Below are positions 1-64,000 of a stretch of DNA of 64,000 nt, one piece after another. Both the position numbers and the translations under genes were made by a program. Source of the stretch: a virus; the IMG/VR virus record IMGVR_UViG_3300043411_000952, positions 1-64,000 of that record. The stretch is one strand, 5' to 3'. Numbering within the stretch: the first letter of the stretch is position 1; the number at the start of each line of letters is the position of its first letter. The notes below the pieces were generated by a model, which was not told where the DNA came from, ran no database searches, and saw nothing but the letters and a program-made list of their open reading frames with translations.

Positions 1-114
1 TTGCGTATCTCTTACAGAAGTGCCATTATTTGATACTTCAGCGATAACTAGTATGGCCAGTATGTTCAGTGGTTGCGTATCTCTTACAGAAGTGCCATTA
101 TTTGATACTTCAGC
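1..114 (+). repeat. 72-bp-period coding repeat
   Basis: 42 identical nt (ttgcgtatct...gatacttcagc) at 1-42 and 73-114; degenerate copies follow. Confidence 0.9.
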
Positions 115-946
115 AGTAGTTACAACGAACAACATGTTCAGTGGATGTACTTCGCTACAGCGCATTCCTCTTTTCGTTACATCCCTTGTAACGGACGTGA
201 CCAGTATGTTCAGTGGATGTACTTCACTAACAATTGTCCCTGCACTAAATCTTTCTTCTGTAACTGCGTCTAATAATGCCGCTACTATTTTCTCAACATG
301 TTCATCGTTAAAATCTGCTCCACTTTCAGGGCATTCTGCAACTATAGCCTATGCATCGTGTAGCTTAAATAAAGCAGAATTAGAAAAGATATTTTTAAAT
401 ATTGGGGCGGGAGCTAGCAGAACTCTAGTCATATCGACAAATCCTGGAATATTACCCGCAGCAGTAAATAAAACATCTATAGCATCTACAGCCGGTTCTA
501 CTACGTTACCGATGGCCAACACGTCATCTATAGAGGTAGGTATGCAAGTAACTGGGACAGGAACCCCTATAACTACAGGGAGAGCAGTAACATTTACAGA
601 CGCAGGAGATTTAGTCAATTTGACTGCGCATGGCTTATCTGACGATGACGAGGTATCGTTTTCAGTCATTACAACCACTACAGGCATAGCTGTCAATATT
701 ATATACTATGTAATAAGCGCGGCCACTGACAATTTCCAATTATCTGATACTATTGGGGGCGCAGCAAAAGCATTAACGACAAACGGATCAGGGACCATAA
801 GATACAATACCACGGTTGTAACTATAAACACCAATACAAGCTTAATAATGTCGAGACCTATGGCGACTACAGTATCATCAACAAAAGCATTTAGACAACT
901 AGGCACATATAAGGCATTAATGAAGGGATGGGTAGTAACAGGATAA
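1..946 (+). CDS. Tail fibre/adhesin-like protein with BspA/DUF285-type repeats (5'-partial)
   Basis: ~24-aa repeats PLFDTS..T....MFSGC.SL. C-terminal beta-rich module (AHGLSDDDEVSF...YYVI...NFQLS) of a kind seen in phage tail proteins. The frame is open at the window edge. Confidence 0.65.
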   Translation, partial: CVSLTEVPLFDTSAITSMASMFSGCVSLTEVPLFDTSAVVTTNNMFSGCTSLQRIPLFVTSLVTDVTSMFSGCTSLTIVPALNLSSVTASNNAATIFSTCSSLKSAPLSGHSATIAYASCSLNKAELEKIFLNIGAGASRTLVISTNPGILPAAVNKTSIASTAGSTTLPMANTSSIEVGMQVTGTGTPITTGRAVTFTDAGDLVNLTAHGLSDDDEVSFSVITTTTGIAVNIIYYVISAATDNFQLSDTIGGAAKALTTNGSGTIRYNTTVVTINTNTSLIMSRPMATTVSSTKAFRQLGTYKALMKGWVVTG

Positions 947-947
947 T

Positions 948-1376
948 ATGAACACACAAGGATTCTATAAAAAAGATGGCACTCAAATTTTATTTGAGCC
1001 TGTATGTATAGCTGGCACGGGCTATTATTTAGATGCGGCTGAAAAAGATGCATATACTTACCCGGTTGACGGGTGGATATGGGCAGAGGATTTAGATGAT
1101 GCTATAAATCAATTCGCTGACACCAGCACAACATTTAGCGGTCATTTATTTCATGTTACTCCGGAAGATATCTATCTAGCTACGGCTAAATCAGATGAAA
1201 CCGAATTTAATAAGTTAGCTGCGCTTGTTCAATTAGGCATACAACAAGGCAAGTTGGCCTCCAGTACTGTTATAAAAATAACGGATTTCGACGGGCTGGC
1301 ACATACAATGACCATTGGGCGATTTCTAGATGTCATTGTAAACTACGGACTATTTTGCTACACGCTCAGGAATTAA
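948..1376 (+). CDS. Putative tail fibre assembly/accessory protein
   Basis: Starts 1 nt after the fibre gene. C-terminus (IKITDFDGLAHTMT) is reminiscent of DUF4376-like proteins. Confidence 0.45.
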   Translation: MNTQGFYKKDGTQILFEPVCIAGTGYYLDAAEKDAYTYPVDGWIWAEDLDDAINQFADTSTTFSGHLFHVTPEDIYLATAKSDETEFNKLAALVQLGIQQGKLASSTVIKITDFDGLAHTMTIGRFLDVIVNYGLFCYTLRN

Positions 1377-3841
1377 CGGCTTAATAATTTATCCGCGTCA
1401 AAGTATTCAGTAAGCGCAGGATTAGTGTGGTAGTAAGAGTTTAATGCTTCCAGCATACTCTCTGAGTCCACATCGACGGTATCTTCTGTGAACGACACAG
1501 ACTTAGATATTTGTTTCAATTCGTATTCAAAGCCTACCATATCGTCTATCTTATCAAATGCTTTTCTGCTGATCTGCATTTTATGGGCGTTTATATTTCT
1601 AATGAAATAATCTTTTACTTCATCTACCCTTATACGGCTGAGCATATTATCTAAATTCGCAAATGGTGTTTTACTGGACGGCCAAGACAGAAGCCCACAC
1701 GAATCTATGATGGCTTGCGCTCCCTCTTTCGAATACGCATTAGCCCGGGAAACGCTATGCTCTTGTTGAAAGTTCTCGGCCTGAGTTTGTAATGCCCATT
1801 CGGCTATCTTCTTCGTTACAAATTTTAATGTTGTTTGCGCCTTGTGTATGATATTCGAGGAAAAATTTTCGTTGATGACGGTACCTGTGTCACATAGAAT
1901 AAACGCAGATAAACTACTCTTATTGATTTGTGAAGAAGAATAACCTACCGCGTAAAATGGAAATCCTCGAAGACCTGGGATTTCTTCTCCTCTCATGTTC
2001 TGGTTTAATTGCAGTACTGTTGTCTGCCCAAGCGACGAAAAGATTTCTGTTAGCAAGCGACGCGCTTCTGAATTGTTATAAATAGGCAGAGGCTTAATTT
2101 GCATACCCAGGAACGTGCGCACAATAAATGCCGCTGCCTGGTTGAGTATGTTTACAATCACTTCAGGCAGATCATGATGCAGCGCGCACACATCCGATAT
2201 GTCAGTTGTAAAACTGGACAGTGTCGGAATAAGCGGATGTAAGTATTTTTTACCTGATCTAGATTCTTTACGGTCTGCAATGAAATAAGGAGCATAAAAA
2301 GAAGATCTGCGAGGCGACCACCCCAACATAGGAATACCTTCTGTCTTTGAAAGCTGCGCCACCTGCTCCCGGAGATAAGTAGTTAAATACTTAGCTCCAC
2401 TACGCTCCATGATGGTAGGTATATTAAGTTCTGAGCTAGCAGCACCCATGGTGGCACGTCGAGCTGCTTTTTCCAGCTCTGTAATCTTGTCTATCTCTTC
2501 CTGTTTTAAAATGAGCGGGTACTTATCATTATTAAACAGAAGATGCCCTGCATGGAAAATATCCGTGGATTCTGTGAATACTATGTTCTGCTCTAATTCA
2601 ATTGTAAAATTACTTATATTATTAGTGTATGCATCATTACTGTGCTTCTTCACTGAATACCCGTAGGGATTACTAAACAGTGTAACTTTATCGTCCTTAT
2701 ATACTGGTAACGTTTTAAAGAAGTTTCTGACTTCGTCAGCTTCCGCAAAATATCTATTGGCGTGTAGTCGCACAAGTAGTTCTTGTCGACTTTTATGATC
2801 GAGCTCAATTAGAGGAAGAATGTTACTGATAGGTATATTTTTCTTTAATTCTTTAACTAGACATTTAAGTATAAATTCATTAGCGGCTATTGCCTCGTAC
2901 TCCGCGCGTAAGCCTACTTTATTCTCAGAGACTGTCAGTTCTGGTATGTAACGTTGTAATGTACCTGCGACGCGTAAATCAGAGTGACTATCCCCGCAGG
3001 CAATATAAGTGGCGGAAGGAAGGACAAAGGATTCTCCAGCTTCCGTGGCATCTACCATCATATGCAGACATAGCATCTCCGGATTAAGGCGACTGTATTG
3101 CGTGTTTAACTTAGCCGCCTCTGCGTAAGTGTACGCTACCTTCGTTTTCTTACATCCTGGATGTCTTTGTAAAAGAGAAAAGAAAGATGTCCTAGAGGGC
3201 ATTATATTTATTTTCTCTGGTTTAGAGTCTGGCGTCTTTAGAGCCAGCAAATGGCTTATGGTATGATAATTTACAAAGTAAGGCAATACCACATAAGGTC
3301 CTGCCATGTTTATATTTTTATCAGGATATACATTCTTTATTAATTCTTTCAGCACTTCAGTTTCCTGCGCGCTAATAACAAAAACAGAATTACGTAATGC
3401 GTCCGGGTCTAAACCCTGTGCTCTCAATGCACTTCTGTATTGAATAATTTTAATGTTATTTTGTGAGCCGTTTAATGCATTCTTTAAAAAGAAATCGAAT
3501 ATTTTTCTTTTATTTTTTAATTGGCTGGTAATAAGTTTCTGATTCTTATATACAGTAGAATTCCTTAACTTATTATCTAGTATACTGTTAAGTGTTTCTA
3601 TGACACGGTCCCACCCGCAGACACCCTTAGCGACCAGGTAGTCAATACACGACCCTGCCCGGAAAGTGCATACGTTATTTTCACATACAAATTCTTTATC
3701 CAGAATGAACAATTTACTTTCGCATTTAGGACAATTTGTAGTATATTCACCACCTAGTCCTGTATGCAAGTCTCCGCCCAGCAAGTGTATTAACTCGACA
3801 GGGTTTATAATTTGATCCAAAGTTTGAACGCTCAATTCCAT
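1373..3841 (-). CDS. 822-aa protein with N-terminal Cys4 zinc finger, possibly primase-derived
   Basis: CPKC...CENNVC.FRAGSCIDYL resembles a primase Zn-binding domain; no clear catalytic motifs downstream. Confidence 0.5.
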   Translation of the reverse strand: MELSVQTLDQIINPVELIHLLGGDLHTGLGGEYTTNCPKCESKLFILDKEFVCENNVCTFRAGSCIDYLVAKGVCGWDRVIETLNSILDNKLRNSTVYKNQKLITSQLKNKRKIFDFFLKNALNGSQNNIKIIQYRSALRAQGLDPDALRNSVFVISAQETEVLKELIKNVYPDKNINMAGPYVVLPYFVNYHTISHLLALKTPDSKPEKINIMPSRTSFFSLLQRHPGCKKTKVAYTYAEAAKLNTQYSRLNPEMLCLHMMVDATEAGESFVLPSATYIACGDSHSDLRVAGTLQRYIPELTVSENKVGLRAEYEAIAANEFILKCLVKELKKNIPISNILPLIELDHKSRQELLVRLHANRYFAEADEVRNFFKTLPVYKDDKVTLFSNPYGYSVKKHSNDAYTNNISNFTIELEQNIVFTESTDIFHAGHLLFNNDKYPLILKQEEIDKITELEKAARRATMGAASSELNIPTIMERSGAKYLTTYLREQVAQLSKTEGIPMLGWSPRRSSFYAPYFIADRKESRSGKKYLHPLIPTLSSFTTDISDVCALHHDLPEVIVNILNQAAAFIVRTFLGMQIKPLPIYNNSEARRLLTEIFSSLGQTTVLQLNQNMRGEEIPGLRGFPFYAVGYSSSQINKSSLSAFILCDTGTVINENFSSNIIHKAQTTLKFVTKKIAEWALQTQAENFQQEHSVSRANAYSKEGAQAIIDSCGLLSWPSSKTPFANLDNMLSRIRVDEVKDYFIRNINAHKMQISRKAFDKIDDMVGFEYELKQISKSVSFTEDTVDVDSESMLEALNSYYHTNPALTEYFDADKLLSR

Positions 3842-3899
3842 ACTTCAATTTTCAGTATAGCACAATCTAAAGCGTGCGCGACAAAGAATTTAGAATCAC

Positions 3900-3928
3900 T
3901 TGACCTCATTTAAATTTACGACGATAAT
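3900..3928 (+). promoter_or_regulatory. Sigma70-like promoter (near-leaderless)
   Basis: TTGACC-N17-GATAAT ending 5 nt before ATG 3934. Confidence 0.5.
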
Positions 3929-3933
3929 TACTT

Positions 3934-4986
3934 ATGAATATGGACTTCACTAAAGACCAAAATCCCACCGCACTTTACGAAGTAGGCATTAAGGCTGGCG
4001 ACAGTCTGCCTGACTATGTCAAAGAAGCGTCTATTCTTCAAGAGGAAGATTTGGTATCTTTACATGCTTGCGCCTTTGCTGACACAGTAAATAGACTGCA
4101 CCCTATTCATACAAAATCGGCTACTTACATGAGCGCTGTGTACCTAGCTGGTGAAGGCAAGGAGGATACAAAGGAGTTCGCTGCTGTAAAAGAAGCGGCA
4201 GCCTTGTTCGATATCGAGGAAGACGTAGATGCCGCTGTAGCTCTGCTTTCTAAGTTGGAGAAATCCGCTCATGAACTGGCTACAGATAAATATGCGCTTA
4301 GTTTCGAAATAGAAGAGCAGGATACATGGAAAGCCTATGCTATTAATAGTGAAGTCGAAGTTACGAAAGCGGCCACAGATGCCGTTCGTGACTGGAACGA
4401 CGAGCATATCCCTACCGATTGGTTCTTCCATGCCGCGCGCAATATCGTTAAAAGAGCTAATGAATTAAGTATTCCACGTAATGCTATCCCTGAAAAAGTA
4501 TGGCGTTTTGGCGAGGAAAGACTGGTAGACTTTGATAATGTAGATTACGCGATTGGAGAGCGTGCTCGCGCAGGTGTTACTGACGTAACTGAATATACTC
4601 AAGCACTTAAACAAGCCTCTGCTGGTGAAATTACCGTCGATCAGGCGGTCGACACCTGGATGGGTTTAGATGCGGTACATAGCATTAGCCACAAACGCGT
4701 GACATCGCCGCAAGAGGCGTTCTATTCAGGCGCTAAAGTTGCTTACTTACAAGACTTAGCAGAAAAGAATATTTTCGTTTCTAACGTGATGGTACCTGCT
4801 AACGAGTTTAATAAATTAGCGGCTGACAGCTATAAGGCCGTCAGAATGGCCTTCCGTAAAGAAGCTGCAGATAACATTATTAACATTCTTTCTGAAAAGG
4901 ATGCAGCTAAGACTACGGCTAAAATTGCCAGCCTTGAAAGTAATCAACAGAAACAATTGTTGAGTTTACTTTTAAAGGTGGCATAA
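3934..4986 (+). CDS. Putative virion/head-associated protein (K-x-A rich)
   Basis: 350-aa acidic, helical-looking ORF with VKEAS, TKSAT, VKEAA, EKSAH, VKRAN, LKQAS. Confidence 0.55.
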   Translation: MNMDFTKDQNPTALYEVGIKAGDSLPDYVKEASILQEEDLVSLHACAFADTVNRLHPIHTKSATYMSAVYLAGEGKEDTKEFAAVKEAAALFDIEEDVDAAVALLSKLEKSAHELATDKYALSFEIEEQDTWKAYAINSEVEVTKAATDAVRDWNDEHIPTDWFFHAARNIVKRANELSIPRNAIPEKVWRFGEERLVDFDNVDYAIGERARAGVTDVTEYTQALKQASAGEITVDQAVDTWMGLDAVHSISHKRVTSPQEAFYSGAKVAYLQDLAEKNIFVSNVMVPANEFNKLAADSYKAVRMAFRKEAADNIINILSEKDAAKTTAKIASLESNQQKQLLSLLLKVA

Positions 4987-4992
4987 TGCTGT

Positions 4993-5622
4993 ATGCTCGA
5001 TACATTTCCGTTCGATAAACGATTAGCTGCGGATCTCTTAGCCGATACTGAAACAACGGCTACAGTTCTGCATATGATCATATTGGCCGCTTACGGAGAT
5101 GAGGTATACGGCTCATTAGAACATAATATCGAGCCCGCTGACCCGGTTGAGTTGTGGCTGCGGATTAAAGAAGATTTCTCCGTAAATGTTCCAGAGTCTA
5201 ATGAGAACAAAGTGAATGCGCTCATGTTAGCCTTATCTACGGACGCTTTCTATGAGGATCCTTTGGCTTTCATAAGTATCGGTAATGCTCTGTATTCCGG
5301 GGATCTCGGTGACTTAGTTAACGGAGCTCTAGAGGACTTAACCATGGCCGAAATGCTTTGGAGTATTTACGAGGTAGAGCTTAACCGTGGAGATTCAGAA
5401 GGATTTGCTTTATCTATCGACCGGTTAATCGATGAGATCATTAAAAACGAAGCGGAAGATAGTGAGGAATTAGAGGAGGCTGAAGTGGTTCCTTACTATG
5501 AAAGGTTCGTGGCTGAAATGCGAGATGATATGCTGGTTCAAATGCGCCTACTAGGCGTAGACGAAATGGTTATTAAAAAGATTCTCAAAGAGGATCTTAC
5601 TCCTGCGCCGGAATTATCCTGA
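4993..5622 (+). CDS. Hypothetical acidic protein
   Basis: 209-aa ORF co-oriented with and 6 nt after the upstream gene. Confidence 0.75.
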   Translation: MLDTFPFDKRLAADLLADTETTATVLHMIILAAYGDEVYGSLEHNIEPADPVELWLRIKEDFSVNVPESNENKVNALMLALSTDAFYEDPLAFISIGNALYSGDLGDLVNGALEDLTMAEMLWSIYEVELNRGDSEGFALSIDRLIDEIIKNEAEDSEELEEAEVVPYYERFVAEMRDDMLVQMRLLGVDEMVIKKILKEDLTPAPELS

Positions 5623-7503
5623 GATAGCGCCGCCTAAATCAAAGCCGCTATGTGGGTTGAAGAACTGAGTCGGCTGCGAAGAGTTGAATGTTTCCCTGAA
5701 CAGATGACTTAGCGCCGGGTCCTCGAGGATAGGTTCATTCAGAATAATTCTAGCTAGACAGAAGGCGAAGTTGATAGCGTGTAGCGTATCGTCCGCTTTA
5801 GCCCCATGGCGTTGATACCTGAAGCTTGAGTTACCCCCCATTGTTTCTGTAGGTACACGATACAGGTTTAGTAATTCACTGAGCCTATCCTGCGCCAGAT
5901 CCCAAGAGTAACATCTAAATCTTCTACTTTTAATCGCCTGGTACAGACTAGTTATGGATTCGGTTCTATTAAGTGAATATTGATTGAACCACCCTGGGCC
6001 GCTGCTGGGTGCTTTGATGAGTGCCGACTGCGGCCCTACATAGCCAAAAATGAAATGCCTCTCCGGGCGAATAATAGGATTTTCCCGGAGCAGCATATTA
6101 TAGGCAGCACCAACACCAAAGTCAGAAGCTATACCTACACAATTGTATGCCTTGTGATCGTCACAAATTTGATTGGCAATACTTCTATAATCCATACCTG
6201 CGTATTGTCTGATATGAATAATCTCTATACTCCCATCCCAGCAAATACCTAAAATGGCGTGTACTGTGTAGGACACTTTAGTTCTGGTAGCTGGGTTATA
6301 ATCTGAACCACCCCAGTCACATCCTGATACTGTGTATTTATAACGGCCTAGTTCTGAACTGGTTAAACTTTTAAGTGTTTCTGGTGTTTCTGGAAGAACA
6401 CAAATATTCTTTAGATCCTGTGTTGTTATTTCCCGCATACCTTCTTCTGTGGGAATACCTAGAATTTCCTGCATGAATTTTTTAATGTCATAGCTTTGAA
6501 AGGCGTTCCAAATCTCCATCCACTTTTGGGGTGTATTAGCATAGTCTGGAATAATAATCTGAGGAATATGAAAGCCCAGATACCCTTGTTCAAAGTTAGT
6601 TTGAAATTGATGTACGAATCTACCATCAGTTACATCGATTACTTTACCTGTGGCGGGATTAGTGAGGCCTTGTGGTTGAATAGCTTTAAGGACATCATCT
6701 TTATCTGAGCAATTAAGCCAGCCATGCCCTGAGCTATTCGAATGATAACCTGGCGCTCTGAGTAACCACGCTGCTTGACTTGAATCTAGGAATTTTGTTT
6801 CCAACAAAGAATCAGTAGTAGTAGATGTACCTGCGTAAATGGTGGTTGCCATTCGCGATGCCTTTTGACACTGCTCGATGTCAGGGAGAAAGTCTGGATC
6901 CAATAACTGCGCTTCGTCAAAAAGAGCCTCATCGCAAGTTTTTGAACGGGCCTCCTGCGTATCCGTTAGACACTTAACCATCATAGTTACTGATCCGTTT
7001 GGATATTCTTTATACGTTAAATTCTGCCTAAAGTCTTTATGCACTTGATAGAATCTAAAAGCTCTTTCCATTTCACGTACACGATTAGCGTATGTGTCTA
7101 AGAAGGATTGATGCGGAACAATATACATACTACGCCTACTGCGCATTATGTGGGCGTATATTAACTGCCTAGCGCTAAAGCTCGTAGATTTTCCTATTTG
7201 TCTCCCCGCTCTTATACTAAGGAATCCGCCTATCTGCATATGAAACATAGCGAAGGAGTAAGGTCTAGCTGAGCAGGACAAGGGTTTATCATACGGGTAT
7301 TGAGGAAAAAAGTAGGGGACAAGTAAACCTGCATTGTATTTGCAAAGTCTGTAAATATCTATTACCCTACTAGCGATCTTGTCGTTGCCATGCGGGTCCC
7401 CGTCAGTTTCTTTTTCTAATCGTTTGATATCATCATTTAACGCTTTAAGCTTATACCTAAACTCCGCATTTGTTTTGACTTCCCAGTTTAAATCGATGTA
7501 CAT
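5614..7503 (-). CDS. terL: Terminase large subunit
   Basis: Walker A-like AGRQIGKST, Walker B LFDEAQ, motif III YAGTS, nuclease GCDWGG and C-terminal DDTLHA. Confidence 0.85.
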   Translation of the reverse strand: MYIDLNWEVKTNAEFRYKLKALNDDIKRLEKETDGDPHGNDKIASRVIDIYRLCKYNAGLLVPYFFPQYPYDKPLSCSARPYSFAMFHMQIGGFLSIRAGRQIGKSTSFSARQLIYAHIMRSRRSMYIVPHQSFLDTYANRVREMERAFRFYQVHKDFRQNLTYKEYPNGSVTMMVKCLTDTQEARSKTCDEALFDEAQLLDPDFLPDIEQCQKASRMATTIYAGTSTTTDSLLETKFLDSSQAAWLLRAPGYHSNSSGHGWLNCSDKDDVLKAIQPQGLTNPATGKVIDVTDGRFVHQFQTNFEQGYLGFHIPQIIIPDYANTPQKWMEIWNAFQSYDIKKFMQEILGIPTEEGMREITTQDLKNICVLPETPETLKSLTSSELGRYKYTVSGCDWGGSDYNPATRTKVSYTVHAILGICWDGSIEIIHIRQYAGMDYRSIANQICDDHKAYNCVGIASDFGVGAAYNMLLRENPIIRPERHFIFGYVGPQSALIKAPSSGPGWFNQYSLNRTESITSLYQAIKSRRFRCYSWDLAQDRLSELLNLYRVPTETMGGNSSFRYQRHGAKADDTLHAINFAFCLARIILNEPILEDPALSHLFRETFNSSQPTQFFNPHSGFDLGGAISG

Positions 7504-7505
7504 AT

Positions 7506-7742
7506 ATGGCTTTCTCCTACACAGCTAATTCTTTAAGACACATCCGTCCCAATCGGTTTTTAAAAGCTAGATTTAGAAATATTAGATGGAACAGAGATGA
7601 CACTATTGTTGTTGACAGCGCCCCTGTCAATGATAATAAATTCATACCCACTGATCCTGTGGTAGTAAATGAGCAGTTGATCAACACATTGAATAACACA
7701 GATGCGAAACTCGAAAGAATCAGAAACCGCTACAACGGATAA
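7506..7742 (+). CDS. Hypothetical protein
   Basis: 78-aa ORF head-to-head with terminase. Confidence 0.5.
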   Translation: MAFSYTANSLRHIRPNRFLKARFRNIRWNRDDTIVVDSAPVNDNKFIPTDPVVVNEQLINTLNNTDAKLERIRNRYNG

Positions 7743-8151
7743 AGACGAAACTAAATTGTTTGAGGATTTTCAGAAAGTTCTTGCAACGCTACAAGATATT
7801 GCTAAAAAACTTCCAGACACTGAAAAGGTATTTGACCCTGTCTCTTACTTGATTAAGTCTCTGAAAGAAAGCGACGTCTTAATTGAATACAGAATCGTAG
7901 CCCACAGTAAACATGGAGAAATATTCAATATTGAAGGTGTAAGTAACCTACCCAGATTGTTTGACGAGTCTATGTTACCAGAAGCACCTACTAATTTTGA
8001 GAACGCATTTAACTCCAGCATCATACGCCCTGCATTAAATGCATTCATGAAATATACCCGGGATAAGGTAGAGGAGTATAAGAAACCAGTTTCAGGTTCG
8101 CAGTCGTTAATGTTACCTAATACAGAACAGCAAGAATTCATATCAGCATAA
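7702..8151 (+). CDS. Hypothetical protein
   Basis: 149-aa ORF ending 4 nt before thyA; start uncertain. Confidence 0.65.
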   Translation: MRNSKESETATTDKDETKLFEDFQKVLATLQDIAKKLPDTEKVFDPVSYLIKSLKESDVLIEYRIVAHSKHGEIFNIEGVSNLPRLFDESMLPEAPTNFENAFNSSIIRPALNAFMKYTRDKVEEYKKPVSGSQSLMLPNTEQQEFISA

Positions 8152-8155
8152 AGTT

Positions 8156-9754
8156 ATGATTGAGTATCAAAAGTTAATGAGGCATGTGTTGGAGAATGGT
8201 GTGTATAAGATGGATAGAACTGGCACTGGTGCTATTTCTGTATTCGGTACACAGAGTCGTTACAACCTAACTGAGGGCTTCCCTTTGGTGACGACAAAGA
8301 AGATGTTTACACGGGGGGTGGTTGGTGAGCTTCTGTGGTTCATAGAAGGCAATACCAACGCACGTTACCTTGAAGAGAAATACGGAATTAAATTCTGGAA
8401 AGACTGGGCAAATCCTGAAACCGGAGAGCTCGGACCTTTGTACGGTAAGCAGCTGCGAAATATTGAATATTCTTACTGGGTAGAGCCTAAACTTCGAACG
8501 CAGTCCGTAGAAGATATAGTTTTAAAAACTAGTTTTGATAAGAATATCATCGTGGATTATTTATCAGGAGAGTCGGTACATCTAGGTAAAACAATACAGA
8601 CCAAAGAATGTGGACCCTGTACAGTAGTTAAAGAGATTTCCGCGCCTTCTGGTAGAAGCCAATTCGATGTAAAATTCCATACTACTGGTTACACACGTCG
8701 TGTAGATTACTCGACCGTACAAACTACCACAATTAAGGATCCGTATCATCAGTCTGTATTCGGTGTAGGTTACTACGGGGAGTTTGAGGAAGACGAGCAT
8801 ACACCCATGCTGAAAACAACGTGGCGAGAAATGTTACGACGTTGCTATAATACTGAAAGTGACTCTTATAAAAGTTACGGAGCTAAAGGTATACATGTGC
8901 ATCCGTTATGGCTTTGCTTCGCTAATTTCAACAAAGACGCCAGAACTTTAACAAACTGGAGTTGTCGTTTAGAGTACGCGGCTGAATACGAGTTGGATAA
9001 AGATGTACGCTATGCCGCCAATTACTACAGTAAAGAAACCTGTATGTGGTCTTCTAAACTAGAGCAAGGGTATAACACGTCAACAAATAGACCATTTAAA
9101 TGTATAAATCCTGAGGGTAAGGAAATTTTCTTTAGGTCCGTGGGCGAGGCCCAAAGAAAACACGATCTTAACATTTCTGCCGTACATCGTTGTTTAAACG
9201 CAGAACTTCACACGCATCACGACTGGTCCAACTTTGAATATGTCGTAGAAGAAGGCAAGGTTTGTCGCACAAGGGTTATTGATCAGCTGAAAGAGGTTAT
9301 CGCGGAAATTAAACATAACCCAAATAGCCGTAGATTAATAATTAGTCTTTATAACCCGCATGAAGTAGATAAAATGAGTCTTCCTCCCTGTCATGGTAAC
9401 ATGATTCAATTTTTTGTTGATGATGAAAATAGATTGAGCCTACACATGTATCAGCGCAGCGGAGACCTATTTTTAGGGGTGCCTGTAAATATTGCCAGTT
9501 ACGCTCTATTGCTAATGCTGGTAGCGCAAGTTACTGGATACAAAGCACATGAATTTGTACATACCATTGGTGACGCGCATCTCTATGTAAATCATATTGA
9601 GCAAGCTAAGCTCCAGCTTTCCCGGGAACCTCTTGAACGCCCAACTATGATCATTAATCCAAACATCCAAAACATTGATGACTTTAGATATGAGGATTTT
9701 GAGCTGACTAATTATCAATGTTACCCAGCTATTAAAGCAGAAATCGCTGTTTAA
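8156..9754 (+). CDS. thyA: Thymidylate synthase with in-frame endonuclease insertion
   Basis: DRTGTG, FPLVTTKK, ELLWF, LGPLYGKQ, IDQ, NSRR, LPPCH, YQRSGD.FLGVP.NIASY, GDAHLY.NH. Confidence 0.95.
   Translation: MIEYQKLMRHVLENGVYKMDRTGTGAISVFGTQSRYNLTEGFPLVTTKKMFTRGVVGELLWFIEGNTNARYLEEKYGIKFWKDWANPETGELGPLYGKQLRNIEYSYWVEPKLRTQSVEDIVLKTSFDKNIIVDYLSGESVHLGKTIQTKECGPCTVVKEISAPSGRSQFDVKFHTTGYTRRVDYSTVQTTTIKDPYHQSVFGVGYYGEFEEDEHTPMLKTTWREMLRRCYNTESDSYKSYGAKGIHVHPLWLCFANFNKDARTLTNWSCRLEYAAEYELDKDVRYAANYYSKETCMWSSKLEQGYNTSTNRPFKCINPEGKEIFFRSVGEAQRKHDLNISAVHRCLNAELHTHHDWSNFEYVVEEGKVCRTRVIDQLKEVIAEIKHNPNSRRLIISLYNPHEVDKMSLPPCHGNMIQFFVDDENRLSLHMYQRSGDLFLGVPVNIASYALLLMLVAQVTGYKAHEFVHTIGDAHLYVNHIEQAKLQLSREPLERPTMIINPNIQNIDDFRYEDFELTNYQCYPAIKAEIAV
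8459..9277 (+). mobile_element. In-frame HNH-type homing endonuclease plus NUMOD1-like domain inside thyA
   Basis: 273 codons replace a ~9-aa loop. Motifs WREMLRRCYN..YKSYGAKGI.V...W..F.NF, LDKD....YSKETCMW and FRSVGEA......S.V..CL. Confidence 0.8.
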
Positions 9755-9774
9755 TTAACCTAACATATTTACCG

Positions 9775-9803
9775 AAGGGGTACTCGCAACAGAGTGCCCC
9801 TTT
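9775..9803 (+). terminator. Probable terminator hairpin after thyA
   Basis: AAGGGGTACTC-GCAACA-GAGTGCCCCTT followed by a short T run. Confidence 0.6.
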
Positions 9804-9823
9804 GTGTTATATAAATTTGTACG
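9803..9823 (+). promoter_or_regulatory. Recurring phage promoter-like motif, copy 1
   Basis: TGTGTTATATAAATTTGTACG, identical at 10282, 12870 and 61354. Confidence 0.75.
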
Positions 9824-9869
9824 CCAGCAATGGCTTTTATATTAAAAAACAACAAAACAATATTATATT

Positions 9870-10202
9870 ATGAAAAGTATTAGATACATACCTACTTCGC
9901 TAGCAGAACCTGGCTTCGGGGACGGGGACATGGCACCAACTGCTGTGGAGGTTTTACTCATTGGAGAAACTAGCCGCATCGAGCTGTTTGAGCAGCTTGG
10001 TCAGCCTGGGTTTTATCGGGCTCGAGTTATTTCTGATCCACTGCAGGAATTGGAGGGGGCAGAGATTATTTGTGGCGAAGATCAAACTACTCTAGTGCGG
10101 TTTATGGCTACCGCTGGTACCGTCACGTTTAACGGATCCTACGGAATCCTCGTTCGTCTTGCAGATGGACGCGTGATGCTGCCGGAAAAAGAAGCAGAGT
10201 AA
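9870..10202 (+). CDS. Hypothetical cassette gene
   Basis: 110-aa ORF between the motif and a terminator; A-rich leader. Confidence 0.7.
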   Translation: MKSIRYIPTSLAEPGFGDGDMAPTAVEVLLIGETSRIELFEQLGQPGFYRARVISDPLQELEGAEIICGEDQTTLVRFMATAGTVTFNGSYGILVRLADGRVMLPEKEAE

Positions 10203-10234
10203 ACCCAACAGGCGTCACCCGCCTAGGGGTACTG

Positions 10235-10256
10235 GGGATCTTCGGATCCCTTTTTT
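10235..10256 (+). terminator. Intrinsic terminator
   Basis: GGGATC-TTCG-GATCCC plus T6. Confidence 0.85.
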
Positions 10257-10281
10257 ATTTATCCGATATAACGCTATATCT

Positions 10282-10302
10282 TGTGTTATATAAATTTGTA
10301 CG
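10282..10302 (+). promoter_or_regulatory. Recurring promoter-like motif, copy 2
   Basis: Exact 21-nt copy. Confidence 0.75.
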
Positions 10303-10333
10303 CACCGGAATTATCTAGGACGTACTTAAACAT

Positions 10334-12331
10334 ATGTTCTTACACATCAAGCAACAAGTACAGAAGCGCTTTAATGAGCTTCTGCAAAATGGTCCCGTAT
10401 TTTGCGTGGCCGTAGATAAGGAGAAGATCTGGGAAATGTACCTCGCTGCATTCCCGGAACAATATAAACAGGAAAACACCTGTAACTGCTGTAAATCTTT
10501 TATCCGTCAGTTCTCAGGACTGGTCGGTATTAAAGATAACAAGGTCCTCACTATGTGGGACTTTGAATGCACAGATCCAGAATACACTGACGCGGTTAAA
10601 GTCATGCGGGATTACATCCTCTCCTGCGAGATCGATTCAGTTTATGTCAATTCGTTCGCCAAGTTGGGGACGGATAAGACTCCTGATCCTAAGCGCTCCG
10701 TAGTTTGGGAACATTATTTTGTCGCCCTTCCAGGTAACATGGTTAAGCACGAAGCTGATATCGGACCGCACCAAGGTAATGCCAGGGATAATAAAAATGT
10801 TCTTAAGCGTTCTCTGGATGAGATCACTGATGACGCGGTTAATACTGTGCTCGAATTGATTTCGCAGAATTCTCTTTATCGTGGTTCTGAACATAAAGCT
10901 ACACTGACTGAATTCCTTAAACTTAAAGAGGAGTACAAGAAGGTACCTAATGCTCTGCGTGACAACTTCTGCTGGGTGCAGAGCGTTAAGACTCACGCGG
11001 CGGTTTGTCGCATCCGTAATACGTCCATCGGCACGCTGCTTGTGGACTTGTCTGAGGGGCGTGATCTGGATGGCGCTGTAGCTGCGTTTGAGCGCGTTGT
11101 GGCTCCTGCTAACTACAAGCGTCCTACTGCGCTGGTTACCCCAAGGATGATCGAACAGGCGCAGCAACGTCTGACTGAGTTGGGTATGCTAGGCTCGCTA
11201 GAGCGGCGCATTCTGGACAGCCGCGATCTCAATGTCAACAATACGTTGTTCGTGCATCGCCCATCTGGTAGTGGAGTTTCTGATGTCTTTGCCGACCTGA
11301 AGAAGGACACTGTCGTAAATCCCAAGAGTCTTAATAAAGTTGAGGAAATCAACATCCAGGATTTTGTGGATAAAGTTCTACCCCATGCCAAAGCTATTAA
11401 AGTTCTCGTGGAGAATATCCACATGCCAAACTTTGTGACTTTGGTTGGAGCCAAGAATCCGGCAGATCCTACCATGTTTAAATGGGGAAACAATTTCTCC
11501 TGGGCTTACACCGGGGATGTGACTGACTCCATCAAAGAGCGAGTGAAAGCCGCTGGCGGTAACGTCACTGGTGTCCTGCGCGTCAGCTTGTCCTGGCATA
11601 ACCATGATGACTTGGACCTGCATATCATTGAGCCGAATGGTTATCGTATTCATTTCGGTAACAAACGGCAATTGTCGCCTACTGGCGGCATGCTGGATGT
11701 CGATATGAACATGGGCGGTGGCAAAACCCGCACGCCTGTAGAAAATATCTGCTGGGCGCAAGCTCCAAAAACGGAAGGTAAATATTCCGTGATTGTAAAT
11801 AATTATTGCCGTCGTGATAATCAAGACGGTGGCTTCGAAGTTGAGATTGAGTATAACGGTGAAATTGAAACATTCACTTCTAACACCAACGCGGCGACAG
11901 GTAAAAATTTCCCTATTGGTGAGTTTAATTACACCAAAAAAGATGGTGTCCAGTTTATTAATTCTAGCGGTAAATCCAATATAGCTAAATATAACTCCAG
12001 AGAGAAGTGGGGCGTTAAGACTGGGCAGTTCGTCCCTGTTCGCGCTGTCACGCTCTCGCCAAACTTCTGGAATGCTGCCGCAGGAAACAAACACTATATG
12101 TTCCTGTTGGAAGGTTGTAAATCGGACGAAAAGACTCGGCCATTCTTCAATGAGTTCCTCACACCAGAGCTCGACGCGGACCGTAAGGTCTTCGAGGTTC
12201 TGGGCAGTAAGGTAAATGTAGACAAAGCAGAAGATGAGTTGTCCGGTATCGGTTTCTCCGACACCGCGCGCAATCATGTTTTTGTTGAAGTCGAGGGCGC
12301 ATTCAAACGCGTCGTCAAAGTTAATTTCTAA
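10334..12331 (+). CDS. 665-aa phage protein with YfaP/DUF2135-like domain
   Basis: CNCC near the N-terminus; LRVSLSWHNHDDLDLHIIEPNG...G.LDVD.N.....PVENI.W. Confidence 0.7.
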   Translation: MFLHIKQQVQKRFNELLQNGPVFCVAVDKEKIWEMYLAAFPEQYKQENTCNCCKSFIRQFSGLVGIKDNKVLTMWDFECTDPEYTDAVKVMRDYILSCEIDSVYVNSFAKLGTDKTPDPKRSVVWEHYFVALPGNMVKHEADIGPHQGNARDNKNVLKRSLDEITDDAVNTVLELISQNSLYRGSEHKATLTEFLKLKEEYKKVPNALRDNFCWVQSVKTHAAVCRIRNTSIGTLLVDLSEGRDLDGAVAAFERVVAPANYKRPTALVTPRMIEQAQQRLTELGMLGSLERRILDSRDLNVNNTLFVHRPSGSGVSDVFADLKKDTVVNPKSLNKVEEINIQDFVDKVLPHAKAIKVLVENIHMPNFVTLVGAKNPADPTMFKWGNNFSWAYTGDVTDSIKERVKAAGGNVTGVLRVSLSWHNHDDLDLHIIEPNGYRIHFGNKRQLSPTGGMLDVDMNMGGGKTRTPVENICWAQAPKTEGKYSVIVNNYCRRDNQDGGFEVEIEYNGEIETFTSNTNAATGKNFPIGEFNYTKKDGVQFINSSGKSNIAKYNSREKWGVKTGQFVPVRAVTLSPNFWNAAAGNKHYMFLLEGCKSDEKTRPFFNEFLTPELDADRKVFEVLGSKVNVDKAEDELSGIGFSDTARNHVFVEVEGAFKRVVKVNF

Positions 12332-12356
12332 GCACAAACCCAAATCACACAACACA

Positions 12357-12755
12357 ATGTCAATCGAAGCAATCGTCATCAAAGCCGCGCGTAAGAAGTG
12401 GCGTTTCGCAACCACCAAAGGCCACCTCAGCTTTGAGGATCTTTGGGATCTCAGCCTGGAGGCGCTCGATAAGATCGCCGTCGCGCTGGATGAGAAAATC
12501 CAGAAGGGAGGACGTAAGTCCTTCATCACGAAGAAGACCGAGAGCATGACCGAAGAGCAGGGCATGTTCGACCTCGTCAGCTTTGTCATCGAAACCAAGA
12601 TGGCAGAGGCAGACGCCGCCAAAGATCGCGCCGCTAAGCGCGGTCAGCGTGAGTTCCTTGAGGAGCTCAAGAAGAAGAAGCAGATCGCCTCTCTCGAGGG
12701 TCTGTCCCTTGAGGATATCGATAAGCAGATCGCCGCACTCGGAGCAACCGAGTAA
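12357..12755 (+). CDS. Phage coiled-coil protein (G.LS.EDLWDL family)
   Basis: ATG 12357 follows an A/C-rich leader; KWRF.T.KG.LS.EDLWDL motif; strongly GC3-rich codons. Confidence 0.75.
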   Translation: MSIEAIVIKAARKKWRFATTKGHLSFEDLWDLSLEALDKIAVALDEKIQKGGRKSFITKKTESMTEEQGMFDLVSFVIETKMAEADAAKDRAAKRGQREFLEELKKKKQIASLEGLSLEDIDKQIAALGATE

Positions 12756-12767
12756 AACCAAAACCAC

Positions 12768-12801
12768 GCCGTCAGGAGTTAATTCTCCTGGCGGCTTTTT
12801 T
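12768..12801 (+). terminator. Intrinsic terminator
   Basis: GCCGTCAGGAG-loop-CTCCTGGCGGC plus T6. Confidence 0.85.
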
Positions 12802-12869
12802 ATTACGCGCATCTCTCAGGTTTTTCCTAGAAAAAAGCCGAAAAATTCTTTTGCAACAAGTTACCTTAG

Positions 12870-12890
12870 TGTGTTATATAAATTTGTACG
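12870..12890 (+). promoter_or_regulatory. Recurring promoter-like motif, copy 3
   Basis: Exact 21-nt copy; a TGCTATAAT extended -10 also lies at 12905-12913. Confidence 0.75.
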
Positions 12891-13341
12891 GGTAGTAATA
12901 TCTGTGCTATAATCCAACACAAGTTGGCGCAGATACGTAAAATAGTGTAATGCGTATTCAAGAAAATAAACTAACACTAGTTACTCCCTCCCGAGGTTCT
13001 AACCCTCGGGAGGTTAGATAATTGCTCTTAAAGCGCCCTGAATCTCCTCACGGGTTCAGACGGTTACAAGGCCGAATGCCCAGCCTGGGCCGACAGGCGA
13101 AGCTGCTCTGCCTCTTTGCAGAGAACGTTGAGTAAGAGCAATCTGGATCTGATATGACAGTCATACTTAGACTGAGCTAGTATATGGTCACTCTGCAATG
13201 ATCATAGTATTAGCCTTATCCAGGAAACAACCCCCATCCATTAAGACATCAACCGCGCGGCTCAGAGCTGATCTGACATGGACCAAGTTGTAGGGAGGCG
13301 CGAATATTTACAGAGATGTAAATTATTCGCGCCTTTCTTTT
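12890..13341 (+). ncRNA. Candidate ~450-nt structured ncRNA, family not recognised
   Basis: No ORF of 60 aa or more; bounded by promoter motif and terminator; multiple perfect nested stems. Confidence 0.6.
13296..13341 (+). terminator. Intrinsic terminator
   Basis: AGGCGCGAATA...TATTCGCGCCT followed by TTCTTTT. Confidence 0.8.
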
Positions 13342-13460
13342 ACATATTATGTAATATAAGGGTCTACCAAATAAGGACGACCTTGAGGCGAGAACGTCCA
13401 GGCTCACACGCGAGCCGGGGCGGAAACCTCCGCTGAAACAACTGACTCTCTACCAAAAAA

Positions 13461-13715
13461 ATGAACTCTAATACTCCAGAAAGCCCGGCTCGTTGTGTGC
13501 AGCCTGCTTGTTCGGCCTTCTTGCGCACGATCAATGGCGATCTCTACACTAAGCCTGTCTTCACTGCCCTGGATGACTGCTATGAGCAGGGGCAAGCCGC
13601 AAGCTCACAGGGCTACCGCCGCGACCAAAATCCGTATCCCAAGGGCACCGCTCAGCGGGAATGGTGGGATGGCGGATACTGCAACGAAACCGACGAACTA
13701 ACTGGAGAAGCATGA
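13461..13715 (+). CDS. Small protein with Rmf-like C-terminal motif
   Basis: YEQGQAASSQGYRRDQNPYPKGTAQREWWDGGY matches the Rmf pattern G..A...G.....CPY......W..GW. Confidence 0.6.
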   Translation: MNSNTPESPARCVQPACSAFLRTINGDLYTKPVFTALDDCYEQGQAASSQGYRRDQNPYPKGTAQREWWDGGYCNETDELTGEA

Positions 13716-14023
13716 GCACGGGAGAAATCATCATCAATGCAGTAATTCGCGCTGCCGCTGTCGAATCTGCTGTAATCACTGAGGGCAGAACCGTCTTTGT
13801 GTGGGCGACAAATGCCGCAGAGCAGATTGAAGCCGCGATTGCAGAGGCAGGCTACGAACTGAGGCCGAACATGATGTTACCTTCGCCTTTGATGTCCCTT
13901 ATATTCACTGGTCCTTTAGTAGTTTGCATACCCGCAGTATTCGGTAAACCTCCTGCTCTGAAACTTCCAAAGCTTTTAGCCTCAGGTATAGAAACGCGTT
14001 CTGGGTTTAGTGTAGACTTTTGA
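13712..14023 (+). CDS. Hypothetical protein; 3' half reads antisense through the kinase gene
   Basis: ATGA overlap with the upstream stop; native-looking to ~13870. Confidence 0.5.
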   Translation: MSTGEIIINAVIRAAAVESAVITEGRTVFVWATNAAEQIEAAIAEAGYELRPNMMLPSPLMSLIFTGPLVVCIPAVFGKPPALKLPKLLASGIETRSGFSVDF

Positions 14024-14496
14024 AATCTCTGAACGAAATCTAGCCACTGTTTTTTATTACTGGAAGGTAGTGACAAGATTTCCTTCAATACATTAGGTTT
14101 AGGAGGTGCCGCGTTTAATCTTGGAATTGCATAGCCTCTCCCACCTCTGATCGTAGACAGAATCTCCGGGAAAATGGACGAGGAAGAGAATAAGTTCTTT
14201 ATGCTCTCTACTCTTTTTTCAGCTCTAGGTGATCCTTTTTGAGATATGAGCTTTAAGGCGGAAGGCCCGTGCTTTCCGGTAAAGCTTTCGTAAACTTTAC
14301 CTTCTCCGCCGCCGCCTAGTAGCTTTGGTTTGCCCTCTACATTTTTCAACAGCCTTGTTTTATTTGCCGGAAGACCTGCAGTTAATTTTTCTATACTTTT
14401 AGGAGACAGTCCTTTAGCCAAAGCGCGAACCCAAGCTGGTGTCGCTTGCTTATTCATACCACTAATTAAAGTTAATGTCTCTAGATTCACATACAT
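13852..14496 (-). pseudogene. C-terminally truncated protein kinase-like gene
   Basis: LGGGGEGKVY Gly loop, ALK lysine, RDIKGEGNIM catalytic-loop-like motif; stops 5 residues later with no DFG or C-lobe. Confidence 0.55.
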
Positions 14497-14517
14497 ACAG
14501 TAAACCATTAAAACAAC

Positions 14518-14733
14518 ATGACAATTGTAAAAGCACGTATCACTGAACAACCTAAATCATTATTTGATCCTATGCCTGAGGTGTGGGTTACATACGACGA
14601 CGGAGAAGAAGAGAAACTCTTTTCTTACTACCCTGACGAGATTTCGTTTGATGCTGATGAATTTATAGGTTTAACAAGGGGCGGCGCGTTCAAGCTTTAC
14701 CACAAAAAAGACGTGGCGTATTTAAAGGCATAA
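14518..14733 (+). CDS. Small hypothetical phage protein
   Basis: 71-aa ORF ending 1 nt before the nuclease gene. Confidence 0.7.
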   Translation: MTIVKARITEQPKSLFDPMPEVWVTYDDGEEEKLFSYYPDEISFDADEFIGLTRGGAFKLYHKKDVAYLKA

Positions 14734-14734
14734 T

Positions 14735-15877
14735 ATGATTAAAATAATTCACACAGCCGATTGGCATTTACGCGATATGCAGTTTGGAAAGACTGCGCGC
14801 GCTCAAGACTTTACTGATTCTGTTTTCCGTATCGTGGATATCGCAGTTCAGAATCAAGTTGATTATATTTTATGCGCTGGGGACATTCTGAACTCTAAAC
14901 GCCCTAGTAGCCGTAACATCGCGGATCTCATTCGTCTGAACCAAAAGCTTCTGACGAATAAAGTTAAGTTGTTCGTCATCACAGGCAACCACGATAAATG
15001 TCATCCTTCGTGGATTAAGGTACTACAGGAAGAAATGCAGGAGAATGGGCAGTGCGCTATTTACGATATTGATTTCCAACTCTTCAGTATGAAAGCTAGA
15101 GATGGAAAAGAATATACAATCTACGGCGTACCTGATATGGCCCCGGATGATTTCCGGGAAAAGAGCGTAGATTTTCCTGAAGCTGACTTCATGATGTTCC
15201 ATGCCTTAATTAAGGACTTCGCCGCCTTTGACGCTGGAGATAAAGTCTTGAAAGTTGAAGACTTACCTACAGATAAGTATAAAGCTATACTACTAGGTGA
15301 TATTCACACGCATAAATACATCGATCTGGAAACATGCGTCGTAGGCTATCCCGGCTCTACCGAGTTGTGTTCGCGTAATGAGAGTACAGACAAGTATGTA
15401 ACGCTATTCACACTACATGATAATGGTGAGCTACAAAGAGACTCTATTCCTCTTACATTAAATAAACCAATCATTGCTGAAGATATACGCACGGTTGATG
15501 AAGCCAACGACTTGCTTCTTAAAATTAATGAAGTTAAGGACGAGCATCCTACGATTCTTGTACGTAAAGATCCATCATTCACAGATCTCTATATACGCAT
15601 CGCGCGAATCGTAGATACTAGTAAGTGTATTATCAGGGTTACAAATTTACAGCAGGCTGGATTTAAACTTATTAATATTGTCAGTCGTAGAACTGATAAC
15701 CCTACAGGTAAACAACCTGTAGATTTTGTTTCGGACTATTTCCCTAATGGTTCTGATATATTTGAATTAGCCCAAGCCCTTTGTGATCCGCAGGCTGCTG
15801 CTCCTCACCTGATTGAAAGTTTCATAGATAAAAGACTATATGCGAATAAAAAAGCTACTGATAAAAAATTTGGGTAA
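14735..15877 (+). CDS. sbcD: Mre11/SbcD-like metallophosphoesterase nuclease
   Basis: HTADWH, AGD, GNHD, LGDIH, YPGS motifs; adjacent to an SMC-like ATPase. Confidence 0.9.
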   Translation: MIKIIHTADWHLRDMQFGKTARAQDFTDSVFRIVDIAVQNQVDYILCAGDILNSKRPSSRNIADLIRLNQKLLTNKVKLFVITGNHDKCHPSWIKVLQEEMQENGQCAIYDIDFQLFSMKARDGKEYTIYGVPDMAPDDFREKSVDFPEADFMMFHALIKDFAAFDAGDKVLKVEDLPTDKYKAILLGDIHTHKYIDLETCVVGYPGSTELCSRNESTDKYVTLFTLHDNGELQRDSIPLTLNKPIIAEDIRTVDEANDLLLKINEVKDEHPTILVRKDPSFTDLYIRIARIVDTSKCIIRVTNLQQAGFKLINIVSRRTDNPTGKQPVDFVSDYFPNGSDIFELAQALCDPQAAAPHLIESFIDKRLYANKKATDKKFG

Positions 15878-18377
15878 ACATAGACATTTAGAGGCAACTC
15901 TAGATGGATCTGTTGTAGGATTGATGGGACCTAATGGTTCAGGTAAATCCACTATTCTTAAATTAATTCATTTTCTTGTTACTGGCTGGACACCAGCTAA
16001 GGAAACACAAGAATCCTTTATTCGTAAGGTGGACCCGGAGATTGAGGCCGAGCCCGCCTGTGGTTCCGCTGAAATGGAATTCTACGCGCAAGGAAACACG
16101 TATAGAATTAGTCGAAAGATCGGATCTCCCTCCTCCAGAAAGCTCGTAAAGCTGGATGCTAAAGGAAAGGAAATCAAAGACGAAACATATACCAGCGCAG
16201 CAGAGATACAGGCTCTTTTAACTGAAATCCTTGGCGCTGACAAGTATGCTATTGATAACGCTGTGTTTCCTGAACAGGGTGCATTGGATAAAATATTATT
16301 TGGGTCCCAGGCGGAGCGTGAAGAGTTGCTGGTAAAGCTACTCCTGCTAGGGCATATGCAGAAGGTGGCGGATGTAGCGGCAGGTAAAATCAAAATACTG
16401 GCCTCTGAGATTCAGGACTTCTCGACTTTGCATGATGAGCTACAGGCGACCAGAAATAGCGCAGAAGTAGAGCTCGCTACCGCCGAGGAGCAGCTGGTGC
16501 GTACTCGCAGTTATGCAGCAGAAATTAAACTATATGAAGATTGGGAACGCGCAGTTAATGAGTTAACATCTAATTCATCTCATCTGCTGAGCGCCAAAAA
16601 TGCCGCCCGCATTAATGAAGATAAAGTAGCCGCTGTTCTGGAAGAGCAAACTACCAAGTTAGGGGTAGCTATAAACTCACCTGAGGAATTAGGTAATTGG
16701 GTTGATAAACTCAAAAATAAAATTAAGGGCGCGCATCAGACGGTAGCCGCGCTACAAGACACCAAAGGTAAGGCAGCCCAGTATAAAAGTATCGCTGAAC
16801 GTATAGTTAATTATAATAATGATCTGTTACTTCTTAAAGCGGATTGTCCTGCGCCTGTAGACCCTAACTTGATTTCTAGCCTGGATAAAAAAATCAGGGA
16901 TCAGAACCTCCGGGAGATGTACCGGTTGGAAGTTCAGGAGGCTACAGTTAAAGGAAAGGAAACTAGGGATAGAGTTGATAGACTTGTAGAGATAGTTAAG
17001 GAACTAACTGAAGATTTAAAACGTGTCGAGGACGAGGAACAAACACTATCTAACGAGAGAGCGCTGTTCAAAACTATCGTAGATACGTGTAAGCTAGCGT
17101 TGGATAATAACTGTACCGCTGACTGCCCGGTGTGCGGAGAGAGTGTTTCTCACGAAAAACTGAGATCCAGACTCGAGACATATAATGTCAAACTATTAGA
17201 AGCCTCTAAGAAGTTGCACGACATTAGTACTAGCCATGCGCAGACGAGTAAGCAGATGCGTGACATGCAGCATGACCTAACTCAACGGCAGACATTACTA
17301 TCTTTGTACATTAAAAAATACAAAGATAACAAAGCGCTACTTGATGCAGGCACAGATGAAGACGTACAAGTTTTTAGGGATCAGCTTACTAGTCTAAATC
17401 ACGCCACGGCTAAACGCGCGTCCGATATTAAAAGCATAAATAAAATTGAATTTGAGATTAAAACATTAGAGTTTTCTATTCAAGGTTACACTGAAGAAGA
17501 AGTTAAAAGTTTCCATGAGTTAGATATTACCGCTTTGGATAAAGAGGTAACCGAGCTCAAAGATAAGGTCGAGCACTGGAGCTCTAAGCTGGATGAGTTG
17601 TCTAAAACTTATATTAACATTCAACAACTTATCTCGGCCAGAGAAACGGAGATTAAACGCTCCAAGGAATTTGCTGCTGCATGTGAGGGCTTCGCTCTAA
17701 AAAGGGATGCAATCTTTGACTCTTTTCCTCCGCAACTAAAGAAATTAGTTGAGCAAGGGGGTGAGACAAAAGACACTCTCATAGAGAACAATAAATTATA
17801 TAATCAACTAGAAGCCAAAGCAGCGCAGCTTAAAGTCCAGGCCAACAGCATACGTAAACGGTTACGTGAAATTGAGGACAAAATTAAATTGGATGAAGAT
17901 AAACGCGCGGTGATACAGGAATTACAGCGCGTGGTGCATGCGTTCTCTAGACAGGGTATTCCCATGGCTTATGTACAACATAAGTTTGATAGCCTTGTCA
18001 GCATGACTCAGGATAACTTGGAAATTATGGATGCGAACTTCGCTATTATTCCGCATCCCTCTAAACCAGTTAGTCTGCAGTTCTACCGCGTAGACGAGCC
18101 GGGGCAAGTATTGTTCGACCACGACAAACTATCTGGCGGTCAGAAGGTAAGGTTATCCATCGCCTTCCTTTTAGCTGTTCAGCAATTAGTAATCCCGGAA
18201 TTAGGCTTCCTAGTTTTGGATGAACCTTCTACGCATTTGGATGAGGAGGCTAGAGAAAATTTGAAAGAGCTCTTGCTAAATCTAAATCAACAGCTAGAAA
18301 GTACAGACACTCAAATTCTCGTTTGCGACCACGCAAGAGAGCTTGAACCTGCTTTTGTAAATGTAATTCAATTATGA
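15840..18377 (+). CDS. sbcC: Rad50/SbcC-like SMC ATPase
   Basis: GPNGSGKST, coiled coils with CPVC zinc hook, LSGGQ signature, LDEPS. Confidence 0.92.
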   Translation: MRIKKLLIKNLGKHRHLEATLDGSVVGLMGPNGSGKSTILKLIHFLVTGWTPAKETQESFIRKVDPEIEAEPACGSAEMEFYAQGNTYRISRKIGSPSSRKLVKLDAKGKEIKDETYTSAAEIQALLTEILGADKYAIDNAVFPEQGALDKILFGSQAEREELLVKLLLLGHMQKVADVAAGKIKILASEIQDFSTLHDELQATRNSAEVELATAEEQLVRTRSYAAEIKLYEDWERAVNELTSNSSHLLSAKNAARINEDKVAAVLEEQTTKLGVAINSPEELGNWVDKLKNKIKGAHQTVAALQDTKGKAAQYKSIAERIVNYNNDLLLLKADCPAPVDPNLISSLDKKIRDQNLREMYRLEVQEATVKGKETRDRVDRLVEIVKELTEDLKRVEDEEQTLSNERALFKTIVDTCKLALDNNCTADCPVCGESVSHEKLRSRLETYNVKLLEASKKLHDISTSHAQTSKQMRDMQHDLTQRQTLLSLYIKKYKDNKALLDAGTDEDVQVFRDQLTSLNHATAKRASDIKSINKIEFEIKTLEFSIQGYTEEEVKSFHELDITALDKEVTELKDKVEHWSSKLDELSKTYINIQQLISARETEIKRSKEFAAACEGFALKRDAIFDSFPPQLKKLVEQGGETKDTLIENNKLYNQLEAKAAQLKVQANSIRKRLREIEDKIKLDEDKRAVIQELQRVVHAFSRQGIPMAYVQHKFDSLVSMTQDNLEIMDANFAIIPHPSKPVSLQFYRVDEPGQVLFDHDKLSGGQKVRLSIAFLLAVQQLVIPELGFLVLDEPSTHLDEEARENLKELLLNLNQQLESTDTQILVCDHARELEPAFVNVIQL

Positions 18378-18856
18378 GCGATGTAGCTACTCTGTATAAT
18401 GTGAAGATCAAATTGACTTCTTCCTGGCTGGGCAACCAAAGAACTCGGGAGAACGTTCGTCGTTTTCGTCGGGATCGGGAGGGTAAGCTTGCTGTCGATA
18501 TGGCTCAGTGGAGCTGGACTTTTCAGCAAGCTGCCGAAGCCCTGCATATGGTAGATATCGATACGGATACTATTCGTCCTCAGATGAATATCGATCCTCC
18601 GTCTTTAGTTTTATACAGACGTAACTACACTCATAAGAATAAACAGCAATGTGAAATGTTTGAAGCTATTCGCGAAAACTGTGTTTTGACAATACAGGTC
18701 TTAGTAACAGCTACAGACAAGCAGGATAAGTTTGCTCCAGATCTGGCTAGGCTCAGAGACATATTCAGATTTACAGGTATGTTTCTGGGTCTAAGCCCGT
18801 GGGGCGGGCAATATGGTTATGGTCGTTTTGATGTAGAGGAAATCACTCCTCTTTAA
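18374..18856 (+). CDS. Solitary RAMP/Cas7(Csm3)-like protein (tentative)
   Basis: N-terminal IKLTSSWLG, internal FEAIREN.VLTI.V, C-terminal Gly-rich loop GLSPWGGQYGYGRFDV. Confidence 0.5.
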   Translation: MSDVATLYNVKIKLTSSWLGNQRTRENVRRFRRDREGKLAVDMAQWSWTFQQAAEALHMVDIDTDTIRPQMNIDPPSLVLYRRNYTHKNKQQCEMFEAIRENCVLTIQVLVTATDKQDKFAPDLARLRDIFRFTGMFLGLSPWGGQYGYGRFDVEEITPL

Positions 18857-18963
18857 TTTAGTTATCAGAAATAAACAATTTGTATGAGACAGTCAAATGA
18901 CACGAAAAGAAAAACGCATCAAGTTAGCCGCCTACGAGGCAGCAAATAAAGTAAAACCTTAAT

Positions 18964-19158
18964 ATGAATAAAAAAGTAAATAAAAGTAAAGACGGCAGGC
19001 CCGCTCACGTGCCTATTTTGTCTTTGCGCTGTGCTGAGTGCGGTACCATAGTTACGAATCCTGAGAAGTTAGCGTCACCAGGCGCAGTGAAACTGGGTTT
19101 TGTTCTGTGTTCGTTTAAATGCGCGCAGAGCTGGACCGCCGCTACCGGGATGGTGTAG
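18964..19158 (+). CDS. Small zinc-binding protein (TRASH/YHS-like)
   Basis: CAECG...LCSFKC. Confidence 0.45.
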   Translation: MNKKVNKSKDGRPAHVPILSLRCAECGTIVTNPEKLASPGAVKLGFVLCSFKCAQSWTAATGMV

Positions 19159-19195
19159 ATAGTTAAGTGTGTTCAAAATTTTTAGAGATTTATAA

Positions 19196-20638
19196 ATGAG
19201 TAAAGAAGTTCACCTCATGTGGGATGATTCTGTACTGACTATTGCCCCTTCCAGTCCTGCATTGGAAAAGTTTCTGACTTATAGGGAAAAGAAGTTGGCT
19301 CAGGATCCGAATTGCCCATGGAAAAAAGTTACTAAGGTAACTGTAAATCCTTTATACAAAGTCATAAATCAGCAGAATGGATACAATGTTATCCAGACGA
19401 TGCAGGGTATGTGGTTGAAAGTAAAAACATTTTTAGAGGATAAAGGCTACGACGTAAAGTTCTACGACATGCGTTTAGCTTTCCCTAAACCTCGCTTAGA
19501 CCTGATGTGCGGATTTAGATTTAAACAAGAAGAACTCCTTACTTCCTTTTTAAGTACAAATTGTAGCGGACTATTAGGTGCGCCCACTCGGTATGGGAAG
19601 ACGGTCCTAATCAAAAATACTATACGTGCGTATCCAAATGTACACACAGTAGTCACTGCTCCCGGTGCAGATTTGGTAAAACAACTGTATGAAGACATTA
19701 AAGAAGCGTTACCTCATAGGGAGGTAAAACTAATAGGCGCAGGTTCTACTAAGAGTCCATGCGATGACATTAATGTCGTAAGCATGGATAGCTTGCATAA
19801 GTGCGATGCCGCCGCTTGTAGATTATTATTAGTTGATGAGCCACATGCGTGTGTCACAGACAGTCGTTTACCTGAGCTAGCCAAATTCGATAAGGCACGT
19901 CGTATTGGGTTCGGTGCTACTCTTAAAGGTAGATTTGATCAGCGCGATATTCTTATTGAAGCGCTGCTTGGTCCGGTTATTGCAGAGCGCACATTCCAAG
20001 AAGCTGTAGCTGAAGGTGCTGTGTGCCCTCTTATTGTGTACATGGTCGTGATGCCTTTAGCAGGTAATTCGGATGACCGTGATCGCGCATACAAGACGCA
20101 TCTATTTAAAGGTGAGCGCGTAGCTAAGGCTGTGCGCTGGATTTGTCATGAGCTTCTCCCTCAAGACTGGCAGACCTTGCTCTTTATTAAAAATGAAGAC
20201 CAGGCTGAATACTTTCTAGATTGGGTTGGGCAGGACGGTACTATCGCCATGGCCAAACGCATGACCAAGAAGGAGCGAGAGGAGTTAATGGAAAGAATGC
20301 GTGGCGCTGAAATCAAACGCTGCCTGGCTAGTGAAATATATGCACAGGGTGTGACCTTCAACCATGTGCGCGCTCTTATTAATTTAAGTGGCGGAGGCGC
20401 TAACACATCCACAATTCAAAAACCTGGCAGGCTTGCGGAAGTACGGCCAGATAAGAAGTGTGGTGTTGTGTTTGATTTCTTCTTCACTCCGGGAACAGGT
20501 AGGGGGAACGGGATTCAAGCTTTATATCGCGAGTCCCTGGCTCGAGTTAAAGCATACACAGAAAAAGGTTACGAAATTATTTTCGTAGACGGGTATAATG
20601 AACTCGAGTCCTCGTTTAAATCCAAAGCCATATCTTGA
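19196..20638 (+). CDS. Superfamily 2 helicase (UvsW-like)
   Basis: APTRYGKT, LVDEPH, FGAT, QKPGR. Confidence 0.88.
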   Translation: MSKEVHLMWDDSVLTIAPSSPALEKFLTYREKKLAQDPNCPWKKVTKVTVNPLYKVINQQNGYNVIQTMQGMWLKVKTFLEDKGYDVKFYDMRLAFPKPRLDLMCGFRFKQEELLTSFLSTNCSGLLGAPTRYGKTVLIKNTIRAYPNVHTVVTAPGADLVKQLYEDIKEALPHREVKLIGAGSTKSPCDDINVVSMDSLHKCDAAACRLLLVDEPHACVTDSRLPELAKFDKARRIGFGATLKGRFDQRDILIEALLGPVIAERTFQEAVAEGAVCPLIVYMVVMPLAGNSDDRDRAYKTHLFKGERVAKAVRWICHELLPQDWQTLLFIKNEDQAEYFLDWVGQDGTIAMAKRMTKKEREELMERMRGAEIKRCLASEIYAQGVTFNHVRALINLSGGGANTSTIQKPGRLAEVRPDKKCGVVFDFFFTPGTGRGNGIQALYRESLARVKAYTEKGYEIIFVDGYNELESSFKSKAIS

Positions 20639-20695
20639 CTAAAGCCTTACTACGTGGAAAATAAGTGTTTCACTACAAACTGAGGAAATATTTAA

Positions 20696-20932
20696 ATGGG
20701 ACGTAACTCTAAAAAATTACTGGAAGAAAAACCTAGATGGTTAATGACCACCGAGGAACTGGATCATGCGGATGGTTGGTTCATTTATCGCAGGTTTAGA
20801 ACAAAGATGGATATGGCTGTCTTCGTAAATGATCCTGGTAATATTGTAGAGTTGGATATGCGCTACCCCATAACCGATTATAGACGCAAGTTAGATATAG
20901 ATAATAAATATATTGCTATGTTGAGACGCTAA
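20696..20932 (+). CDS. Hypothetical protein
   Basis: 78-aa ORF with TAATG coupling to the next gene. Confidence 0.6.
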   Translation: MGRNSKKLLEEKPRWLMTTEELDHADGWFIYRRFRTKMDMAVFVNDPGNIVELDMRYPITDYRRKLDIDNKYIAMLRR

Positions 20933-21570
20933 TGAATGACGATCGCCTAGACGCTGTAGCTAGAGAAATTCGCAATCATTACATAGAGAGAAAACGCCCA
21001 CTATACAATAATACCTATAAACTTGGTGCTGTTGATTTTACTCATTGGCAAAAAGCGGCTAGATTATGTGAGGAGCTGAACGCTTCTCCGGAGGTATTTG
21101 TAGATGCTGCTTTCTCGCAGTGTAAGAGTTCGCTTGGTCCGTTCCCGAACGCCATGTATGGGCCTGCTTGCCGTAACTGGTACAGAGCATACACAGACAC
21201 ACGGACGGCTTATAGGCAAGCTAAAGACGCAGCAGAATTAGCAGGAAGAGACCCTATGTTTGATGCTGAATCCGATAGTAATGTTGTTGATTTAAAATAT
21301 GAGATTGATTTTGTTGAAAGATCCTTACTCCGGTTAACCGGTACTAAAAAGATTAATGCTGTTACAATTGAATATGTGAACAGTTTAACCACCAGCTACC
21401 CGGCACATGTGCGTGTCTTATTGGGTTACGGTAATGATAAGGTGAAGCTATTCTTCGGTGAGGCCGCCTTAGAGATATACAACACACGTCCGCAAATGTA
21501 TCGCGCGGCTCAAACCCTTGGTTACCCAATCAAAGAAATTTTGCTATGGCTAAATGCCCGAAACAATTAG
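20932..21570 (+). CDS. Hypothetical protein (possible helicase loader by position)
   Basis: 212 aa, overlaps the dnaB start. Confidence 0.65.
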   Translation: MNDDRLDAVAREIRNHYIERKRPLYNNTYKLGAVDFTHWQKAARLCEELNASPEVFVDAAFSQCKSSLGPFPNAMYGPACRNWYRAYTDTRTAYRQAKDAAELAGRDPMFDAESDSNVVDLKYEIDFVERSLLRLTGTKKINAVTIEYVNSLTTSYPAHVRVLLGYGNDKVKLFFGEAALEIYNTRPQMYRAAQTLGYPIKEILLWLNARNN

Positions 21571-23060
21571 AAATTTACATAGACAAAAATTACAAATGGT
21601 TTGAACAAGCCATTGTAGCTGTGTGCAGGTCTGATCTTAACAGTTTCAAAAAGTTTAGCCCTGTGCTTTGCCTGAAGTCTGGGTCAAAAGATAAACACTC
21701 AGACGACTTTGAGGAGCATAACAATAATATACTGTATGACGCTATACGCGGTTATAACAGTTTATTCGAGGGAGCCAGCGAAAGAATATTTAGACCTATA
21801 GGTACTACGCAATTACTGTCGATGCTTAATGAGCGCGCTGGTAAGGGTGAAATGGTGAGCTTCTCTGAAATTCCTGAAATCGTTAAATACTTTGAGGAGG
21901 TGATTTTACCTTTCACCGTCGGTGAAGACACCGAGTATTTAGTTAACACAGGTATACCTTATTATCTTAAAAGTATACGCGCTAAGAAGATCATCAACAG
22001 TGCTTCTTTACTCGGTATAAATCTAGATGACCTAGCGTTAATATGCGAGACGGATGTAGAGTTAATTAATAAGCTAGACGACGGAGGCAAGCTCCTGCAG
22101 AATGTCCCGGATAGAATCGAGCTATCAGATATAGATGAGTTCGATGATCCTAATAAAGTTCTAGTTGAAACCCTAGACTGCGATATTCCTAAACTGAATG
22201 AAACTATTTCCTCTTTCAGAAAAGGACATGCCTATTTATTCATAGGCGGTACTGGCTCAGGTAAGACAATCGTAGCGTGCCAACTGGCCTGCGCGTTCTC
22301 TTACATCAATGGTGCGTCCGGGCTGTATATTTCTACGGAGCAGAAGCACGATGAACTATATCGTCGTATTATTTCTAATAAGTGTAGTATCCCGCATAGA
22401 ACGATTAACCAAGGGATATTTAAGGACAAACTTACTCCGAATGAACGACAACGTTATTTGGAATTTAGAAACAAAGCATTTAGTTTAAATTCTGGAGATG
22501 CGCAGTTTATTAACTGGGGCAACTTTCAAAAACAGAATGATATAAATATAATTAAGAAAATCGAGGATGAGATCGATACATACGAGAAGGAGAGCGGCAA
22601 GAAAATCGATTATGTCATCCTGGACTGGATTGGTGGTGCGTTAGGATCAATGGCGGAAGCTGGGGATAAGACGCGGCACATTTACCAGGCAGCGGCAGAT
22701 GCACTAGAAGAGCTTTGTCGTAAAAGAAACTTCGTGGCTATAGCTTTTGCCCAGGCCGTACCCGCTGCTGTGAATAAAGTTAAAATAGACTCTCAAGATC
22801 TTTCTGAGTGTAAAACCATGGGCAGAAACTATTCTGCCATTATCGGTATATCTAGCTTGTACTCAGAAGAGTATGCTAAGCAGGTAGATCAGGAAAAGAA
22901 TAAGAAACGCAAAGACTATAGAATAGGTTCAGAATTGGATGAGGCCGCTACGTACTCTATCAAGCAATTCTTTTTTATTTCAAAGTCTAGGTTTGGTGAT
23001 CCAAAAGCGGTACCGTTTAAAAGAGAATACGAATATCAGCGTGTTGCTCCTTGGGTGTGA
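21546..23060 (+). CDS. dnaB: DnaB-like replicative helicase
   Basis: GGTGSGKT, YISTE, VILDW, FAQ, KSRFG (Arg finger). Confidence 0.85.
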   Translation: MAKCPKQLEIYIDKNYKWFEQAIVAVCRSDLNSFKKFSPVLCLKSGSKDKHSDDFEEHNNNILYDAIRGYNSLFEGASERIFRPIGTTQLLSMLNERAGKGEMVSFSEIPEIVKYFEEVILPFTVGEDTEYLVNTGIPYYLKSIRAKKIINSASLLGINLDDLALICETDVELINKLDDGGKLLQNVPDRIELSDIDEFDDPNKVLVETLDCDIPKLNETISSFRKGHAYLFIGGTGSGKTIVACQLACAFSYINGASGLYISTEQKHDELYRRIISNKCSIPHRTINQGIFKDKLTPNERQRYLEFRNKAFSLNSGDAQFINWGNFQKQNDINIIKKIEDEIDTYEKESGKKIDYVILDWIGGALGSMAEAGDKTRHIYQAAADALEELCRKRNFVAIAFAQAVPAAVNKVKIDSQDLSECKTMGRNYSAIIGISSLYSEEYAKQVDQEKNKKRKDYRIGSELDEAATYSIKQFFFISKSRFGDPKAVPFKREYEYQRVAPWV

Positions 23061-23116
23061 AAAAAACTCACATTTGTGTTGCGCGTGCCTTGCGCCTTGC
23101 TAGCATCGCGACTCTT

Positions 23117-24586
23117 ATGCTTTGGAAACCTTGCGCCTTCGTTAAAACGGAAGAAAGACCTCGCCGTCCTATTGCTCACAACACGTTGAGTATACCTGAA
23201 CATATGGTGATAGCTGGCGAGAGCGACATCCCTGTTTTGGCTGTCAAACTTAACTTCAAGTCTATTGAGGATAAAACTAAAGGCGAGGTGTTAGCCTTGA
23301 TCGAGCATATGAATAAGCTCGGTAAGTTTGTTTCTAAAGAGTGGGTATTTACGCGTCTTAATTTTAAAGCACGTAAAGCCGACGACATCTTCACCGAGCT
23401 CAAGAGGGAAGGTAAAATTGAAGATTTCTTAGCCGTGCGCGGTATACGCCAGCACGGAACGTATTGGCGTATTGCCGGTAAGAAGGCTCAAAGAGAGATG
23501 CAGTTAGCGCATGCTTCGATGCGTCGCGCGCTCCGCGCTTCTTTTTTGGAGAGTATTAACTCTCCTGAAGGTTCTCTGAAAACCAGAGAGGAAGACCAAA
23601 CAATTTCTGCTTCCGGGAATGATGCAGAAAAAGAATTTGAACCTGTAGAAAAAATATCATTGCGTCATCAAGCTGTTTCCCGGAACCATGAAGATGGTAG
23701 TCCGGGAAATGGCTTGGAAGGTACGCATTACACGGAGGCAGGATGTTTTGACCGTCTGTCAAACCCGGAAAATAACCCGGTTGAGTATGCGCTCATGGAG
23801 CGTCTAGCGGAGGTATCTGATGACAAAATGCTTACCCCGGCAGCAGCTAGAAGCGCAGCTAGAAGGCTGGATTCCGGTGTCATAAATAAAATTACAGTAG
23901 CTAAGATTTGTAAGATTATTGAATCTAAACAGTTGGCTTTCAGCTTGTTAGATCTTATTCGTAATTTTGATGAGATTCTCAAAGAGCATTGCGAAACCAT
24001 CAGACCCGGCGAGATTGATTACATAAAGGACCAGATTGAAGAGATGTCTTCAGGAACCTCGGAGAGTTATGTTTTCAAGGAAATCTCGCTAGCTTCCAAG
24101 ACGCTTAGAGAACTTGATTCTAATGTTGAAAAACTAACTTACACTGATTACTATAATTTTGTTAAATCTAATGCAATTCCTGTTTATGCTAAACTTGTAG
24201 TCCTTAGTATGTCTAAATATTATAAACCAAGTATACTTAAGTTGTTAGCTGTTGAGTTTGAACAAACTTTATTTGCGGAAATTACTGCTAACTTGGCTGT
24301 ACATGATTTTTTACTTAACTTTAAAAAGTTTAACTTTATTAACTGGGCAGCATTTGCCGCCCATCGTCGCGATGCTGTAGATAACTTGAGATGTACATTG
24401 TTCATAAATAAAATACGTAACAGGAAGCTGGATATGTTCGCGCATCAATTGCATTTCTTTGACCACCTTTATGACGCACACGGAAGTGAATACAACGCAG
24501 GGGTTACCAACGAGTACTATTCCGAGAGAAGTCCTGCTACTTGCGGAAGCGCTGAGTCGCCTTCACGGGCCTGCGTTAATTCGTAA
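23117..24586 (+). CDS. Hypothetical replication-cluster protein
   Basis: Long ORF. ATG 23117 is preferred over TTG 23051 because TTGCGC-N16-TAGCAT lies just upstream. Confidence 0.65.
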   Translation: MLWKPCAFVKTEERPRRPIAHNTLSIPEHMVIAGESDIPVLAVKLNFKSIEDKTKGEVLALIEHMNKLGKFVSKEWVFTRLNFKARKADDIFTELKREGKIEDFLAVRGIRQHGTYWRIAGKKAQREMQLAHASMRRALRASFLESINSPEGSLKTREEDQTISASGNDAEKEFEPVEKISLRHQAVSRNHEDGSPGNGLEGTHYTEAGCFDRLSNPENNPVEYALMERLAEVSDDKMLTPAAARSAARRLDSGVINKITVAKICKIIESKQLAFSLLDLIRNFDEILKEHCETIRPGEIDYIKDQIEEMSSGTSESYVFKEISLASKTLRELDSNVEKLTYTDYYNFVKSNAIPVYAKLVVLSMSKYYKPSILKLLAVEFEQTLFAEITANLAVHDFLLNFKKFNFINWAAFAAHRRDAVDNLRCTLFINKIRNRKLDMFAHQLHFFDHLYDAHGSEYNAGVTNEYYSERSPATCGSAESPSRACVNS

Positions 24587-25739
24587 TGAATCTAACGGCT
24601 TCCATATTTATTTACCTTCTCCTGAATGTTTAAAAACAGATGGACGCAAGGAAATACAAAGTAAGCATTTAACTGTAAATGCTTCTAGATATAAGCAGAC
24701 AGATGACTGGGTTAGCCATCGCGGACATATAGTAGATGAACTAGTTAGAGACTACAGTGCTGTATGTCACAAAACTAATACCAAGTATAAGGTATCTGAT
24801 TTACTAAACGAGAGAAAGTACCCCACGCTGGAAAAGAGGGGTTTACAGAATATTTCATCTAAAATCATTCAGGCGGCGACGCTGAAATCTGCGAGTTTAG
24901 TTGATGACGGTAAAGGAAACCTAGTTCCCATGGACCCGGGAGTAGTCACTCCAATTACTGGTCTACCTCCATTTCATCCTGCTGTAGAATATTTAAAAAA
25001 CAGAGGTTATGATTTGGATCTTCTGTATAAACAATTCAAGTGCTCGTATTGTCTTCAAGAAAATCCCGAGAATGCAGAAAAGGGTATTTTCTATAAAAGA
25101 CTGCCGCTTGATTTCAAAGATACTCCACAAGGGAGAATAGTATTCTATTCTTTTATTAATGGGGTTCAAGTAGGCTGGCAGGCGCGTATTATTGAAAAGG
25201 TTGAGAACGGTTTGAAATACTATTTTCACCCTTACAAAAATAACTGGGTAGCTGCTGAGCAGAAGAATACTACAACAGGTAAATGGGAACCTCTACCTGG
25301 GATAGAGATTAAATTAGAGGGTTACGCTATTGAGTGGAAGCCTTCAAAATATAAGACTGCATTTGGTATGGCGCGTAATGATACCCTTATGGGTATAGAC
25401 GCTGCGGTTGAGTTTAATCAAAAACTTAATTTACGTAAACCTACCGTATGTGTTGTAGAAGGTCCTTTAGACGCCGCGCGTATAGGTCCTGGAGCCGTAG
25501 CGCTTCTTGGTAAATATATGAGCGAGCGTCATGCGGACTTACTAGTTAGAAAATTTAAAAAGATAATAGTCGTTGCCGATAATGACAAGGCAGGACAAGA
25601 AATGGCTAAAAGAATTAAAGAGTTAATGAGTGAGAGAGGTATGGAAGTAGTTTTCATTGATATACCTGAACAATACAAGGATGTCGGTGATATGCCTTAC
25701 GAGGCAGCGATAGAATTAATATTTAAACACCTACACTAA
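24471..25739 (+). CDS. dnaG: DNA primase (TOPRIM)
   Basis: EYLKNRG, GRIVF, GWQAR, VVEGPLDA, ADNDKAG, KDVGD. Start could be 24459 or 24471. Confidence 0.85.
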   Translation: MTHTEVNTTQGLPTSTIPREVLLLAEALSRLHGPALIRNESNGFHIYLPSPECLKTDGRKEIQSKHLTVNASRYKQTDDWVSHRGHIVDELVRDYSAVCHKTNTKYKVSDLLNERKYPTLEKRGLQNISSKIIQAATLKSASLVDDGKGNLVPMDPGVVTPITGLPPFHPAVEYLKNRGYDLDLLYKQFKCSYCLQENPENAEKGIFYKRLPLDFKDTPQGRIVFYSFINGVQVGWQARIIEKVENGLKYYFHPYKNNWVAAEQKNTTTGKWEPLPGIEIKLEGYAIEWKPSKYKTAFGMARNDTLMGIDAAVEFNQKLNLRKPTVCVVEGPLDAARIGPGAVALLGKYMSERHADLLVRKFKKIIVVADNDKAGQEMAKRIKELMSERGMEVVFIDIPEQYKDVGDMPYEAAIELIFKHLH

Positions 25740-25745
25740 ACTGGA

Positions 25746-27011
25746 ATGAGCACACAAAACACACACACCACATATACTATTGGACAAATTAATCACCGCG
25801 TTCGCAGCGGCGGCATTTATTGGAAACAGTGCCTGATCGTAGCAGACAGTGCGTGGTATTTAGTATCCGAGGCTAAACTAGGCGACGCCCTACATCCTAA
25901 GTGGTTAATTTCTAATACTAATTTAGCTAAGCTTCTTCGCGTTAGCGCAAATAATTTGGCTAGTTACTATCAAGCTGTGATGTCTGTACCGTCGCATGCT
26001 ATTTATCATGATGACGCTCCTGTGCATTTCGTTCTTGATGACGGCAAACCTATTAGACGCACGCGTCAGTTGATGTGGACTCTATCGGGTGTGAAGTTTA
26101 TTATCAACTTATCCGGTATACGCATCGATGCTGCAATTAAATCTAGTATTCGCGCCTGGATTTTGGCGCAATCTTCTGTTTACGGTGTTGAGTTGTCGCC
26201 TTCCTTCGCGACGCGCGCAGACCCCGTTACTGTTACTAAAGTTAAAGATTTAAGTATTACATGTGTAGCGGATGCGGTGCAAAATATCACAGCGTCTGTC
26301 CGTTACGTCGCGGGTATTGTAGACCAGCTTTGTCTGGAGGTTAATAGACGCAAAGAACTGGAGGAGGAGATGGCGACTCTACGTAAACAGGTTATGGCGT
26401 TAACCGGTAATTTACCTGGGCTACCAAGCAAGTTACCAAATAAAATTGATGCCGCACGAAAAGCGGACAAACCTGCTGTGCAGTTCACACAAGCCCCCAA
26501 GGCTGATAGAGGTAAGGCTATGGTATTCGCTATTGGTAACAATGGAAGTGAAAATGAAAGCCTGCACCAGTATATTGCTAGAAGAGGAAATAAGCATCAT
26601 AGAGCAGAAAATCTTACTCGTATAGGTTTGCTGAACAGTGATCAACTGTATTCTCTGTTTGCGGACTCATGGATTGACCCTGCTACTAATAAACTTATCA
26701 AAAAAGATAAGTTCCAGGAGCTGCTTCGTCGTACGTTCCATGTGGCGCATTCCAGCCACCGTACACCAATACTCAAGTCTGAAATGATTAGAGCTAATAT
26801 GGCTGTTGTGTGTCAGGTGCTTTGCAAGAAGAAGCCTAATCCTACAGACGATAATGGAAACCAACTTGAGCTCGATAATCCGGCTTATGTTTCCAGCGCA
26901 GAGCCTTGTGTTCGATTCCAGACGCGTTATACAGCGAAAGCTATTGACTACTTGAAGGACAAATGGCATATGATCCTGGGACAATCCAGTGGACAAAAAA
27001 TTAAATCTTAA
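25746..27011 (+). CDS. Antirepressor-like DNA-binding protein
   Basis: MWTLSGV motif, central coiled coil, C-terminal QTRYTAKAIDYL similar to KilAC/ANT. Confidence 0.5.
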   Translation: MSTQNTHTTYTIGQINHRVRSGGIYWKQCLIVADSAWYLVSEAKLGDALHPKWLISNTNLAKLLRVSANNLASYYQAVMSVPSHAIYHDDAPVHFVLDDGKPIRRTRQLMWTLSGVKFIINLSGIRIDAAIKSSIRAWILAQSSVYGVELSPSFATRADPVTVTKVKDLSITCVADAVQNITASVRYVAGIVDQLCLEVNRRKELEEEMATLRKQVMALTGNLPGLPSKLPNKIDAARKADKPAVQFTQAPKADRGKAMVFAIGNNGSENESLHQYIARRGNKHHRAENLTRIGLLNSDQLYSLFADSWIDPATNKLIKKDKFQELLRRTFHVAHSSHRTPILKSEMIRANMAVVCQVLCKKKPNPTDDNGNQLELDNPAYVSSAEPCVRFQTRYTAKAIDYLKDKWHMILGQSSGQKIKS

Positions 27012-27210
27012 GCTTACAACCAGGCTGGCTCATCTTGAGAAATTAAAAGATGAGCCAGTCATGGAAGATTTTGATGCTGGGCTTCGCGCCGCGCGTTACG
27101 ACGAGTATGTATTTATAAAAGAGGTATTGAAAGTATATGGAGAATCAAACGAAGGACAAGGTAGTACCTGTTCCAGACTACACTCTCCCGCCGTTACAGT
27201 ATCTCGATAA
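26989..27210 (+). CDS. Small hypothetical protein
   Basis: GTG-start ORF filling the gap before the polymerase gene. Confidence 0.4.
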   Translation: MDKKLNLKLTTRLAHLEKLKDEPVMEDFDAGLRAARYDEYVFIKEVLKVYGESNEGQGSTCSRLHSPAVTVSR

Positions 27211-30200
27211 GACAGGGACTGTTCGCGGGCATAATGGTGTTACATTTGTTTCTGGGGAAGGCATAAAGCCAGCCGATATAATGTTTATTACTTCCTGCGT
27301 ATCCCCGCAGGAGGCTAGTAAATTTCTTAAAGGCAGAGACGGAGGGCAGGGCGTCCGGGTGCAGCCTCGTTATCTGAGGTCAGACGCCGGTGTTATGTTC
27401 TCTGATATTTTTAATCAGGAGGGTATCGATCTTTATAAGTGCTACTACACAGCGCTGGTCAAATGGTTGCTGCCCAAGAATGAACGCATTAAGATACCGA
27501 AAGATGTAGTGGCTTGGGCGCTTCCCTCACTAGAAGAAGAGATAGCTCTCGTAAGCCCTAAGATCATTGTATGTATCGGCAAACCTGTCTTTGATCTTCT
27601 AGCAAATATAAAGCTGTCTTTGAGTGACGCCAAAAGCGGTTGGTTTTATAGCGAGAAGTACAACGCTAAAATATATCTCCTCGATGATACATATAAGCTT
27701 GTCTCTAACCCGGAGTACATTGGAAAGTTCCAGGTAGAAGCTAGAGAAATTAATAGGATGTATAAGGAGATATGTAATGTATCCACCGGACGCATTCCTT
27801 TAGAGTATGAGACAATTACTAATTCCTCTGATCTTAAAAGAGTAGTTAGCAATTGGAAACAGAATAATTTTGATGTAATTAGTGTGGACTGTGAGTGGTC
27901 TGGTAACAACCATATAGACGGTAAATTACGCAGCACGCAATTTTGCTGGGCCCCCGGTAAGGCATGTTATGTCCGCTGGATGGATGACAAGGGTAATTAC
28001 ACCTTTGATATTTCGTATAAAGAAGCAGGCGCTATACTTTCAGAGTGGTTAGATTTAGAAGATGTAAAATACATCGGGCATCACTTTGCTGCTGACGCCC
28101 CATGGTTGCATCATGTACTAGGACTTAATTGGTATGAGAAGTGTATTTTCGATACCGAGTTTGCGCAACAAACTGCTAATGAGGCCGAGGACCTTTCCTT
28201 AGAGCGAATAGCCCTGAAGTACACGGATTTAGGAAGGTATGACCTAGATCTTGTGTTGTGGGTTAAACAGAACAAGGCATTAATGGTGGATGGTGGCTAC
28301 GGCGCTATTCCGGATGAGATTCTTATACCTTATGCGTGTTTACGCCAAGAAAGTTTAGTACAGCTAGGCGATGGATCTTGGTGTAAAATTAAAGATCTAG
28401 TTAACAGTAAATATGCAGGAGAAGTTAAGGCTGTATTAAATGGTAAAGTACAGAATTGCAAAGTTACTAACTGGTACAAAGTCAATACCAGACAAAAAGT
28501 GTGGAAGAGGTTAGTAACTAAATATGCACAGAGAGGAAAGCATGGTTACTTAGGTCCGGTATTAACCCCTGATCATAAGGTAATAACGCAGAGAGGTAAG
28601 GTAGCAGTGCAGGATATTATACCTGGAAAGGATAGTATTTGTACGTCTTACAATACTTTTACGTCTACACAATTATCTGTATTTTTAGGTTGTCTACTAG
28701 GCGATGGCGGCATCGCGAGGAGAAACAAAGCGCACGCTGGTTTAGTTATGAGCCAGTGTGAAAAACGCGCTGATTATTTGAAGTGGAAAGTTAATGTACT
28801 TTTTGGTGACCCTGAAAATGTAGAATCAAAAGGTTCTTTATGCGCTTATAGATCCAAGTACACTCCATACATTGCCGCGTTATCGGATACATGGGAGAGA
28901 AAAGAGGCCTTGGCGCATAGTAAAAGAAAATTATTAATTACTGAAAATTTACTAGACCATCTTCAAGCGCCGGGAATAGCTGTCTGGTATCAAGATGATG
29001 GTAACCTAACTTGCGGTAACGAGGTACGTATTACTATTTACCATTTACAAGAGCAGGAGCTTGCCGCCTTACGTTCTTGGTTTAGAAGCAATATGGGTGT
29101 GTATGTTAAATATAGAAAAAATCAGAATCATATATGCTTTTCAGTTAAAGATTCTGTTGTTTTTTTAAATTATATTAAAGATTATATACATAATGATTGC
29201 GGATATAAAACCAATGTTCCGTATAATTTGAAGGTCAACGCGCATATACCAGGTCCTTTGTACTTTGAACCTATTGTTGGTATTAGTGACGTACCGGTCA
29301 AACCTTGTAGCGGTGATGGTATTCGTTACTGCTTAGCTGTAGATAAAGCGGAGAACTTCTTAACTAAGTCTGGTTTTGTTTCTAACTGCAAAGACGTAGA
29401 TACTGTCTTTAGAGCATGGCCAATTATTCAGCGGAGTCTGCAGGCTCAAGATCTTCTAGACTATTATAATAATATATTTCATCCGTTTGTTACGGATGTA
29501 TTTGTGAGTTTCGCCTTGGTTGGCCTTCCTATGGATGTAGCCATGATGGACGAGCTTAGAGTTTTATACACGTTTGCTAGAGACAAAATGGAAGTTATCC
29601 TGCGTGAGGAGATTCATGTAGAGGCTAAGAACTTTGTTTTAATGGCATTTGCAACTAGGTTACCTCCTGAGCTTGCTACTGAAAAATATTTAGAGTTCAT
29701 TTCTTTAATAGCTAATTCAGAGCATATGGAGGCCTGGGCGGTGCTTAAAGGATCCGCTAAAAAGCCTGATGATGTACCTAAACTTAAACATATATTCGAC
29801 CACTTTATTGACAGCGCGCATTTCAATATTAGATCTTCAACACAGTTAAAACGCTGGTTATTTAATGTTAAGTGTTACGAGCCTGTAAAGTCGACTGGTA
29901 ATAAGGAGAAAGGGCTACCTGCAACATCATGGGAAAAGATTAAGTCCATGCCGCCAGAGGCCCAGAAGAATTATAATCCTGCTGTTGATAAACAAACGCT
30001 GCAGATTTTATCTGAACAGAATAATGACGCGCTGCTTCGTAGGTTATTACAATTGAACGCTGTAGGTAATATATGTAAAGCTTTCCTTAAAGAGGCCGAC
30101 ATAGATGCTGACGGTAACGTTGTAAAAGAGAACGGGCTACATTTTTACCTATGCAGCGATAATCGTGTGCATGGGCAAATGAGTACCACAGAAACCGGAA

Positions 30201-33200
30201 GACCCCGGTGCGTCCACGGTGACACTTTAATACGTTGTTTTGATGGTTTTAAACGTATAAGAGATATTAAAATTGGTGACCTTGTCTGGACACATTTAAA
30301 CAGATGGAGAAAAGTAGAGGATACATATATTAAGCCAGCGGCCCCCATGTATAAGGTAAGTTTTGAAAATGGGGAAGTACTGTTATGTACTGAGGAACAT
30401 TTACTATTGACCGAAGCTGGAAAGTGGATATCTGTTAGAGATGTCTGTTTGCAAAAAGCATTTAAACAATCCGGAACTGAGGAAGAAAGTTGTTTCTCTT
30501 TACCGAGAGTCCTTGAGCACCGCCGAGCAAGTAGCGGAGATTTTGAATATAACTCCGCATACTACTTATCGAATACTTCGTCTAGAGTTAGGCGAGGAAG
30601 AATTCAAAAAGCTCAAAGCGATAAAATACTCGAGCTCAAAGCTGGGAGAGAAGAATCCTTGGAAAGGGAAGAGGGGGGAAGAGGCCGCGACCTGGAAGGG
30701 GGATTGCGACGATGGTTACGGTTATTTAACACGCCTAATAGATGGCCAACGTTACTTCGTACATCGTATAGTCATGGCAGAGGCGCTGGGTATACATCCC
30801 TCGCAGTTGCCGGATCATCTAGCTGTGCATCATATAGATCAGGATCGGAAAAACAACGCACTAGACAACTTAGCGCTCTGCACCACATCCGGGCACAGAG
30901 GTATCCACGAAAGATACAAACATACCGATCAGGAATTAAAATTAAAGGGGTTGTCCCTTGCGGAAGCTATCCAGTATATGACATCTCCGTAGAGGAGGAT
31001 CATTCCTACGAGGCGTCCGGTTGTTTTTCGCACAATTCTTGGAAACCAAACTCGTTGAATTGGCCTAGCTATGTTAACTCCATGATTTCTAATGGTATAG
31101 CTGGTCTTTTTGGTAAACTAAAAGAACGCGGAGAATTACCAGAAGAGTTTGAGAAGTTTATTATTAAAAATGATAAGGGGGAATACAAGAGTGAGGTACC
31201 TTCTATACGCAGTTGCGTTAAAGCTCCTGAAGGTTGGTGCTTTGTAGAGTCCGATTATCAGACTGCGGAAATTAGAGGACTAGCCTTTGTATCAGGGGAT
31301 AAAAACCTAATTGATATTGTTTGTAACCCCGATTTAAATTTTGCGGTTACTAAAGATGATAAAAAAGTTCGGCTGGCTTTTCCTCCTGAAGTGTTTCCTC
31401 CTTCCACACAGGAAGAGTATAAACACCTCCTTATTTCCCCGGATGATCCATCCTTAATAAGAAAAGATGACGGTTCTTTGAAACATCCTAAACAGGACCT
31501 ACATTGGTCTTTGGCTGAGATGGTTCATATTAAACCTAGAGAAGTACTTGACGAAAAGAAAGACCGTGGTGCTGCTAAGGTAGGTAACTTCAGCTGCGTT
31601 AATAAATATACAAAAATACGTACAGAAAAAGGTGTTCTAAGCATAGAAGACGCGATAATTTATGGTTGTACTTATGTATGGGATGGTTTAGATATGGTGT
31701 CTTATGATTCCATACAATACCAAGGAAATAGATTCACAATTAATTACCAAGGACTGTCCGCAACCCCAGACCATGTTGTCTGGCTCTCAAGTGGAGAAAA
31801 GTGTTGTTTCGGAGAAGCTGCCTTGCGAGGTCTCAGTATTAAATCGTATAGCGGCTTTGAATTGGATACGGCTGGTAGCAGACACAAGAACAATAGAACG
31901 CGCAAGAAAAGGCATCATATTTATGGTGCGGTGTCAAAGGTGTCAGAAAACAACGCGCAGGTGGTTACACAACGTGGAGGCGGGCAAAGGTCTAAAATGT
32001 CGATGCCTGTCTCCTTTGCGATACAACGACCCACGCGCGCGCACACTAGGCGCAAGGTATCAAGCTATGCGTCAAAGGTGTTTTCTAGACAGCCATGTCA
32101 GCAGCTACAATTACAAGGGGCGAGGCATAAAACTAATATTCAAAAGTCGCAGAGAATTTATTTTATGGGCGCTTCAAAGATGGCCGGATACAGACTTCAA
32201 AGGTTTGGATTTCGACAGAATAAACAACGATGGCCACTACTCGAAGGGCAACCTACGTTTGGTCACAAGGCAAGAAAATTTAAGAAATACGAGAGCTTCT
32301 CGCTGGTCCTACCGCGTACGCGCCGAGAAGTTATTAAAAGACAACCCAGGTGTGAGTGTCTCTATGAAAACGTTATGGGGCATGCTGCAAATGGGGTATT
32401 CGGAAGAAGAAATACTTCTAAGGATAAAGTCTGGAGAAATAAAGAGCCGGAAGGCAATATTAGCAAATGCGAAAGTATTGCAAGCCAGGAATTTAATAAG
32501 ATTAAATCCGGGCTTGGTTGTAGGAGAGAAACATATAATGAGTCTATATCGGAAAGGATTAACCGATCAGGATATAATAGAACATGTGGCGAAGCACGAA
32601 GAGTTAACTTTGCGTATTCGTCAGGCGAAGCAGCGCAGAGAAAACTCTTTGCAGCGATCGGCTCGTATAGGTATAGGCTTCGCGGCCAGTACTACAAGAA
32701 AGATGATACGAGAAGGTCTATCCGACGAGCAATTGCTGGCGGCGTGGGAAAAATCGTATGTAAAGTCAGAATCAATCAGGCAGAAGATAGAGAGGCTTGG
32801 CTTGAAGCTCAGCGTATCTACTACGCACAGGTTGATGAAGCAGGGCATGTCGGACGCGCAGTTAGAAGAATATTCGAAGAAAAGGGTTTTAAGCTCACAA
32901 AAGAGCCAGTATACGATATAATAAACGCAGGACCAAGGCATAGATTTGTTGCCAGTGGCTTGCTTATATCTAATTCGGCATACGGCGCGTCCGCCTCAAC
33001 CCTGGAACGCAAAATTGAACAGGATACAGGTAAGAAGCCAGAAGAAGGTACAGGTCAGCGGTTATTGAAGGCGCTTGAAAAACGTCAGCCAGTAGCACAA
33101 GACTTTTTAATTAAAATGGAACGTGTACCAGAGAAGCCCGGATATTACCGCGCAGCATCTGGAAGAATTCGTCATTTCGCTTCCCATGATCCAAAATACC

Positions 33201-33580
33201 TGGATGACATTGACGAGCATTTGACTATGGGCTTGTTTAAGTCTATGGGTAGAGAAGCTCGCAATTTCCCGATGCAGGAGAGTGTAGCTGCCACCGCTGC
33301 GCGAGCAGGTAAATGGCTGCTAGATGCTTACATCAAGTTAAATATGCAGGCTAGACCATTGATTATTTTATATGATTCCGTTGTTACTCTTTGTCCACTT
33401 GAAGAACGATTTAAGGTTGCGCAATTGCACCAGCTCTTTATGACGGATGAGAACACATGGGAGTACCATGGAAGAAAAATGTCGTACCCTATCGACAGCG
33501 ACTTCGTATATCGTTGGTCGGCTAAACCTGATAAAGATGATAAAAAATTGCTAGAAGATAAAACTTACAAAACCAACTGA
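27137..33580 (+). CDS. polA: Family A DNA polymerase with UDG-like N-terminus, 3'-5' exonuclease and 3 inteins (~1061 aa after splicing)
   Basis: ExoI VDCE, ExoIII YA|CKD, TETGR, motif A SDYQTAEIR, motif B R.AAK.GNFS|SAYG, NFPMQ, motif C LYDS. Confidence 0.93.
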   Translation: MENQTKDKVVPVPDYTLPPLQYLDKTGTVRGHNGVTFVSGEGIKPADIMFITSCVSPQEASKFLKGRDGGQGVRVQPRYLRSDAGVMFSDIFNQEGIDLYKCYYTALVKWLLPKNERIKIPKDVVAWALPSLEEEIALVSPKIIVCIGKPVFDLLANIKLSLSDAKSGWFYSEKYNAKIYLLDDTYKLVSNPEYIGKFQVEAREINRMYKEICNVSTGRIPLEYETITNSSDLKRVVSNWKQNNFDVISVDCEWSGNNHIDGKLRSTQFCWAPGKACYVRWMDDKGNYTFDISYKEAGAILSEWLDLEDVKYIGHHFAADAPWLHHVLGLNWYEKCIFDTEFAQQTANEAEDLSLERIALKYTDLGRYDLDLVLWVKQNKALMVDGGYGAIPDEILIPYACLRQESLVQLGDGSWCKIKDLVNSKYAGEVKAVLNGKVQNCKVTNWYKVNTRQKVWKRLVTKYAQRGKHGYLGPVLTPDHKVITQRGKVAVQDIIPGKDSICTSYNTFTSTQLSVFLGCLLGDGGIARRNKAHAGLVMSQCEKRADYLKWKVNVLFGDPENVESKGSLCAYRSKYTPYIAALSDTWERKEALAHSKRKLLITENLLDHLQAPGIAVWYQDDGNLTCGNEVRITIYHLQEQELAALRSWFRSNMGVYVKYRKNQNHICFSVKDSVVFLNYIKDYIHNDCGYKTNVPYNLKVNAHIPGPLYFEPIVGISDVPVKPCSGDGIRYCLAVDKAENFLTKSGFVSNCKDVDTVFRAWPIIQRSLQAQDLLDYYNNIFHPFVTDVFVSFALVGLPMDVAMMDELRVLYTFARDKMEVILREEIHVEAKNFVLMAFATRLPPELATEKYLEFISLIANSEHMEAWAVLKGSAKKPDDVPKLKHIFDHFIDSAHFNIRSSTQLKRWLFNVKCYEPVKSTGNKEKGLPATSWEKIKSMPPEAQKNYNPAVDKQTLQILSEQNNDALLRRLLQLNAVGNICKAFLKEADIDADGNVVKENGLHFYLCSDNRVHGQMSTTETGRPRCVHGDTLIRCFDGFKRIRDIKIGDLVWTHLNRWRKVEDTYIKPAAPMYKVSFENGEVLLCTEEHLLLTEAGKWISVRDVCLQKAFKQSGTEEESCFSLPRVLEHRRASSGDFEYNSAYYLSNTSSRVRRGRIQKAQSDKILELKAGREESLEREEGGRGRDLEGGLRRWLRLFNTPNRWPTLLRTSYSHGRGAGYTSLAVAGSSSCASYRSGSEKQRTRQLSALHHIRAQRYPRKIQTYRSGIKIKGVVPCGSYPVYDISVEEDHSYEASGCFSHNSWKPNSLNWPSYVNSMISNGIAGLFGKLKERGELPEEFEKFIIKNDKGEYKSEVPSIRSCVKAPEGWCFVESDYQTAEIRGLAFVSGDKNLIDIVCNPDLNFAVTKDDKKVRLAFPPEVFPPSTQEEYKHLLISPDDPSLIRKDDGSLKHPKQDLHWSLAEMVHIKPREVLDEKKDRGAAKVGNFSCVNKYTKIRTEKGVLSIEDAIIYGCTYVWDGLDMVSYDSIQYQGNRFTINYQGLSATPDHVVWLSSGEKCCFGEAALRGLSIKSYSGFELDTAGSRHKNNRTRKKRHHIYGAVSKVSENNAQVVTQRGGGQRSKMSMPVSFAIQRPTRAHTRRKVSSYASKVFSRQPCQQLQLQGARHKTNIQKSQRIYFMGASKMAGYRLQRFGFRQNKQRWPLLEGQPTFGHKARKFKKYESFSLVLPRTRREVIKRQPRCECLYENVMGHAANGVFGRRNTSKDKVWRNKEPEGNISKCESIASQEFNKIKSGLGCRRETYNESISERINRSGYNRTCGEARRVNFAYSSGEAAQRKLFAAIGSYRYRLRGQYYKKDDTRRSIRRAIAGGVGKIVCKVRINQAEDREAWLEAQRIYYAQVDEAGHVGRAVRRIFEEKGFKLTKEPVYDIINAGPRHRFVASGLLISNSAYGASASTLERKIEQDTGKKPEEGTGQRLLKALEKRQPVAQDFLIKMERVPEKPGYYRAASGRIRHFASHDPKYLDDIDEHLTMGLFKSMGREARNFPMQESVAATAARAGKWLLDAYIKLNMQARPLIILYDSVVTLCPLEERFKVAQLHQLFMTDENTWEYHGRKMSYPIDSDFVYRWSAKPDKDDKKLLEDKTYKTN
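28337..29386 (+). mobile_element. Pol intein 1 (350 aa, LAGLIDADG)
   Basis: CLRQES...LTPDH...GCLLGDG...WYQDDG...FVSN|C. Confidence 0.92.
30209..31036 (+). mobile_element. Pol intein 2 (276 aa) with out-of-frame HNH gene
   Basis: CVHGDT...CTEEH...VYDISV....SY.....SHN|S. Confidence 0.9.
30441..30992 (+). CDS. HNH endonuclease in the +1 frame inside Pol intein 2
   Basis: HTH-like N-terminus, GEKNPW/WKG motif, HRIVM, VHHIDQDRKNNALDNL.L....H...H. Confidence 0.85.
   Translation: MSVCKKHLNNPELRKKVVSLYRESLSTAEQVAEILNITPHTTYRILRLELGEEEFKKLKAIKYSSSKLGEKNPWKGKRGEEAATWKGDCDDGYGYLTRLIDGQRYFVHRIVMAEALGIHPSQLPDHLAVHHIDQDRKNNALDNLALCTTSGHRGIHERYKHTDQELKLKGLSLAEAIQYMTSP
31595..32974 (+). mobile_element. 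Pol intein 3 (460 aa) with out-of-frame HNH gene
   Basis: CVNKYT...ATPDH...VYDIINAGPRHRF.....ISN|S. Confidence 0.9.
31704..32921 (+). CDS. HNH endonuclease in the +1 frame inside Pol intein 3 (true start may be later)
   Basis: CQRC...CRC, YQAMRQRC......YNYKGRGI, DRINNDGHYSKGNLRLVT..EN.RN, repeated C-terminal helical units. Confidence 0.85.
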   Translation: MIPYNTKEIDSQLITKDCPQPQTMLSGSQVEKSVVSEKLPCEVSVLNRIAALNWIRLVADTRTIERARKGIIFMVRCQRCQKTTRRWLHNVEAGKGLKCRCLSPLRYNDPRARTLGARYQAMRQRCFLDSHVSSYNYKGRGIKLIFKSRREFILWALQRWPDTDFKGLDFDRINNDGHYSKGNLRLVTRQENLRNTRASRWSYRVRAEKLLKDNPGVSVSMKTLWGMLQMGYSEEEILLRIKSGEIKSRKAILANAKVLQARNLIRLNPGLVVGEKHIMSLYRKGLTDQDIIEHVAKHEELTLRIRQAKQRRENSLQRSARIGIGFAASTTRKMIREGLSDEQLLAAWEKSYVKSESIRQKIERLGLKLSVSTTHRLMKQGMSDAQLEEYSKKRVLSSQKSQYTI

Positions 33581-33581
33581 C

Positions 33582-35162
33582 ATGTCATTCGTTCCTACTG
33601 ATTATTCTGAAATTCAAAGACAACTGAAAGCTGAAAAAGAAAACAGCTACTGGGGTGGTTATTACAAGCCAGGTATTTATGGCGGCACACCCACACAAAA
33701 GAAAATGTTCTCCGGTAGAATTTTACCGGCGTTTAATTATGCCTTATCCCAGGCTGACGCGGATTTCCAGTCTTCCTGGATGCCGTATCGTAATGCAGAT
33801 AATATCGACGCGGAAACTAATCAGCCGGTACTCAGCGCTTTCTTCGCTGTTGTGGCTGCTTACTCCTGGTTCGGTAATAAACAAGTATCGTTCCTGAGCC
33901 CTTCAACATTGCGATTCACTCACAGTATTTCGCGCGGCCCTGAGCTCATCGATCCTGTGCAGGATATTCGTAACTTCGCCAAGAAGCATGACGATCCAGC
34001 TATACGCGCTTTAACTGAACGCCCTGAAAATAAGAAAGACGCTAAAATTGTCATTCCTTATCCTCAGCGTCGTTATGTGTTTAACTTCTTTGGTACTGCA
34101 GGTACAGACCGTAATGTTAGAAATTATTTAGTCGATGTATCTCAGAAGGCCTTCGAAGACCTAGCCGGTAAGCTGTCCGAGTGGCGTCCCGCGCATGAGC
34201 AGACTATTGATCCTAACTGGCCTCATTATTTATATGGTGATATTACTGATCCGCAAAGCGGTGTTATGGTTGAGACTACCCCCATTCCCTCGACCCCACA
34301 GCCTTTCAACGGCTTTGTGTTTACATCTGGATCTCATAAGTCGCTAAAAGGTGTGCGTCAGTATCCCGTCCCTCCAGAAGCTATGACTGGACGTTATCAC
34401 CTTTATGGTGACAGCTCCGCCTTTAAAGTTATGGGCGCGCAGGAAATTATTGAGTTCCTCGTAGAGGACGGCGCAATTCCTTATCATTTGATCGAGGAGG
34501 TGTGTAGTAACTACGCACATATTCCGCCAAGCCCAAGTAGAGCCAAGGTATTTCCTGGTTCCAATTCGGAAGAAGACTTAGATTCATTCCGCCCTCCAGT
34601 GGCCAATCCGTTTGCGCAGAAACCCGCAGCCGTGCAGCAGGCCGCTCCTTATAGGCCCCCTGCACCTCCAGTGCCTGTCCAACAAGAGACCCCTCCATGG
34701 GAAACTCCAGCAACCCTTTCGCCTCCGCCGCCAGCCATGGTAGCGCCTGAAGAAAGGTTCTGGGTGTCCATGAATGGTAATACTGAAGATGAGCCTATCA
34801 CTCGGGCAGAGGTGCAAAGCCTCATCAGTACGCATACGACTAGTACGTTTATGATCTGCGGTACAGGCACAAAAAGTGTTTGGCAGACTCCTGCCGAGGC
34901 TGGATTCGTGGTACAGGCTAACAAGCCTAAACCTCCAGCCCTACCGCAGCCAGCCCCCGCTCCTTCATCACTACCTAGCATAACCGCCACACCGCCCCCA
35001 GCGGTAGTCGTGCCAGTTGCTCCGCCTTCTACCTCCATTCTCACGGATGAGGAGAAAGTGGCGTATGATGAATTAAAAGCTAAGTTTGACGCGGGCACAC
35101 TCCCAACTTCAGAGTTGATGAAGTTTGTGCAGTTCGTCAACCGTATCGAGAAGAAGGCTTAA
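33582..35162 (+). CDS. Probable ssDNA-binding protein with Pro-rich linker and GYF_2-like domain
   Basis: Located between pol and recA; FWVSMNG....P.....V..L.......ICG.G....W resembles GYF_2/DUF4339. The SSB role is positional inference. Confidence 0.45.
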   Translation: MSFVPTDYSEIQRQLKAEKENSYWGGYYKPGIYGGTPTQKKMFSGRILPAFNYALSQADADFQSSWMPYRNADNIDAETNQPVLSAFFAVVAAYSWFGNKQVSFLSPSTLRFTHSISRGPELIDPVQDIRNFAKKHDDPAIRALTERPENKKDAKIVIPYPQRRYVFNFFGTAGTDRNVRNYLVDVSQKAFEDLAGKLSEWRPAHEQTIDPNWPHYLYGDITDPQSGVMVETTPIPSTPQPFNGFVFTSGSHKSLKGVRQYPVPPEAMTGRYHLYGDSSAFKVMGAQEIIEFLVEDGAIPYHLIEEVCSNYAHIPPSPSRAKVFPGSNSEEDLDSFRPPVANPFAQKPAAVQQAAPYRPPAPPVPVQQETPPWETPATLSPPPPAMVAPEERFWVSMNGNTEDEPITRAEVQSLISTHTTSTFMICGTGTKSVWQTPAEAGFVVQANKPKPPALPQPAPAPSSLPSITATPPPAVVVPVAPPSTSILTDEEKVAYDELKAKFDAGTLPTSELMKFVQFVNRIEKKA

Positions 35163-35173
35163 TTAAATAATAC

Positions 35174-35210
35174 GCGTGCTGCATGGAAACGTGCAGCACG
35201 CTTTAATTTT
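35174..35210 (+). terminator. Intrinsic terminator
   Basis: GCGTGCTGCATG-GAAA-CGTGCAGCACGC followed by a T-rich tail. Confidence 0.75.
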
Positions 35211-35224
35211 AACTTTAATTATTT

Positions 35225-36844
35225 ATGTCCACAGAACTTCCAATTAAGCGCAGAGGTCGCCCACCGGGCTCCGCCAAAAAAAATACAGCGGTACATACTG
35301 CTGTCGAATCTTTAGTAGACAACGATGTTATAGAATCCCCTCCAGCCCAATTGCCTGGGGTTAACATAGATTACGGTTTTCATTTTCTAGATAGCGAAGA
35401 AGACTACGGCGACAAATTTAAAGTCGCATTAGACGGCGCAGTTTCTTCTAGAAAGAATCAGAGTGTAAGCTTTAAGAAAATGTCTGAGATACAGGAAGGC
35501 TTCGCTTTCCCTTTTCGGCATTTCTTATTGCAGTATGCCGTAGGGCAGTATGGCGTACCCTCTCAGAAAATTATAGATATTATTGGTGCAGAAGGCATTG
35601 GTAAATCTACCCTGGTAATGGATATGCTAGGGAGTGCCATGGATGTTGGTTGTCCTGCGTTATACATAGAGTGCGAGTCTAAACAGATTCCAGCGCCTAG
35701 AGTAATGCGTGCGCTACATCCAAGTATTACTCGAGCGTATAAAATGCTTAATCGTCTACGTGTTGAGCCAGTTAATTCTCTGGATCATATGTGGCAGGCG
35801 ATGAAAGATTTTGTGTATATCGCCAGAGGCACTAAGGGCACAAAGGACACGCCCCGTGTTCCTATGCATGTACCTATTGTTATTGCTGTAGACCCCTGGT
35901 CTAAGTTACTAAATCCCGACGAGGCCGCAGGGTTTTACAACTATGGCGACAACATGTCTGATGCTAAGAAGAAAAAATTCAAAGAGATTAGTGAGGGTTC
36001 TAATCTAGGCCACGCTAAATGGGCACACAAGTGGTGCCGACTTCTTCCTGCATTCCTGAAACAGTTCAATGTTGTACTTATTATTGTACACCATCAAAAC
36101 GATAAAATTGACATGGGCGGTGGCGGCGCGTCGTTTATGACGCCGGAAGCTAGTGCGCTGTACAATAAGACTCGCATCGGAGGCAAGGCGCTACACCAAA
36201 ATACTGCGCTGACATTAATCCTGTCGCGTAGAGGGTTGGCGAAGAATGGTTCAGGGGACATTACCGGGAACCTGATTAGTTGTCGTGTAGCAAAGAACTC
36301 TCTTGGTCACGATAATATCAAATTCTTCTATGAGCTACGCACCGGTTTCTATAATGATACTTTGACGTATATGGATTCAGCAATCAATTTCAATATTGGA
36401 TTCGCTACTATGTGCGCGGAACAGAAATGGATGAGCACGTCCGTTAAAGGTTCCAAATTCTCTAGCCCGGTGCTAGGAGTTACTGAAGTATCTGCTGATG
36501 AGTTTTACGAAGCATTTAATGCTAACCAGGAAGTTAAGTCTAATCTTGGTAAGCTACTAGGTATCAACGGTTATGTTGATGTTGTTGATAATATTAAAAC
36601 TAACATAGAAAAGAATTATCATGCTGAGCATGACGATTCTATTGAATCTGAAGTTGAGTTAGGTACTCAGCTGGACAGGGAAGCGCTTGAAGCTTTGCGG
36701 CAGAAGATGGAGCAGAACTTTCCAGTTTGCGCTGACGTTGCTGATCATCCTGAGCAAGATGCGCATCTGCTGTCTGTTATTGAAGATATAGATATGAATC
36801 AAGAAGAAAATTCTAATGAGGACATCCCATCCCAAAACGAATGA
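35225..36844 (+). CDS. recA: RecA/UvsX-like recombinase with N-terminal AT-hook
   Basis: GAEGIGKST, YIECE, IAVD, GGKAL, VAKN; KRRGRPP at the N-terminus. Confidence 0.85.
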   Translation: MSTELPIKRRGRPPGSAKKNTAVHTAVESLVDNDVIESPPAQLPGVNIDYGFHFLDSEEDYGDKFKVALDGAVSSRKNQSVSFKKMSEIQEGFAFPFRHFLLQYAVGQYGVPSQKIIDIIGAEGIGKSTLVMDMLGSAMDVGCPALYIECESKQIPAPRVMRALHPSITRAYKMLNRLRVEPVNSLDHMWQAMKDFVYIARGTKGTKDTPRVPMHVPIVIAVDPWSKLLNPDEAAGFYNYGDNMSDAKKKKFKEISEGSNLGHAKWAHKWCRLLPAFLKQFNVVLIIVHHQNDKIDMGGGGASFMTPEASALYNKTRIGGKALHQNTALTLILSRRGLAKNGSGDITGNLISCRVAKNSLGHDNIKFFYELRTGFYNDTLTYMDSAINFNIGFATMCAEQKWMSTSVKGSKFSSPVLGVTEVSADEFYEAFNANQEVKSNLGKLLGINGYVDVVDNIKTNIEKNYHAEHDDSIESEVELGTQLDREALEALRQKMEQNFPVCADVADHPEQDAHLLSVIEDIDMNQEENSNEDIPSQNE

Positions 36845-37247
36845 TCATAGGTTGATTTCTCACATAGCTAAACATTTTAAACTAGATCCGACAGACTATG
36901 AAATTCTGTCGGATCTGTTTTCTGCGGTAGATGCGATGTGCGCTAATTTGCCCTTGAGATTTCGTGATTTATTGTGCGTCTACGAGACGTTCCCTGCATT
37001 CGGTGAATTTATGTTCCCTAAGAATAGAAGTCATTTGTGGCAGCTTGTTGAGTCTACCGATTCTCCTTTGTTGCTGACTGACTCTCTTGTTTCTGGTAAA
37101 GAGGGCCTGTTTATTTGTCAGGCTATTGATACCGCAACAATGCCTGCGGCGGCGGAAAGAATTCTCGAAAAATTGTCTAAACCTACGATGTGTATTAATC
37201 ATCGTAACGACGTGTCAGCCTTGCTTTATCCTTTAATTTCTATATAG
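36816..37247 (+). CDS. Hypothetical protein
   Basis: 143-aa ORF in the operon. Confidence 0.6.
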   Translation: MRTSHPKTNDHRLISHIAKHFKLDPTDYEILSDLFSAVDAMCANLPLRFRDLLCVYETFPAFGEFMFPKNRSHLWQLVESTDSPLLLTDSLVSGKEGLFICQAIDTATMPAAAERILEKLSKPTMCINHRNDVSALLYPLISI

Positions 37248-37705
37248 TGAGTAATATGTCTTCGAATACGGAGTGTATCAATGGGTGGATCGAATTATTA
37301 CATTTTAAAACCGATCCTAAGAAAATACATATGGCTAAGCCTTTACTGAAAGGTACTGACTCTTTGGAAAATTTCAAAGAAGATCACTATCAGATGGTGG
37401 GCAGTCATATTCCCCTTTGTGAATACTACTCCGCAATTGAAGTGTACAAACAATTTGTTGTACCGATAGATAAAGAATTTAACATCCCAAGACCTTTAGG
37501 AGATTTTGATGCAATGAATTTGTGCATGCATGATCCTAAATTTGGGCGTAAATTTTTAACATTTGTATTCTATCCTAAAGGGGCGCATCACTCTGTTAAA
37601 TTTAGGGAGCAGCGCGTTCAATATCATCCTGATTATCCGCATGTTCTTTTGATCAGAAAAGAGCCGTTTAGATCGTTCATGCGCACACCTGAAAATCCTT
37701 CCTAA
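37247..37705 (+). CDS. Hypothetical protein
   Basis: 152-aa ORF coupled to both neighbours. Confidence 0.6.
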   Translation: MSNMSSNTECINGWIELLHFKTDPKKIHMAKPLLKGTDSLENFKEDHYQMVGSHIPLCEYYSAIEVYKQFVVPIDKEFNIPRPLGDFDAMNLCMHDPKFGRKFLTFVFYPKGAHHSVKFREQRVQYHPDYPHVLLIRKEPFRSFMRTPENPS

Positions 37706-38250
37706 TGTTTGATCAAAACTTCTCCATCATCGCTTTCCTAAAAGAAACCGGTGATGGAGTTTCTTTTCCATTTCTTCCAGAACAAATCTGGGATGACTCA
37801 TACGATATTTATTGTATAAACTGTACCACGTCTAGCCCTACGGCGAGCACGTGTACTAGTGCTTGCGATGAAACTATTCATATACCTTCTTACGAAGTTG
37901 CTAAGCAAGGCGGCGTCGAAAATATTATTGCATCTCTAATTCATTCCGAAGGCAGAGGTACAAGTCGTATATTTACCGTACATCCTAATAATGTTTTACT
38001 GCCCATTTACAGATGGTATTTACTTAAGCACGGAGCGTCTATATCAAATGTAGATGAGTATGTACAGCGCCTCTCCAGAGTTACTGTAGATATATGTGAG
38101 GCTTTTCATAAGCCGACCATATTGACACTTGACCGAAGGCAGAATTTTAATTATAGAACCATAGTTAGATGGCTAGAGCTTAACCCAGAAGGCGTGTCTA
38201 AAACAGAGCAGTGCCTTAGCACTTTAAAACATATATGTCAGAAGTTGTAA
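37705..38250 (+). CDS. Hypothetical protein
   Basis: 181-aa ORF with TAATG coupling. Confidence 0.65.
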   Translation: MFDQNFSIIAFLKETGDGVSFPFLPEQIWDDSYDIYCINCTTSSPTASTCTSACDETIHIPSYEVAKQGGVENIIASLIHSEGRGTSRIFTVHPNNVLLPIYRWYLLKHGASISNVDEYVQRLSRVTVDICEAFHKPTILTLDRRQNFNYRTIVRWLELNPEGVSKTEQCLSTLKHICQKL

Positions 38251-40835
38251 CTCCTACGAGAGAGTCCAAGATTAACATGGACGTTCTGAAACGAGGGTAT
38301 TCTCAATTACCTAATGCCTTAAGTGTAATGGGGTTTTCTCAGTTACGCCCAGGGCAAGAGCCGGTAATCGTAAATATTATGGCGCAGAGAGATACTCTAT
38401 GTATTCTCCCGACGTCAACAGGAAAGACTGCCTGCTTTGTAATTCCGACTTTATGTCTTGGTTGGCGGTCTATTATATTTTCGCCTCTGGTCGCGCTTAT
38501 GCGGGATCAAGTCCAAAGCTTAACAGCTAAAGGGATTAAGGCGCAAGCTATATCCTCCATGCAGACAGAAGCGGAGAACCAAGCAGCCATGAAACGCTGG
38601 GCGGAAGGAGAGCTTCAATTTATTTATGTAGCGCCTGAAAGGCTGCACAATGAAACCTTTAAAGAAGCCATGACTCGCGTACCTCCGGACGCGGTGATAA
38701 TGGACGAGTGTTTTACGCCTGATGTAGAAATTTTAACTGAAAATGGTTTTGTTCGTTTCGATTCTTTGGAAGAAGGAGTAGAAGTAGCACAATTTAGCAC
38801 GGTTAACAATAGTATAAGTTTTGCAAAGCCTGTTGAATATATTTGCAGAGAGCATTCAGGTCGTATGATTCGTTTACATTCAGATCGCCTTTGCGATTTG
38901 GATATGACTCCAAATCATGAGCTTGTAGCTAGATACGTAGGCGGATTTAAGAAAGAATCTGTAGATAATATAAGTCTAAATTCTTATAAAAGTTTACCAG
39001 CTTCTGGTATTTCGTCTTTTGAGGGTCTAGATGATCTGACACCTGAAGAGCGATTAATGATCGCTTTTCAGGCTGATGGTAGTTTTCATGCAGAGAAAAA
39101 GTCAGGTTTGCATACTTTATCTTTTTCTTTTAAGAAGAAACGTAAAATCGATAGATTCTTGCAATTAATGCAAGATGGTGCATTTAAATGGTCAGAAGTA
39201 AAAACTAAAAATAACTATAGAAGATTCTTAGTTTTTGATATTGCTAATGCTTCTAAATATCTTAAAGATAATTTTTCCGTAAACAAATTTAGTTATAAAA
39301 AGGCTGTAAGGTTTATAGAAGAAGTAGTTGCGTGGGATGGCTCTAAATTGACATATAATACGCATTATTATTCTTCTAAGGTTAAAGATAATACTGATTT
39401 TGTACAAAGTATTTGTATATTAGCTAATTATAAGTCTAATAATATTGTACAGGAAGATAAAAGGAAAAAGACTTTTTCCACCATGTACAGATTATTTATA
39501 TCTATGTATGTATCTGATATTGGCGCGCAACAATTGAATAAAACTGAATTTAATTATACTGGTAAAGTATATTGTGTGCGCGTACCCACTGGCAATATTA
39601 TTGTGCGGCGTAAAGGCAAGCCTTTGGTTGTAGGTAATTGCCACTGCCTTTCTCAGTGGTCTGATAATTTTAGATCTAGTTATTGCCTTGTGGGTGATTT
39701 CATCCGAGAAAAGAACCCCAAGGTTGTAGCCGCATTTACAGCCACCTGCCCGGATGAAGTCGAGGCTGATATTCGGCGCGTTCTACATTTGGAGAATGCG
39801 CAGAAACTCGCGTACTACGCGCGCAGATCTAACCTTCACCTGAAGAGTGAGAATATGCTGAGCGAGACACAAATTGCGGATTTTGTATCTGGTGTGGACG
39901 GGCCTGTTATTGTTTACTGCGCTACTATAAATAAAGTAGAGCATACAGCTAAGCAATTAATGTCTGCACTACGGGAAGATGTAATTATTTTCCATGGAGA
40001 GCTGGCACCTACGGATAAACGCGTTAATCAAGACATGTTCATGAATGATAAGATTCGTGTTATGGTTGCGACTAATGCTTTTGGTATGGGAGTGGACAAG
40101 GGTAATATACGTGGTGTAGTCCACAGGGATATTCCCGGGTCACTAGAAGCGTTAGCACAAGAAGTTGGACGCGCAGGGCGTGATGAGAAGGATTCTGTTT
40201 GTAAGACTTTCTATTCTCCAGATAGTTACAATACACAGAAATTCTTTATAGAGTGCAGTTATCCTTCCAGGTCTGAGATTAATTCTGTTCTGCGCGTACT
40301 TAACCTCGCGGCTGATAGTAATGGTATATCACAACTCACCATTAGCGATATCGCGAAGAAGACTAATTTATTTAGTCGTAAAGTACCTGCCATTCTAGAA
40401 GTTCTTAAGTCTAATAAAATTGTAGAACGAGAAAAGAACGGCGAGAAAATCGCTAAGATCAGACTAGACGAGAATACACCGGAAGATGACTCTAGATTTG
40501 ATTTATGGTGGAATACTATTCTAGAGTATGGTATGGAAGAAGATGGATTTTTCCATATTGATTTGAATTGGTTCTCAGACCACATAGGGTTAGGTTATCA
40601 AACTGTAACTAACCATTTTAAGAAATGGGACGAGCAATCTGTAATTAGATTTGTTCCTCCGTATCGCGGCTCGGCTACAAAGATTATAGGGTCTATAGAT
40701 CAAATTGACTTTGATCGGCTTTCTATTAAAGCAGCAAGAGCACACGAAAAGCTTGACCAGGTGTTGGGATATATTAAAACACCTGATAATGACAAGCACA
40801 GTTATTTAGAAACATACTTTCAAGTTATTAATTAA
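38235..40835 (+). CDS. recQ: RecQ-like helicase with intein
   Basis: LRPGQ, PTSTGKT, SPLVALMRDQV, APERL, DE|CHCLSQW..FR, TAT, ATNAFGMGVDK, QEVGRAGRD. Confidence 0.93.
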   Translation: MSEVVTPTRESKINMDVLKRGYSQLPNALSVMGFSQLRPGQEPVIVNIMAQRDTLCILPTSTGKTACFVIPTLCLGWRSIIFSPLVALMRDQVQSLTAKGIKAQAISSMQTEAENQAAMKRWAEGELQFIYVAPERLHNETFKEAMTRVPPDAVIMDECFTPDVEILTENGFVRFDSLEEGVEVAQFSTVNNSISFAKPVEYICREHSGRMIRLHSDRLCDLDMTPNHELVARYVGGFKKESVDNISLNSYKSLPASGISSFEGLDDLTPEERLMIAFQADGSFHAEKKSGLHTLSFSFKKKRKIDRFLQLMQDGAFKWSEVKTKNNYRRFLVFDIANASKYLKDNFSVNKFSYKKAVRFIEEVVAWDGSKLTYNTHYYSSKVKDNTDFVQSICILANYKSNNIVQEDKRKKTFSTMYRLFISMYVSDIGAQQLNKTEFNYTGKVYCVRVPTGNIIVRRKGKPLVVGNCHCLSQWSDNFRSSYCLVGDFIREKNPKVVAAFTATCPDEVEADIRRVLHLENAQKLAYYARRSNLHLKSENMLSETQIADFVSGVDGPVIVYCATINKVEHTAKQLMSALREDVIIFHGELAPTDKRVNQDMFMNDKIRVMVATNAFGMGVDKGNIRGVVHRDIPGSLEALAQEVGRAGRDEKDSVCKTFYSPDSYNTQKFFIECSYPSRSEINSVLRVLNLAADSNGISQLTISDIAKKTNLFSRKVPAILEVLKSNKIVEREKNGEKIAKIRLDENTPEDDSRFDLWWNTILEYGMEEDGFFHIDLNWFSDHIGLGYQTVTNHFKKWDEQSVIRFVPPYRGSATKIIGSIDQIDFDRLSIKAARAHEKLDQVLGYIKTPDNDKHSYLETYFQVIN
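38709..39638 (+). mobile_element. RecQ intein (310 aa, LAGLIDADG-type)
   Basis: CFTPDVEILT...MTPNH...FQADG...VAWDG...VYCV.VP...VVGN|C. Confidence 0.92.
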
Positions 40836-40837
40836 AT

Positions 40838-41248
40838 ATGAATCAGGAACTACCTGCAGTAGCACAACAGGCATTTAGGTTATTGAGTAGCCTACCTCCT
40901 CCCACTGAAGTTATAACTTCTATCACGCATTCACCTTGTGTAGCGTGTGGCAGGCAAAAGCATCTGACCGATTTTAAAATTTATGATTCTGGTGTCGTCA
41001 CTAATGTGATGGAGCCGCTTTGTAAGCTTTGCATTGGTACATATAAAGAGTGCTCTAAGATAGTATGTTGTAAGTGCAGGATGGTTATGGGCTGGCTAGA
41101 TCCGCACCATGATAACGATGGTTTTACTTTTGAAAAAAATCATTCTTATCATATTCAAGCTTGCCCTAACTGTACTCCTGGTTTATTGAAAGCTGACTTG
41201 ATAGAAAAAATTATTTACCTTCAAAGAAAACAAAAAGGACTTATATGA
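40838..41248 (+). CDS. Cys-rich zinc-finger protein
   Basis: Four CxxC pairs. Confidence 0.7.
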   Translation: MNQELPAVAQQAFRLLSSLPPPTEVITSITHSPCVACGRQKHLTDFKIYDSGVVTNVMEPLCKLCIGTYKECSKIVCCKCRMVMGWLDPHHDNDGFTFEKNHSYHIQACPNCTPGLLKADLIEKIIYLQRKQKGLI

Positions 41249-41832
41249 GCACACGCGTATCCAGTATACAATCTCCAGGCGCATTGATTAAACCAAAGCG
41301 CGAGAACATTAAGAAAACCGAAGCATTCAGCATGAAGCCGCCTCTTGTAGAGGCCGATCCTGAAGGCGGAGACAATCATAAATATTTATGTAAATTTGTT
41401 TCAAACAACTACCGTGAGGTAAAACAAGTTTGTACTTTTGATGTATGGAAAAGATGTGAAGGCCGACAGACTCCCGGTAGAGTACGGGACGGACTTGATT
41501 CTAGATTGCATAATGACTTTGTAATCATTCAGGACAAGGATGGTAAAGTCATCGACATTGATGTTATTCCTAAAACTTATTATGCCAGTAAGGCAGTACT
41601 TCCTGATCACTTACAAGGTAAGGAAGATATAGTTCTAAAGGTAAATTCCAAGACTGGCGGTGTTGAGGTTACTCAATGTCCTGCTGGTGTTAATAAGGCT
41701 AATATATTGAAATTAATTAACTCCATTGATGCTGTTGATTCTGTTTCTACTGGTGACTCCCTCCCAGGCGGGTTCGAGGTTTTGAACGTGTCTGGTAACC
41801 AGGTTTCTGTTGTTTCTACCGCCCGCAATTAA
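41245..41832 (+). CDS. Hypothetical protein
   Basis: 195-aa ORF, 4-nt overlap with the upstream gene. Confidence 0.7.
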   Translation: MSTRVSSIQSPGALIKPKRENIKKTEAFSMKPPLVEADPEGGDNHKYLCKFVSNNYREVKQVCTFDVWKRCEGRQTPGRVRDGLDSRLHNDFVIIQDKDGKVIDIDVIPKTYYASKAVLPDHLQGKEDIVLKVNSKTGGVEVTQCPAGVNKANILKLINSIDAVDSVSTGDSLPGGFEVLNVSGNQVSVVSTARN

Positions 41833-41852
41833 TTTGTAATACGACGTCATGT

Positions 41853-41872
41853 TGTGTTATAAATAATTGTGG
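41853..41872 (+). promoter_or_regulatory. Recurring promoter-like motif, variant
   Basis: TGTGTTATAAATAATTGTGG. Confidence 0.6.
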
Positions 41873-42028
41873 ACCGCTCACATATTATCACCACTTCCAC
41901 GGGTGCAGTTACTCTTGCAGTAGCTGCACCCGTCTTCATTTCTTTTATCGGCCTAGTTTCTACGCTATGGCCGATAATACCAATTTTAACCGTGGGCTCC
42001 ATCTGGTTCGCGGTTAACAACAAAGGCC

Positions 42029-42946
42029 ATGACAACAACAACAACAACAAGGGCGGGCAATCCCCCGCAGAAAAACAAGGTAGAGGAGACCGTGCTTAGC
42101 CACGCTCCTTTGCAGAGGCAGGGGAAGGCACAGCAGGAATGCTGGGCTAACTTCGGTCTGTCGTTCCAAGCGCAGGGAGGTAAGGCCTTCCTGCAGCCAG
42201 GTCAGTTCTTGCCAGTGTGGAGTCGCACTGGTTCTCAGTGGCGTTGTAAAACGCCGTGCCGTCTGGATGTTGTGTCTGCCTTCGTCATAGAGGGTCGATA
42301 CATGATCCGTGGTGGAGATAGTAAGTTGTCGTCCCACCCTGAAATTCAGGACTGGGGAGATGACACGCCTCCCGTAAGGGGGCAGGCGTCGGAACTTCGC
42401 TTTCCGGGCGGCGTCAGGAGAGTTAATCCCAGTAATCTACCCATGCTTGCGTCAAACGCGGGCAACTACGAAGGCCGCGCCATAACGGCAAAAGCCTTCC
42501 ACGATGGGTTTAACTCCGCAACCCTGTATACGGGCTGCCCGATCGAGCTAGTTTGTCGCTTTGACCAAGTGCCAAACAACCTACCTCTTACTGCGCGCAC
42601 CATCATCGATGTTGTACGCGGCGATACGGCTTGTGGGTGGTCATTACCCATACCCATGGTGCTGTCCAACGAAGAGGAAGTAGTCCTAAAAGACTACCCT
42701 CAAAACTGGACAAAGGCGCTGGAGGTTATGCTGTCTTACTTTGGCGTTGCTGAGGTGGGTATCATGTACACAGCATCGGGCGAGGAATTGGTAGAGGACA
42801 TCAGCCACGACAGACCGAACGAGGTCTATCGTAATGCCCTCATCAAAGGAGACTTGGGGTTCAGCACGCTGGATCCTAGCCTGTATGAGCGGATGCTGCC
42901 GTTCTCTACGGGCAACTTCGACGCTTCACTCATCTCAGGAGTCTAG
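42029..42946 (+). CDS. Hypothetical GC-rich cassette gene
   Basis: 305-aa ORF between the motif and a terminator. Confidence 0.7.
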   Translation: MTTTTTTRAGNPPQKNKVEETVLSHAPLQRQGKAQQECWANFGLSFQAQGGKAFLQPGQFLPVWSRTGSQWRCKTPCRLDVVSAFVIEGRYMIRGGDSKLSSHPEIQDWGDDTPPVRGQASELRFPGGVRRVNPSNLPMLASNAGNYEGRAITAKAFHDGFNSATLYTGCPIELVCRFDQVPNNLPLTARTIIDVVRGDTACGWSLPIPMVLSNEEEVVLKDYPQNWTKALEVMLSYFGVAEVGIMYTASGEELVEDISHDRPNEVYRNALIKGDLGFSTLDPSLYERMLPFSTGNFDASLISGV

Positions 42947-42953
42947 CGTTATT

Positions 42954-42988
42954 AAAGAGCTCGCGGATAACCACCGCGCCTCTTTTTT
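42954..42988 (+). terminator. Intrinsic terminator
   Basis: AAAGAG..CGCGG-loop-CCGCG.CTC plus T6. Confidence 0.7.
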
Positions 42989-43022
42989 ACCTATTAGCCC
43001 TGCAGGCGATAGCTATACTTAT

Positions 43023-43042
43023 TGTGCTATATATAATTGTAA
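43023..43042 (+). promoter_or_regulatory. Recurring promoter-like motif, variant
   Basis: TGTGCTATATATAATTGTA, also at 60094. Confidence 0.7.
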
Positions 43043-43080
43043 CCCCCTATTTACATACAATGTGATTCGGGGATTTTCAC

Positions 43081-43104
43081 AACAACAACAACAACAACAA
43101 CAAC
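43081..43104 (+). repeat. (AAC)8 microsatellite in a 5' leader
   Basis: Directly visible; ends 11 nt before ATG 43116. Confidence 0.9.
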
Positions 43105-43115
43105 ACATTAGTATT

Positions 43116-43328
43116 ATGAAATTCGTAGTAACATTTGTAGTATTGGTCGGCGTCGTCTACGCCATCGCGTACAGGAATGCTCTGGCCGTGGGCATAACCC
43201 ACGAACAAGCCGTGGCCTTCTGGAAGCTTCAGGTCATGTGGGTCATGGGCATCGCCGCCACTTTTATTGTAGGCGCGACAGTCTACGCCAAAATAAAAAG
43301 CAGATCCAGCAGATCAAAGGCAAAGTAA
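43116..43328 (+). CDS. Small two-TM membrane protein
   Basis: 70 aa, two hydrophobic segments and a basic tail. Confidence 0.7.
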   Translation: MKFVVTFVVLVGVVYAIAYRNALAVGITHEQAVAFWKLQVMWVMGIAATFIVGATVYAKIKSRSSRSKAK

Positions 43329-43341
43329 AAGCCTCTACGAG

Positions 43342-43363
43342 GAGACCTTCGGGTCTCTTTTTT
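43342..43363 (+). terminator. Intrinsic terminator
   Basis: GAGACC-TTCG-GGTCTC plus T6. Confidence 0.85.
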
Positions 43364-43415
43364 ACCTATCAGTTTTTGCTTTTTTTTAGATATCAAGTAA
43401 ATTATCTTTCACTAT

Positions 43416-45104
43416 ATGCAGCAAAATATTGAGCCAGAAGAAGAGTTACCAAAAGGAGTTATCCTGCGCGACTTTGACGACTTCACCACACTACGCAATC
43501 AAATTTTTGATGGCGTAAAGAATTCCATGATTAAATCATTTCCTGTTAATTATGGAAGTGTCAGAATGGAATTACACGATGTGGACTATGATGATAGAGA
43601 TGACGTGCCTGTGTCCGAGCAAAAGAAAAACTTACTTGAGAACAAATACATAACTAAAAAATTGAGAGGCACATTAAAGTTATTTGATAATACTAATGAT
43701 CAGATGTTAGAAGAGAAGCGTATTTCATTAATGAAGGTACCGTACCTTACTAATAGAGGTACATTTATTCACGGAGGTAATGAGTACGCATCGATCATGC
43801 AGTCTCGCCTTCTTCCCGGTGTGTATACGCGCAGGCAGGAGAATGGAGAGCTTGAGACGCAGTTCAATGTTAAGCCAGGCACCGGTATAGGTTTTCGTGT
43901 TGGATTTGAACCTGAGACTACTCAGTATAGAGTAAAGATTTCTCAAGCTAATCTGCACTTATACAGTCTATTAAAAGATCTCGGTACAGATGACAAAGAG
44001 TTAGAGAAAGCTTGGGGGCCTGAAATTTTACGTGCGAATCAAATGAAATACGACACACGCGTATTTGATAAAGCTTATGATCGCCTTGTTTCTGCGCGTC
44101 AAAAGAAGGTAGATAAGACGCGCGAAGAAAAAGTTAATTCTTTAAAGAATGCTTTTGAAGCTGCGCAGATTCATGCCCGCGTAGCGCAAAAGAATCTACC
44201 TAATATGTTTGATCCTAAGGTGGCAGCAGAATGGGAAGCTAGATGGTATGGTAAACAAGCGGCGGAAAAAGTTGTTGATGAAATACCTTTTGCGCCTGAC
44301 TTAGAACCTGAACAGGTTTATGAGAATTATTTTGATGAGGATACTGGTGTTAAATCAGCGGCAGACATGCACGCATTAATGCAGGCGAGAAGACATAGCT
44401 CGCAGGCTAAAGAAGAATATAAAAAGAAGACGGCTATTATGGCAGCAGCTTTAGCTAGGTATCCAGATGAGTTCATTGTGGATCAGAACGGGCGTATGTC
44501 CGGTATTACTCATTTACCTACAGGCTTTAGAATTCATGTACCTAGAGAAGTAATTCCTCAAGGTGTTAGAAGAGTTTTCCAGGAGGATGAAGAAGATGAC
44601 GATCCTGAAGTAGGCAAGATAGCTACCGCATTAGCGGAGGCTGGGGCATCTGTGCCTGTTAAGGAGAAATTAAAGGATGCTTATATAATTAAAGGTAATC
44701 CTGAAGTCATGGGTAAAGACATAGGTAAGTATGATGAATTTTACAATGCTGTAGCCAATGTTTTACAGCAGAAAGGACTGTCTGTAGGTTTTGATGCTGG
44801 CTTACCGCACACGTTACCGCCCGGAGGTAAGTATTGGATTGGCCACAGTAGAGGTATAGGGCGTTTGCGGTTCGCGCCAGAAGGAGTTAAAACTTTAAGG
44901 CTAGATGACTTCGAACCAGAGGAGACGCGCCTGGCTAACGAGGCGGCAGCAGCCGCCATAATGAAAGAATTAGGCGTCAGTAGCTTTGCGGATGTACCGG
45001 TAGAAAAGCGTAGAGCCCCTGGTCCTGAACATTATACATTAAATGACGAAGCCATAGCGGCATTACAGGCCTTAGTAGACCAGGAGGATGAAGAAGATGA
45101 ATAA
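43416..45104 (+). CDS. rpoB: RNA polymerase beta subunit N-terminal fragment plus unrelated C-terminal domains
   Basis: KVPYLTNRGTFIHGGNEY.S..QSRL.PGVY aligns by eye with RpoB IPLMT..GTF.ING.ERV.VSQL.RSPGV. Confidence 0.8.
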   Translation: MQQNIEPEEELPKGVILRDFDDFTTLRNQIFDGVKNSMIKSFPVNYGSVRMELHDVDYDDRDDVPVSEQKKNLLENKYITKKLRGTLKLFDNTNDQMLEEKRISLMKVPYLTNRGTFIHGGNEYASIMQSRLLPGVYTRRQENGELETQFNVKPGTGIGFRVGFEPETTQYRVKISQANLHLYSLLKDLGTDDKELEKAWGPEILRANQMKYDTRVFDKAYDRLVSARQKKVDKTREEKVNSLKNAFEAAQIHARVAQKNLPNMFDPKVAAEWEARWYGKQAAEKVVDEIPFAPDLEPEQVYENYFDEDTGVKSAADMHALMQARRHSSQAKEEYKKKTAIMAAALARYPDEFIVDQNGRMSGITHLPTGFRIHVPREVIPQGVRRVFQEDEEDDDPEVGKIATALAEAGASVPVKEKLKDAYIIKGNPEVMGKDIGKYDEFYNAVANVLQQKGLSVGFDAGLPHTLPPGGKYWIGHSRGIGRLRFAPEGVKTLRLDDFEPEETRLANEAAAAAIMKELGVSSFADVPVEKRRAPGPEHYTLNDEAIAALQALVDQEDEEDE

Positions 45105-45828
45105 AAAAAAGTATTATCACGGCTCTCCAAATAAAGGTATAGAAGTTTTAAGAGAGGGATCCTACATTACTCCAGATATGTCCATTGCTAGGTTGATGGG
45201 GCTATACCATATGGACACCGGCAAAACCTGGGATGATTCAGATTTAGAAGAGGCGCACTTTTTAGGTACTGAACCAAAATGGAAGAAAGAACCAAAAGGT
45301 GAACCTGATATTTATGAATTGGAATTAGACGAGGAAGATATAGATACTTTGGATAATCCTTACGAGCACAAATTAAAAAAAGAAAAGCGTGTGACTAAAC
45401 ATAAAAAAGAAGCGTCCACAGCAGATTTCATACCAGACTATAAACCTGAAGATATCCAGGATTCATACAACGCCATATACGGGCACTACGGTCCCAGGCT
45501 AGCATCCATGGATAAATGGCCAGACGAGTGGATTAATAAAGATGTCGACAGTATGGGCTGGCTCCAATGGTACGAGCAGTACAAAGCTGGTCGTAGAACA
45601 GAAGATGACGACAGACAGATTAAAAGATGGAAATCATTTAAAGCCAGGCATGGTTCCCAATTTAAAAAGAATCCAACTCCTCGTCGGGCTTTCGCGTTAC
45701 GTAACTGGGCTATAGACCCTCTTAAGTTGATTGATGACGAGGAAGTACGTGGACAACTAGCTAAAGCTATGGAAACTTATAAGCAGACAGCCTGGGATAA
45801 GTACAATAGTAATAATTATATCACATGA
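45088..45828 (+). CDS. Two-domain protein: YHGS (ART-like?) domain plus GW.QWY..Y..GRR..DD.RQIKRW domain
   Basis: Motifs are visible; the domains are separated by KKEAS. Confidence 0.6.
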   Translation: MKKMNKKKYYHGSPNKGIEVLREGSYITPDMSIARLMGLYHMDTGKTWDDSDLEEAHFLGTEPKWKKEPKGEPDIYELELDEEDIDTLDNPYEHKLKKEKRVTKHKKEASTADFIPDYKPEDIQDSYNAIYGHYGPRLASMDKWPDEWINKDVDSMGWLQWYEQYKAGRRTEDDDRQIKRWKSFKARHGSQFKKNPTPRRAFALRNWAIDPLKLIDDEEVRGQLAKAMETYKQTAWDKYNSNNYIT

Positions 45829-46958
45829 TCACGACAGCATTATCATTAATGGGAGGCCCTCCTGCTATATCTGATGCCGGGATTATGCCACCTTTATTAG
45901 GAGCTGCTGGTTTATTTACTATGGCTCCTGCGCTGACTGCCCAACCGTTACAACATTACGGACAAGGACAGGAGATTAAAAGTTTTGATGCTTTCAAGCG
46001 GCTGATGCGCCCTGGTGATATTTTAATATCTGGAGATAAAAAAATTCTTCCTATACCCACTGGAGTTAATTTGGTCACTGGTAATCCTAACGGTCAACAT
46101 GTTAGCGTTGTACATAACGCGCGAAAAAACTGGGATATAGACTCACACCCTTATTACGGATTTAATAGTACAAGCGGAAATATACATAAGGATCATAATC
46201 TGCAAATATTGAGATTTAATGATGCGGCGACTAAGAATAATGTTCTTAGGGGTATGCGTAGAATGGAGCGCTCGGTAAATATTTTTGAAGAGGAAGTTAA
46301 AAAAATGTTAATAAATAAAGGTTGGCCTAGCGCTGCGGCTACAATTCAGGCCCAGTCCGCAGCGTCCGCTTTATACGACACACCCGCAGGGATAAAGGCG
46401 GGGTTAAAGGATTTGTTCCTTCCTAATCTTTCGTCCGCTGCTTCTATTAAAAATTTAAATAATGAAAATTTCTCTGGGACTAGAAATTTCATGCAGAACG
46501 CAAAATCGTATGCTCATGCTATGGCTGATCTAATCGATACAGACCCGTCAGGTAATAAATTAAGCATAGCGGATTTTAGAAAGGTTTTACCTAAATATTC
46601 TGGCGGTGTTTGTTCCTCTATGCCCGCTATTTTAGGTAAGGCCGACATAACACCAGGCACGGCTGCCCGAGATATACTTACGTCTGATTATTTAAAATCG
46701 GATGCCTTGACACCTATAGCTAGATATATGGGGGGTAAGCCGGAAGGTTTTTTAAATAATGCGTATTTCGCTATGATGGCCAGAGCGCCTAAAACTCTCC
46801 GCGCTTTGCCTGGACTAGGTTTACTAGGAACTGGTTTAGGCTTAGCATTTGCCAACCGAAACCGTAGACTAGAAACCGATATCTTAAATAATAATAATCT
46901 CAAGAACACGGCTGCGCTTACCGCTCTTCTAGATAACATTAGGAATGCTAAATCTTAA
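45825..46958 (+). CDS. Permuted papain-like (NlpC/P60 YiiX/YaeF-type) protein
   Basis: RPGDIL, HVSV (His) before VCSS (Cys); hydrophobic Gly-rich segments at both ends. Confidence 0.6.
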   Translation: MITTALSLMGGPPAISDAGIMPPLLGAAGLFTMAPALTAQPLQHYGQGQEIKSFDAFKRLMRPGDILISGDKKILPIPTGVNLVTGNPNGQHVSVVHNARKNWDIDSHPYYGFNSTSGNIHKDHNLQILRFNDAATKNNVLRGMRRMERSVNIFEEEVKKMLINKGWPSAAATIQAQSAASALYDTPAGIKAGLKDLFLPNLSSAASIKNLNNENFSGTRNFMQNAKSYAHAMADLIDTDPSGNKLSIADFRKVLPKYSGGVCSSMPAILGKADITPGTAARDILTSDYLKSDALTPIARYMGGKPEGFLNNAYFAMMARAPKTLRALPGLGLLGTGLGLAFANRNRRLETDILNNNNLKNTAALTALLDNIRNAKS

Positions 46959-49785
46959 CATGAAAAGATCTCAAGTAGACGAAATACTTTCCAAAGTTAA
47001 AAAGCAAGCTTCAGCAGTTGCTAAGGTTCGTTCTATCTTACCTAATCGTAAGGTAGACGCTAATAATAATGGTATTCCTGACGACGAGGAAGAGTATGTG
47101 CCTGTAGGAGTTAAAGGACTGCTTTCAGCATCTCAGAAATTGCTGGCTATTAATAGGGGGCTAGACGCACCAGACGAACGTGATAGTTTACTATTCAAAA
47201 GAATACTAACTACAGATCGGCTGTTATCTGAACGTGTTCGTTTAGATAGTGATAGGGTGCGCGGATCAATGCTTCCGCTCATTGCCCGGCATAAGAATCT
47301 TAAGGCAGTAGGTCCGTTTGCCTTTGATTCCTATATGGAGAAGTTCCTTATTGGGAATCCTTTGTCCTCTCCTTTGGAAGAAATTAATCCTCTACATCTA
47401 TTAGAGCAGTCACGTAGAGCTACGCAGATGGGACCTGGCGGTATTGGTACTGACAATGCTATAACAGAAGGTATGCAGTGTCATGACGCTGATACGGAAG
47501 TCTTCACGCGCGCTGGTTGGAAAAGATGGAATGAGGTTAGCCTAGAAGACGAATTGGCTTGCAAGCTAGATGAGCGGCTGGAATTTCATAAGCCTTCCTC
47601 TTTACATAAATCTTTTTATAAAGGCTTGATGTATGGGGTTGATTCTAATACAGTAAATTTTTTAGTAACTCCTAATCATAGAATATGGACCGCTCCTTCG
47701 GTACGCACAAAAAAATGGGCATTCGAGAGCGCGGAAGAGCACTACGGTAAATTTAGAGTTTACTCTGCTGCTCACATAGCATACGCGGGCAGTGATTCTT
47801 CTGACTATTTTGAATTAGCCCCTGCGCCGCGCGCGTCTACTGGGGATAGACCACGTATTATCCCTCCTATTGACATGGGTGATTGGTGTGAATTTTTGGG
47901 TTGGTATATGGCGGAGGGTTCTTGTTACAACACAAAGAAGCATCATTACACAGTTACCATCACTCAATGCCCTATAGCAAATCCTGAGAAATGTAAAAAA
48001 ATAACCGATTTACTATCTAAACTACCTTTTAAGTTTAAACAGTATGGCAGAAATTTTGTAACAGGCTGTAAATCTTTATATTTATATTTAAGTGTATTTG
48101 GTTATTGCGGAGATAAATATATTCCGGATTTTTTATTTGAGGTTAAATCTGAGTATAGACGCAGATTCCTAGACGCTTTTTGTTTAGGCGACGGCAATAA
48201 AAACAGAGCAGGTGCGAATATTTTCTCCACATCAAGCCATAGATTAGCAGGCGGGTTAGCCAGGCTTTTAACTTTGGCTGGCGCTTCTGTATCGTTAGGT
48301 AATAATTGGACCGGTAAAAATAGAAAAGGCGAGGTGAGTTGTACTATGCATCGCGTTAATGAGCTGACCGTTAGAATCAAAGAAGTTAAACCCCATAATC
48401 ATTGCAAGGTCGAATACGAGGGTTACGTATACTGCGCCTCAGTTCCTGGCGGTCTACTTCTGACTAGGAGGAAGGGTAAGCAGTTTTGGTCAGGTAACTC
48501 AATTAGGACAGACCAGTTTGGGTTTATATCAAGTTTGGAAGGACCAGAATGTATAGGTAAAGGTACTAGGGTTTATACCTATACTGGTTGGCAATTGTGG
48601 GAGAATGTAAATTCTGATACTGAGTTTGCTTGTAATATAGATGGTAAGTTAGAATTTCATAAAGCTTCGGCTATACAAAAGTACCATTTTAAGGGTGACT
48701 TGATTAGAGCGGAGCATAAGAATATTCTGATGCGCGTTACACCACAACATAGAGTTTACTACTCTGCAAAACCAGTTGATAATTGGCAGCAATACAAAGT
48801 TGCTTTTGCGGATAATCTATACGGTAAGACTATACGCGTACCCTGCTGGCACCTGCCTTATGAAGGCATTATGAAAGACAAAAGTCATTTTGATATGCCT
48901 GGTGTGGGCGTTGTTCCAATAGAATCATTTGCGGCTTTCATGGGTTGGTTTCTATCTGAAGGTAATATCACGGCGGAAGAATCTATTAATTCGCATGTGT
49001 GTATTTCACAGTCTTCGCTGGCTAATCCTGACTGTTTTCAAGAAATTGAAGAATTGTTAAATTCTATGTGTATTAAGTTTACGTATAGAAAATATGGACC
49101 CTCTGCTGGAGAAGAAAAGTCAGGTGTAAAAAATGGTTTTTTAATTTACAATCCGCAGTTGTATAATTTTCTGCTTTCTTATGTACCTGCCGGAAGGTTG
49201 TGTCATGAAAAAGGATTTCCTGCAGAGCTTTTGGAATTTCCAGTCCACGCGCGCGAAGCGCTACTATACGCCTTAATGCAAGGTGATGGGCGTATTAATA
49301 AGACGCATAATGCATATTGTACAACATCTCCGTTACTGGCTGAAGGAGTAGAGAAGCTAATGATTTCTCTGGGACACCCGTGTCGTATCAGACTAGAGCC
49401 TGATAAGCGCCCACATGTAAAAACGATGAATTATGCGGTGAGCCAGTTTAAAGTTAAAGAAAAATCTATTTGGGGTAAAAGTTACAAACACAAAAACTAT
49501 CCAGGTAAGGAGTACGGAAGTCACTGGTCTAAAGAGCCATATGATGATTTGGTTTATTGCGCTACTGTCCCGGGCAGTAAATTGTTTATACGCGGATCTA
49601 TGGAGACACAGCCATTCTGGTCTGGTAACAGTGAAAAGATAGGAATCGACAGTAGAATGGCCTGGGGGTCTAAAATAGGTTCAGACGGTAAACCGTATCA
49701 AAGATTCTATAATCGCAAAACCAAAAAGGTCCAGTGGATGAGCCCGGAAGACCTGGATGGGTTAACTGTTAAATTACCAGATTAA
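46945..49785 (+). CDS. rpoB: RNA polymerase beta subunit second fragment with two inteins (~246 aa spliced)
   Basis: EEINPL..L...RR.TQMGPGGI...Q|SIRTDQFGFISSLEGPE|SEKIG corresponds to RpoB NPLS...KRR.SALGPGG...VH.THYGR.CP.ETPEG.NIG. Confidence 0.85.
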   Translation: MLNLNMKRSQVDEILSKVKKQASAVAKVRSILPNRKVDANNNGIPDDEEEYVPVGVKGLLSASQKLLAINRGLDAPDERDSLLFKRILTTDRLLSERVRLDSDRVRGSMLPLIARHKNLKAVGPFAFDSYMEKFLIGNPLSSPLEEINPLHLLEQSRRATQMGPGGIGTDNAITEGMQCHDADTEVFTRAGWKRWNEVSLEDELACKLDERLEFHKPSSLHKSFYKGLMYGVDSNTVNFLVTPNHRIWTAPSVRTKKWAFESAEEHYGKFRVYSAAHIAYAGSDSSDYFELAPAPRASTGDRPRIIPPIDMGDWCEFLGWYMAEGSCYNTKKHHYTVTITQCPIANPEKCKKITDLLSKLPFKFKQYGRNFVTGCKSLYLYLSVFGYCGDKYIPDFLFEVKSEYRRRFLDAFCLGDGNKNRAGANIFSTSSHRLAGGLARLLTLAGASVSLGNNWTGKNRKGEVSCTMHRVNELTVRIKEVKPHNHCKVEYEGYVYCASVPGGLLLTRRKGKQFWSGNSIRTDQFGFISSLEGPECIGKGTRVYTYTGWQLWENVNSDTEFACNIDGKLEFHKASAIQKYHFKGDLIRAEHKNILMRVTPQHRVYYSAKPVDNWQQYKVAFADNLYGKTIRVPCWHLPYEGIMKDKSHFDMPGVGVVPIESFAAFMGWFLSEGNITAEESINSHVCISQSSLANPDCFQEIEELLNSMCIKFTYRKYGPSAGEEKSGVKNGFLIYNPQLYNFLLSYVPAGRLCHEKGFPAELLEFPVHAREALLYALMQGDGRINKTHNAYCTTSPLLAEGVEKLMISLGHPCRIRLEPDKRPHVKTMNYAVSQFKVKEKSIWGKSYKHKNYPGKEYGSHWSKEPYDDLVYCATVPGSKLFIRGSMETQPFWSGNSEKIGIDSRMAWGSKIGSDGKPYQRFYNRKTKKVQWMSPEDLDGLTVKLPD
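47479..48498 (+). mobile_element. RNAP intein A (340 aa, LAGLIDADG)
   Basis: CHDADTEV...VTPNH...GWYMAEG...FCLGDG...VYCASVP...FWSGN|S. Confidence 0.92.
48550..49629 (+). mobile_element. RNAP intein B (360 aa, LAGLIDADG)
   Basis: CIGKGT...VTPQH...GWFLSEG...LMQGDG...VYCATVP...FWSGN|S. Confidence 0.92.
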
Positions 49786-49786
49786 T

Positions 49787-50470
49787 ATGAATAGTTTAGA
49801 TAAGTTATTCCTTAGCTCTTTTATAATTAAGAAATCATACACCGCTAATACAGCGCCAGTACCTACATCGGGTATACTTGGACCAGCTGTTTCTTTACTA
49901 GACTCAGAAGTGCCGAAGGCTATACCTGTTGCTGCTCCTAAGGTCACACATAAACCAGCTCCTGTATCTTATGCATCTCACTATCAGCCTATACTAGATG
50001 TAATAAGAAAGGGAGAGGCTAATGTTGCTGGGTATGACACTATGGTAGGGAGTAATAAACCATTTGGCTTAACTAAAAAAACTTTGCAACAAGTATTAGA
50101 TTTACAGAGTCAGCGGCTTAAAACTCATGGCGGTACGGCTGCAGGTGGTTATCAAATATTAAATAAAAATTTAATGGATTTAGCTAAGCAGCATAAACAC
50201 GATCTAAATAAAACTGTGTTTGATCAGAATACACAGGATACGTACGCTAAAAGTTTGATTGATAGAAGAGGATTTAAAGACTATTTATCTGGTAAAATTA
50301 ATGCGGAGCAGATGCGGATTAATTTAGCTAAGGAGTGGGCAGCGCTCCCGGCTAAAGGAGAGCAGTCATACTACCATGGTACAGGTAATAACGCTGCTAG
50401 AGTTTCATCCTCAGAAATAAATACAGCCATACAGAAAGCTTTAGAGCTTCATAGAAAAGCTGCAAGATAA
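49787..50470 (+). CDS. Lambda-lysozyme-like (GH104-type) muramidase
   Basis: LDVIRKGE...YD, TAAGGYQI, FD..TQD, LAKEWAALP, SYY. Confidence 0.8.
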   Translation: MNSLDKLFLSSFIIKKSYTANTAPVPTSGILGPAVSLLDSEVPKAIPVAAPKVTHKPAPVSYASHYQPILDVIRKGEANVAGYDTMVGSNKPFGLTKKTLQQVLDLQSQRLKTHGGTAAGGYQILNKNLMDLAKQHKHDLNKTVFDQNTQDTYAKSLIDRRGFKDYLSGKINAEQMRINLAKEWAALPAKGEQSYYHGTGNNAARVSSSEINTAIQKALELHRKAAR

Positions 50471-50514
50471 GTTGACTTAAGACTCGCAATGCCTTTTATT
50501 AGCGTACGAAATTT

Positions 50515-51540
50515 ATGAACTTTTTCGAAAAACTTTTTCTGTCTGCCTATTTAATCAAAACTGCGGGGATTCCGGGAGGACTCTTAGCTAGAGGAGTAAG
50601 AGGAGCTGCGCGAAATACCGGCAGTAAAATAAAATATAAGCCTAAGCCTAAGCCTAAGCCTAAGCCTAAGCCAATATTGTCGCCAGGCGAGCAGGCTGTT
50701 GCAAACGCGCGCAGCAATCTTTCCCCAATGGAAAACGCAGCTCGTACGCAACATGTCGTAAACAAGCACGTTAAAGGGCTTGCGCCGCAAACACCATCCG
50801 TGGCACCTACACGTAAACCCATATTAACTAATGTGCCTGATGGTGTGCCGACTATTCCAGCCGCTAGCGCCATGGCATCCGCTCCCATTGCTGCTGTAGC
50901 GCCAGCCGTCGCAGCCGCTATGCCGACAGGTTTAGGCTTGGCGCGACAAGGTCTTGGGCAAGTAGCTACCGGGGCAAGACAGGCCTTAAGTAGCGGTGCC
51001 GCCGCAGCGCGCGGTGGTTTAATATCAGCAGCTAGAAATCCTTTAGCGCAGGCTGGAGGCGTTGGTCTTTTAGGTGGTGCTGTAGGTGCTTATGGAATGA
51101 ACAGATTAATGGGGGGCAGCGCTGCCGCGCAGCCAGCCACGCCTCAGTCATCAGGCGCAACTACCCCCAGCATGGCTGTTACGCCAGCACCAGCGGCTAT
51201 CCCCGCGCCAGCTCCAGATTACGCAGCTATGGATGCAGAAGGTATGGAAGATATGCAGGCCCCCAGCATGGCTGTTACGCCAGCACCAGCGGCTATCCCC
51301 GCGCCAGCTCCAGATTACGCAGCTATGGATGCAGAAGGTATGGAAGATATGCAGGCCCTGGGCGCGGAAACTCCTATCGATTACAATGCCGCTTTTCATA
51401 AATACATGGGGAGCAACTACAATAATAATTCCGCGCTAGATCAAGCCAAGATGCAGTATCTGAAATCTTTAAGTACACAGAATAGAGAACTTAACGCCGC
51501 CAACATCTATAATCCTGCGTACGGATACGGTAAGTGGTAA
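50515..51540 (+). CDS. Ala/Gly/Pro-rich putative virion (ejection-type) protein
   Basis: N-terminal LIKTA, Gly-zipper-like hydrophobic helix, internal repeats. Confidence 0.6.
   Translation: MNFFEKLFLSAYLIKTAGIPGGLLARGVRGAARNTGSKIKYKPKPKPKPKPKPILSPGEQAVANARSNLSPMENAARTQHVVNKHVKGLAPQTPSVAPTRKPILTNVPDGVPTIPAASAMASAPIAAVAPAVAAAMPTGLGLARQGLGQVATGARQALSSGAAAARGGLISAARNPLAQAGGVGLLGGAVGAYGMNRLMGGSAAAQPATPQSSGATTPSMAVTPAPAAIPAPAPDYAAMDAEGMEDMQAPSMAVTPAPAAIPAPAPDYAAMDAEGMEDMQALGAETPIDYNAAFHKYMGSNYNNNSALDQAKMQYLKSLSTQNRELNAANIYNPAYGYGKW
50637..50672 (+). repeat. (TAAGCC)6 encoding poly-KP
   Basis: Directly visible. Confidence 0.9.
51164..51358 (+). repeat. Perfect 96-bp tandem duplication (32 aa)
   Basis: PSMAVTPAPAAIPAPAPDYAAMDAEGMEDMQA twice. 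Confidence 0.92.
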
Positions 51541-51587
51541 AACTATTTCTTGATTAACTAATAAAATTCGCTACAATCTGATACACT

Positions 51588-51776
51588 ATGCCAAACGAAA
51601 TCACTCCTGAATTAGTCCGTCAAGCTAAGTATGAAGGCTTTATCCGCCATACTTCAGCTATCCACGACGACAAAGCCACCTCGCAAAAATTTGCTGATTA
51701 TGTTGAAAAAGACAAAGCCAGAGAGAATAAATTTGTAGAACTTCGCGGTAATATCCTGGAAGGATTAAAGCAATAA
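51588..51776 (+). CDS. Small hypothetical protein
   Basis: Preceded by TTGATT-N16-TACAAT and followed by a terminator. Confidence 0.65.
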   Translation: MPNEITPELVRQAKYEGFIRHTSAIHDDKATSQKFADYVEKDKARENKFVELRGNILEGLKQ

Positions 51777-51792
51777 TCTGGTGCATTTTCTA

Positions 51793-51831
51793 GCCTCCAT
51801 GGTAGCGTATGTCTACCGTGGAGGTTTTTTT
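51793..51831 (+). terminator. Intrinsic terminator abutting the next ATG
   Basis: GCCTCCATGGTAG-loop-CTACCGTGGAGG plus T7. Confidence 0.8.
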
Positions 51832-52221
51832 ATGCCCAAGCCCAAATCTAATTCAAAGCGCCCTGTATGCCGTAGGAATAAACTCAGGATTACAGAGAGT
51901 AAGTTAGGTAGGCAGCAGGCCCTGGGTTTGTGGGAGAAGGTGAATGATAAAACATCACTGATCACTGTGGATGAGAGGCTGAGAGGATTTCAGCGGTTAA
52001 TGATTGTGGTGCATGAGTCACTACATGAGACATGCCGGGACTGGACTGAGGAGAAAGTTGTAGCTGTGAGCGAATTTTTAGCTCGCGTTCTTTGGGAATG
52101 TGATTATAGACATGTTGATCATCATGGGGAGGCTAAGCCTAGCTACAAGACTCCTATAAAAAGGAAGAAATCGTCTACTGTCAAAACAAAGGAAATATGG
52201 GATACAAAAAACCAAAGCTAG
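51832..52221 (+). CDS. Small HExxH (zincin-like) protein
   Basis: IVVHESLHE....W.EE.V; GGAGG ends 7 nt before ATG 51832. Confidence 0.6.
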   Translation: MPKPKSNSKRPVCRRNKLRITESKLGRQQALGLWEKVNDKTSLITVDERLRGFQRLMIVVHESLHETCRDWTEEKVVAVSEFLARVLWECDYRHVDHHGEAKPSYKTPIKRKKSSTVKTKEIWDTKNQS

Positions 52222-52898
52222 GAACGTTCGCGACCCCGGCACAGACTCAACGTTGGATTAAATGTCTGAATAGTTGGGCTAAAGCTAACGATAAGACGCA
52301 TACGGACATTTCAAATATGTTGGGCTACTCCAGTAGATCAGGGTGGTACCGTTTATTGCAGGGTGTTAATAGAAGAGCGAGGTTAGCTTTGATTCGTTCT
52401 TCTACACAGCAACTTGGATTGGATTCCAATTTTATTAATGGTGTGTTTGATTTCAAAGCTAAGTTTTCTGAAGCGAGGAATATATTCACTGATTTCAAAG
52501 AATCGTACGCTCAGTGTTTAGGTCAAGGCAATCAGTACCAGGCTTCTCAGATTGTGCGCAAGGCGGCTATGTTTCTTTATGAAACACTTGTACCTAAAGA
52601 TATGATTTTGGGGTTGGAGCTTACTAATAGAAAAAACGAGTATGAGTCTGCAAAGATTTATTGTAGTATTGATGAAATAAATATGTATTACATAACTATA
52701 TTTGGAGGTCCTATATGTGTTATGTTTTCGTTATGTAAAAAGATAAATGGTATGACTGTTCCTATTATGGAGGGTGATTTAGATATACATGCTGTCAGCG
52801 CAATTAAACATCAAGTGTCTACCGGAAAGAAAAAGCATTATAAATCACAGAAGAGTATTGCTAAATTTGAAGATAATGCTAAGCAGTTTACTTTATAA
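52197..52898 (+). CDS. Putative HTH DNA-binding protein
   Basis: THTDISNMLGYSSRSGWYRLLQG is HTH-like. Confidence 0.55.
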   Translation: MGYKKPKLGTFATPAQTQRWIKCLNSWAKANDKTHTDISNMLGYSSRSGWYRLLQGVNRRARLALIRSSTQQLGLDSNFINGVFDFKAKFSEARNIFTDFKESYAQCLGQGNQYQASQIVRKAAMFLYETLVPKDMILGLELTNRKNEYESAKIYCSIDEINMYYITIFGGPICVMFSLCKKINGMTVPIMEGDLDIHAVSAIKHQVSTGKKKHYKSQKSIAKFEDNAKQFTL

Positions 52899-52900
52899 TT

Positions 52901-53497
52901 ATGTCTCAAAGCATTGATACTGGCGTTGAAAGAACACCTCCTACTGTGTCGGCCATGAGGAGTTTCAAAGAAAAGCTTTTACAAGGGCACAAGGTTAAGG
53001 CTTCTCAATTCGGCATTGAACTACCTGTTATGAAAATACAAGACGATGTCGCTTATGGGCCTGATGATGAATCGGATTCTACGGATAACTCGGAAGAAGA
53101 TACAGGCGTTACAGATGTGTACCAAGATCCTGATGAGATAGGACCTACGGAAGACACAACCTCCTACACAACGCCTTATATAGGTAAAGCTGCTATGAAG
53201 AGAGATCCAGTACAGATGTTGGCTGACTATTTAGAACAAACACCTGCTAAAGAGGAAGTCAGGATTGTAGGTCCGTTTGGTAGGCTGGGTTTTAAGGCTT
53301 TAAACGTTAGCATTACAGAATTTGGAGTAGCCTTCATTATTAAAAGGGATGCTATACAATTCGAGCCGAACATAAATACAGAATTGACTATACAATATCG
53401 AGGTCAGGACTATTCTGTAATTTATGCAGGAGGGTTCTTTACTTTCCCCAAAATACCTTTTACATTTGTATCCTTTCTGCGAATTCAAACTGAATAA
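52901..53497 (+). CDS. Hypothetical protein
   Basis: 198 aa with an acidic linker. Confidence 0.7.
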   Translation: MSQSIDTGVERTPPTVSAMRSFKEKLLQGHKVKASQFGIELPVMKIQDDVAYGPDDESDSTDNSEEDTGVTDVYQDPDEIGPTEDTTSYTTPYIGKAAMKRDPVQMLADYLEQTPAKEEVRIVGPFGRLGFKALNVSITEFGVAFIIKRDAIQFEPNINTELTIQYRGQDYSVIYAGGFFTFPKIPFTFVSFLRIQTE

Positions 53498-53499
53498 TT

Positions 53500-53664
53500 A
53501 TGATTAAAGAAGGCGTTGTTAAATCAGACAAAACACCTTGCCCTGTTACAGGTAAAGTGTGTAATTGCTCGCACCCAGAGAACGAGTGCGAACTTACAAT
53601 AGGTAAAGTTGCCTCAGCAGTGGAACTGGGCAGTATGCTTGACGGGAAAGACATTAACGAATAA
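53500..53664 (+). CDS. 54-aa Cys-containing ORF not in the supplied track
   Basis: MIKEGVVKSDKTPCPVTGKVCNC...GKVAS...; fills the gap between two co-oriented genes. Confidence 0.55.
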   Translation: MIKEGVVKSDKTPCPVTGKVCNCSHPENECELTIGKVASAVELGSMLDGKDINE

Positions 53665-53673
53665 ATAATACTT

Positions 53674-55488
53674 ATGGTCAATTATCCCGGCGACAATGAC
53701 GCGTTTGCAATTTGGACAGGTAAGAACCGCACCTTTGCAGACCCCTTCCTACTTCCCAGTAGCACAGCTATCCCGACTGAATTACAGTCTGCTCTAGATT
53801 TCTGTCTATTTCTTTATTACTTAAACCCTCTTTATCGCCGCGCATCTACGCGAGTAATTAGTCATTTTGTTACTGATATTGATTTTACTGGTAAGGATGG
53901 CGATCAAGATGAACGTGATGAATTTAAAAGTTTCTTGATTAATGACCTGGATATTTTTGGAGCGTTACTTGAAGTGGGGCAGGAGTGGAGTGCCTACGGT
54001 AATGCGTTCCTTCGTCTACACCTTCCATTTGATCGTGTACTTGTGGATCATAGAGATGGTAAGTATAAAGAATACGCACTTCCTATGTTCGGGGCGGATG
54101 TAAAGTATGATTATAAGGCCATGAAATATGATGTGCCGGATCCTACTACATTTGATAAGCCCAAGGAAAAAAGATCTAGAATTAAGCTAGATTTCATCGA
54201 CCGCCCTTCCCGGGATAAGTCACGGATTAGATTACGTAAAATCGATCCACGTCAGGTTGTTCTGCAGCATTCATTCATGAGTGGTAAGCAGCAAATGATT
54301 TATAGGTTTGAACCTGAGTGGGTTACCATGATTAAAAATAGTATCATGTACCAGGTTAATGAGACGCCAATGAGTATGCTCAAGGCTATTGCTCTAGAAC
54401 AGGATTTTCTATTCAATGAAGGACAGGTTTTCCACTTCAAAGCACCCACTATTTCAGGTGTTTCTAATTACGGTTGGGGTTTACCTGAAACTATTGCTAA
54501 CTTCCGTCATATTCATCAGCTACAGGTTCTTCGTAAGATTGATGAATCGGTTGGGTTAGATTATATGCTACCTTTCCGTATGTTCCATCCTGTGCCGTCC
54601 TCGCAGGCTAGTGATCCTATGAATTATATGTTACTGAATCGTTGGGGTTCAGAAATTAAAGAAGTGATAAAGCGTCGCCGCCTAGACCCGTTTGCTATCC
54701 ATGCTCTTCCTTTTCCAGTAACGTATCAAGAGTTCGGAGCTCAAGGTAAAAGCCTGGCTCCTAAAGAACTTGTAGAGTATCATAATAACGTGCTCCTTGA
54801 TTCCATGGGATACCCGGCAGAGTTGTTTAAAGGTTCATTACAAGTTCAGCAGATTCCTACTGCAGTGCGTCTGTTTGAGAATTCATTCCACTTCATTCAC
54901 CAGGGCTTTGATAGAATTGTTAAATGGGTGTCTGGTAGAATTTGCGACTATGTAGGTCAGCAACGTCTTGAGGCCTCCCTGCAGCTTCCTCGCCTTGCAG
55001 ATGACCTAGAGCGTCAGCGCGTATACATGCAGTTGGCCGCAGGCGCAGAAATTCCTCGCTCCATCGCTTATGGTCCGTTTGGTATCAAAGATCCTGTTGA
55101 AGCGGCTAAACAGCGCGCACAAGAAGATATTGAAATTCAGAAGGAGCAGATGAAGCTGCAGTCTGACTTCCAAAGACAACAGGAAATAGGGTCTATGGAC
55201 AACGTTCTGGCGCAGCAAGCGCAGCAAGGTGGCGCAGCAGGAAGCTCTCCTGCTGGTATGGAAGGCGGTATGGCTGGAGGCGAAATGAATCCGCTTGACA
55301 TCCAGAACAAAGCTGCTGAAATGGCGCAGCAATGGTTGCAGTTGCCTGTCGGTGAACGACAGAAGCAAATGGCAGCTGTTCGCACATCAAATCCGAACCT
55401 CCACGCAATGGCCAAGCAAAAGATGGAAGAAATGAGATCGCAAGCTGAAAGCCAGGGCAGAGATTCCTTATCACAACCACCGCAATAA
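53674..55488 (+). CDS. Portal protein (putative)
   Basis: Portal-like order: SAYGNAF, IDPRQV, VFHFK, YGWGLP, MGYPAELF; Q-rich tail; size and context fit. Confidence 0.7.
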   Translation: MVNYPGDNDAFAIWTGKNRTFADPFLLPSSTAIPTELQSALDFCLFLYYLNPLYRRASTRVISHFVTDIDFTGKDGDQDERDEFKSFLINDLDIFGALLEVGQEWSAYGNAFLRLHLPFDRVLVDHRDGKYKEYALPMFGADVKYDYKAMKYDVPDPTTFDKPKEKRSRIKLDFIDRPSRDKSRIRLRKIDPRQVVLQHSFMSGKQQMIYRFEPEWVTMIKNSIMYQVNETPMSMLKAIALEQDFLFNEGQVFHFKAPTISGVSNYGWGLPETIANFRHIHQLQVLRKIDESVGLDYMLPFRMFHPVPSSQASDPMNYMLLNRWGSEIKEVIKRRRLDPFAIHALPFPVTYQEFGAQGKSLAPKELVEYHNNVLLDSMGYPAELFKGSLQVQQIPTAVRLFENSFHFIHQGFDRIVKWVSGRICDYVGQQRLEASLQLPRLADDLERQRVYMQLAAGAEIPRSIAYGPFGIKDPVEAAKQRAQEDIEIQKEQMKLQSDFQRQQEIGSMDNVLAQQAQQGGAAGSSPAGMEGGMAGGEMNPLDIQNKAAEMAQQWLQLPVGERQKQMAAVRTSNPNLHAMAKQKMEEMRSQAESQGRDSLSQPPQ

Positions 55489-55497
55489 ATAAATTAA

Positions 55498-55842
55498 ATG
55501 GAAGTAGAAACTAAGATTGATTGGGTAGCAGCTATGAACGATGTCGCATCTGATATTTATCAGAATGCGGCTAATAAAGGGTTTTGGGACAAGGAGCGCA
55601 ATGACGGCGAAGCTATTGCGCTTATGCACTCAGAACTATCCGAAGCACTGGAGGCGTTAAGACACGGTAATCCTCCTGATGATAAAGTACCAGAATATAC
55701 AGGTGTAGAGGCGGAGTTAGCTGATGTCGTTATTCGTATATGTGATTTAGCAGCCGGAAGAGGTTGGCGCGTGTTCGAGGCTATGGCGGCTAAGATGCAG
55801 TACAATACTACTCGGGAGAGACTGCACGGTAAAGAATTCTAG
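55498..55842 (+). CDS. MazG-like NTP pyrophosphohydrolase
   Basis: LMHSELSEALEA...EAELADVVIR..D...KM.YN..R. Confidence 0.85.
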   Translation: MEVETKIDWVAAMNDVASDIYQNAANKGFWDKERNDGEAIALMHSELSEALEALRHGNPPDDKVPEYTGVEAELADVVIRICDLAAGRGWRVFEAMAAKMQYNTTRERLHGKEF

Positions 55843-55887
55843 TATATTTGCGTTTGTCTTAACGTCCATGATATGTTAAACTGTATC

Positions 55888-56157
55888 ATGGACGTTTTGA
55901 CTAAATTAGCTGCTAGCTTATATCTGCTTAAAAGGGCAGAGCAAAGTCGCATTGACAACGGACAACCCGCCAATGTCAAAAAATGGGATACTATAAAAGG
56001 CATTCCAGGCTCTGATGGTAATCAAAACTATACCGATCCTTTGTGTCCTAATCCTGATGATATGCCAACGGATCTTGGTATTAATAATAAGCAGCTGGTT
56101 ACAGGTACTGGCGGCGGCGCATTAATCTACGGACGTTACCGTAACGGAGACAGATAA
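55888..56157 (+). CDS. Small K-x-A protein
   Basis: MDVLTKLAASLYLLKRAE; start 55873 or 55888. Confidence 0.55.
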   Translation: MDVLTKLAASLYLLKRAEQSRIDNGQPANVKKWDTIKGIPGSDGNQNYTDPLCPNPDDMPTDLGINNKQLVTGTGGGALIYGRYRNGDR

Positions 56158-56158
56158 G

Positions 56159-57148
56159 ATGACTCAAGATCCATCATTAACTCAGCTTTATAAGGCGATG
56201 GATCCTGCCGTAAAGGGTAAGATCAAGCATAAGATTCATGATCTTGCTACTTCTGACGGGCAGACAATAACAATGCCTGACCCTCTTTCTCCTTATAAGC
56301 AGGACACTATGGAGATGAGTCCACTACAATGGATGTCTACTTATGACGATAAGTTTAAAAGTCAGAATCCAGAGTATGCAGCATTAAACGCATACTATCA
56401 TCCGCATCAAAGTAATCGGTCCTTTGGGTATGCTATGGGGGATAAGCTTAACCGTTTGTATAAAGGTTATGGTCCTGCTATTGGTGAAATATTAAACAAA
56501 GGACCACTCGCCGGGGGACTATTATCTATGGCTCCCGGGATGCTATTGGGAGCGGTAGGATCCGGGGCATTAAATATGCTTACAGGTAAAGCTATGACCT
56601 CCGATATGCTAAGGAACGCCTTAATAGGCGGCTTAGCCACCGGCTCGTTAGGAGCGTACAGTGGGTACCTACGCAAATACAAACCCCAATGGGACGCGCC
56701 TGAGGCAGAGCCAGAAAAATGGGCTCCAGATGAACTTAAAAATTTTAATACCAATGCCAAGGCTAGAGTTCTAGCCGCTCTCAGCAAGCAAGGTGCTCAG
56801 ACCAAATCAGCGGCTATGGGTTCTGCGGAAGCTCAAGCTAGAGTAGTGCAGTTAATTCAAGCAGCCCCTGGTATGTCTTTTACAGAAAAAAGCCAGCTCA
56901 TAGCAGGCGTATCCCAACTATCCAGCGGTGAAGTTTCGCAATTATCTAATTCACTAATAGGTATGGGCGGTGCTGCTGTAGGTGCTGTCGTAGCTAGATT
57001 TTTAATGAATAAAGGTTTGATTGGTACTGTATTAGGCGCTATTTTTGGTGGTACTGTTGCCAGGTCTTTATTCGGCTCAGCTGTTCCACGGAACGATCTA
57101 GGTCAACCATCTTTTCAAGGAAGAACTCTATTAGGACAATATCTTTAA
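56159..57148 (+). CDS. Putative virion protein with Gly-zipper helices
   Basis: Multiple GxxxG hydrophobic segments; TKSAA. Confidence 0.6.
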   Translation: MTQDPSLTQLYKAMDPAVKGKIKHKIHDLATSDGQTITMPDPLSPYKQDTMEMSPLQWMSTYDDKFKSQNPEYAALNAYYHPHQSNRSFGYAMGDKLNRLYKGYGPAIGEILNKGPLAGGLLSMAPGMLLGAVGSGALNMLTGKAMTSDMLRNALIGGLATGSLGAYSGYLRKYKPQWDAPEAEPEKWAPDELKNFNTNAKARVLAALSKQGAQTKSAAMGSAEAQARVVQLIQAAPGMSFTEKSQLIAGVSQLSSGEVSQLSNSLIGMGGAAVGAVVARFLMNKGLIGTVLGAIFGGTVARSLFGSAVPRNDLGQPSFQGRTLLGQYL

Positions 57149-57149
57149 C

Positions 57150-57797
57150 ATGAATGATTCATCATTTTTTAATTTAGGCGCTAAGCTAGCTTCCGCCGCA
57201 TTAGGTCGGGATCCGCAAAGTCTTGTAACTATATCTGGATTAGTTTCTACTATCGATAATCCTAAGGAGGCAAACTATGGTTTTGCGCAGAAGTTTGTAT
57301 GCAAAGTTGCAGCAGATGCTTTTGCAGAAGCAGGACGTAAATCTGAACTAGAGTTTCATATTTTTGAAAAGCTTGCGCATACGCCAGTTTGGTATGCAGA
57401 GTTTGACGCATACTCTGATGCTGCGCTGATGGCGATAGGCAAAATAGCAGCCGAGAATGAGCAGCAAATCAAAGAGGCTTCTTCCGAGGAAATAGTTAAA
57501 CAGGCGAATAACCTTTTGCCGAATTTGGTTTCCATGGCAGGCAAATCTACACCAGATATCGTTAAGAGTATTGCTACAGCGGGTGCTGTTGGTGGCGGTA
57601 TTACTGGCGGATTATACTGGCTTCTTAATAGGCACTCGCAGGAAGACGAAGATGAGGCCGAAGTTGTTAAAGCCAAAATCGATTATTATAATAAGATTTC
57701 AGACGAAATTAAAAGACAGCTTGGTACTAAAAAGCTTGCGCCTTCCCAGATTGCGGCTCAAGTACAAGAGATAGCAGCTAGAGAAAACCTATTTTAA
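57150..57797 (+). CDS. Putative virion protein (K-x-A rich)
   Basis: AKLAS, CKVAA, EKLAH, GKIAA, IKEAS, VKQAN; Gly-rich helix. Confidence 0.6.
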   Translation: MNDSSFFNLGAKLASAALGRDPQSLVTISGLVSTIDNPKEANYGFAQKFVCKVAADAFAEAGRKSELEFHIFEKLAHTPVWYAEFDAYSDAALMAIGKIAAENEQQIKEASSEEIVKQANNLLPNLVSMAGKSTPDIVKSIATAGAVGGGITGGLYWLLNRHSQEDEDEAEVVKAKIDYYNKISDEIKRQLGTKKLAPSQIAAQVQEIAARENLF

Positions 57798-57803
57798 TTT
57801 CTT

Positions 57804-58238
57804 ATGATAAGTGCAGATGAGTTACAATCCATGATGGATCCAGGAGCGGCGGTTAGCGTGGATGCTAGCAAAATCTTGCCTATGTTCGCCTCCCCGGAAA
57901 CACAAACAGCAGACGGGAATGACACAGCCGCTGATTCTGGATTTGAAGAAAATAAGGATCCTAAAGGAAAGTCAATTTGGATAAATACTCCTACCTTTGA
58001 AGATCAGTATAAACGCTTTCCTGAGACTACAAGAATGGTAGGTCCCGTCGTAGCTGTGTACGATGCAGCCAACACAGAACAACTTAAAGAATTAAATGCT
58101 CTACTCGCGAAGCAACAACCAGAAGATGCTCCTTCTATTCTTATCGCCAGCCGAAAAGAAAATTTCCATGAAGGAAAATGGTTGATGCTTTTGGAATATT
58201 TTAGAGTAGAATACAAGCAACTTATTACCACTTCTTAA
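57804..58238 (+). CDS. Hypothetical protein
   Basis: 144 aa in the structural operon. Confidence 0.7.
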   Translation: MISADELQSMMDPGAAVSVDASKILPMFASPETQTADGNDTAADSGFEENKDPKGKSIWINTPTFEDQYKRFPETTRMVGPVVAVYDAANTEQLKELNALLAKQQPEDAPSILIASRKENFHEGKWLMLLEYFRVEYKQLITTS

Positions 58239-58239
58239 A

Positions 58240-59616
58240 ATGGAAAAGATAGCCTTAACTCCTCGTAGTAAAGAATTAATTAAAAATTACCTCATTGGCG
58301 GTGCTGCTATTGGTGGCTCTGGTGCTTTACTGACTTCATTGGTTAATTATATTAATACACTGAAACAACAAGTACCTGCTGATGCTGAAAAAGAAGATGA
58401 TGACACTCTTTATTTAAATGTAGGTAAGACTGCTAATGAGAGTTCAGGCGCTATGGATTTCACTGCTGGTGGTCTGGCCTTGACTGGTGGTTTATTGTCT
58501 ACCCTTGGTACTTATGCTTTAGTAAGAAAGCTTTATCAGAACGTTAAGCGTAAACAACTACAGGAGCAGTTGGATCACGCGCAGCAGTCGTTTATTGAAA
58601 ATGCTAATATGGAAGCGCAAGCTAAGAATGCTGCCGCTGCTCCCGGCGAGCCTATGGGTTTAACAGAGCTCGGCTGGTCTGCGCCTGTTGCCTTTGCGTT
58701 ACTCAGCGCTATAGCCGCTGGCGCTTTAACTAACAAGGCTTTAGATAAGACCTTTCCAAGTATTAAGAAACCTAAAGATACAGCACCTAAACGTATTGTT
58801 GTGCGTAAGACTCCTGAAAAGGAACCAGCTGCGGAAGAAGAGAAGCTGGCCTACGATAAGGTAGCAGCATCAGAGCAAGCAGATGACGCTTTAGAATTCT
58901 TGGTCCACCTTTGCATGGGCAGTAAATCCGCTTCTCAATCTGAGTTAGTTGATATTGTGCATGCGGTTGCAGAAGGTAGAGGTCCTGACTTAACTACACA
59001 TATCCTTGAGTATGGTTTTGAATCTGCTATGGACACTATTAAAGGTGCTTCAGATTCCAGCCTTACACCAGTGCAGAAACAGTGCGCTATTGGTTATTGT
59101 GTCAAAAGCGCAGCATTAAACCCTATTGTGTCTTTGCTGGCAGCAGCGGAGTACATGGATATGGCTCCTAAATTCACCAAGATAGCTAGCTTACAGACTG
59201 AAGAGTGCGTGGATACACTCCTTAAAATTGCTGGCACCATTGGTGCTTTGAATAGGAGTGAGACAGCCGGTGGACTTACGAATGGTTTAGAGACCAGTGA
59301 TACTGCTAATGAATTGTCCCTGGAAGATATACTGGCTTTGATCAATAAGATTAAAGGACAAGGGCTAGCGGATGGAGAACAAGTGGATGGCGAGCATCTG
59401 TCTGAAAATGATGACATTGAGCAAAATGAGGATTTTAATACGGAAGACAGTATTGACTCTGGTGAGGAGAAACATACTAATGACCGTAAACCTCTTGCTA
59501 CCGGAGCTGCCACGCCAGATGTGATTGACGAATTATCTGAAGATGATGACTTGATTGATCAGGCAATGTCTGCTCCTGTTACTCCTGCCAAAGCAGTAGC
59601 GGCAGAAAACAAATGA
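58240..59616 (+). CDS. Putative virion protein (K-x-A rich, hydrophobic helices)
   Basis: EKIAL, GKTAN, AKNAA, EKLAY, DKVAA, SKSAS, VKSAA, TKIAS. Confidence 0.6.
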   Translation: MEKIALTPRSKELIKNYLIGGAAIGGSGALLTSLVNYINTLKQQVPADAEKEDDDTLYLNVGKTANESSGAMDFTAGGLALTGGLLSTLGTYALVRKLYQNVKRKQLQEQLDHAQQSFIENANMEAQAKNAAAAPGEPMGLTELGWSAPVAFALLSAIAAGALTNKALDKTFPSIKKPKDTAPKRIVVRKTPEKEPAAEEEKLAYDKVAASEQADDALEFLVHLCMGSKSASQSELVDIVHAVAEGRGPDLTTHILEYGFESAMDTIKGASDSSLTPVQKQCAIGYCVKSAALNPIVSLLAAAEYMDMAPKFTKIASLQTEECVDTLLKIAGTIGALNRSETAGGLTNGLETSDTANELSLEDILALINKIKGQGLADGEQVDGEHLSENDDIEQNEDFNTEDSIDSGEEKHTNDRKPLATGAATPDVIDELSEDDDLIDQAMSAPVTPAKAVAAENK

Positions 59617-60083
59617 GTGTACCTCGAAATAAAACATCAGCGTCCAAGCTTATAGCGTTAATAAATAAGAGCGCAAAGGTTGGGCGTTATAAGGTATCCC
59701 CTAAAGAAGCCAGGACTTACAACGGTATTGTCTTTGATTCTAAATGGGAGGCTGAGACATATAAGTTACTACTTACTTTATTACCTGAAGGTGTAAAGAT
59801 TCATAAGCAGGTTAATTTCCTTTTACAGGAAAAGTTCAAGGACTCTAATGGTAAGGCTGTACGGGAGATTAATTACCTAGCCGATTTTGTAATTACCCGG
59901 GAGGAGGAGTTACAGGCTAATGTAATTCCTGAGGATGCCTTTGTTATTGATTCCAAAGGACACCTTACTGATATATTTAAAATAAAGAATAAGCTGTTCA
60001 TGTATAAATACAGAGCCCTTATTCATCAGGTTAAATCTGCTAAAGATGTAGCAGTTGTTGTTGATTTATATAAGGCGCAATAG
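59613..60083 (+). CDS. DUF1064-like PD-(D/E)xK nuclease
   Basis: GIVFDSKWEA, QVNF.L, YLADF, IDSKG. Confidence 0.8.
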   Translation: MSVPRNKTSASKLIALINKSAKVGRYKVSPKEARTYNGIVFDSKWEAETYKLLLTLLPEGVKIHKQVNFLLQEKFKDSNGKAVREINYLADFVITREEELQANVIPEDAFVIDSKGHLTDIFKIKNKLFMYKYRALIHQVKSAKDVAVVVDLYKAQ

Positions 60084-60093
60084 GGTATCCCCT

Positions 60094-60114
60094 TGTGCTA
60101 TATATAATTGTAGC
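60094..60114 (+). promoter_or_regulatory. Recurring promoter-like motif, variant
   Basis: TGTGCTATATATAATTGTAGC. Confidence 0.7.
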
Positions 60115-60410
60115 GGATAGCAGTATCTAATACATTTAGTTAAAATTTATACCACACATGGGACCAGATCAGGTCCAGGTGAAATTCCTTGAAATACGTG
60201 CATACCCTAGTTGCCCTGGTCCAGGCAAGCAAGTATGTAAATAAGTTCAAGATGAAAACGCGTGGGTGTAAGTCCCACCACCTGGTAAGCGAGATAAAAA
60301 AATTGGAGCAATCCAAGCCCATAAGAGGGCCGCGAAGTCAACATCTAACGAGATGCTCTGCAACCAATTCAGCCGAAAGGCAAACACGATAGGGTAGTTG
60401 AAAACAACAA
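60115..60410 (+). ncRNA. Candidate structured RNA or long leader
   Basis: Series of GNRA-capped and T-loop-like hairpins after the promoter motif. Confidence 0.4.
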
Positions 60411-60430
60411 AACCAAACAAAATAAAGTAT

Positions 60431-60658
60431 ATGAGTACTAAAGTCGGAACCATACACACGCCCAACACAAAAAAAGGCGGATACCCGTATTACGGGAATC
60501 CTGTAAACCTTTACCTTGGGGAAGGTGACCCAGCGGGCATGTGTCACGCTTGTGAAGAACCAGCTGAATTAGGGTTGCCAGAAAGCCACCCGACAATCCG
60601 CCGCCCAGATCTGGGCGGCGGATTCTACATGGCGGCTCTTTTCCCAATCCCCGCATAA
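60431..60658 (+). CDS. Small hypothetical protein
   Basis: A-rich leader; followed by a terminator. Confidence 0.5.
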   Translation: MSTKVGTIHTPNTKKGGYPYYGNPVNLYLGEGDPAGMCHACEEPAELGLPESHPTIRRPDLGGGFYMAALFPIPA

Positions 60659-60659
60659 G

Positions 60660-60698
60660 AAAGAAAGGGGGTGTGGCTTTGCTGCATCTCCCTTTTTT
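60660..60698 (+). terminator. Intrinsic terminator
   Basis: AAAGGGGGTGTGGC-TTT-GCTGCATCTCCC plus T6. Confidence 0.7.
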
Positions 60699-60733
60699 AC
60701 CTATCATTTACACAGGCAATAGGTATAGCCCAC

Positions 60734-60752
60734 GGGTTATATATAATTGTAA
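60734..60752 (+). promoter_or_regulatory. Recurring promoter-like motif, variant
   Basis: GGGTTATATATAATTGTAA. Confidence 0.6.
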
Positions 60753-60794
60753 GCCCCCACTATAGCTGTTGGGGTAAAAAATAAATACAAAATC

Positions 60795-61274
60795 ATGAAG
60801 ACAATATATGCGTCGTTTACTCGCTTGTTGGCCGATCTTCGGCACGGCAATGTTACACTGCAAGAACTGGAAGGAGCTGATGCTTTCTTCGCCTTCGGAT
60901 GCTCATATGGGCATGCACACCATCCAGAGGTCCCCATCGGAATAAACAATGACATCCTCAGTAATGAGGTGTCGTGGATGTGGCCTAGTGGTGTCCGCAA
61001 CATCGCCTCGCCAGAGGGCTTCAAAGCACACACGCGCCTAATGGAGATCGTTGACCAGGCGGACGAAGAGTCCCGAGTTTTCTGGTTTATGGATGAGCGC
61101 CTAGAAGGTGTCCCAACTCGTCTCAACATGTGCGGCCCCGCATTCCGCGAGAAGCTGCAACAGTTCATGGGCTGCGAGATTCCGGTTGAGCTGGAGGCAT
61201 GGCAAAGTGGCGCTCCAAGTCTCGGAGAGCTGATAACAAAGGCCTGCTTGGATCTTAAGGTTCATGGTGCTTAG
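60795..61274 (+). CDS. Hypothetical GC-rich cassette gene
   Basis: 159 aa; motif upstream, hairpin 61285-61320 downstream. Confidence 0.7.
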   Translation: MKTIYASFTRLLADLRHGNVTLQELEGADAFFAFGCSYGHAHHPEVPIGINNDILSNEVSWMWPSGVRNIASPEGFKAHTRLMEIVDQADEESRVFWFMDERLEGVPTRLNMCGPAFREKLQQFMGCEIPVELEAWQSGAPSLGELITKACLDLKVHGA

Positions 61275-61353
61275 TGGTAATCAGAAAAATATGTGCTACC
61301 AATAGTGGCGCATATTTTTTATATATCCTTATGCATGTAATACGCGTAGTATG

Positions 61354-61374
61354 TGTGTTATATAAATTTGTACG
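61354..61374 (+). promoter_or_regulatory. Recurring promoter-like motif, copy 4
   Basis: Exact 21-nt copy. Confidence 0.75.
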
Positions 61375-61417
61375 GATAGCAATATCTGTTAACAAACCAA
61401 GAGAAATAATACATCCT

Positions 61418-61687
61418 ATGAATAAAAACAAAGACATGAAGACATTCCTCTTGCGGCGAGCAAAAGGTTTAGACACTGGCTGGGTCACTGGCCTGCATGA
61501 ACAACTGCGGTTGAGGTTACAGGAGAGATGCGCGCCGCCGCGTGACTTCTGTAGCGCTGCGTTTAGTTACAGCAGCGCCTTCGCGTCGCCAGGTTGGGTA
61601 TCCAGGGAAGCAGTTGCCCGAGCAGCGGCTAAGGCTGCTAAGCCGAGAAACGTGTTGGGGAAAGAACTCCCCAGCCTCTGCTGCTAA
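61418..61687 (+). CDS. Small hypothetical cassette gene
   Basis: First ATG after the motif; hairpin 61740-61770 with a T-rich tail downstream. Confidence 0.45.
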   Translation: MNKNKDMKTFLLRRAKGLDTGWVTGLHEQLRLRLQERCAPPRDFCSAAFSYSSAFASPGWVSREAVARAAAKAAKPRNVLGKELPSLCC

Positions 61688-61780
61688 CGCAGTAAACAAA
61701 CACAGGTGGCACATGTGTTGTTGTTTGGTTCATGGCCTAGACCCGCGTCGTAGCCACCACGGCGCGGGTCACTTTCCTTT

Positions 61781-62137
61781 TTATTTATTGAAAACTTGTT
61801 TGTATGCCTGGTTGTGCGTTAATTTGTTTTTGGTAATGAGATCGCACATTTGAGCAATATTTTTCAATGAGAGTTCTGGATTATGAATTTCTCCATGGCA
61901 GTTGTGGCATACCAAAGCGCACTTGCTAAGCTCTTCTTCAGCGCCACGCAGAGACAATGTAATCAGATAAGTTCCTGACAGCCTTGTAACTTTATCTCTT
62001 ATGTGGTGAAAAGCTAAACTCGAAATATTCTTTTTGTATCCGCATATCACGCACTTACCTCCTGCCTTTTTTATGAGACCGTACTTCCTTGTTAGTCTCA
62101 TTACTCTATTTCTTTTTGAAGATGAGGGACTAGGCAT
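61781..62137 (-). CDS. Free-standing HNH endonuclease
   Basis: GGKCVICGYKKN...L.FHH...KCALVCHNCHGEIH. Start 62137 is supported by TTGCCG-N16-TATATT-N5-ATG. Confidence 0.85.
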   Translation of the reverse strand: MPSPSSSKRNRVMRLTRKYGLIKKAGGKCVICGYKKNISSLAFHHIRDKVTRLSGTYLITLSLRGAEEELSKCALVCHNCHGEIHNPELSLKNIAQMCDLITKNKLTHNQAYKQVFNK

Positions 62138-62284
62138 GATGTAATATACGGTAAGTGGCGTAGGCGGCAAGCCATCTTCAGAGCGTATCGTTTGCGTTCT
62201 TTGACCTCGAGTGAGGTTGACATGCATTTATCAAATAAACTCTTGCGCTAAGAGGGATATTGGTTAATGCATGGAATTCTCTTT

Positions 62285-62359
62285 ACCCGGTTCGTTCAAA
62301 GGATAGGACAGAGCTCTTCTAAAGCTTTAATAGGGGTTCGATTCCCTTACCGGGTACCA
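62285..62359 (+). tRNA. tRNA-Arg(TCT)
   Basis: ACCCGGT/ACCGGGT acceptor, anticodon loop CT-TCT-AA, GGTTCGATTCC, encoded CCA. Confidence 0.92.
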
Positions 62360-62383
62360 GTTCTTTGACATTATTTAATTTTC

Positions 62384-62458
62384 AGGGGTATAGCTCAGCG
62401 GTAGAGCGGCATCTTGATAAGGTGCATGTCGTAGGTTCAAATCCTACTATCCCTACCA
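62384..62458 (+). tRNA. tRNA-Ile(GAT)
   Basis: AGGGGTA/TATCCCT acceptor, loop TT-GAT-AA, GGTTCAAATCC, encoded CCA. Confidence 0.92.
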
Positions 62459-62481
62459 ATTTTCGGCTCGTAGCTCAATGG

Positions 62482-63045
62482 TTAGAGCAGGGAACTTAAA
62501 GCGTCAGTATCTAAGTTCATGTAAGGGTAGTGTTTCTCGGCGTGACAGTTAGCACATAATAACTCGCATTTCTCCATTTCTTCTTCCAGCCTTTTTAAAC
62601 TGGTGTTGGATAGCGCTCTGGAGTCTATCGAGAATTTTTTTGTTTTACTATCTTGGTGGTGAAAGTGTAACGCAGCTAAATTTTTTTTGTAGCCGCAGCA
62701 ATAGCACGCACCGCCTAGTAGTTTTATAAAAGCTAATTTTCTCGTTAACGCGCGCCCTTGTTGGTATGCATAATTGTTTGTTTCTGTTGCGCCAGTGCAA
62801 GATTTGGATTTGGATTTGCATGTTTTTGAACAGAATTTCACGGCGTTACCTTTCAAGTAGGCAGTACATATTTCGCATTTCGCGTTATTGTGTTCTTTAC
62901 TTTTGGGTGCGTGTAGTTTTATTCTGTTGCCTTCTCCAAATGGGCTGCAGGTTAGGCAGTATTTTCTATTGCCGAAATTCCTGCACTTTCCATTTATATG
63001 CACTTGAGTTTTAAATTCGGTTCCGCAGAGATTACATTTTTTCAT
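62482..63045 (-). CDS. Intron-encoded HNH endonuclease (antisense)
   Basis: Two N-terminal Zn fingers; GGAC..CGYKKN.AALHFHH...KCELLCANCHAEKH; own promoter TTGCGC-N16-TATATT. Confidence 0.88.
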   Translation of the reverse strand: MKKCNLCGTEFKTQVHINGKCRNFGNRKYCLTCSPFGEGNRIKLHAPKSKEHNNAKCEICTAYLKGNAVKFCSKTCKSKSKSCTGATETNNYAYQQGRALTRKLAFIKLLGGACYCCGYKKNLAALHFHHQDSKTKKFSIDSRALSNTSLKRLEEEMEKCELLCANCHAEKHYPYMNLDTDALSSLL

Positions 63046-63320
63046 ACCTTATAATATACATGAATATGATATTAGCGCAAGGGTCACTTATGAAGTAATT
63101 CATACTTGCATGTCGTCAAATTCGGTGGAGGCTTCTTTAATAAGATGTTAATACCGAGCCAAGCTTTTTAACGTCTTGTATGTTAAAAAGAAGGTGTAGA
63201 GACTTGATGGCGACTTCCCCACTTCAATTTAATGAAAGGGAAAAGGTAAAGTCCAAGACTCAAACTGAAAAGTGTTGAAAAACAATACTTACGTAAAGTG
63301 TTGATAATCAACGAGTTAAG
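62497..63320 (+). mobile_element. Group I intron in the tRNA anticodon loop (after U33)
   Basis: Exon ends in U and intron ends in G. P AAATTCGGTGGA 63118, Q AATACCGAGC 63150, R GTGTAGAGACTTGA 63194, S AAGGTAAAGTCC 63243; P3 GTCGTCA/TGGCGAC. Confidence 0.9.
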
Positions 63321-63389
63321 CATAATTCCTTGGTTGGGGGTTCGAATCCCTCCGGGCCGACTACTTTCGTTAGATAAACAAAACACAGA

Positions 63390-63809
63390 ATGAATGTAAC
63401 AAAATTAGTTGATCCCAATTGTGTCAGTCGTATGAACGTGAGTGACCTCACGGGTGCGTTAATTTACTGTCACTCTCCTTATAATGATCTAGAGGTTGAA
63501 GGTTCATATTCTGAAGATCCTGAAACAATGTTTTATGTAGGACTTGAGACTGATGACAATTGTCTAGCTGATCATCTCAGTATAAACGATTGGCTCTCCT
63601 CCATACCTGAATTTTCTAACAGTTCAAAGTATGAATTTGATTTTGGCGTGGCAGAATGTCTACATACTGTCAGAGTTAGAGTAGGCCCCAGTCTGGCGAC
63701 TGCTGCTGAAATTGAAGTCGCTTTAAATTTCATTAAGGATGTGCTGACTAAGTATACTAATTCTCTTGGTATTCCTTTGTCCTACTCTATTGATGATTCT
63801 TTACTTTAA
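63390..63809 (+). CDS. Hypothetical acidic protein
   Basis: 139 aa with an A/C-rich leader. Confidence 0.6.
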   Translation: MNVTKLVDPNCVSRMNVSDLTGALIYCHSPYNDLEVEGSYSEDPETMFYVGLETDDNCLADHLSINDWLSSIPEFSNSSKYEFDFGVAECLHTVRVRVGPSLATAAEIEVALNFIKDVLTKYTNSLGIPLSYSIDDSLL

Positions 63810-64000
63810 CAATTTGTCTTACGTGTATGAGGTAAGTCCTAAACACGAAAGCTGGTGAGGAACGGGTTAATATACGTCAGCCTCAGCCTAGCCAAGACAG
63901 CTAATTTGCCTATCGTGCCTGTGCTGGCCGATACCGATACCATGACGAGCGTAGTCCTCTGGACCGACATGCGGTAGAAGTGTAATAGAGCACAAACCCG

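What the first reader, a model, noticed from the sequence alone, without database searches (positions are those of the whole stretch)
8459..9277. Homing endonuclease fused in-frame inside ThyA with no intein or intron signature
Seen: between YGKQLR and IDQ (about 9 residues in E. coli ThyA) sit 273 codons encoding an HNH-type nuclease plus a NUMOD1-like domain. There is no Cys/Ser start with a His-Asn end, no intein blocks, and I saw no group I P/Q/R/S elements. All ThyA catalytic motifs are intact. Inference: a non-splicing homing element tolerated as a surface-loop domain, with flanks SYWVEPK and KVCRTRV possibly forming a stalk. The product would be a bifunctional enzyme that spreads by cutting insertion-free thyA.
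Basis: partly seen in the sequence, partly recalled or inferred. Interest (0 to 1): 0.75.

Follow-up and report, generated by a model that had tools for sequence, protein, structure and literature searches.

The report
Unspliced endonuclease-like module inside phage ThyA
A phage thymidylate synthase gene carries, in frame in a surface hairpin, a whole homing-endonuclease-like protein with no intron or intein to remove it, and related phages show that this insert moves between thyA genes by recombination.

Summary
ORF 8156-9754 encodes a 532-aa ThyA. Residues 102-374 (8459-9277) replace an 8-9-residue hairpin tip. The insert equals a complete free-standing ~235-aa phage protein (phrog_2081) plus two linker arms. 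It has a Tudor/SH3-like barrel, a His-less beta-beta-alpha middle domain and an I-HmuI-type C-terminal DNA-binding domain.

No intron or intein signature was found. The frame is kept in about 87 diverged fused representatives. The ThyA catalytic residues are conserved, and insert dN/dS is 0.06-0.09.

Syntenic phages carry three alleles: empty (264 aa), this long insert, and a shorter related insert (445 aa) at the same site. Gene ends follow the phage backbone. The insert-proximal thyA flanks follow distant insert-bearing genes (AU p 2e-10 and 0.003). So a cassette of about 1.1 kb moved horizontally.

Two cultured Bacillus subtilis phages differ by exactly this insert.

Best reading: an unspliced, in-frame homing-endonuclease-derived cassette. 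Cleavage is unproven, because Lys replaces the canonical HNH His. A conserved loop Tyr recalls PacI.

This scan has reported the same phenomenon on other genomes. I found no published description. The closest published case is the ShiLan element.

The parts
8156..9754 (+). thyA ORF, 532 aa, one continuous frame including the insert
   Evidence: The AlphaFold model has pLDDT 95.7. Its TS core matches E. coli TS at TM 0.96.
8156..8302 (+). thyA codons 1-49: backbone-type 5' end, shared with insert-free alleles of related phages
   Evidence: 94-100% aa identity to the empty alleles L006/L007/L008. blastn homology to L004 ends at 8302.
8303..8458 (+). thyA codons 50-101: upstream flank that travels with the insert (cassette-type)
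   Evidence: 45-51% identity to local empty alleles but 79-81% to distant fused ThyAs P0009/P0019. The tree groups it with distant fused proteins at 98/95.
8459..8569 (+). N-terminal linker arm of the insert (residues 102-138), with stalk strand 103-109
   Evidence: Predicted strand E103-109. P111 is invariant in 19 homologues. dN/dS is 0.10-0.18. Free-standing relatives start after this arm.
8570..9247 (+). Module equal to a complete free-standing ~235-aa phage protein (phrog_2081 family)
   Evidence: A profile of 48 free-standing proteins matches here over positions 5-234 of 236, E 2.6e-78. phrog_2081 E 7e-48.
8567..8731 (+). Tudor/SH3-like beta-barrel (insert model residues 37-91)
   Evidence: VIA-align Z 5-6.7 to VapX, CarD N-domain, UvrD/PcrA Tudor and the Hpy99I N-domain. 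pLDDT is above 90.
8774..9088 (+). Helical plus beta-beta-alpha middle domain (WxxMxxRCY ... YG.KG ... LDKD ... Y ... C.W ... E[QN])
   Evidence: Best fold match is the PacI HNH restriction enzyme: Z 5.1, rmsd 3.1 over 85 residues. Strands 278-281 and 297-300 and helix 301-306 are predicted. The conserved residues are counted.
8993..9076 (+). Putative beta-beta-alpha-metal motif, L280-N307, with D281-K282-D283, Y291 and Q304
   Evidence: DKD is kept in 88/89 fused and 66-67/68 free proteins. Y291 is kept in 88/89 and 68/68. Q or N at 304 is kept in 87/89 and 67/68. No His at the canonical position.
9083..9253 (+). I-HmuI-type C-terminal DNA-binding (NUMOD-like) domain
   Evidence: VIA-align Z 8.5, rmsd 1.1 over 56 residues to 1u3e residues 119-174. 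Profile against the 1u3e sequence gives E 8e-8. PF22083 scores 22.5 bits, below the 27-bit cut-off.
9254..9277 (+). C-terminal linker arm, part of stalk strand 368-375 (KVCRTRVI)
   Evidence: Predicted strand E368-375. R371 is invariant in 19 homologues.
9278..9404 (+). thyA codons 375-416: downstream flank that travels with the insert
   Evidence: 56-58% identity to local empty alleles but 74-91% to distant fused ThyAs. blastn homology to L004 resumes at 9405.
9405..9754 (+). thyA 3' end, backbone-type
   Evidence: 81-89% aa identity to local empty alleles against 46-64% to distant fused proteins. The ends tree puts all nine local alleles in one clade at 100/99.

Best explanation
The insert is a homing-endonuclease-derived gene that lives inside thyA as an in-frame, translated and unspliced protein domain.

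The 532-aa product folds as a normal thymidylate synthase. A two-stranded stalk rises from the tip of one surface hairpin (E. coli residues about 100-108). The stalk carries a three-part DNA-binding or nuclease-type module: a Tudor-like barrel, a His-less beta-beta-alpha domain and an I-HmuI-type C-terminal domain.

The element spreads as a cassette made of the insert plus about 150 bp of co-adapted thyA sequence on each side. It spreads by gene conversion into insert-free thyA alleles during mixed infection.

Inferred, not shown: the conversion is started by cleavage of the empty site by the embedded module. Because ThyA is an obligate dimer, each enzyme would carry two modules. Because the enzyme stays active, no splicing is needed.
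For: Shown:

1. The frame is continuous. The insert equals a whole free-standing protein family plus arms.
2. The same architecture at the same site occurs in about 87 of the top 150 50%-identity representatives. Insert lengths run from 154 to 282 aa and are always in frame.
3. ThyA catalytic residues, including the partner-subunit Arg pair, are conserved in 80 fused proteins.
4. Insert dN/dS is 0.06-0.09 and arms 0.10-0.18. The conserved polar set D281/K282/D283/Y291/(Q/N)304/R229 is kept equally in fused and free-standing forms.
5. No intron or intein was found. A genuine intein in another fused ThyA (P0085) is detected by the same Pfam scan.
6. Syntenic phages hold empty, long-insert and short-insert alleles, and insert state does not follow backbone similarity.
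7. The gene is an intragenic mosaic. The ends tree joins all local alleles (100/99) and rejects a clade of all long-insert genes (AU p 0.0026). The centre-flank tree joins local long-insert alleles with distant ones (98/95) and rejects a local clade (AU p 2e-10).
8. Bacillus phages 015DV002 (564 aa) and 015DV004 (294 aa) are 96-98% identical around thyA and differ by an 818-nt segment in 015DV002 that takes the place of 8 nt of 015DV004, at this site.
9. phrog_2081 relatives sit in group I introns of Bastillevirinae DNA polymerase genes (PMC11878797). Free-standing relatives sit beside thyA or RNR genes.
10. The fused versus free label needs at least 5 changes on well-supported branches of the module tree.
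Against: - No RNA or protein data exist for this gene. The 'RNA-Seq' runs that hold it are probably DNA.
- No Pfam HNH model matches the middle domain, and the canonical general-base His is replaced by an invariant Lys.
- The fold match of the middle domain to an HNH enzyme is only moderate (Z 5.1).
- The window's insert lies in a well-supported clade of 52 representatives that are all fused or partial. That also fits long-term retention as a useful domain.
- dS is near saturation, so the dN/dS values are rough.
- The groups for the AU tests were named after the identity tables had been seen.
Confidence: 0.6

Rival explanations
1. Domesticated domain. The module is no longer a nuclease but a DNA- or RNA-binding domain that benefits the phage, for example by tethering dTMP synthesis to replicating DNA or by regulating thyA. 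The cassette spreads only by ordinary recombination and selection.
For: The catalytic His is absent. Purifying selection on the module is as strong as on ThyA. There is a large all-fused clade. The AlphaFold model places the module confidently relative to the enzyme, pTM 0.91.
Against: Close relatives do without it. Two unrelated module lineages occupy the same site in one phage group. The same conserved residues occur in free-standing and intron-borne relatives that behave like homing endonuclease genes (PMC11878797). Truncated forms exist (P0019).
Confidence: 0.2
2. Inactive passenger. The module has lost its own cleavage activity and is carried along by recombination, or is mobilised in trans by another nuclease, as T4 mobE mobilises the defunct I-TevIII (PMC2790892). 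It is kept in frame only because frame-breaking changes would destroy ThyA.
For: The active site is non-canonical. One relative has a 13-nt deletion that breaks the frame. The same genome record carries other nuclease genes: one with a Pfam HNH_3 hit over its cut-off and one with a Pfam HNH hit just under its cut-off.
Against: dN/dS of 0.04-0.05 on the middle domain, and near-universal retention of its polar residues, would not be expected for a dead passenger.
Confidence: 0.15
3. Spliced element. The insert is removed as a group I intron with a read-through ORF, or by an unrecognised kind of protein splicing.
For: Phage thyA genes are classic intron hosts (T4 td). Relatives of the module occur in introns (PMC11878797).
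Against: No Rfam intron hit at E<=10. Only about 140 nt lie outside the module, and they are under protein-level constraint. The frame into the downstream ThyA part is kept in all fused forms despite many length changes. There is no Hint fold and no conserved junction nucleophile. The insert fold is an I-HmuI-like modular protein.
Confidence: 0.04

Closest known systems
ShiLan-domain insertion in mycobacteriophage DNA methylase genes (Arsenault, Gosselin & Gogarten 2025, PMC11855218)
   Same: It is an insertion inside a phage enzyme gene that keeps the host frame open. It has no intron or intein features, is predicted to stay in the protein as a protruding hairpin-like structure, and has a patchy, homing-like distribution.
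   Different: In ShiLan the HNH endonuclease is encoded in another reading frame, and the in-frame read-through is a featureless loop. Here the endonuclease-like module is itself in the ThyA frame and folds as a domain of the enzyme. There is no alternative-frame ORF of 40 aa or more on the + strand within 8459-9277. The host gene is thyA, and the element carries co-adapted flanks.
phrog_2081 'HNH endonuclease' genes, including those in group I introns of Bastillevirinae DNA polymerase genes (PMC11878797), and free-standing copies beside thyA/RNR genes
   Same: Same protein family (E 7e-48), same three-domain layout and same conserved residues. They are associated with nucleotide-metabolism and replication genes.
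   Different: Those copies are separate ORFs, either in introns or between genes. Here the ORF has no start or stop of its own and is fused on both sides to its host protein.
I-HmuI (PDB 1u3e), the HNH homing endonuclease of phage SPO1
   Same: The C-terminal DNA-binding domain is homologous (Z 8.5, rmsd 1.1 A; profile E 8e-8). It is the best overall Foldseek hit. Both have a modular, elongated architecture.
   Different: There is no HNH_3 match. Lys replaces His at the end of strand 1. The extra N-terminal domain is a Tudor-like barrel.
PacI restriction endonuclease (PDB 3m7k), His-Me finger group 20 (PMC5714182)
   Same: It is the best fold match of the middle domain (Z 5.1). Both lack the catalytic His, and both have a Tyr in the loop between the two strands. 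That Tyr is conserved here in 88/89 fused and 68/68 free-standing proteins.
   Different: The match is weak. No zinc sites were identified here. The equivalence of the two tyrosines was not checked on coordinates.
Inteins and 'genes-in-pieces' homing endonuclease insertions (for example Aeh1 nrdA split by mobE)
   Same: Selfish endonuclease genes lodged inside essential nucleotide-metabolism genes.
   Different: Inteins excise themselves through a Hint domain. Genes-in-pieces split the host gene into two ORFs. Here nothing is removed and the host gene is not split.

Membership tests
Thymidylate synthase ThyA (PF00303) | TS fold and catalytic residues (Cys nucleophile, Arg quartet, Asn for dUMP, His/Tyr) | tested here: met
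   Pfam E 3.7e-101. The residues are listed and conserved. TM 0.96 to E. coli TS.
Intein | Hint/splicing domain (blocks A, B, F, G) | tested here: not met
   No Intein_splicing or Hint hit at E<=1, whereas a true intein in P0085 is found by the same library. The insert fold is not Hint.
Intein | Cys/Ser/Thr at the first residue; His-Asn at the end followed by Cys/Ser/Thr | tested here: not met
   The first residue varies (N, G, R, K, S, H, M, C...). The end is R-x-R-[VI]-[IV] followed by DQ.
Group I / group II intron | Ribozyme core detectable by covariance model | tested here: not met
   No intron family at E<=10 in 7900-10100. Only about 140 nt lie outside the protein module, and they are constrained as codons.
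HNH / His-Me finger nuclease (I-HmuI group, HNH_3) | beta-beta-alpha-metal fold | tested here: inconclusive
   The predicted strand-strand-helix order is right, PacI matches at Z 5.1 and the top Foldseek hit is 1u3e.
HNH / His-Me finger nuclease (I-HmuI group, HNH_3) | General-base His at the end of strand 1 | tested here: not met
   Lys282 in 88/89 fused and 67/68 free proteins.
HNH / His-Me finger nuclease (I-HmuI group, HNH_3) | Metal-ligand Asn/His on the helix | tested here: inconclusive
   Q or N at 304 in 87/89 fused and 67/68 free proteins. The position was inferred from spacing, not from a structure superposition.
I-HmuI NUMOD-like C-terminal DNA-binding domain (PF22083) | Sequence and fold match to I-HmuI residues 119-174 | tested here: met
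   Z 8.5, rmsd 1.1 over 56 residues. Profile E 8e-8. The Pfam score of 22.5 is below the 27-bit cut-off.
PHROG 2081 | Profile match over the module | tested here: met
   E 7.1e-48, profile positions 25-257.
Homing endonuclease gene (functional sense) | Patchy presence among close relatives, with co-converted flanks | tested here: met
Homing endonuclease gene (functional sense) | Site-specific cleavage of the insert-free allele | not testable with these tools
   Needs a biochemical assay.
ShiLan-type hidden-HNH insertion | Endonuclease encoded out of frame with the host gene | tested here: not met
   The module is in the ThyA frame. No + strand alternative-frame ORF of 40 aa or more lies within 8459-9277.
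IPA-HNH HEGs of ICP1-like phages (PMC10448857) | Divergent N-terminal HNH plus C-terminal AP2 domain | tested here: not met
   No AP2 (PF00847) hit at E<=1. The C-terminal domain is I-HmuI-type. Direct comparison with ICP1 gp59/gp209 was not made.
PacI-like His-Me finger (group 20, PMC5714182) | His absent, with a Tyr in the loop between the strands taking its role | tested here: inconclusive
   Tyr291 is conserved in that loop and PacI is the best fold match of the domain. Structural equivalence of the Tyr was not checked.

The most novel reading that the evidence does not exclude
Homing endonucleases have a further way of living besides free-standing gene, intron ORF and intein. Here the nuclease is active while it is a permanent domain of the essential enzyme it invaded. 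The ThyA homodimer would supply the two PacI-like, tyrosine-dependent active sites needed for a double-strand break at the empty thyA site. The cassette would carry its own re-engineered thyA flanks, which both accommodate the domain and destroy the target.
Probability: 0.35. Interest if true: 0.85.

Novelty: new variant of a known kind. Interest (0 to 1): 0.72.

Why it matters
Selfish endonuclease genes are thought to survive inside essential genes only if they are removed, by intron or intein splicing, or if they split the gene into working pieces. Here the host enzyme simply tolerates a 273-residue passenger domain. The arrangement is widespread: dozens of 50%-identity clusters, and several phage groups including cultured Bacillus phages.

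It gives a natural example of large domain insertion into a well-studied drug-target fold. It also offers a possible route by which nuclease DNA-binding modules become permanent parts of enzymes. The near-isogenic plus/minus pair of Bacillus subtilis phages makes the homing question directly testable.

Tried and rejected
- RNA evidence: the look-up of sequencing runs listed no holder on record as RNA. The four 'RNA-Seq' runs I laid are probably DNA, with contigs up to 170 kb. Their contigs cross both insert junctions and show no joint that skips the insert. This says nothing on splicing.
I therefore could not see the genomic context of the free-standing proteins nearest to fused ones (P0170, P0143), nor the DNA of the 445-aa alleles P0189/P0190/P0198.
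- A nucleotide search of the phage collection with the whole gene found only short thyA matches.
- The MAFFT DNA alignment of long and empty alleles misplaced the upstream flank. I replaced it with protein-guided segment comparisons.
Stalk pairing, the geometry of the putative active site and the position of the module relative to the dimer interface could not be checked.
- Dimer prediction was not run: two copies of 532 aa exceed the size limit, and a ThyA dimer would pass by likeness to solved structures.
- G+C content does not set the insert apart (0.407 against 0.427 for the window).
- The IPA-HNH lead from earlier scan notes was read up but not supported, because there is no AP2 domain.
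- Literature searches found no description of an endonuclease-like module in frame in ThyA. The library is incomplete, so this is not proof that none exists.

Full report
**Observation.** ORF 8156..9754 on the + strand is a single open frame of 532 aa. Pfam Thymidylat_synt and solved thymidylate synthases match it in two pieces, residues about 1-102 and 372-532. The finding's coordinates 8459-9277 are residues N102-V374, which is 273 codons, between YGKQLR and IDQ. E. coli TS residue 107 aligns to residue 373, so the insert takes the place of about nine residues. The window lies in a 74-kb IMG/VR phage fragment estimated 41% complete. That record has one ThyA and no ThyX. Its neighbours are a large terminase and SbcCD-like and helicase genes.

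**Anatomy of the insert.** A profile built from 48 free-standing proteins of 220-299 aa (most 220-245) matches 8570-9247 over positions 5-234 of 236, E 2.6e-78. The insert is therefore a whole protein of that family plus a 37-residue N-terminal arm and a 10-residue C-terminal arm. The family is phrog_2081, annotated 'HNH endonuclease' (E 7e-48).

An AlphaFold model of the insert (pLDDT 87) shows three parts:
- A Tudor/SH3-like barrel, with Z 5-6.7 to VapX, CarD and UvrD Tudor domains.
- A helical plus strand-strand-helix middle domain. Its best match is the HNH restriction enzyme PacI (Z 5.1, rmsd 3.1 over 85 residues).
- A C-terminal domain that superposes on I-HmuI residues 119-174 (Z 8.5, rmsd 1.1 over 56 residues). 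It is also homologous by profile (E 8e-8).

I-HmuI is the best Foldseek hit overall. The full-length model is very confident (pLDDT 95.7, pTM 0.91). Its TS core matches E. coli TS at TM 0.96.

**Not an intron or an intein.** No intron family is found at E<=10. No intein or Hint model hits at E<=1. The same scan does find a genuine LAGLIDADG intein at a second site in another fused ThyA, P0085. The junction residues are not the intein nucleophiles. Unlike the ShiLan element, there is no alternative-frame ORF on the + strand. Only about 140 nt lie outside the module, and they evolve as codons with dN/dS 0.10-0.18.

**A widespread fused family.** A search of 1.84 billion representatives with the insert gave 7315 hits. 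Among the best 150, about 87 are ThyA proteins with the module at this same site, and about 77 are free-standing proteins. Fused inserts range from 154 to 282 aa and are always in frame. Shorter forms lack the barrel, and one (P0019) lacks the C-terminal domain. In 80 fused proteins the TS catalytic residues are invariant or nearly so. That includes the Arg pair that acts across the dimer.

On a tree of module cores the window's insert lies in a well-supported clade of 52 fused or partial representatives. Elsewhere fused and free forms interleave, and at least five changes of state are forced by well-supported branches. This is a FastTree analysis and most of its branches are weak.

**Three alleles in one phage group, and a mosaic gene.** IMG/VR contigs syntenic with the window (same terminase, same upstream and downstream genes) carry three kinds of thyA:
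- The long insert (L001/L009, L002/L010, L003/L011).
- An ordinary 264-aa thyA (L004/L008, L006, L007).
- A third allele of 445 aa, which has the ordinary backbone plus a shorter, distantly related module at the same site (P0189, P0190, P0198).

Backbone similarity does not follow insert state. The closest upstream pair is L007 (empty) and L010 (insert) at 91%. The most distant relative, L011, carries the insert.

Against empty alleles, homology stops sharply at codon 50 (8302) and resumes near 9405. Codons 1-49 and 421-532 are 94-100% and 81-89% identical to the local empty alleles. Codons 50-102 and 375-420 are only 45-58% identical to them, yet 74-91% identical to long-insert ThyAs from unrelated contigs. 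The empty alleles are uniformly bacterial-like. A distant long-insert gene, P0009, shows the same mosaic.

Trees confirm this. On the gene ends all nine local alleles form one clade (100/99), and a clade of all long-insert genes is rejected (AU p 0.0026). On the centre flanks the local long-insert alleles join distant ones (98/95), and a local clade is rejected (AU p 2e-10). The unit that moved is therefore about 8303-9404: the insert plus roughly 150 bp of its own thyA flank on each side.

**Cultured examples.** Bacillus subtilis phages 015DV002 and 015DV004, isolated from the same site, are 96-98% identical around thyA. They differ by an 818-nt segment in 015DV002 that takes the place of 8 nt of 015DV004, giving 564-aa and 294-aa genes. 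A short divergent tract follows downstream. Bacillus phage Kioshi has a 548-aa gene. Phage Chotacabras has a free-standing relative two genes upstream of thyA, and Sophrita has one between RNR and dUTPase genes. In Bastillevirinae, phrog_2081 genes sit in group I introns of DNA polymerase genes (PMC11878797).

**Selection and the active site.** Between the window, L009 and L010 the insert has dN/dS 0.06-0.09, and the middle domain 0.04-0.05. That is as low as ThyA itself, although dS is near saturation.

The middle domain has no Pfam HNH hit. Where HNH enzymes have the general-base His at the end of strand 1, it has Lys within an LDKD motif. Across 89 fused and 68 free proteins the following are kept almost without exception, and equally in both groups: D281, K282, D283, Tyr291 (in the loop between the strands), Q/N304 (on the helix) and R229. 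PacI also lacks the His and uses a loop Tyr instead (PMC5714182). This makes a tyrosine-dependent mechanism plausible, but it is inference. The structural equivalence was not checked.

**Explanation and rivals.** Best-supported reading: an in-frame, unspliced, homing-endonuclease-derived cassette that spreads by gene conversion (confidence 0.6). Two steps are inferred. One is that the embedded module itself cuts the empty site. The other is that the ThyA dimer provides two active sites.

Rivals:
- A domesticated DNA-binding domain (0.2).
- An inactive passenger moved by general recombination or by a nuclease acting in trans (0.15).
- A spliced element (0.04).

**Comparison with the known, and novelty.** The closest published case is the ShiLan element of mycobacteriophage methylase genes (PMC11855218). 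It is also an unspliced insertion that keeps the host frame, but its HNH gene is read in another frame. Inteins, intron ORFs, free-standing genes and genes-in-pieces are the other known arrangements. I found no paper describing an endonuclease-like module in frame in ThyA.

This scan has already reported the same phenomenon on at least eight other genomes. What this window adds:
- Three allele states within one phage lineage.
- Formal tests of the mosaic.
- The residue-level comparison of fused and free forms.
- The cultured plus/minus Bacillus phage pair.

I rate it a new variant of a known kind.

**Limits.**
- No RNA or protein data were available. The runs I laid are probably DNA.
- Model coordinates could not be inspected.
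- The AU groups were named after the identity tables had been seen.

Noticed in passing
L011 4820-4860 (same contig as L003; IMGVR_UViG_3300044627_004253): This insert-bearing relative has a 13-nt deletion in the N-terminal arm that shifts the frame. thyA is therefore split into an N-terminal fragment and a 397-aa ORF (P0008, a cluster with 5 member sequences) holding the module plus the ThyA C-terminal part. It could be a dead gene, a genes-in-pieces arrangement or an assembly error.
   Followed up: partly
P0085 (909 aa): This ThyA carries the endonuclease-like module in the hairpin and also a genuine intein (Intein_splicing plus LAGLIDADG_3) at a second site, around residues 429-742. Two different selfish elements sit in one gene.
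   Followed up: partly
P0201 (308 aa): This ThyA has a tandem duplication of about 44 residues (the SIIHELLWFL...GELGPVYG block). The junction falls right after YGAQ, at the upstream edge of the insertion site. It may be a repair scar or an assembly artefact.
   Followed up: no
window 9638-10250 (and 9825-10280 against related loci): The stretch between the end of thyA and the 665-aa gene, including the 110-aa ORF 9870-10202, is replaced by 531 unrelated bases in contigs of two runs. It is also not alignable to the related loci. This is a second variable spot next to thyA.
   Followed up: no
window 31704-32921 (+): This ORF overlaps the large DNA polymerase ORF 27137-33580 in another reading frame; an earlier, unchecked scan note places it inside a polymerase intein. 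It shares the middle-domain motif (xQAMRQRC ... YKGRGI ... LDFDR ... Y ... EN) with the thyA insert. The hhalign match is weak: E 8e-4, probability 24%. It has Arg rather than Lys at the His position.
   Followed up: partly
L013 946-2592 (Bacillus phage Kioshi gene 41): The 548-aa 'thymidylate synthase' that carries the module is a very divergent ThyA homologue. The region around the catalytic Cys and several motifs are altered. It may not be a canonical TS.
   Followed up: no
window 9776-9812: A G+C-rich hairpin followed by a T run lies directly after the thyA stop. It looks like an intrinsic terminator (read; not scanned).
   Followed up: no
L016 4001-5323 (IMGVR_UViG_3300031565_000016): A non-syntenic phage carries the short (445-aa type) insert in an otherwise ordinary thyA. 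The short module has therefore also reached unrelated backbones.
   Followed up: partly

Follow-up and report, generated by a model that had tools for sequence, protein, structure and literature searches.

A predicted class 1 intein in a viral family A DNA polymerase gene with an HNH endonuclease gene nested in its +1 frame

Inteins whose endonuclease is encoded in another frame or on the other strand appear to have been first noted in 1998 (Gorbalenya, NAR 26:1741). Actinophage inteins with separate-frame nucleases have since been described, in which the splicing domain is encoded in the host frame and the nuclease gene lies between the splicing blocks (Gosselin, Arsenault and Gogarten, bioRxiv 10.1101/2025.01.02.630785). 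These nucleases are endonuclease VII-like proteins in frame 3, antisense LAGLIDADG proteins or antisense VSR-like proteins, and HNH nucleases were found only in frame. The host genes include those of DNA polymerase and terminase, and the authors propose that these inteins arose when a free-standing endonuclease gene invaded an intein. Similarly, the intein of a cyanobacterial dnaX gene, reported to have been first noted by Gorbalenya, contains an out-of-frame LAGLIDADG nuclease, encoded by a +2 ORF, with low omega values in the nuclease frame and a relaxed host frame (Phillips, DeSimone and Gogarten, bioRxiv 10.64898/2026.09.14.751524).

Several other systems share some of these features. In fractured genes, a free-standing endonuclease gene is located between the halves of a split intein, and 6-69 bp at its 3' end also belong to the coding sequence of the downstream half (Dassa et al. 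2009, PMC2677866). The so-called ShiLan domain corresponds to an out-of-frame HNH in a phage methylase insert with a stop-free host frame (Arsenault et al. 2025, PMC11855218). In the RefSeq record of Hamiltonella phage APSE-1 (NC_000935), an HNH CDS (P46) is annotated inside the polymerase CDS (P45) on the same strand. In our analysis, P46 proved to be nested in an intein (C609 ... HN913/C), to use the +1 frame and to end over block F (EVYDL). The layout itself has thus already been described, in 1998, in the reports of 2025-2026 and through the APSE-1 annotation.

The window analysed here consists of the first 64 kb of a 74,193-bp IMG/VR record (IMGVR_UViG_3300043411_000952; CheckV estimate of 41% completeness), and all features presented below are on its + strand. 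According to the ORF list and the translation, positions 27137..33580 code for a fusion of UDG, a 3'-5' exonuclease and a family A DNA polymerase. This ORF of 2147 aa is stop-free in frame 0, with Pfam matches to UDG, DNA_pol_A_exo1 and DNA_pol_A, and three inteins are inserted in it. Intein 1 (28337..29386), identified by its Pfam match and its junctions (CLRQESLV ... VSN/C), is canonical, with an in-frame LAGLIDADG endonuclease (LAGLIDADG_2, PF03161, at aa 514-671).

Intein 2 (30209..31036; aa 1025-1300 of the polymerase, i.e. 276 residues) is inserted in the PolA motif TGRxx/SxxPN, where the slash marks the insertion site. The motif reads TGRPR before the intein and SWKPN after it, and it is uninterrupted in the intein-less polymerases of Providencia phage PS3 and Pseudomonas phage pphageBV72 (TGRLSSSNPNL). 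The intein begins with CVHGDT, the N-terminal Cys being C1025, and ends with SHN followed by Ser (SHN/S at 31034-31039). Block B (CTEEH) is found at 30386 and block F, VYDISVEEDHSY (VYDISV), at 30974. All the motifs of class 1 inteins (N-terminal Cys, TxxH in block B, and His-Asn followed by Ser+1) are therefore present. Residues C1, T28, H29, H64, D258, H275 and N276 are invariant in an alignment of 24 homologous inteins. The nearest solved relative of the HINT domain is the gp41-1 intein (6qaz; phmmer E = 2e-7), and blastn searches yielded no match to intein 2 in cultured phages.

We built an AlphaFold2 model of the host-frame product of intein 2 with these 24 homologues. Together with the alignment, the model delimits two HINT halves. 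The N-terminal half (intein aa 1-88; 30209..30472), with blocks A and B, is beta-rich and has pLDDT values of 94-98. The C-terminal half (aa 241-276; 30929..31036), with blocks F and G, has values of 88-97, and the pattern VYDxxVExDxSY...HN is kept across the alignment. The model, the composition and the divergence define a filler between the two halves (aa 91-238; 30479..30922), with pLDDT values below 50 and devoid of predicted secondary structure. Its content in Arg, Ser and Gly reaches 38%, versus 16% in the exteins. Intein 2 is predicted to be a class 1 intein with a HINT fold.

The same DNA harbours a second gene, which we called HNH-2 (30441..30992), in the +1 frame relative to the polymerase. 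It has its own ATG (30441) and its own TAG (30990-30992), the latter formed within the block F codons ATC TCC GTA GAG. The deduced protein of 183 aa, whose features were determined with Pfam, PHROGs and AlphaFold2, combines an N-terminal HTH with an HNH_3 core (PF13392; 3.9e-10, 39.7 bits for a curated cut-off of 24.8), and it matches many PHROG HNH families. Residues H130, H131, N139, N143, H152 and H156 are invariant across the alignment of the family. The AlphaFold2 model is confident (mean pLDDT 87.9), with a helical N-terminal domain and a beta-beta-alpha core. Its top Foldseek match is I-HmuI (1u3e), although this match is weak (probability 0.94, E = 0.045, TM 0.26), and a profile search with the family alignment detected no match among solved structures. 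The initial annotation, made from the letters alone, had described a stop-free, R/S/G-rich filler between blocks B and F and a complete HNH gene overprinted on it, running from just after block B into block F. Every one of these elements was found where it had been placed.

Comparison with the systems described above shows both resemblances and differences. The layout of the actinophage inteins is the same, with a nuclease gene in another frame between the splicing blocks, but intein 2 belongs to an uncultured phage outside the actinophages, and its nuclease, encoded on the sense strand in the +1 frame, combines HNH_3 with an HTH. HNH_3 is not among the nuclease types that these papers report for the layout (endonuclease VII-like, LAGLIDADG and VSR-like). 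As in intein 2, the dnaX intein has an overlapping ORF with a constrained nuclease frame and a relaxed host frame. However, the dnaX case involves a cellular gene, a LAGLIDADG nuclease and a +2 ORF. APSE-1 P46 belongs to the type of the HNH found in intein 3 (see below) rather than to the HNH-2 family, and its polymerase and insertion site also differ from those of intein 2. Fractured genes similarly have an endonuclease gene in the endonuclease slot of the intein, but their hosts are composed of two ORFs whose products must be trans-spliced, unlike the single continuous ORF of the polymerase described here. Finally, the ShiLan insert is devoid of a splicing domain and is thought to be retained in the protein, whereas HNH-2 is flanked by complete intein blocks.

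We determined how the host frame is kept open across HNH-2. A stop arises in the host frame wherever an HNH codon ending in T precedes a codon starting with AA, AG or GA. As the initial annotation had anticipated, such NNT codons are depleted at these positions: there are none in 54 cases, versus 44 in 128 elsewhere in the gene (Fisher p = 1.9e-8). Synonymous resampling of HNH-2, with codons drawn from the phage's own usage, gave a mean of 18.3 host-frame stops, and not one of the 20,000 trials gave zero, the observed number (P(0) < 5e-5). Shuffling the gene's own codons gave 10.7 stops, and in control genes of the window the corresponding frame contains 9-16 stops for every 100 codons. The stop-free host frame across HNH-2 is far beyond chance, which bears out the proposal that stops were purged from it. 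The depletion of NNT codons is also complete in all seven other +1 copies examined, namely that of intein 3 and those of six viral contigs (L002 to L007).

Contigs from public sequencing runs of other studies were aligned on positions 29900-33100, at least part of which was found in runs from 13 studies. In four runs that were compared, no insertion or deletion was present among the listed differences over this region. It is fully spanned in a groundwater run, with 12 substitutions and 0 gaps, and in a wastewater run, with 91 substitutions and 0 gaps. Seven listed variants of intein 2 were examined. The four that fall in the HINT parts leave the host-frame protein unchanged. Of the three in the overlap, two (30656 and 30887) change the host-frame residue but are silent in the HNH frame.

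Homologues of HNH-2 form about 50 clusters of about 180-residue proteins in a collection of 5.8 billion proteins, and both ends of the family are conserved, with a start reading MS[IV]xK and a C-terminus reading YMTSx before the stop codon. Members of the family lie in the +1 frame of an intein in no fewer than 66 further contigs, almost always at the PolA site of intein 2. This nesting in a long open host ORF was observed in the 6 viral contigs L002 to L007 and in 60 of 75 metagenome loci. In nearly all nested loci the C-terminal junction is that of family A polymerases, with HN followed by (S/C)xxPNLQNIP, and the inteins of the nested relatives are 265-282 aa long. The layout is common in uncultured phages. 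Identity to the other loci is about 45% for the HNH and about 40% for HINT, but only about 27% for the flanking exteins. By these comparisons, the unit made up of intein 2 and HNH-2 is a mobile one that occurs widely, in family A polymerases that differ greatly from one another.

Selection was measured in 30 non-redundant nested copies. Nucleotide diversity at positions 1, 2 and 3 of the HNH codons is 0.42, 0.34 and 0.61, respectively, and amino acid divergence in the overlap is 0.49 in the HNH frame versus 0.75 in the host frame. The amino acids of the HNH frame are under purifying selection, and the host frame is selected against stops alone. These data correspond to the frame-wise comparison suggested in the initial annotation, and they agree with it. 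The end of the overlap is a doubly constrained stretch (30923..30992), where the HNH tail (AIQYMTSP and the stop codon) is superimposed on the HINT C-terminal strands and block F (PVYDISV). Over block F, in the last 10 HNH codons, position-3 diversity drops to 0.34 (from 0.61), with a similar degree of conservation in the two frames.

We consider that intein 2 is a working class 1 intein whose endonuclease slot is filled by an overlapping, separate HNH gene, a reading to which we assign a probability of roughly 0.85 and in which splicing and homing are deduced from the motifs and from analogy. Ribosomes on the polymerase mRNA would read the slot in frame 0 and produce about 150 disordered residues between the HINT halves. 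Given the intact blocks and the predicted fold, the HINT domain would then excise itself together with the filler and ligate the polymerase. Read one base later, from its own ATG or GTG, the same DNA would yield the 183-aa HTH-HNH protein (I-HmuI/HNH_3 type). Like homing endonucleases, HNH-2 may cut or nick the intein-less alleles of co-infecting phages at TGR..PNLQ, and repair would then copy the intein and the nuclease gene together. The host frame is kept open by the choice of synonymous HNH codons, except over the last 23 or so codons (30923-30992), where both frames are constrained.

Could the two frames be a sequencing or assembly artefact, in which two compensating indels moved an in-frame HNH out of frame? 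The window is a metagenome-assembled viral contig, and the initial annotation had named such errors as a possible refutation. However, in that case the host frame would be non-coding across the HNH gene, and some 18 stops would be due where there are none; in addition, the same +1 relation is kept in more than 60 divergent loci. Because stops are depleted and the independent assemblies from other studies are gap-free, compensating errors are excluded, and an artefact has a practically negligible probability. Removal of the insert as RNA is just as hard to credit; it would be a group I intron that bears an HNH ORF, like those of T7-like phage polymerases, and its intein-like blocks would be incidental. 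The nearest named relatives of HNH-2 do occupy introns, or polymerase genes that are split, at almost the same position, and there is a weak Intron_gpI match in Providencia phage PS3. Nevertheless, no Rfam match to a catalytic RNA core was obtained in 27000-33700 at E values up to 0.1, the in-frame HINT blocks are complete and have a confident predicted fold, and selection holds open a host frame that an intron would not need.

Two further possibilities concern the nuclease itself. HNH-2 might lack initiation of its own and be fused to the N-extein and the N-terminal HINT half through a programmed +1 frameshift of the ribosome, since the +1 frame is already open from 30411, 30 nt ahead of the ATG, and no clear Shine-Dalgarno sequence precedes the ATG at 30441 in the window's copy. 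This last observation is uninformative, because a survey showed that the majority of the genes of this phage lack such a sequence. Moreover, Shine-Dalgarno-like motifs are present 7-8 nt upstream of the HNH start in L002 to L007, and the start codon occupies a single alignment column in 31 of 31 nested copies (24 ATG and 7 GTG), followed by a conserved N-terminus. The free-standing and intron-borne relatives begin at the same residue as the nested HNH. Frameshifting is thus very unlikely, and separate translation of HNH-2 is supported by the conserved start column. A scan of 29800-33200 detected promoter and terminator sites in numbers no greater than in shuffled sequences, and thus gave no indication of an internal promoter. 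Alternatively, HNH-2 might be a decaying relic that is not made or is inactive in an intein that persists without homing. Homing-cycle theory predicts decay after fixation, and intein 2 is present in all four phage variants compared, the four runs having yielded no allele without it. In contrast, the ORF is complete, its catalytic residues are invariant across the family, the codon-position pattern is that of purifying selection, and the intein and HNH are better conserved than the exteins. We therefore deem decay improbable.

The third intein of the polymerase gene has the same dual-coding design. Intein 3 (31595..32974; 460 aa), delimited by its junctions CVNKYTK ... LLISN/S, contains in its +1 frame a gene for a 405-aa HNH of a different family (HNH-3, 31704..32921; PHROG HNH match at 1.3e-18). 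The end of HNH-3, QYTI followed by the stop codon, falls inside block F of the intein (VYDII). The host frame of intein 3 has 0 stops versus 38 expected, and NNT codons ahead of AA, AG or GA are absent from HNH-3 (0/122 versus 76/282; p = 5e-14). A scan of viral contigs with the HNH-3 sequence alone found no relative, but a scan with an alignment succeeded, and in 17 of the best 25 viral loci the relatives are likewise nested in the +1 frame. One wastewater variant of the phage has a different 960-nt insert that exactly replaces intein 3. Inteins of terminase genes were also observed: in four loci (L021, L027, L028 and L030) the HNH lies in the -1 frame, and in one (L029) it is in frame.

The relatives of HNH-2 provide hints as to its origin. 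Its nearest named relatives, at 29-35% identity, are HNH proteins of T7-like phages, encoded within group I introns or where the polymerase gene is split, namely those of Providencia phage PS3 (MK387869), Pseudomonas phage pphageBV72 (MZ868717) and Leptolyngbya phage Dor1 (PQ195596). The interruption in these T7-like relatives is located at TGRLSSSNPNL/QNLP, about 7 codons from the site of intein 2. They thus share with HNH-2 the HNH family and the target region. Unlike HNH-2, however, they are carried by introns or by a splitting of the gene, lack a HINT domain and do not overlap a host frame that is translated. A Verrucomicrobia MAG encodes a free-standing HNH, 53% identical, after a truncated PolA fragment that ends with TGRSSSR, and an Erythrobacter copy is free-standing as well and devoid of the C-terminal tail. 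In view of these relatives, invasion of the intein by a polymerase-targeting HNH gene is plausible. The earlier proposal that a free-standing HNH gene invaded a mini-intein out of frame fits this distribution and the proximity of the HINT domain to the gp41-1 intein, and the order of events that it assumes may be correct.

In a quick maximum-likelihood tree of 42 HNH proteins, the intron-borne and free-standing proteins are distributed among the nested ones, with four state changes. This tree is unrooted and few of its branches are well supported, so that no direction of vehicle switching can be claimed from it. We tentatively consider an extension of this scenario, although we find it rather doubtful: the overlap layout could be a stable third way to carry a homing endonuclease instead of a rare transition. 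A single HNH lineage targeting TGR..PNLQ of PolA would have switched repeatedly among group I intron, free-standing and intein-nested states, and the nested state would always be in the +1 frame, with the stop and the C-terminal tail made from block F codons. If this is true, the HNH gene and the HINT domain would have co-evolved as one overlapping unit, and expression of the nuclease would possibly be coupled to translation of the polymerase mRNA.

Two points are new at this locus: the nuclease is of the HNH type, and it is related to HNH genes that introns carry at this same polymerase motif. The relatedness links intein-borne and intron-borne nucleases, and it bears on how inteins originated, in particular on the model of 'splicing element first, endonuclease second'. 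Nested nuclease genes are missed or mis-annotated by gene callers, and several of them may be present in one essential gene. The locus also represents a natural system for the study of overlapping genes, internal translation initiation and the tolerance of inteins to large disordered inserts. It shows that, in a mobile element, selection can keep two long frames free of stops across more than 500 nt.

The polymerase gene that hosts intein 2 codes in one protein for an N-terminal UDG-superfamily domain (27137-27640; Pfam PF03167, aa 82-167) joined to the exonuclease and the polymerase. Its intein 1 (28337-29386) is canonical, with a LAGLIDADG endonuclease in-frame, while intein 3 (31595-32974) harbours a 405-aa HNH ORF in the +1 frame (31704-32921). 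Classical and overlapping architectures are therefore both present in a single polymerase gene. The HNH gene of intein 3 is the second one in this gene and is unrelated to HNH-2, the HNH ORF in the +1 frame of intein 2. The host frame of intein 3 contains no stops, versus 38 expected, and a similar +1 nesting was found in 17 of the 25 best viral relatives of its HNH gene. In a variant of this phage from the wastewater sequencing run X11, intein 2 is retained and a different insert of 960 nt replaces 31591-32973, precisely at the position of intein 3, which is a case of intein allele replacement at one site.

A cultured phage, APSE-1 (NC_000935, 28827-31808), has a layout like that of inteins 2 and 3: its annotated HNH CDS P46 is coded in the +1 frame within an intein (aa 609-913) of the DNA polymerase P45. 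We also observed inteins of terminase large-subunit genes (L021, L027, L028 and L030) with an HNH in the -1 frame and an open host frame. Their HNH is of a different type, probably a zinc ribbon, as it is rich in paired cysteines. Another terminase intein, L029, has its HNH in-frame.

Members of the HNH-2 family also occur outside inteins. The closest relative (53% identity) is a free-standing gene of the Verrucomicrobia MAG JABDHJ010000010 (L086, L087 and L161 are this one locus). Both proteins start with MSVCKKHL, and the MAG copy has a YLTS tail. The gene is preceded by a 188-aa fragment of family A DNA polymerase (PolA) ending in TGRSSSR*, and no polymerase exon was found downstream of it; the pair looks like a remnant brought into a bacterial contig. 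Other family members are intron-borne or split the polymerase gene, in Providencia PS3 (L083), Pseudomonas pphageBV72 (L084) and Leptolyngbya Dor1 (L085), where PolA is broken between SSSNPNL and QN, ~7 codons from the intein 2 site.

Finally, the starts of ~32 long ORFs of the window mostly have A/T-rich leaders with no Shine-Dalgarno motif, which suggests that translation initiation in the host of this phage is Shine-Dalgarno-independent.

Follow-up and report, generated by a model that had tools for sequence, protein, structure and literature searches.

The window analysed here comprises 64,000 nucleotides (positions 1 to 64,000) of the IMG/VR virus record IMGVR_UViG_3300043411_000952. The source record has a length of 74 kb and was estimated by CheckV to be about 41% complete. 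On the forward strand of the window lies a gene for a family A DNA polymerase, which is interrupted by three inteins (Table 1); in the polymerase precursor, UDG, 3'-5' exonuclease and DNA_pol_A domains were detected with Pfam. The polymerase frame contains no stop between 27137 and 33580. Subtraction of the three inteins gives a computed length of 1061 aa, compared with open spans of 1063 codons in the intein-free polymerases of two relatives, L165 and L167. A second gene, P0002, is nested in the +1 frame of the third intein. A blastn search with the region against phage records gave no match.

Intein 3 begins with TGC (Cys1) at 31595–31597 and ends with AAT (Asn460) at 32972–32974, followed by Ser+1 at 32975; the coordinates given in a previous, sequence-only reading of this DNA were exact at both ends. 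That reading had also regarded intein 3 as independent of intein 2, and this was borne out, since the two differ in their Hint lineages as well as in their HNH families; the Pfam model HNH_3 matched only P0003, the nuclease of intein 2. The layout of intein 2 was seen again in another locus, L171.

Table 1. Positions of the polymerase gene, its inteins and the parts of intein 3 in the window (splice junctions are marked by a slash)
Feature	Position	Strand	Remarks
Family A DNA polymerase gene	27137..33580	+	2147-aa precursor with three inteins; UDG-like, 3'-5' exonuclease, Pol A
Intein 1	28337–29386	+	in-frame LAGLIDADG domain
Intein 2	30209–31036	+	own Hint lineage and HNH family, both unlike intein 3
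Intein 3	31595..32974	+	460 aa, class-1, in Pol A motif B, KVGNFS/C...N/SAYGAS
N-terminal splicing (Hint) half	31595..31861	+	polymerase frame, residues 1–89, pLDDT 96–98
Nested +1-frame gene P0002	31704..32921	+	405 aa, HNH-like homing endonuclease (putative)
Polymerase-frame filler	31862..32779	+	residues 90–395, R/K/S-rich, stop-free
Zn-ribbon	31872..32006	+	P0002 residues 57–101; Cys 77, 80, 99, 101 (CxxC...CxC)
HNH-like core (putative beta-beta-alpha fold)	32022..32294	+	P0002 residues 107–197
Four tandem helix-turn-helix-like repeats	32343..32918	+	P0002 residues ~214–405; presumed DNA-recognition modules
Helices and C-terminal splicing half (blocks F, G)	32780..32974	+	pLDDT >90 from ~residue 401

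Two open frames in intein 3

The splicing residues of intein 3 are Cys1, the TPDH of block B (T57, H60), D441 of block F, Asn460 and Ser+1; the columns of Cys1, T57/H60, N460 and Ser+1 were invariant in 39 relatives. The penultimate residue is Ser, not His, at a position which is variable in the family. Homologous inteins share the consensus CIAEGxLVLT...WDGxEWV...ATPDH...VYDIxNAGPRHRF, and block F of intein 3, VYDIINAGPRH, begins at 32909. In an AlphaFold2 (AF2) model of the polymerase-frame intein only residues 1–89 and ~401–460 were predicted with confidence (pLDDT >90). In the model, these parts make up a Hint domain; every one of the 33 chains matched at Z ≥2 was an intein or Hint domain, with the VidaL intein (6vgw) and the Mtu RecA intein (2imz) as top matches (Z 13.5 each, ~115 residues aligned). 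No joint skipping intein 3 was seen in four sequencing runs (contigs; the wastewater runs designated 'RNA-Seq cDNA' are probably DNA).

The filler between the two halves had been described in the sequence-only reading as rich in R, K and S, which is correct (R+K+S is 31% in residues 90–395 versus 19% in the exteins), and it is predicted to be disordered. Nearly all of it had a pLDDT of <50; residues 168–182 and 368–382 reached 54–58, and one short helix was modelled at 369–381. Conservation in the filler is limited to columns which shadow, in the other frame, the nuclease motif DRIxNDGxY.

The +1 frame is open from 31692 to 32921; upstream is a TAG (31689–31691), its first ATG is at 31704, and its TAA (32919–32921) is made from the block F codons ATA ATA. 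Thus 1.23 kb are open in both the polymerase frame and the +1 frame, in agreement with the earlier estimate of about 1.2 kb, and the nuclease does stop inside block F, as had been noted. For an estimate of the stops to be expected, the 405-aa ORF was recoded synonymously 20,000 times with the codon usage of the window. On average, the recodings had 36 stops in the polymerase frame, and at least 18, whereas none was observed; the dual open frames are therefore not due to chance. The third frame of the overlap contains 42 stops; in free-standing relatives of the nuclease, the frame equivalent to the polymerase frame has a median of 10 per 100 codons.

Substitutions were compared between the window and L005 and L088, two loci in which this intein occupies the same site and inteins 1 and 2 are absent. 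Differences per polymerase codon position 1/2/3 were 0.41/0.22/0.16 in the overlap, 0.32/0.26/0.53 in the N-terminal splicing domain, 0.11/0.11/0.68 in blocks F/G and 0.18/0.16/0.47 in the exteins; i.e., the maximum falls on the wobble position of the nuclease within the overlap and on that of the polymerase elsewhere. Amino acid identity to L005/L088 within the overlap was 72% for the nuclease frame, 49% for the polymerase frame and 51% for the non-coding third frame. The nuclease frame is thus under purifying selection, and the only constraint on the polymerase frame in the overlap is the avoidance of stops.

The putative nested nuclease and its probable translation

In the AF2 model of P0002 the mean pLDDT is 84.6 and 239 residues exceed 90; ordered structure begins at about residue 41, and residues 1–35 are predicted to be disordered. 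The HNH motifs which the sequence-only reading had pointed out in the +1 frame are present and fall into invariant columns of the family. The model contains four tandem helix-turn-helix-like (HTH) repeats. Intein 3 is the largest family member seen (460 aa, four HTH repeats); the Zn-ribbon is deleted in its closest relatives, L005 and L088. In databases, 12 homologues of P0002 were found. Comparison with PHROG families annotated as HNH gave values of 1.3e-18 and 6.3e-17. Against Pfam there was no HNH model at E ≤0.1 and only DUF433, below the cut-off, and the family profile matched I-HmuI (1u3e) weakly (E = 0.097).

Invariant residues in the nuclease family are Y137, R140, G141, R172, N175, Y179 and N183, and D171 is nearly invariant. 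At the position of the HNH_3 His, as aligned by eye, the family has the invariant R172 throughout. The best structural match of the core was PacI (3m7k), with a middling Z of 6.5 and an rmsd of 2.4 over 77 residues; a Foldseek search of the PDB with the whole 405-aa model returned nothing at E ≤0.001. PacI is an active HNH enzyme in which a Tyr serves as general base and a His general base is absent (PMC4081073). As Y137 and Y179 are invariant in the nuclease family, nuclease activity of P0002 appears plausible, and a Tyr may replace His as general base in the same way. The sequence similarity of P0002 to PacI and I-HmuI is not significant, and the catalytic residues named here are putative ones. 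Like phage homing HNH enzymes, P0002 is modular, with a putative nuclease and presumed DNA-binding repeats.

Four candidate starts are available for P0002: ATG at 31704, ATG at 31773, TTG at 31857 and ATG at 31923. The start had been called ambiguous before, with 31923 as one of the options. Initiation there would cut a confidently predicted beta-hairpin (AF2), and contigs of ~97% identity from three studies read ACG at this codon (T31924C), so that 31923 is disfavoured. The most likely start is ATG 31704. Within its class, which comprises 10 loci, this first ATG is conserved; it lies 22.7 codons upstream of the block B His. The Shine-Dalgarno (SD) sequence preceding 31704 is weak (GGTG only), and only 13% of the long ORFs in the window have a strong one. 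In another class, represented by 17 non-redundant loci, the first ATG is located 8.7 codons before the block B His and arises from TAT GAx of a conserved Tyr-Asp/Glu; it is preceded by an SD-like match of ≥4 nt in 17/17 and of ≥5 nt in 16/17 loci, typically GGAGGT from Lys/Arg-Glu-Val codons, against a background rate of 8.8% for other +1-frame ATGs. In a sample collected with the intein N-domain (see below), SD and ATG were found together in 31 of 48 full inteins versus one of 8 remnant-free mini-inteins (Fisher p = 0.016). These signals of the relatives, built from splicing-domain codons, favour independent initiation of the nuclease over frameshifting. A promoter scan gave 3 sites, with 2.7 expected.

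About half of the nucleases of the family stop in block F, 3–4 codons after the Val of VYDI, and the remaining ones in block G, 3.7 codons before the end of the intein. The suggestion that block F supplies the stop holds therefore for the window and for about half of its relatives; it is a recurrent, not a universal feature.

Distribution and alleles of the overprinted layout

A tblastn search with P0002 produced matches inside annotated DNA polymerase genes of two isolated phages, Streptococcus phage Javan113 and Gardnerella phage vB_Gva_AB1, which have the same intein site, a filler and a +1 ORF; their records list only 'DNA polymerase', and the +1 ORF is unannotated. The locus search yielded no relative with P0002 alone and required an alignment as query. 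With the nuclease alignment, 164 metagenomic and viral loci were fetched (sample 1), and a nuclease was counted as nested when it lay within a same-strand stop-free frame of ≥300 codons. This was the case in 63 of the 164 loci, with 61 of the 63 at +1. The nested loci are the closest relatives of the nuclease, and the distant relatives are free-standing; such free-standing genes occur also on phage contigs, as homing endonuclease genes do.

A second sample of 80 loci was fetched by the intein N-domain alone and is thus unbiased with respect to the nuclease. It contained 54 full inteins with a +1 HNH, one full intein with a +2 HNH, 12 mini-inteins, 4 deletion remnants and 9 cut or unclear cases, and no in-frame HNH; an in-frame HNH version of the intein 3 family was found neither among the 164 nor among the 80 loci. 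The family is frequent among phages, and at least 477 N-domain matches are present in IMG/VR. The insertion sites of the family are Pol A motif B, motif A and the TGR/NLQN site, and its other hosts are SF2 helicases and one protein without a Pfam match.

When the nuclease cores were placed in a tree, the nested state required 6 label changes, compared with 41.7 when labels are shuffled, and 48 of 51 nested forms fell within one subtree. Since the nested nucleases also ride on homologous inteins, the overprinted layout is mostly inherited within the family and not reinvented. This bears on the proposal of the sequence-only reading that the shared offset and end point mark a repeatable route. 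The proposal can be kept insofar as at least two origins are indicated, inteins 2 and 3 carrying unrelated HNHs, both at +1; within the family, however, inheritance prevails, and the offset is not constant, since +2 cases occur (L132, L134, L218) and +2 (dnaX) and 'frame 3' are reported in the literature (see below).

At motif B several allelic states were found. The site is empty in L165 and L167, where KVGNFSSAYGAS is uninterrupted and the C-extein identity is 96–97%; a full intein is present in the window, L005/L168, L088/L166 and L172, and a mini-intein in L173. One codon upstream of this site another lineage of the same family is inserted, as a full intein with its own +1 HNH in L169 and as a mini-intein in L233. 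Split relatives are represented by L046, L050 and L083, fractured Pol A genes inside the nested nuclease clade: the frame of N-extein and Int-N is closed by a stop, the nuclease overlaps it at +1, and the Int-C with the C-extein starts from its own Met within the 3' end of the nuclease. As judged from these sequences, the scattered occurrence of full, mini, remnant and empty forms is consistent with active homing.

Probable mode of action, alternatives and known systems

The locus is very probably occupied by a mobile class-1 intein whose homing endonuclease is overprinted in the +1 frame and translated on its own. Intein 3 has no in-frame endonuclease domain; its putative nuclease is encoded by a separate +1 gene, which the polymerase frame crosses as a stop-free linker, predicted to be disordered, between the Hint halves. 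Since this linker joins the halves, the precursor should still be able to splice and to yield the 1061-aa polymerase. Splicing across a disordered linker of 300 residues is assumed here, on the grounds of the intact splicing residues and of the selection which holds the frame open. The nuclease would be translated independently from a start within the codons of the N-terminal splicing domain; with the start in these codons and the stop in block F, the cassette and its translation signals would lie wholly inside the intein. P0002 could then cut intein-free motif B alleles and thereby bring about homing.

Programmed +1 frameshifting out of the intein N-domain, as suggested in the sequence-only reading, would produce a Hint-N/HNH fusion at the expense of the polymerase, and the ambiguity of the start, the weak SD before 31704 and a +1 frame which is open from 31692, within the N-domain, would be compatible with it. 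However, the shift would be confined to a short window after the TAG at 31689–31691, the predicted disorder of P0002 residues 1–35 is as for a free N-terminus, and in L046, L050 and L083 this nuclease lineage is encoded by an ORF of its own. Because SD and ATG are conserved in relatives and the split-intein relatives must translate their nuclease separately, frameshifting appears unnecessary, and its probability is considered very small. Somewhat more weight, although the reading is still unlikely, may be given to the +1 protein being an HNH-derived DNA-binding protein without nuclease activity, e.g., a regulator or a helper in splicing or homing. The general-base His has been lost, the invariant R172 stands where HNH_3-type enzymes have it, and the lack of a match to Pfam HNH models and the weak one to I-HmuI point in the same direction; on the other hand, the best match, PacI, is active with a Tyr general base (PMC4081073), for which Y137 and Y179 could be counterparts, the patchy distribution of full, mini and empty alleles is in keeping with active homing, and the free-standing relatives on phage contigs resemble homing endonuclease genes.

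A fixed and decaying passenger, i.e., a nuclease ORF which is unexpressed or unneeded and has not yet acquired stops, would be expected from the homing-cycle model once an intein is fixed, and mini-inteins and remnants are indeed present in the family. This explanation is quite unlikely, since all invariant family residues are intact in P0002, purifying selection is apparent against relatives at 69% identity, and empty alleles circulate in close relatives, which means that targets exist. Assembly or sequencing frameshifts which split an in-frame HNH domain can hardly be credited: this locus and more than 100 independent ones would each have to contain two errors that compensate each other, and the isolated phages Javan113 and vB_Gva_AB1 show the same layout. 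Intein 3 was also recovered, free of internal indels, on contigs of four further studies (groundwater and wastewater), and an assembly error was rejected on this basis.

The overprinted intein could tentatively be regarded as a still existing link between contiguous inteins and those that are naturally split, with an indivisible cassette that one indel would split and with a nuclease whose expression is perhaps throttled; we consider this possible, at somewhat less than an even chance. If so, intein and nuclease would move together, as start and stop are drawn from splicing-block codons; one indel in the filler would create a fractured gene with a split intein, comparable to L046, L050 and L083; and nuclease expression may be held down by the location of its start within a heavily translated ORF.

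Out-of-frame intein endonucleases are already known from the literature, and intein 3 adds a member; a literature search found no paper on an HNH/+1 intein family. [quoted passage not shown] Intein 3 resembles them in being contiguous, with an unstructured in-frame middle and the endonuclease in another frame of the same strand, but its nuclease is a His-less HNH-like protein at +1 with a Zn-ribbon and HTH repeats. The cyanobacterial dnaX intein, in a cellular host gene, contains a LAGLIDADG endonuclease in a +2 ORF (Phillips et al., bioRxiv 10.64898/2026.09.14.751524); its out-of-frame endonuclease was reportedly first proposed by Gorbalenya (1998, Nucleic Acids Res 26:1741). Common to both are the overlapping ORF, the disordered in-frame region, the coexistence of full, mini and empty alleles, and purifying selection on the nuclease frame with a relaxed intein frame, whereas the family of intein 3 is HNH-like, at +1, and in phage genes of several families.

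In the fractured genes of Dassa et al. (2009, PMC2677866), a free-standing endonuclease gene of GIY-YIG or Vsr-like type is situated between the halves of a split intein. As in these, the endonuclease gene of intein 3 occupies the endonuclease slot of the intein, and the nuclease 3' end overlaps the beginning of the C-intein; L046, L050 and L083, from the nested nuclease clade, have exactly this layout, but with an HNH. In the window the host gene is not divided into two ORFs; its frame is continuous, so that one precursor would be spliced in cis. In the ShiLan case (Arsenault et al. 2025, PMC11855218) a phage methylase hides an HNH in another frame; as with intein 3, the host ORF is stop-free and the HNH stop falls right where the insert ends. 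Unlike ShiLan, which is without splicing domains, the nuclease gene of intein 3 is flanked by a complete Hint domain.

Nested nuclease genes are missed by automatic annotation, as the records of Javan113 and vB_Gva_AB1 illustrate, and such inteins are consequently misread as decaying or mini-inteins. The family as represented in IMG/VR spans full, remnant, mini, empty and split forms, a natural collection on which ideas about the homing cycle and about how split inteins arose could be tested. Further assets are its compact Hint domains, which would tolerate a disordered insert of 300 residues, and its putative modular HNH enzymes directed at polymerase and helicase motifs. The window represents an extreme case: its polymerase harbours three inteins, and unrelated nucleases are overprinted on two of them; the occurrence of two unrelated overprinted inteins within one gene is specific to it.

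The 3' end of the nuclease gene and the split-intein relatives

The final 48 codons of the nuclease gene nested in intein 3 (window 32775-32918) diverged by only 9-10% from the two relatives which carry the same intein at the same site (L005 and L088), compared with 30-32% in the remaining overlap, i.e., the DNA in which the +1 frame of the nuclease and the polymerase frame are both open. The changes were distributed across codon positions, and a helix was predicted with high confidence in the polymerase frame and in the nuclease frame alike. This stretch may be constrained in both frames.

Fractured Pol A genes were found at three related loci, L046, L050 and L083, which form one supported clade. 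A stop closes the N-terminal splicing half (Int-N), which is overlapped in +1 by an HNH gene of the intein 3 nuclease lineage; the C-terminal half (Int-C) with the C-extein is Met-initiated and begins within the 3' end of the nuclease gene, in the third frame. The three loci carry the intein 3 element in its split-intein form.

Coordinates of inteins, nested genes and fractured polymerase genes
Feature	Sequence	Coordinates	Remarks
Intein 1	window	28337-29386	canonical; LAGLIDADG_2 domain in frame (Pfam 4.6e-13)
Intein 2	window	30209-31036	second overprinted intein, same polymerase as intein 3
Intein 2 nested gene	window	30441-30992	+1 frame; 183 aa; HTH + HNH_3 (Pfam 3.9e-10)
Fractured Pol A	L046	561-3136	
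Fractured Pol A	L050	863-3450	
Fractured Pol A	L083	2502-5056	
Nested HNH ORF	MK448670.1, Streptococcus phage Javan113 (L001)	2528-3301	257 aa
Nested HNH ORF	MW387018.1, Gardnerella phage vB_Gva_AB1 (L002)	2498-3301	267 aa

Other inteins and insertion sites

The nested gene of intein 2 is hosted by a Hint lineage different from that of intein 3, and a 48%-identical copy in an identical layout was present in the Pol A gene of another phage (L171, 897-3749). Intein 1 was absent from the close relatives L165-L169.

Close relatives of this polymerase showed other states at motif B. L169 (6041-6997) contained a different lineage of the intein 3 family, with its own +1 HNH, inserted one codon upstream of the window site; the same upstream site was occupied in L233 by a mini-intein of that lineage, and in both the insertion reads KVGNF|C...SN|SSAYGA. 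A mini-intein of 158 aa in L173 was inserted at precisely the position used in the window.

Annotation, variation and assembly

In the GenBank records of Javan113 and vB_Gva_AB1 the sole annotation is "DNA polymerase"; the intein and the nested HNH ORFs are unannotated. Relative to the window, contigs X2 and X10, which come from two other studies, lack one nucleotide at 33479 and carry an extra one after 33484. The two changes compensate each other, altering about 2 codons close to the polymerase C-terminus, and reflect either strain variation or a minor local mistake in one of the assemblies. In contig FUFK010040853.1 (301 kb) one helicase-intein locus is repeated five times (L029-L033) with a spacing of about 49.5 kb, as if copies of a phage genome of about 49.5 kb had been assembled into a concatemer.
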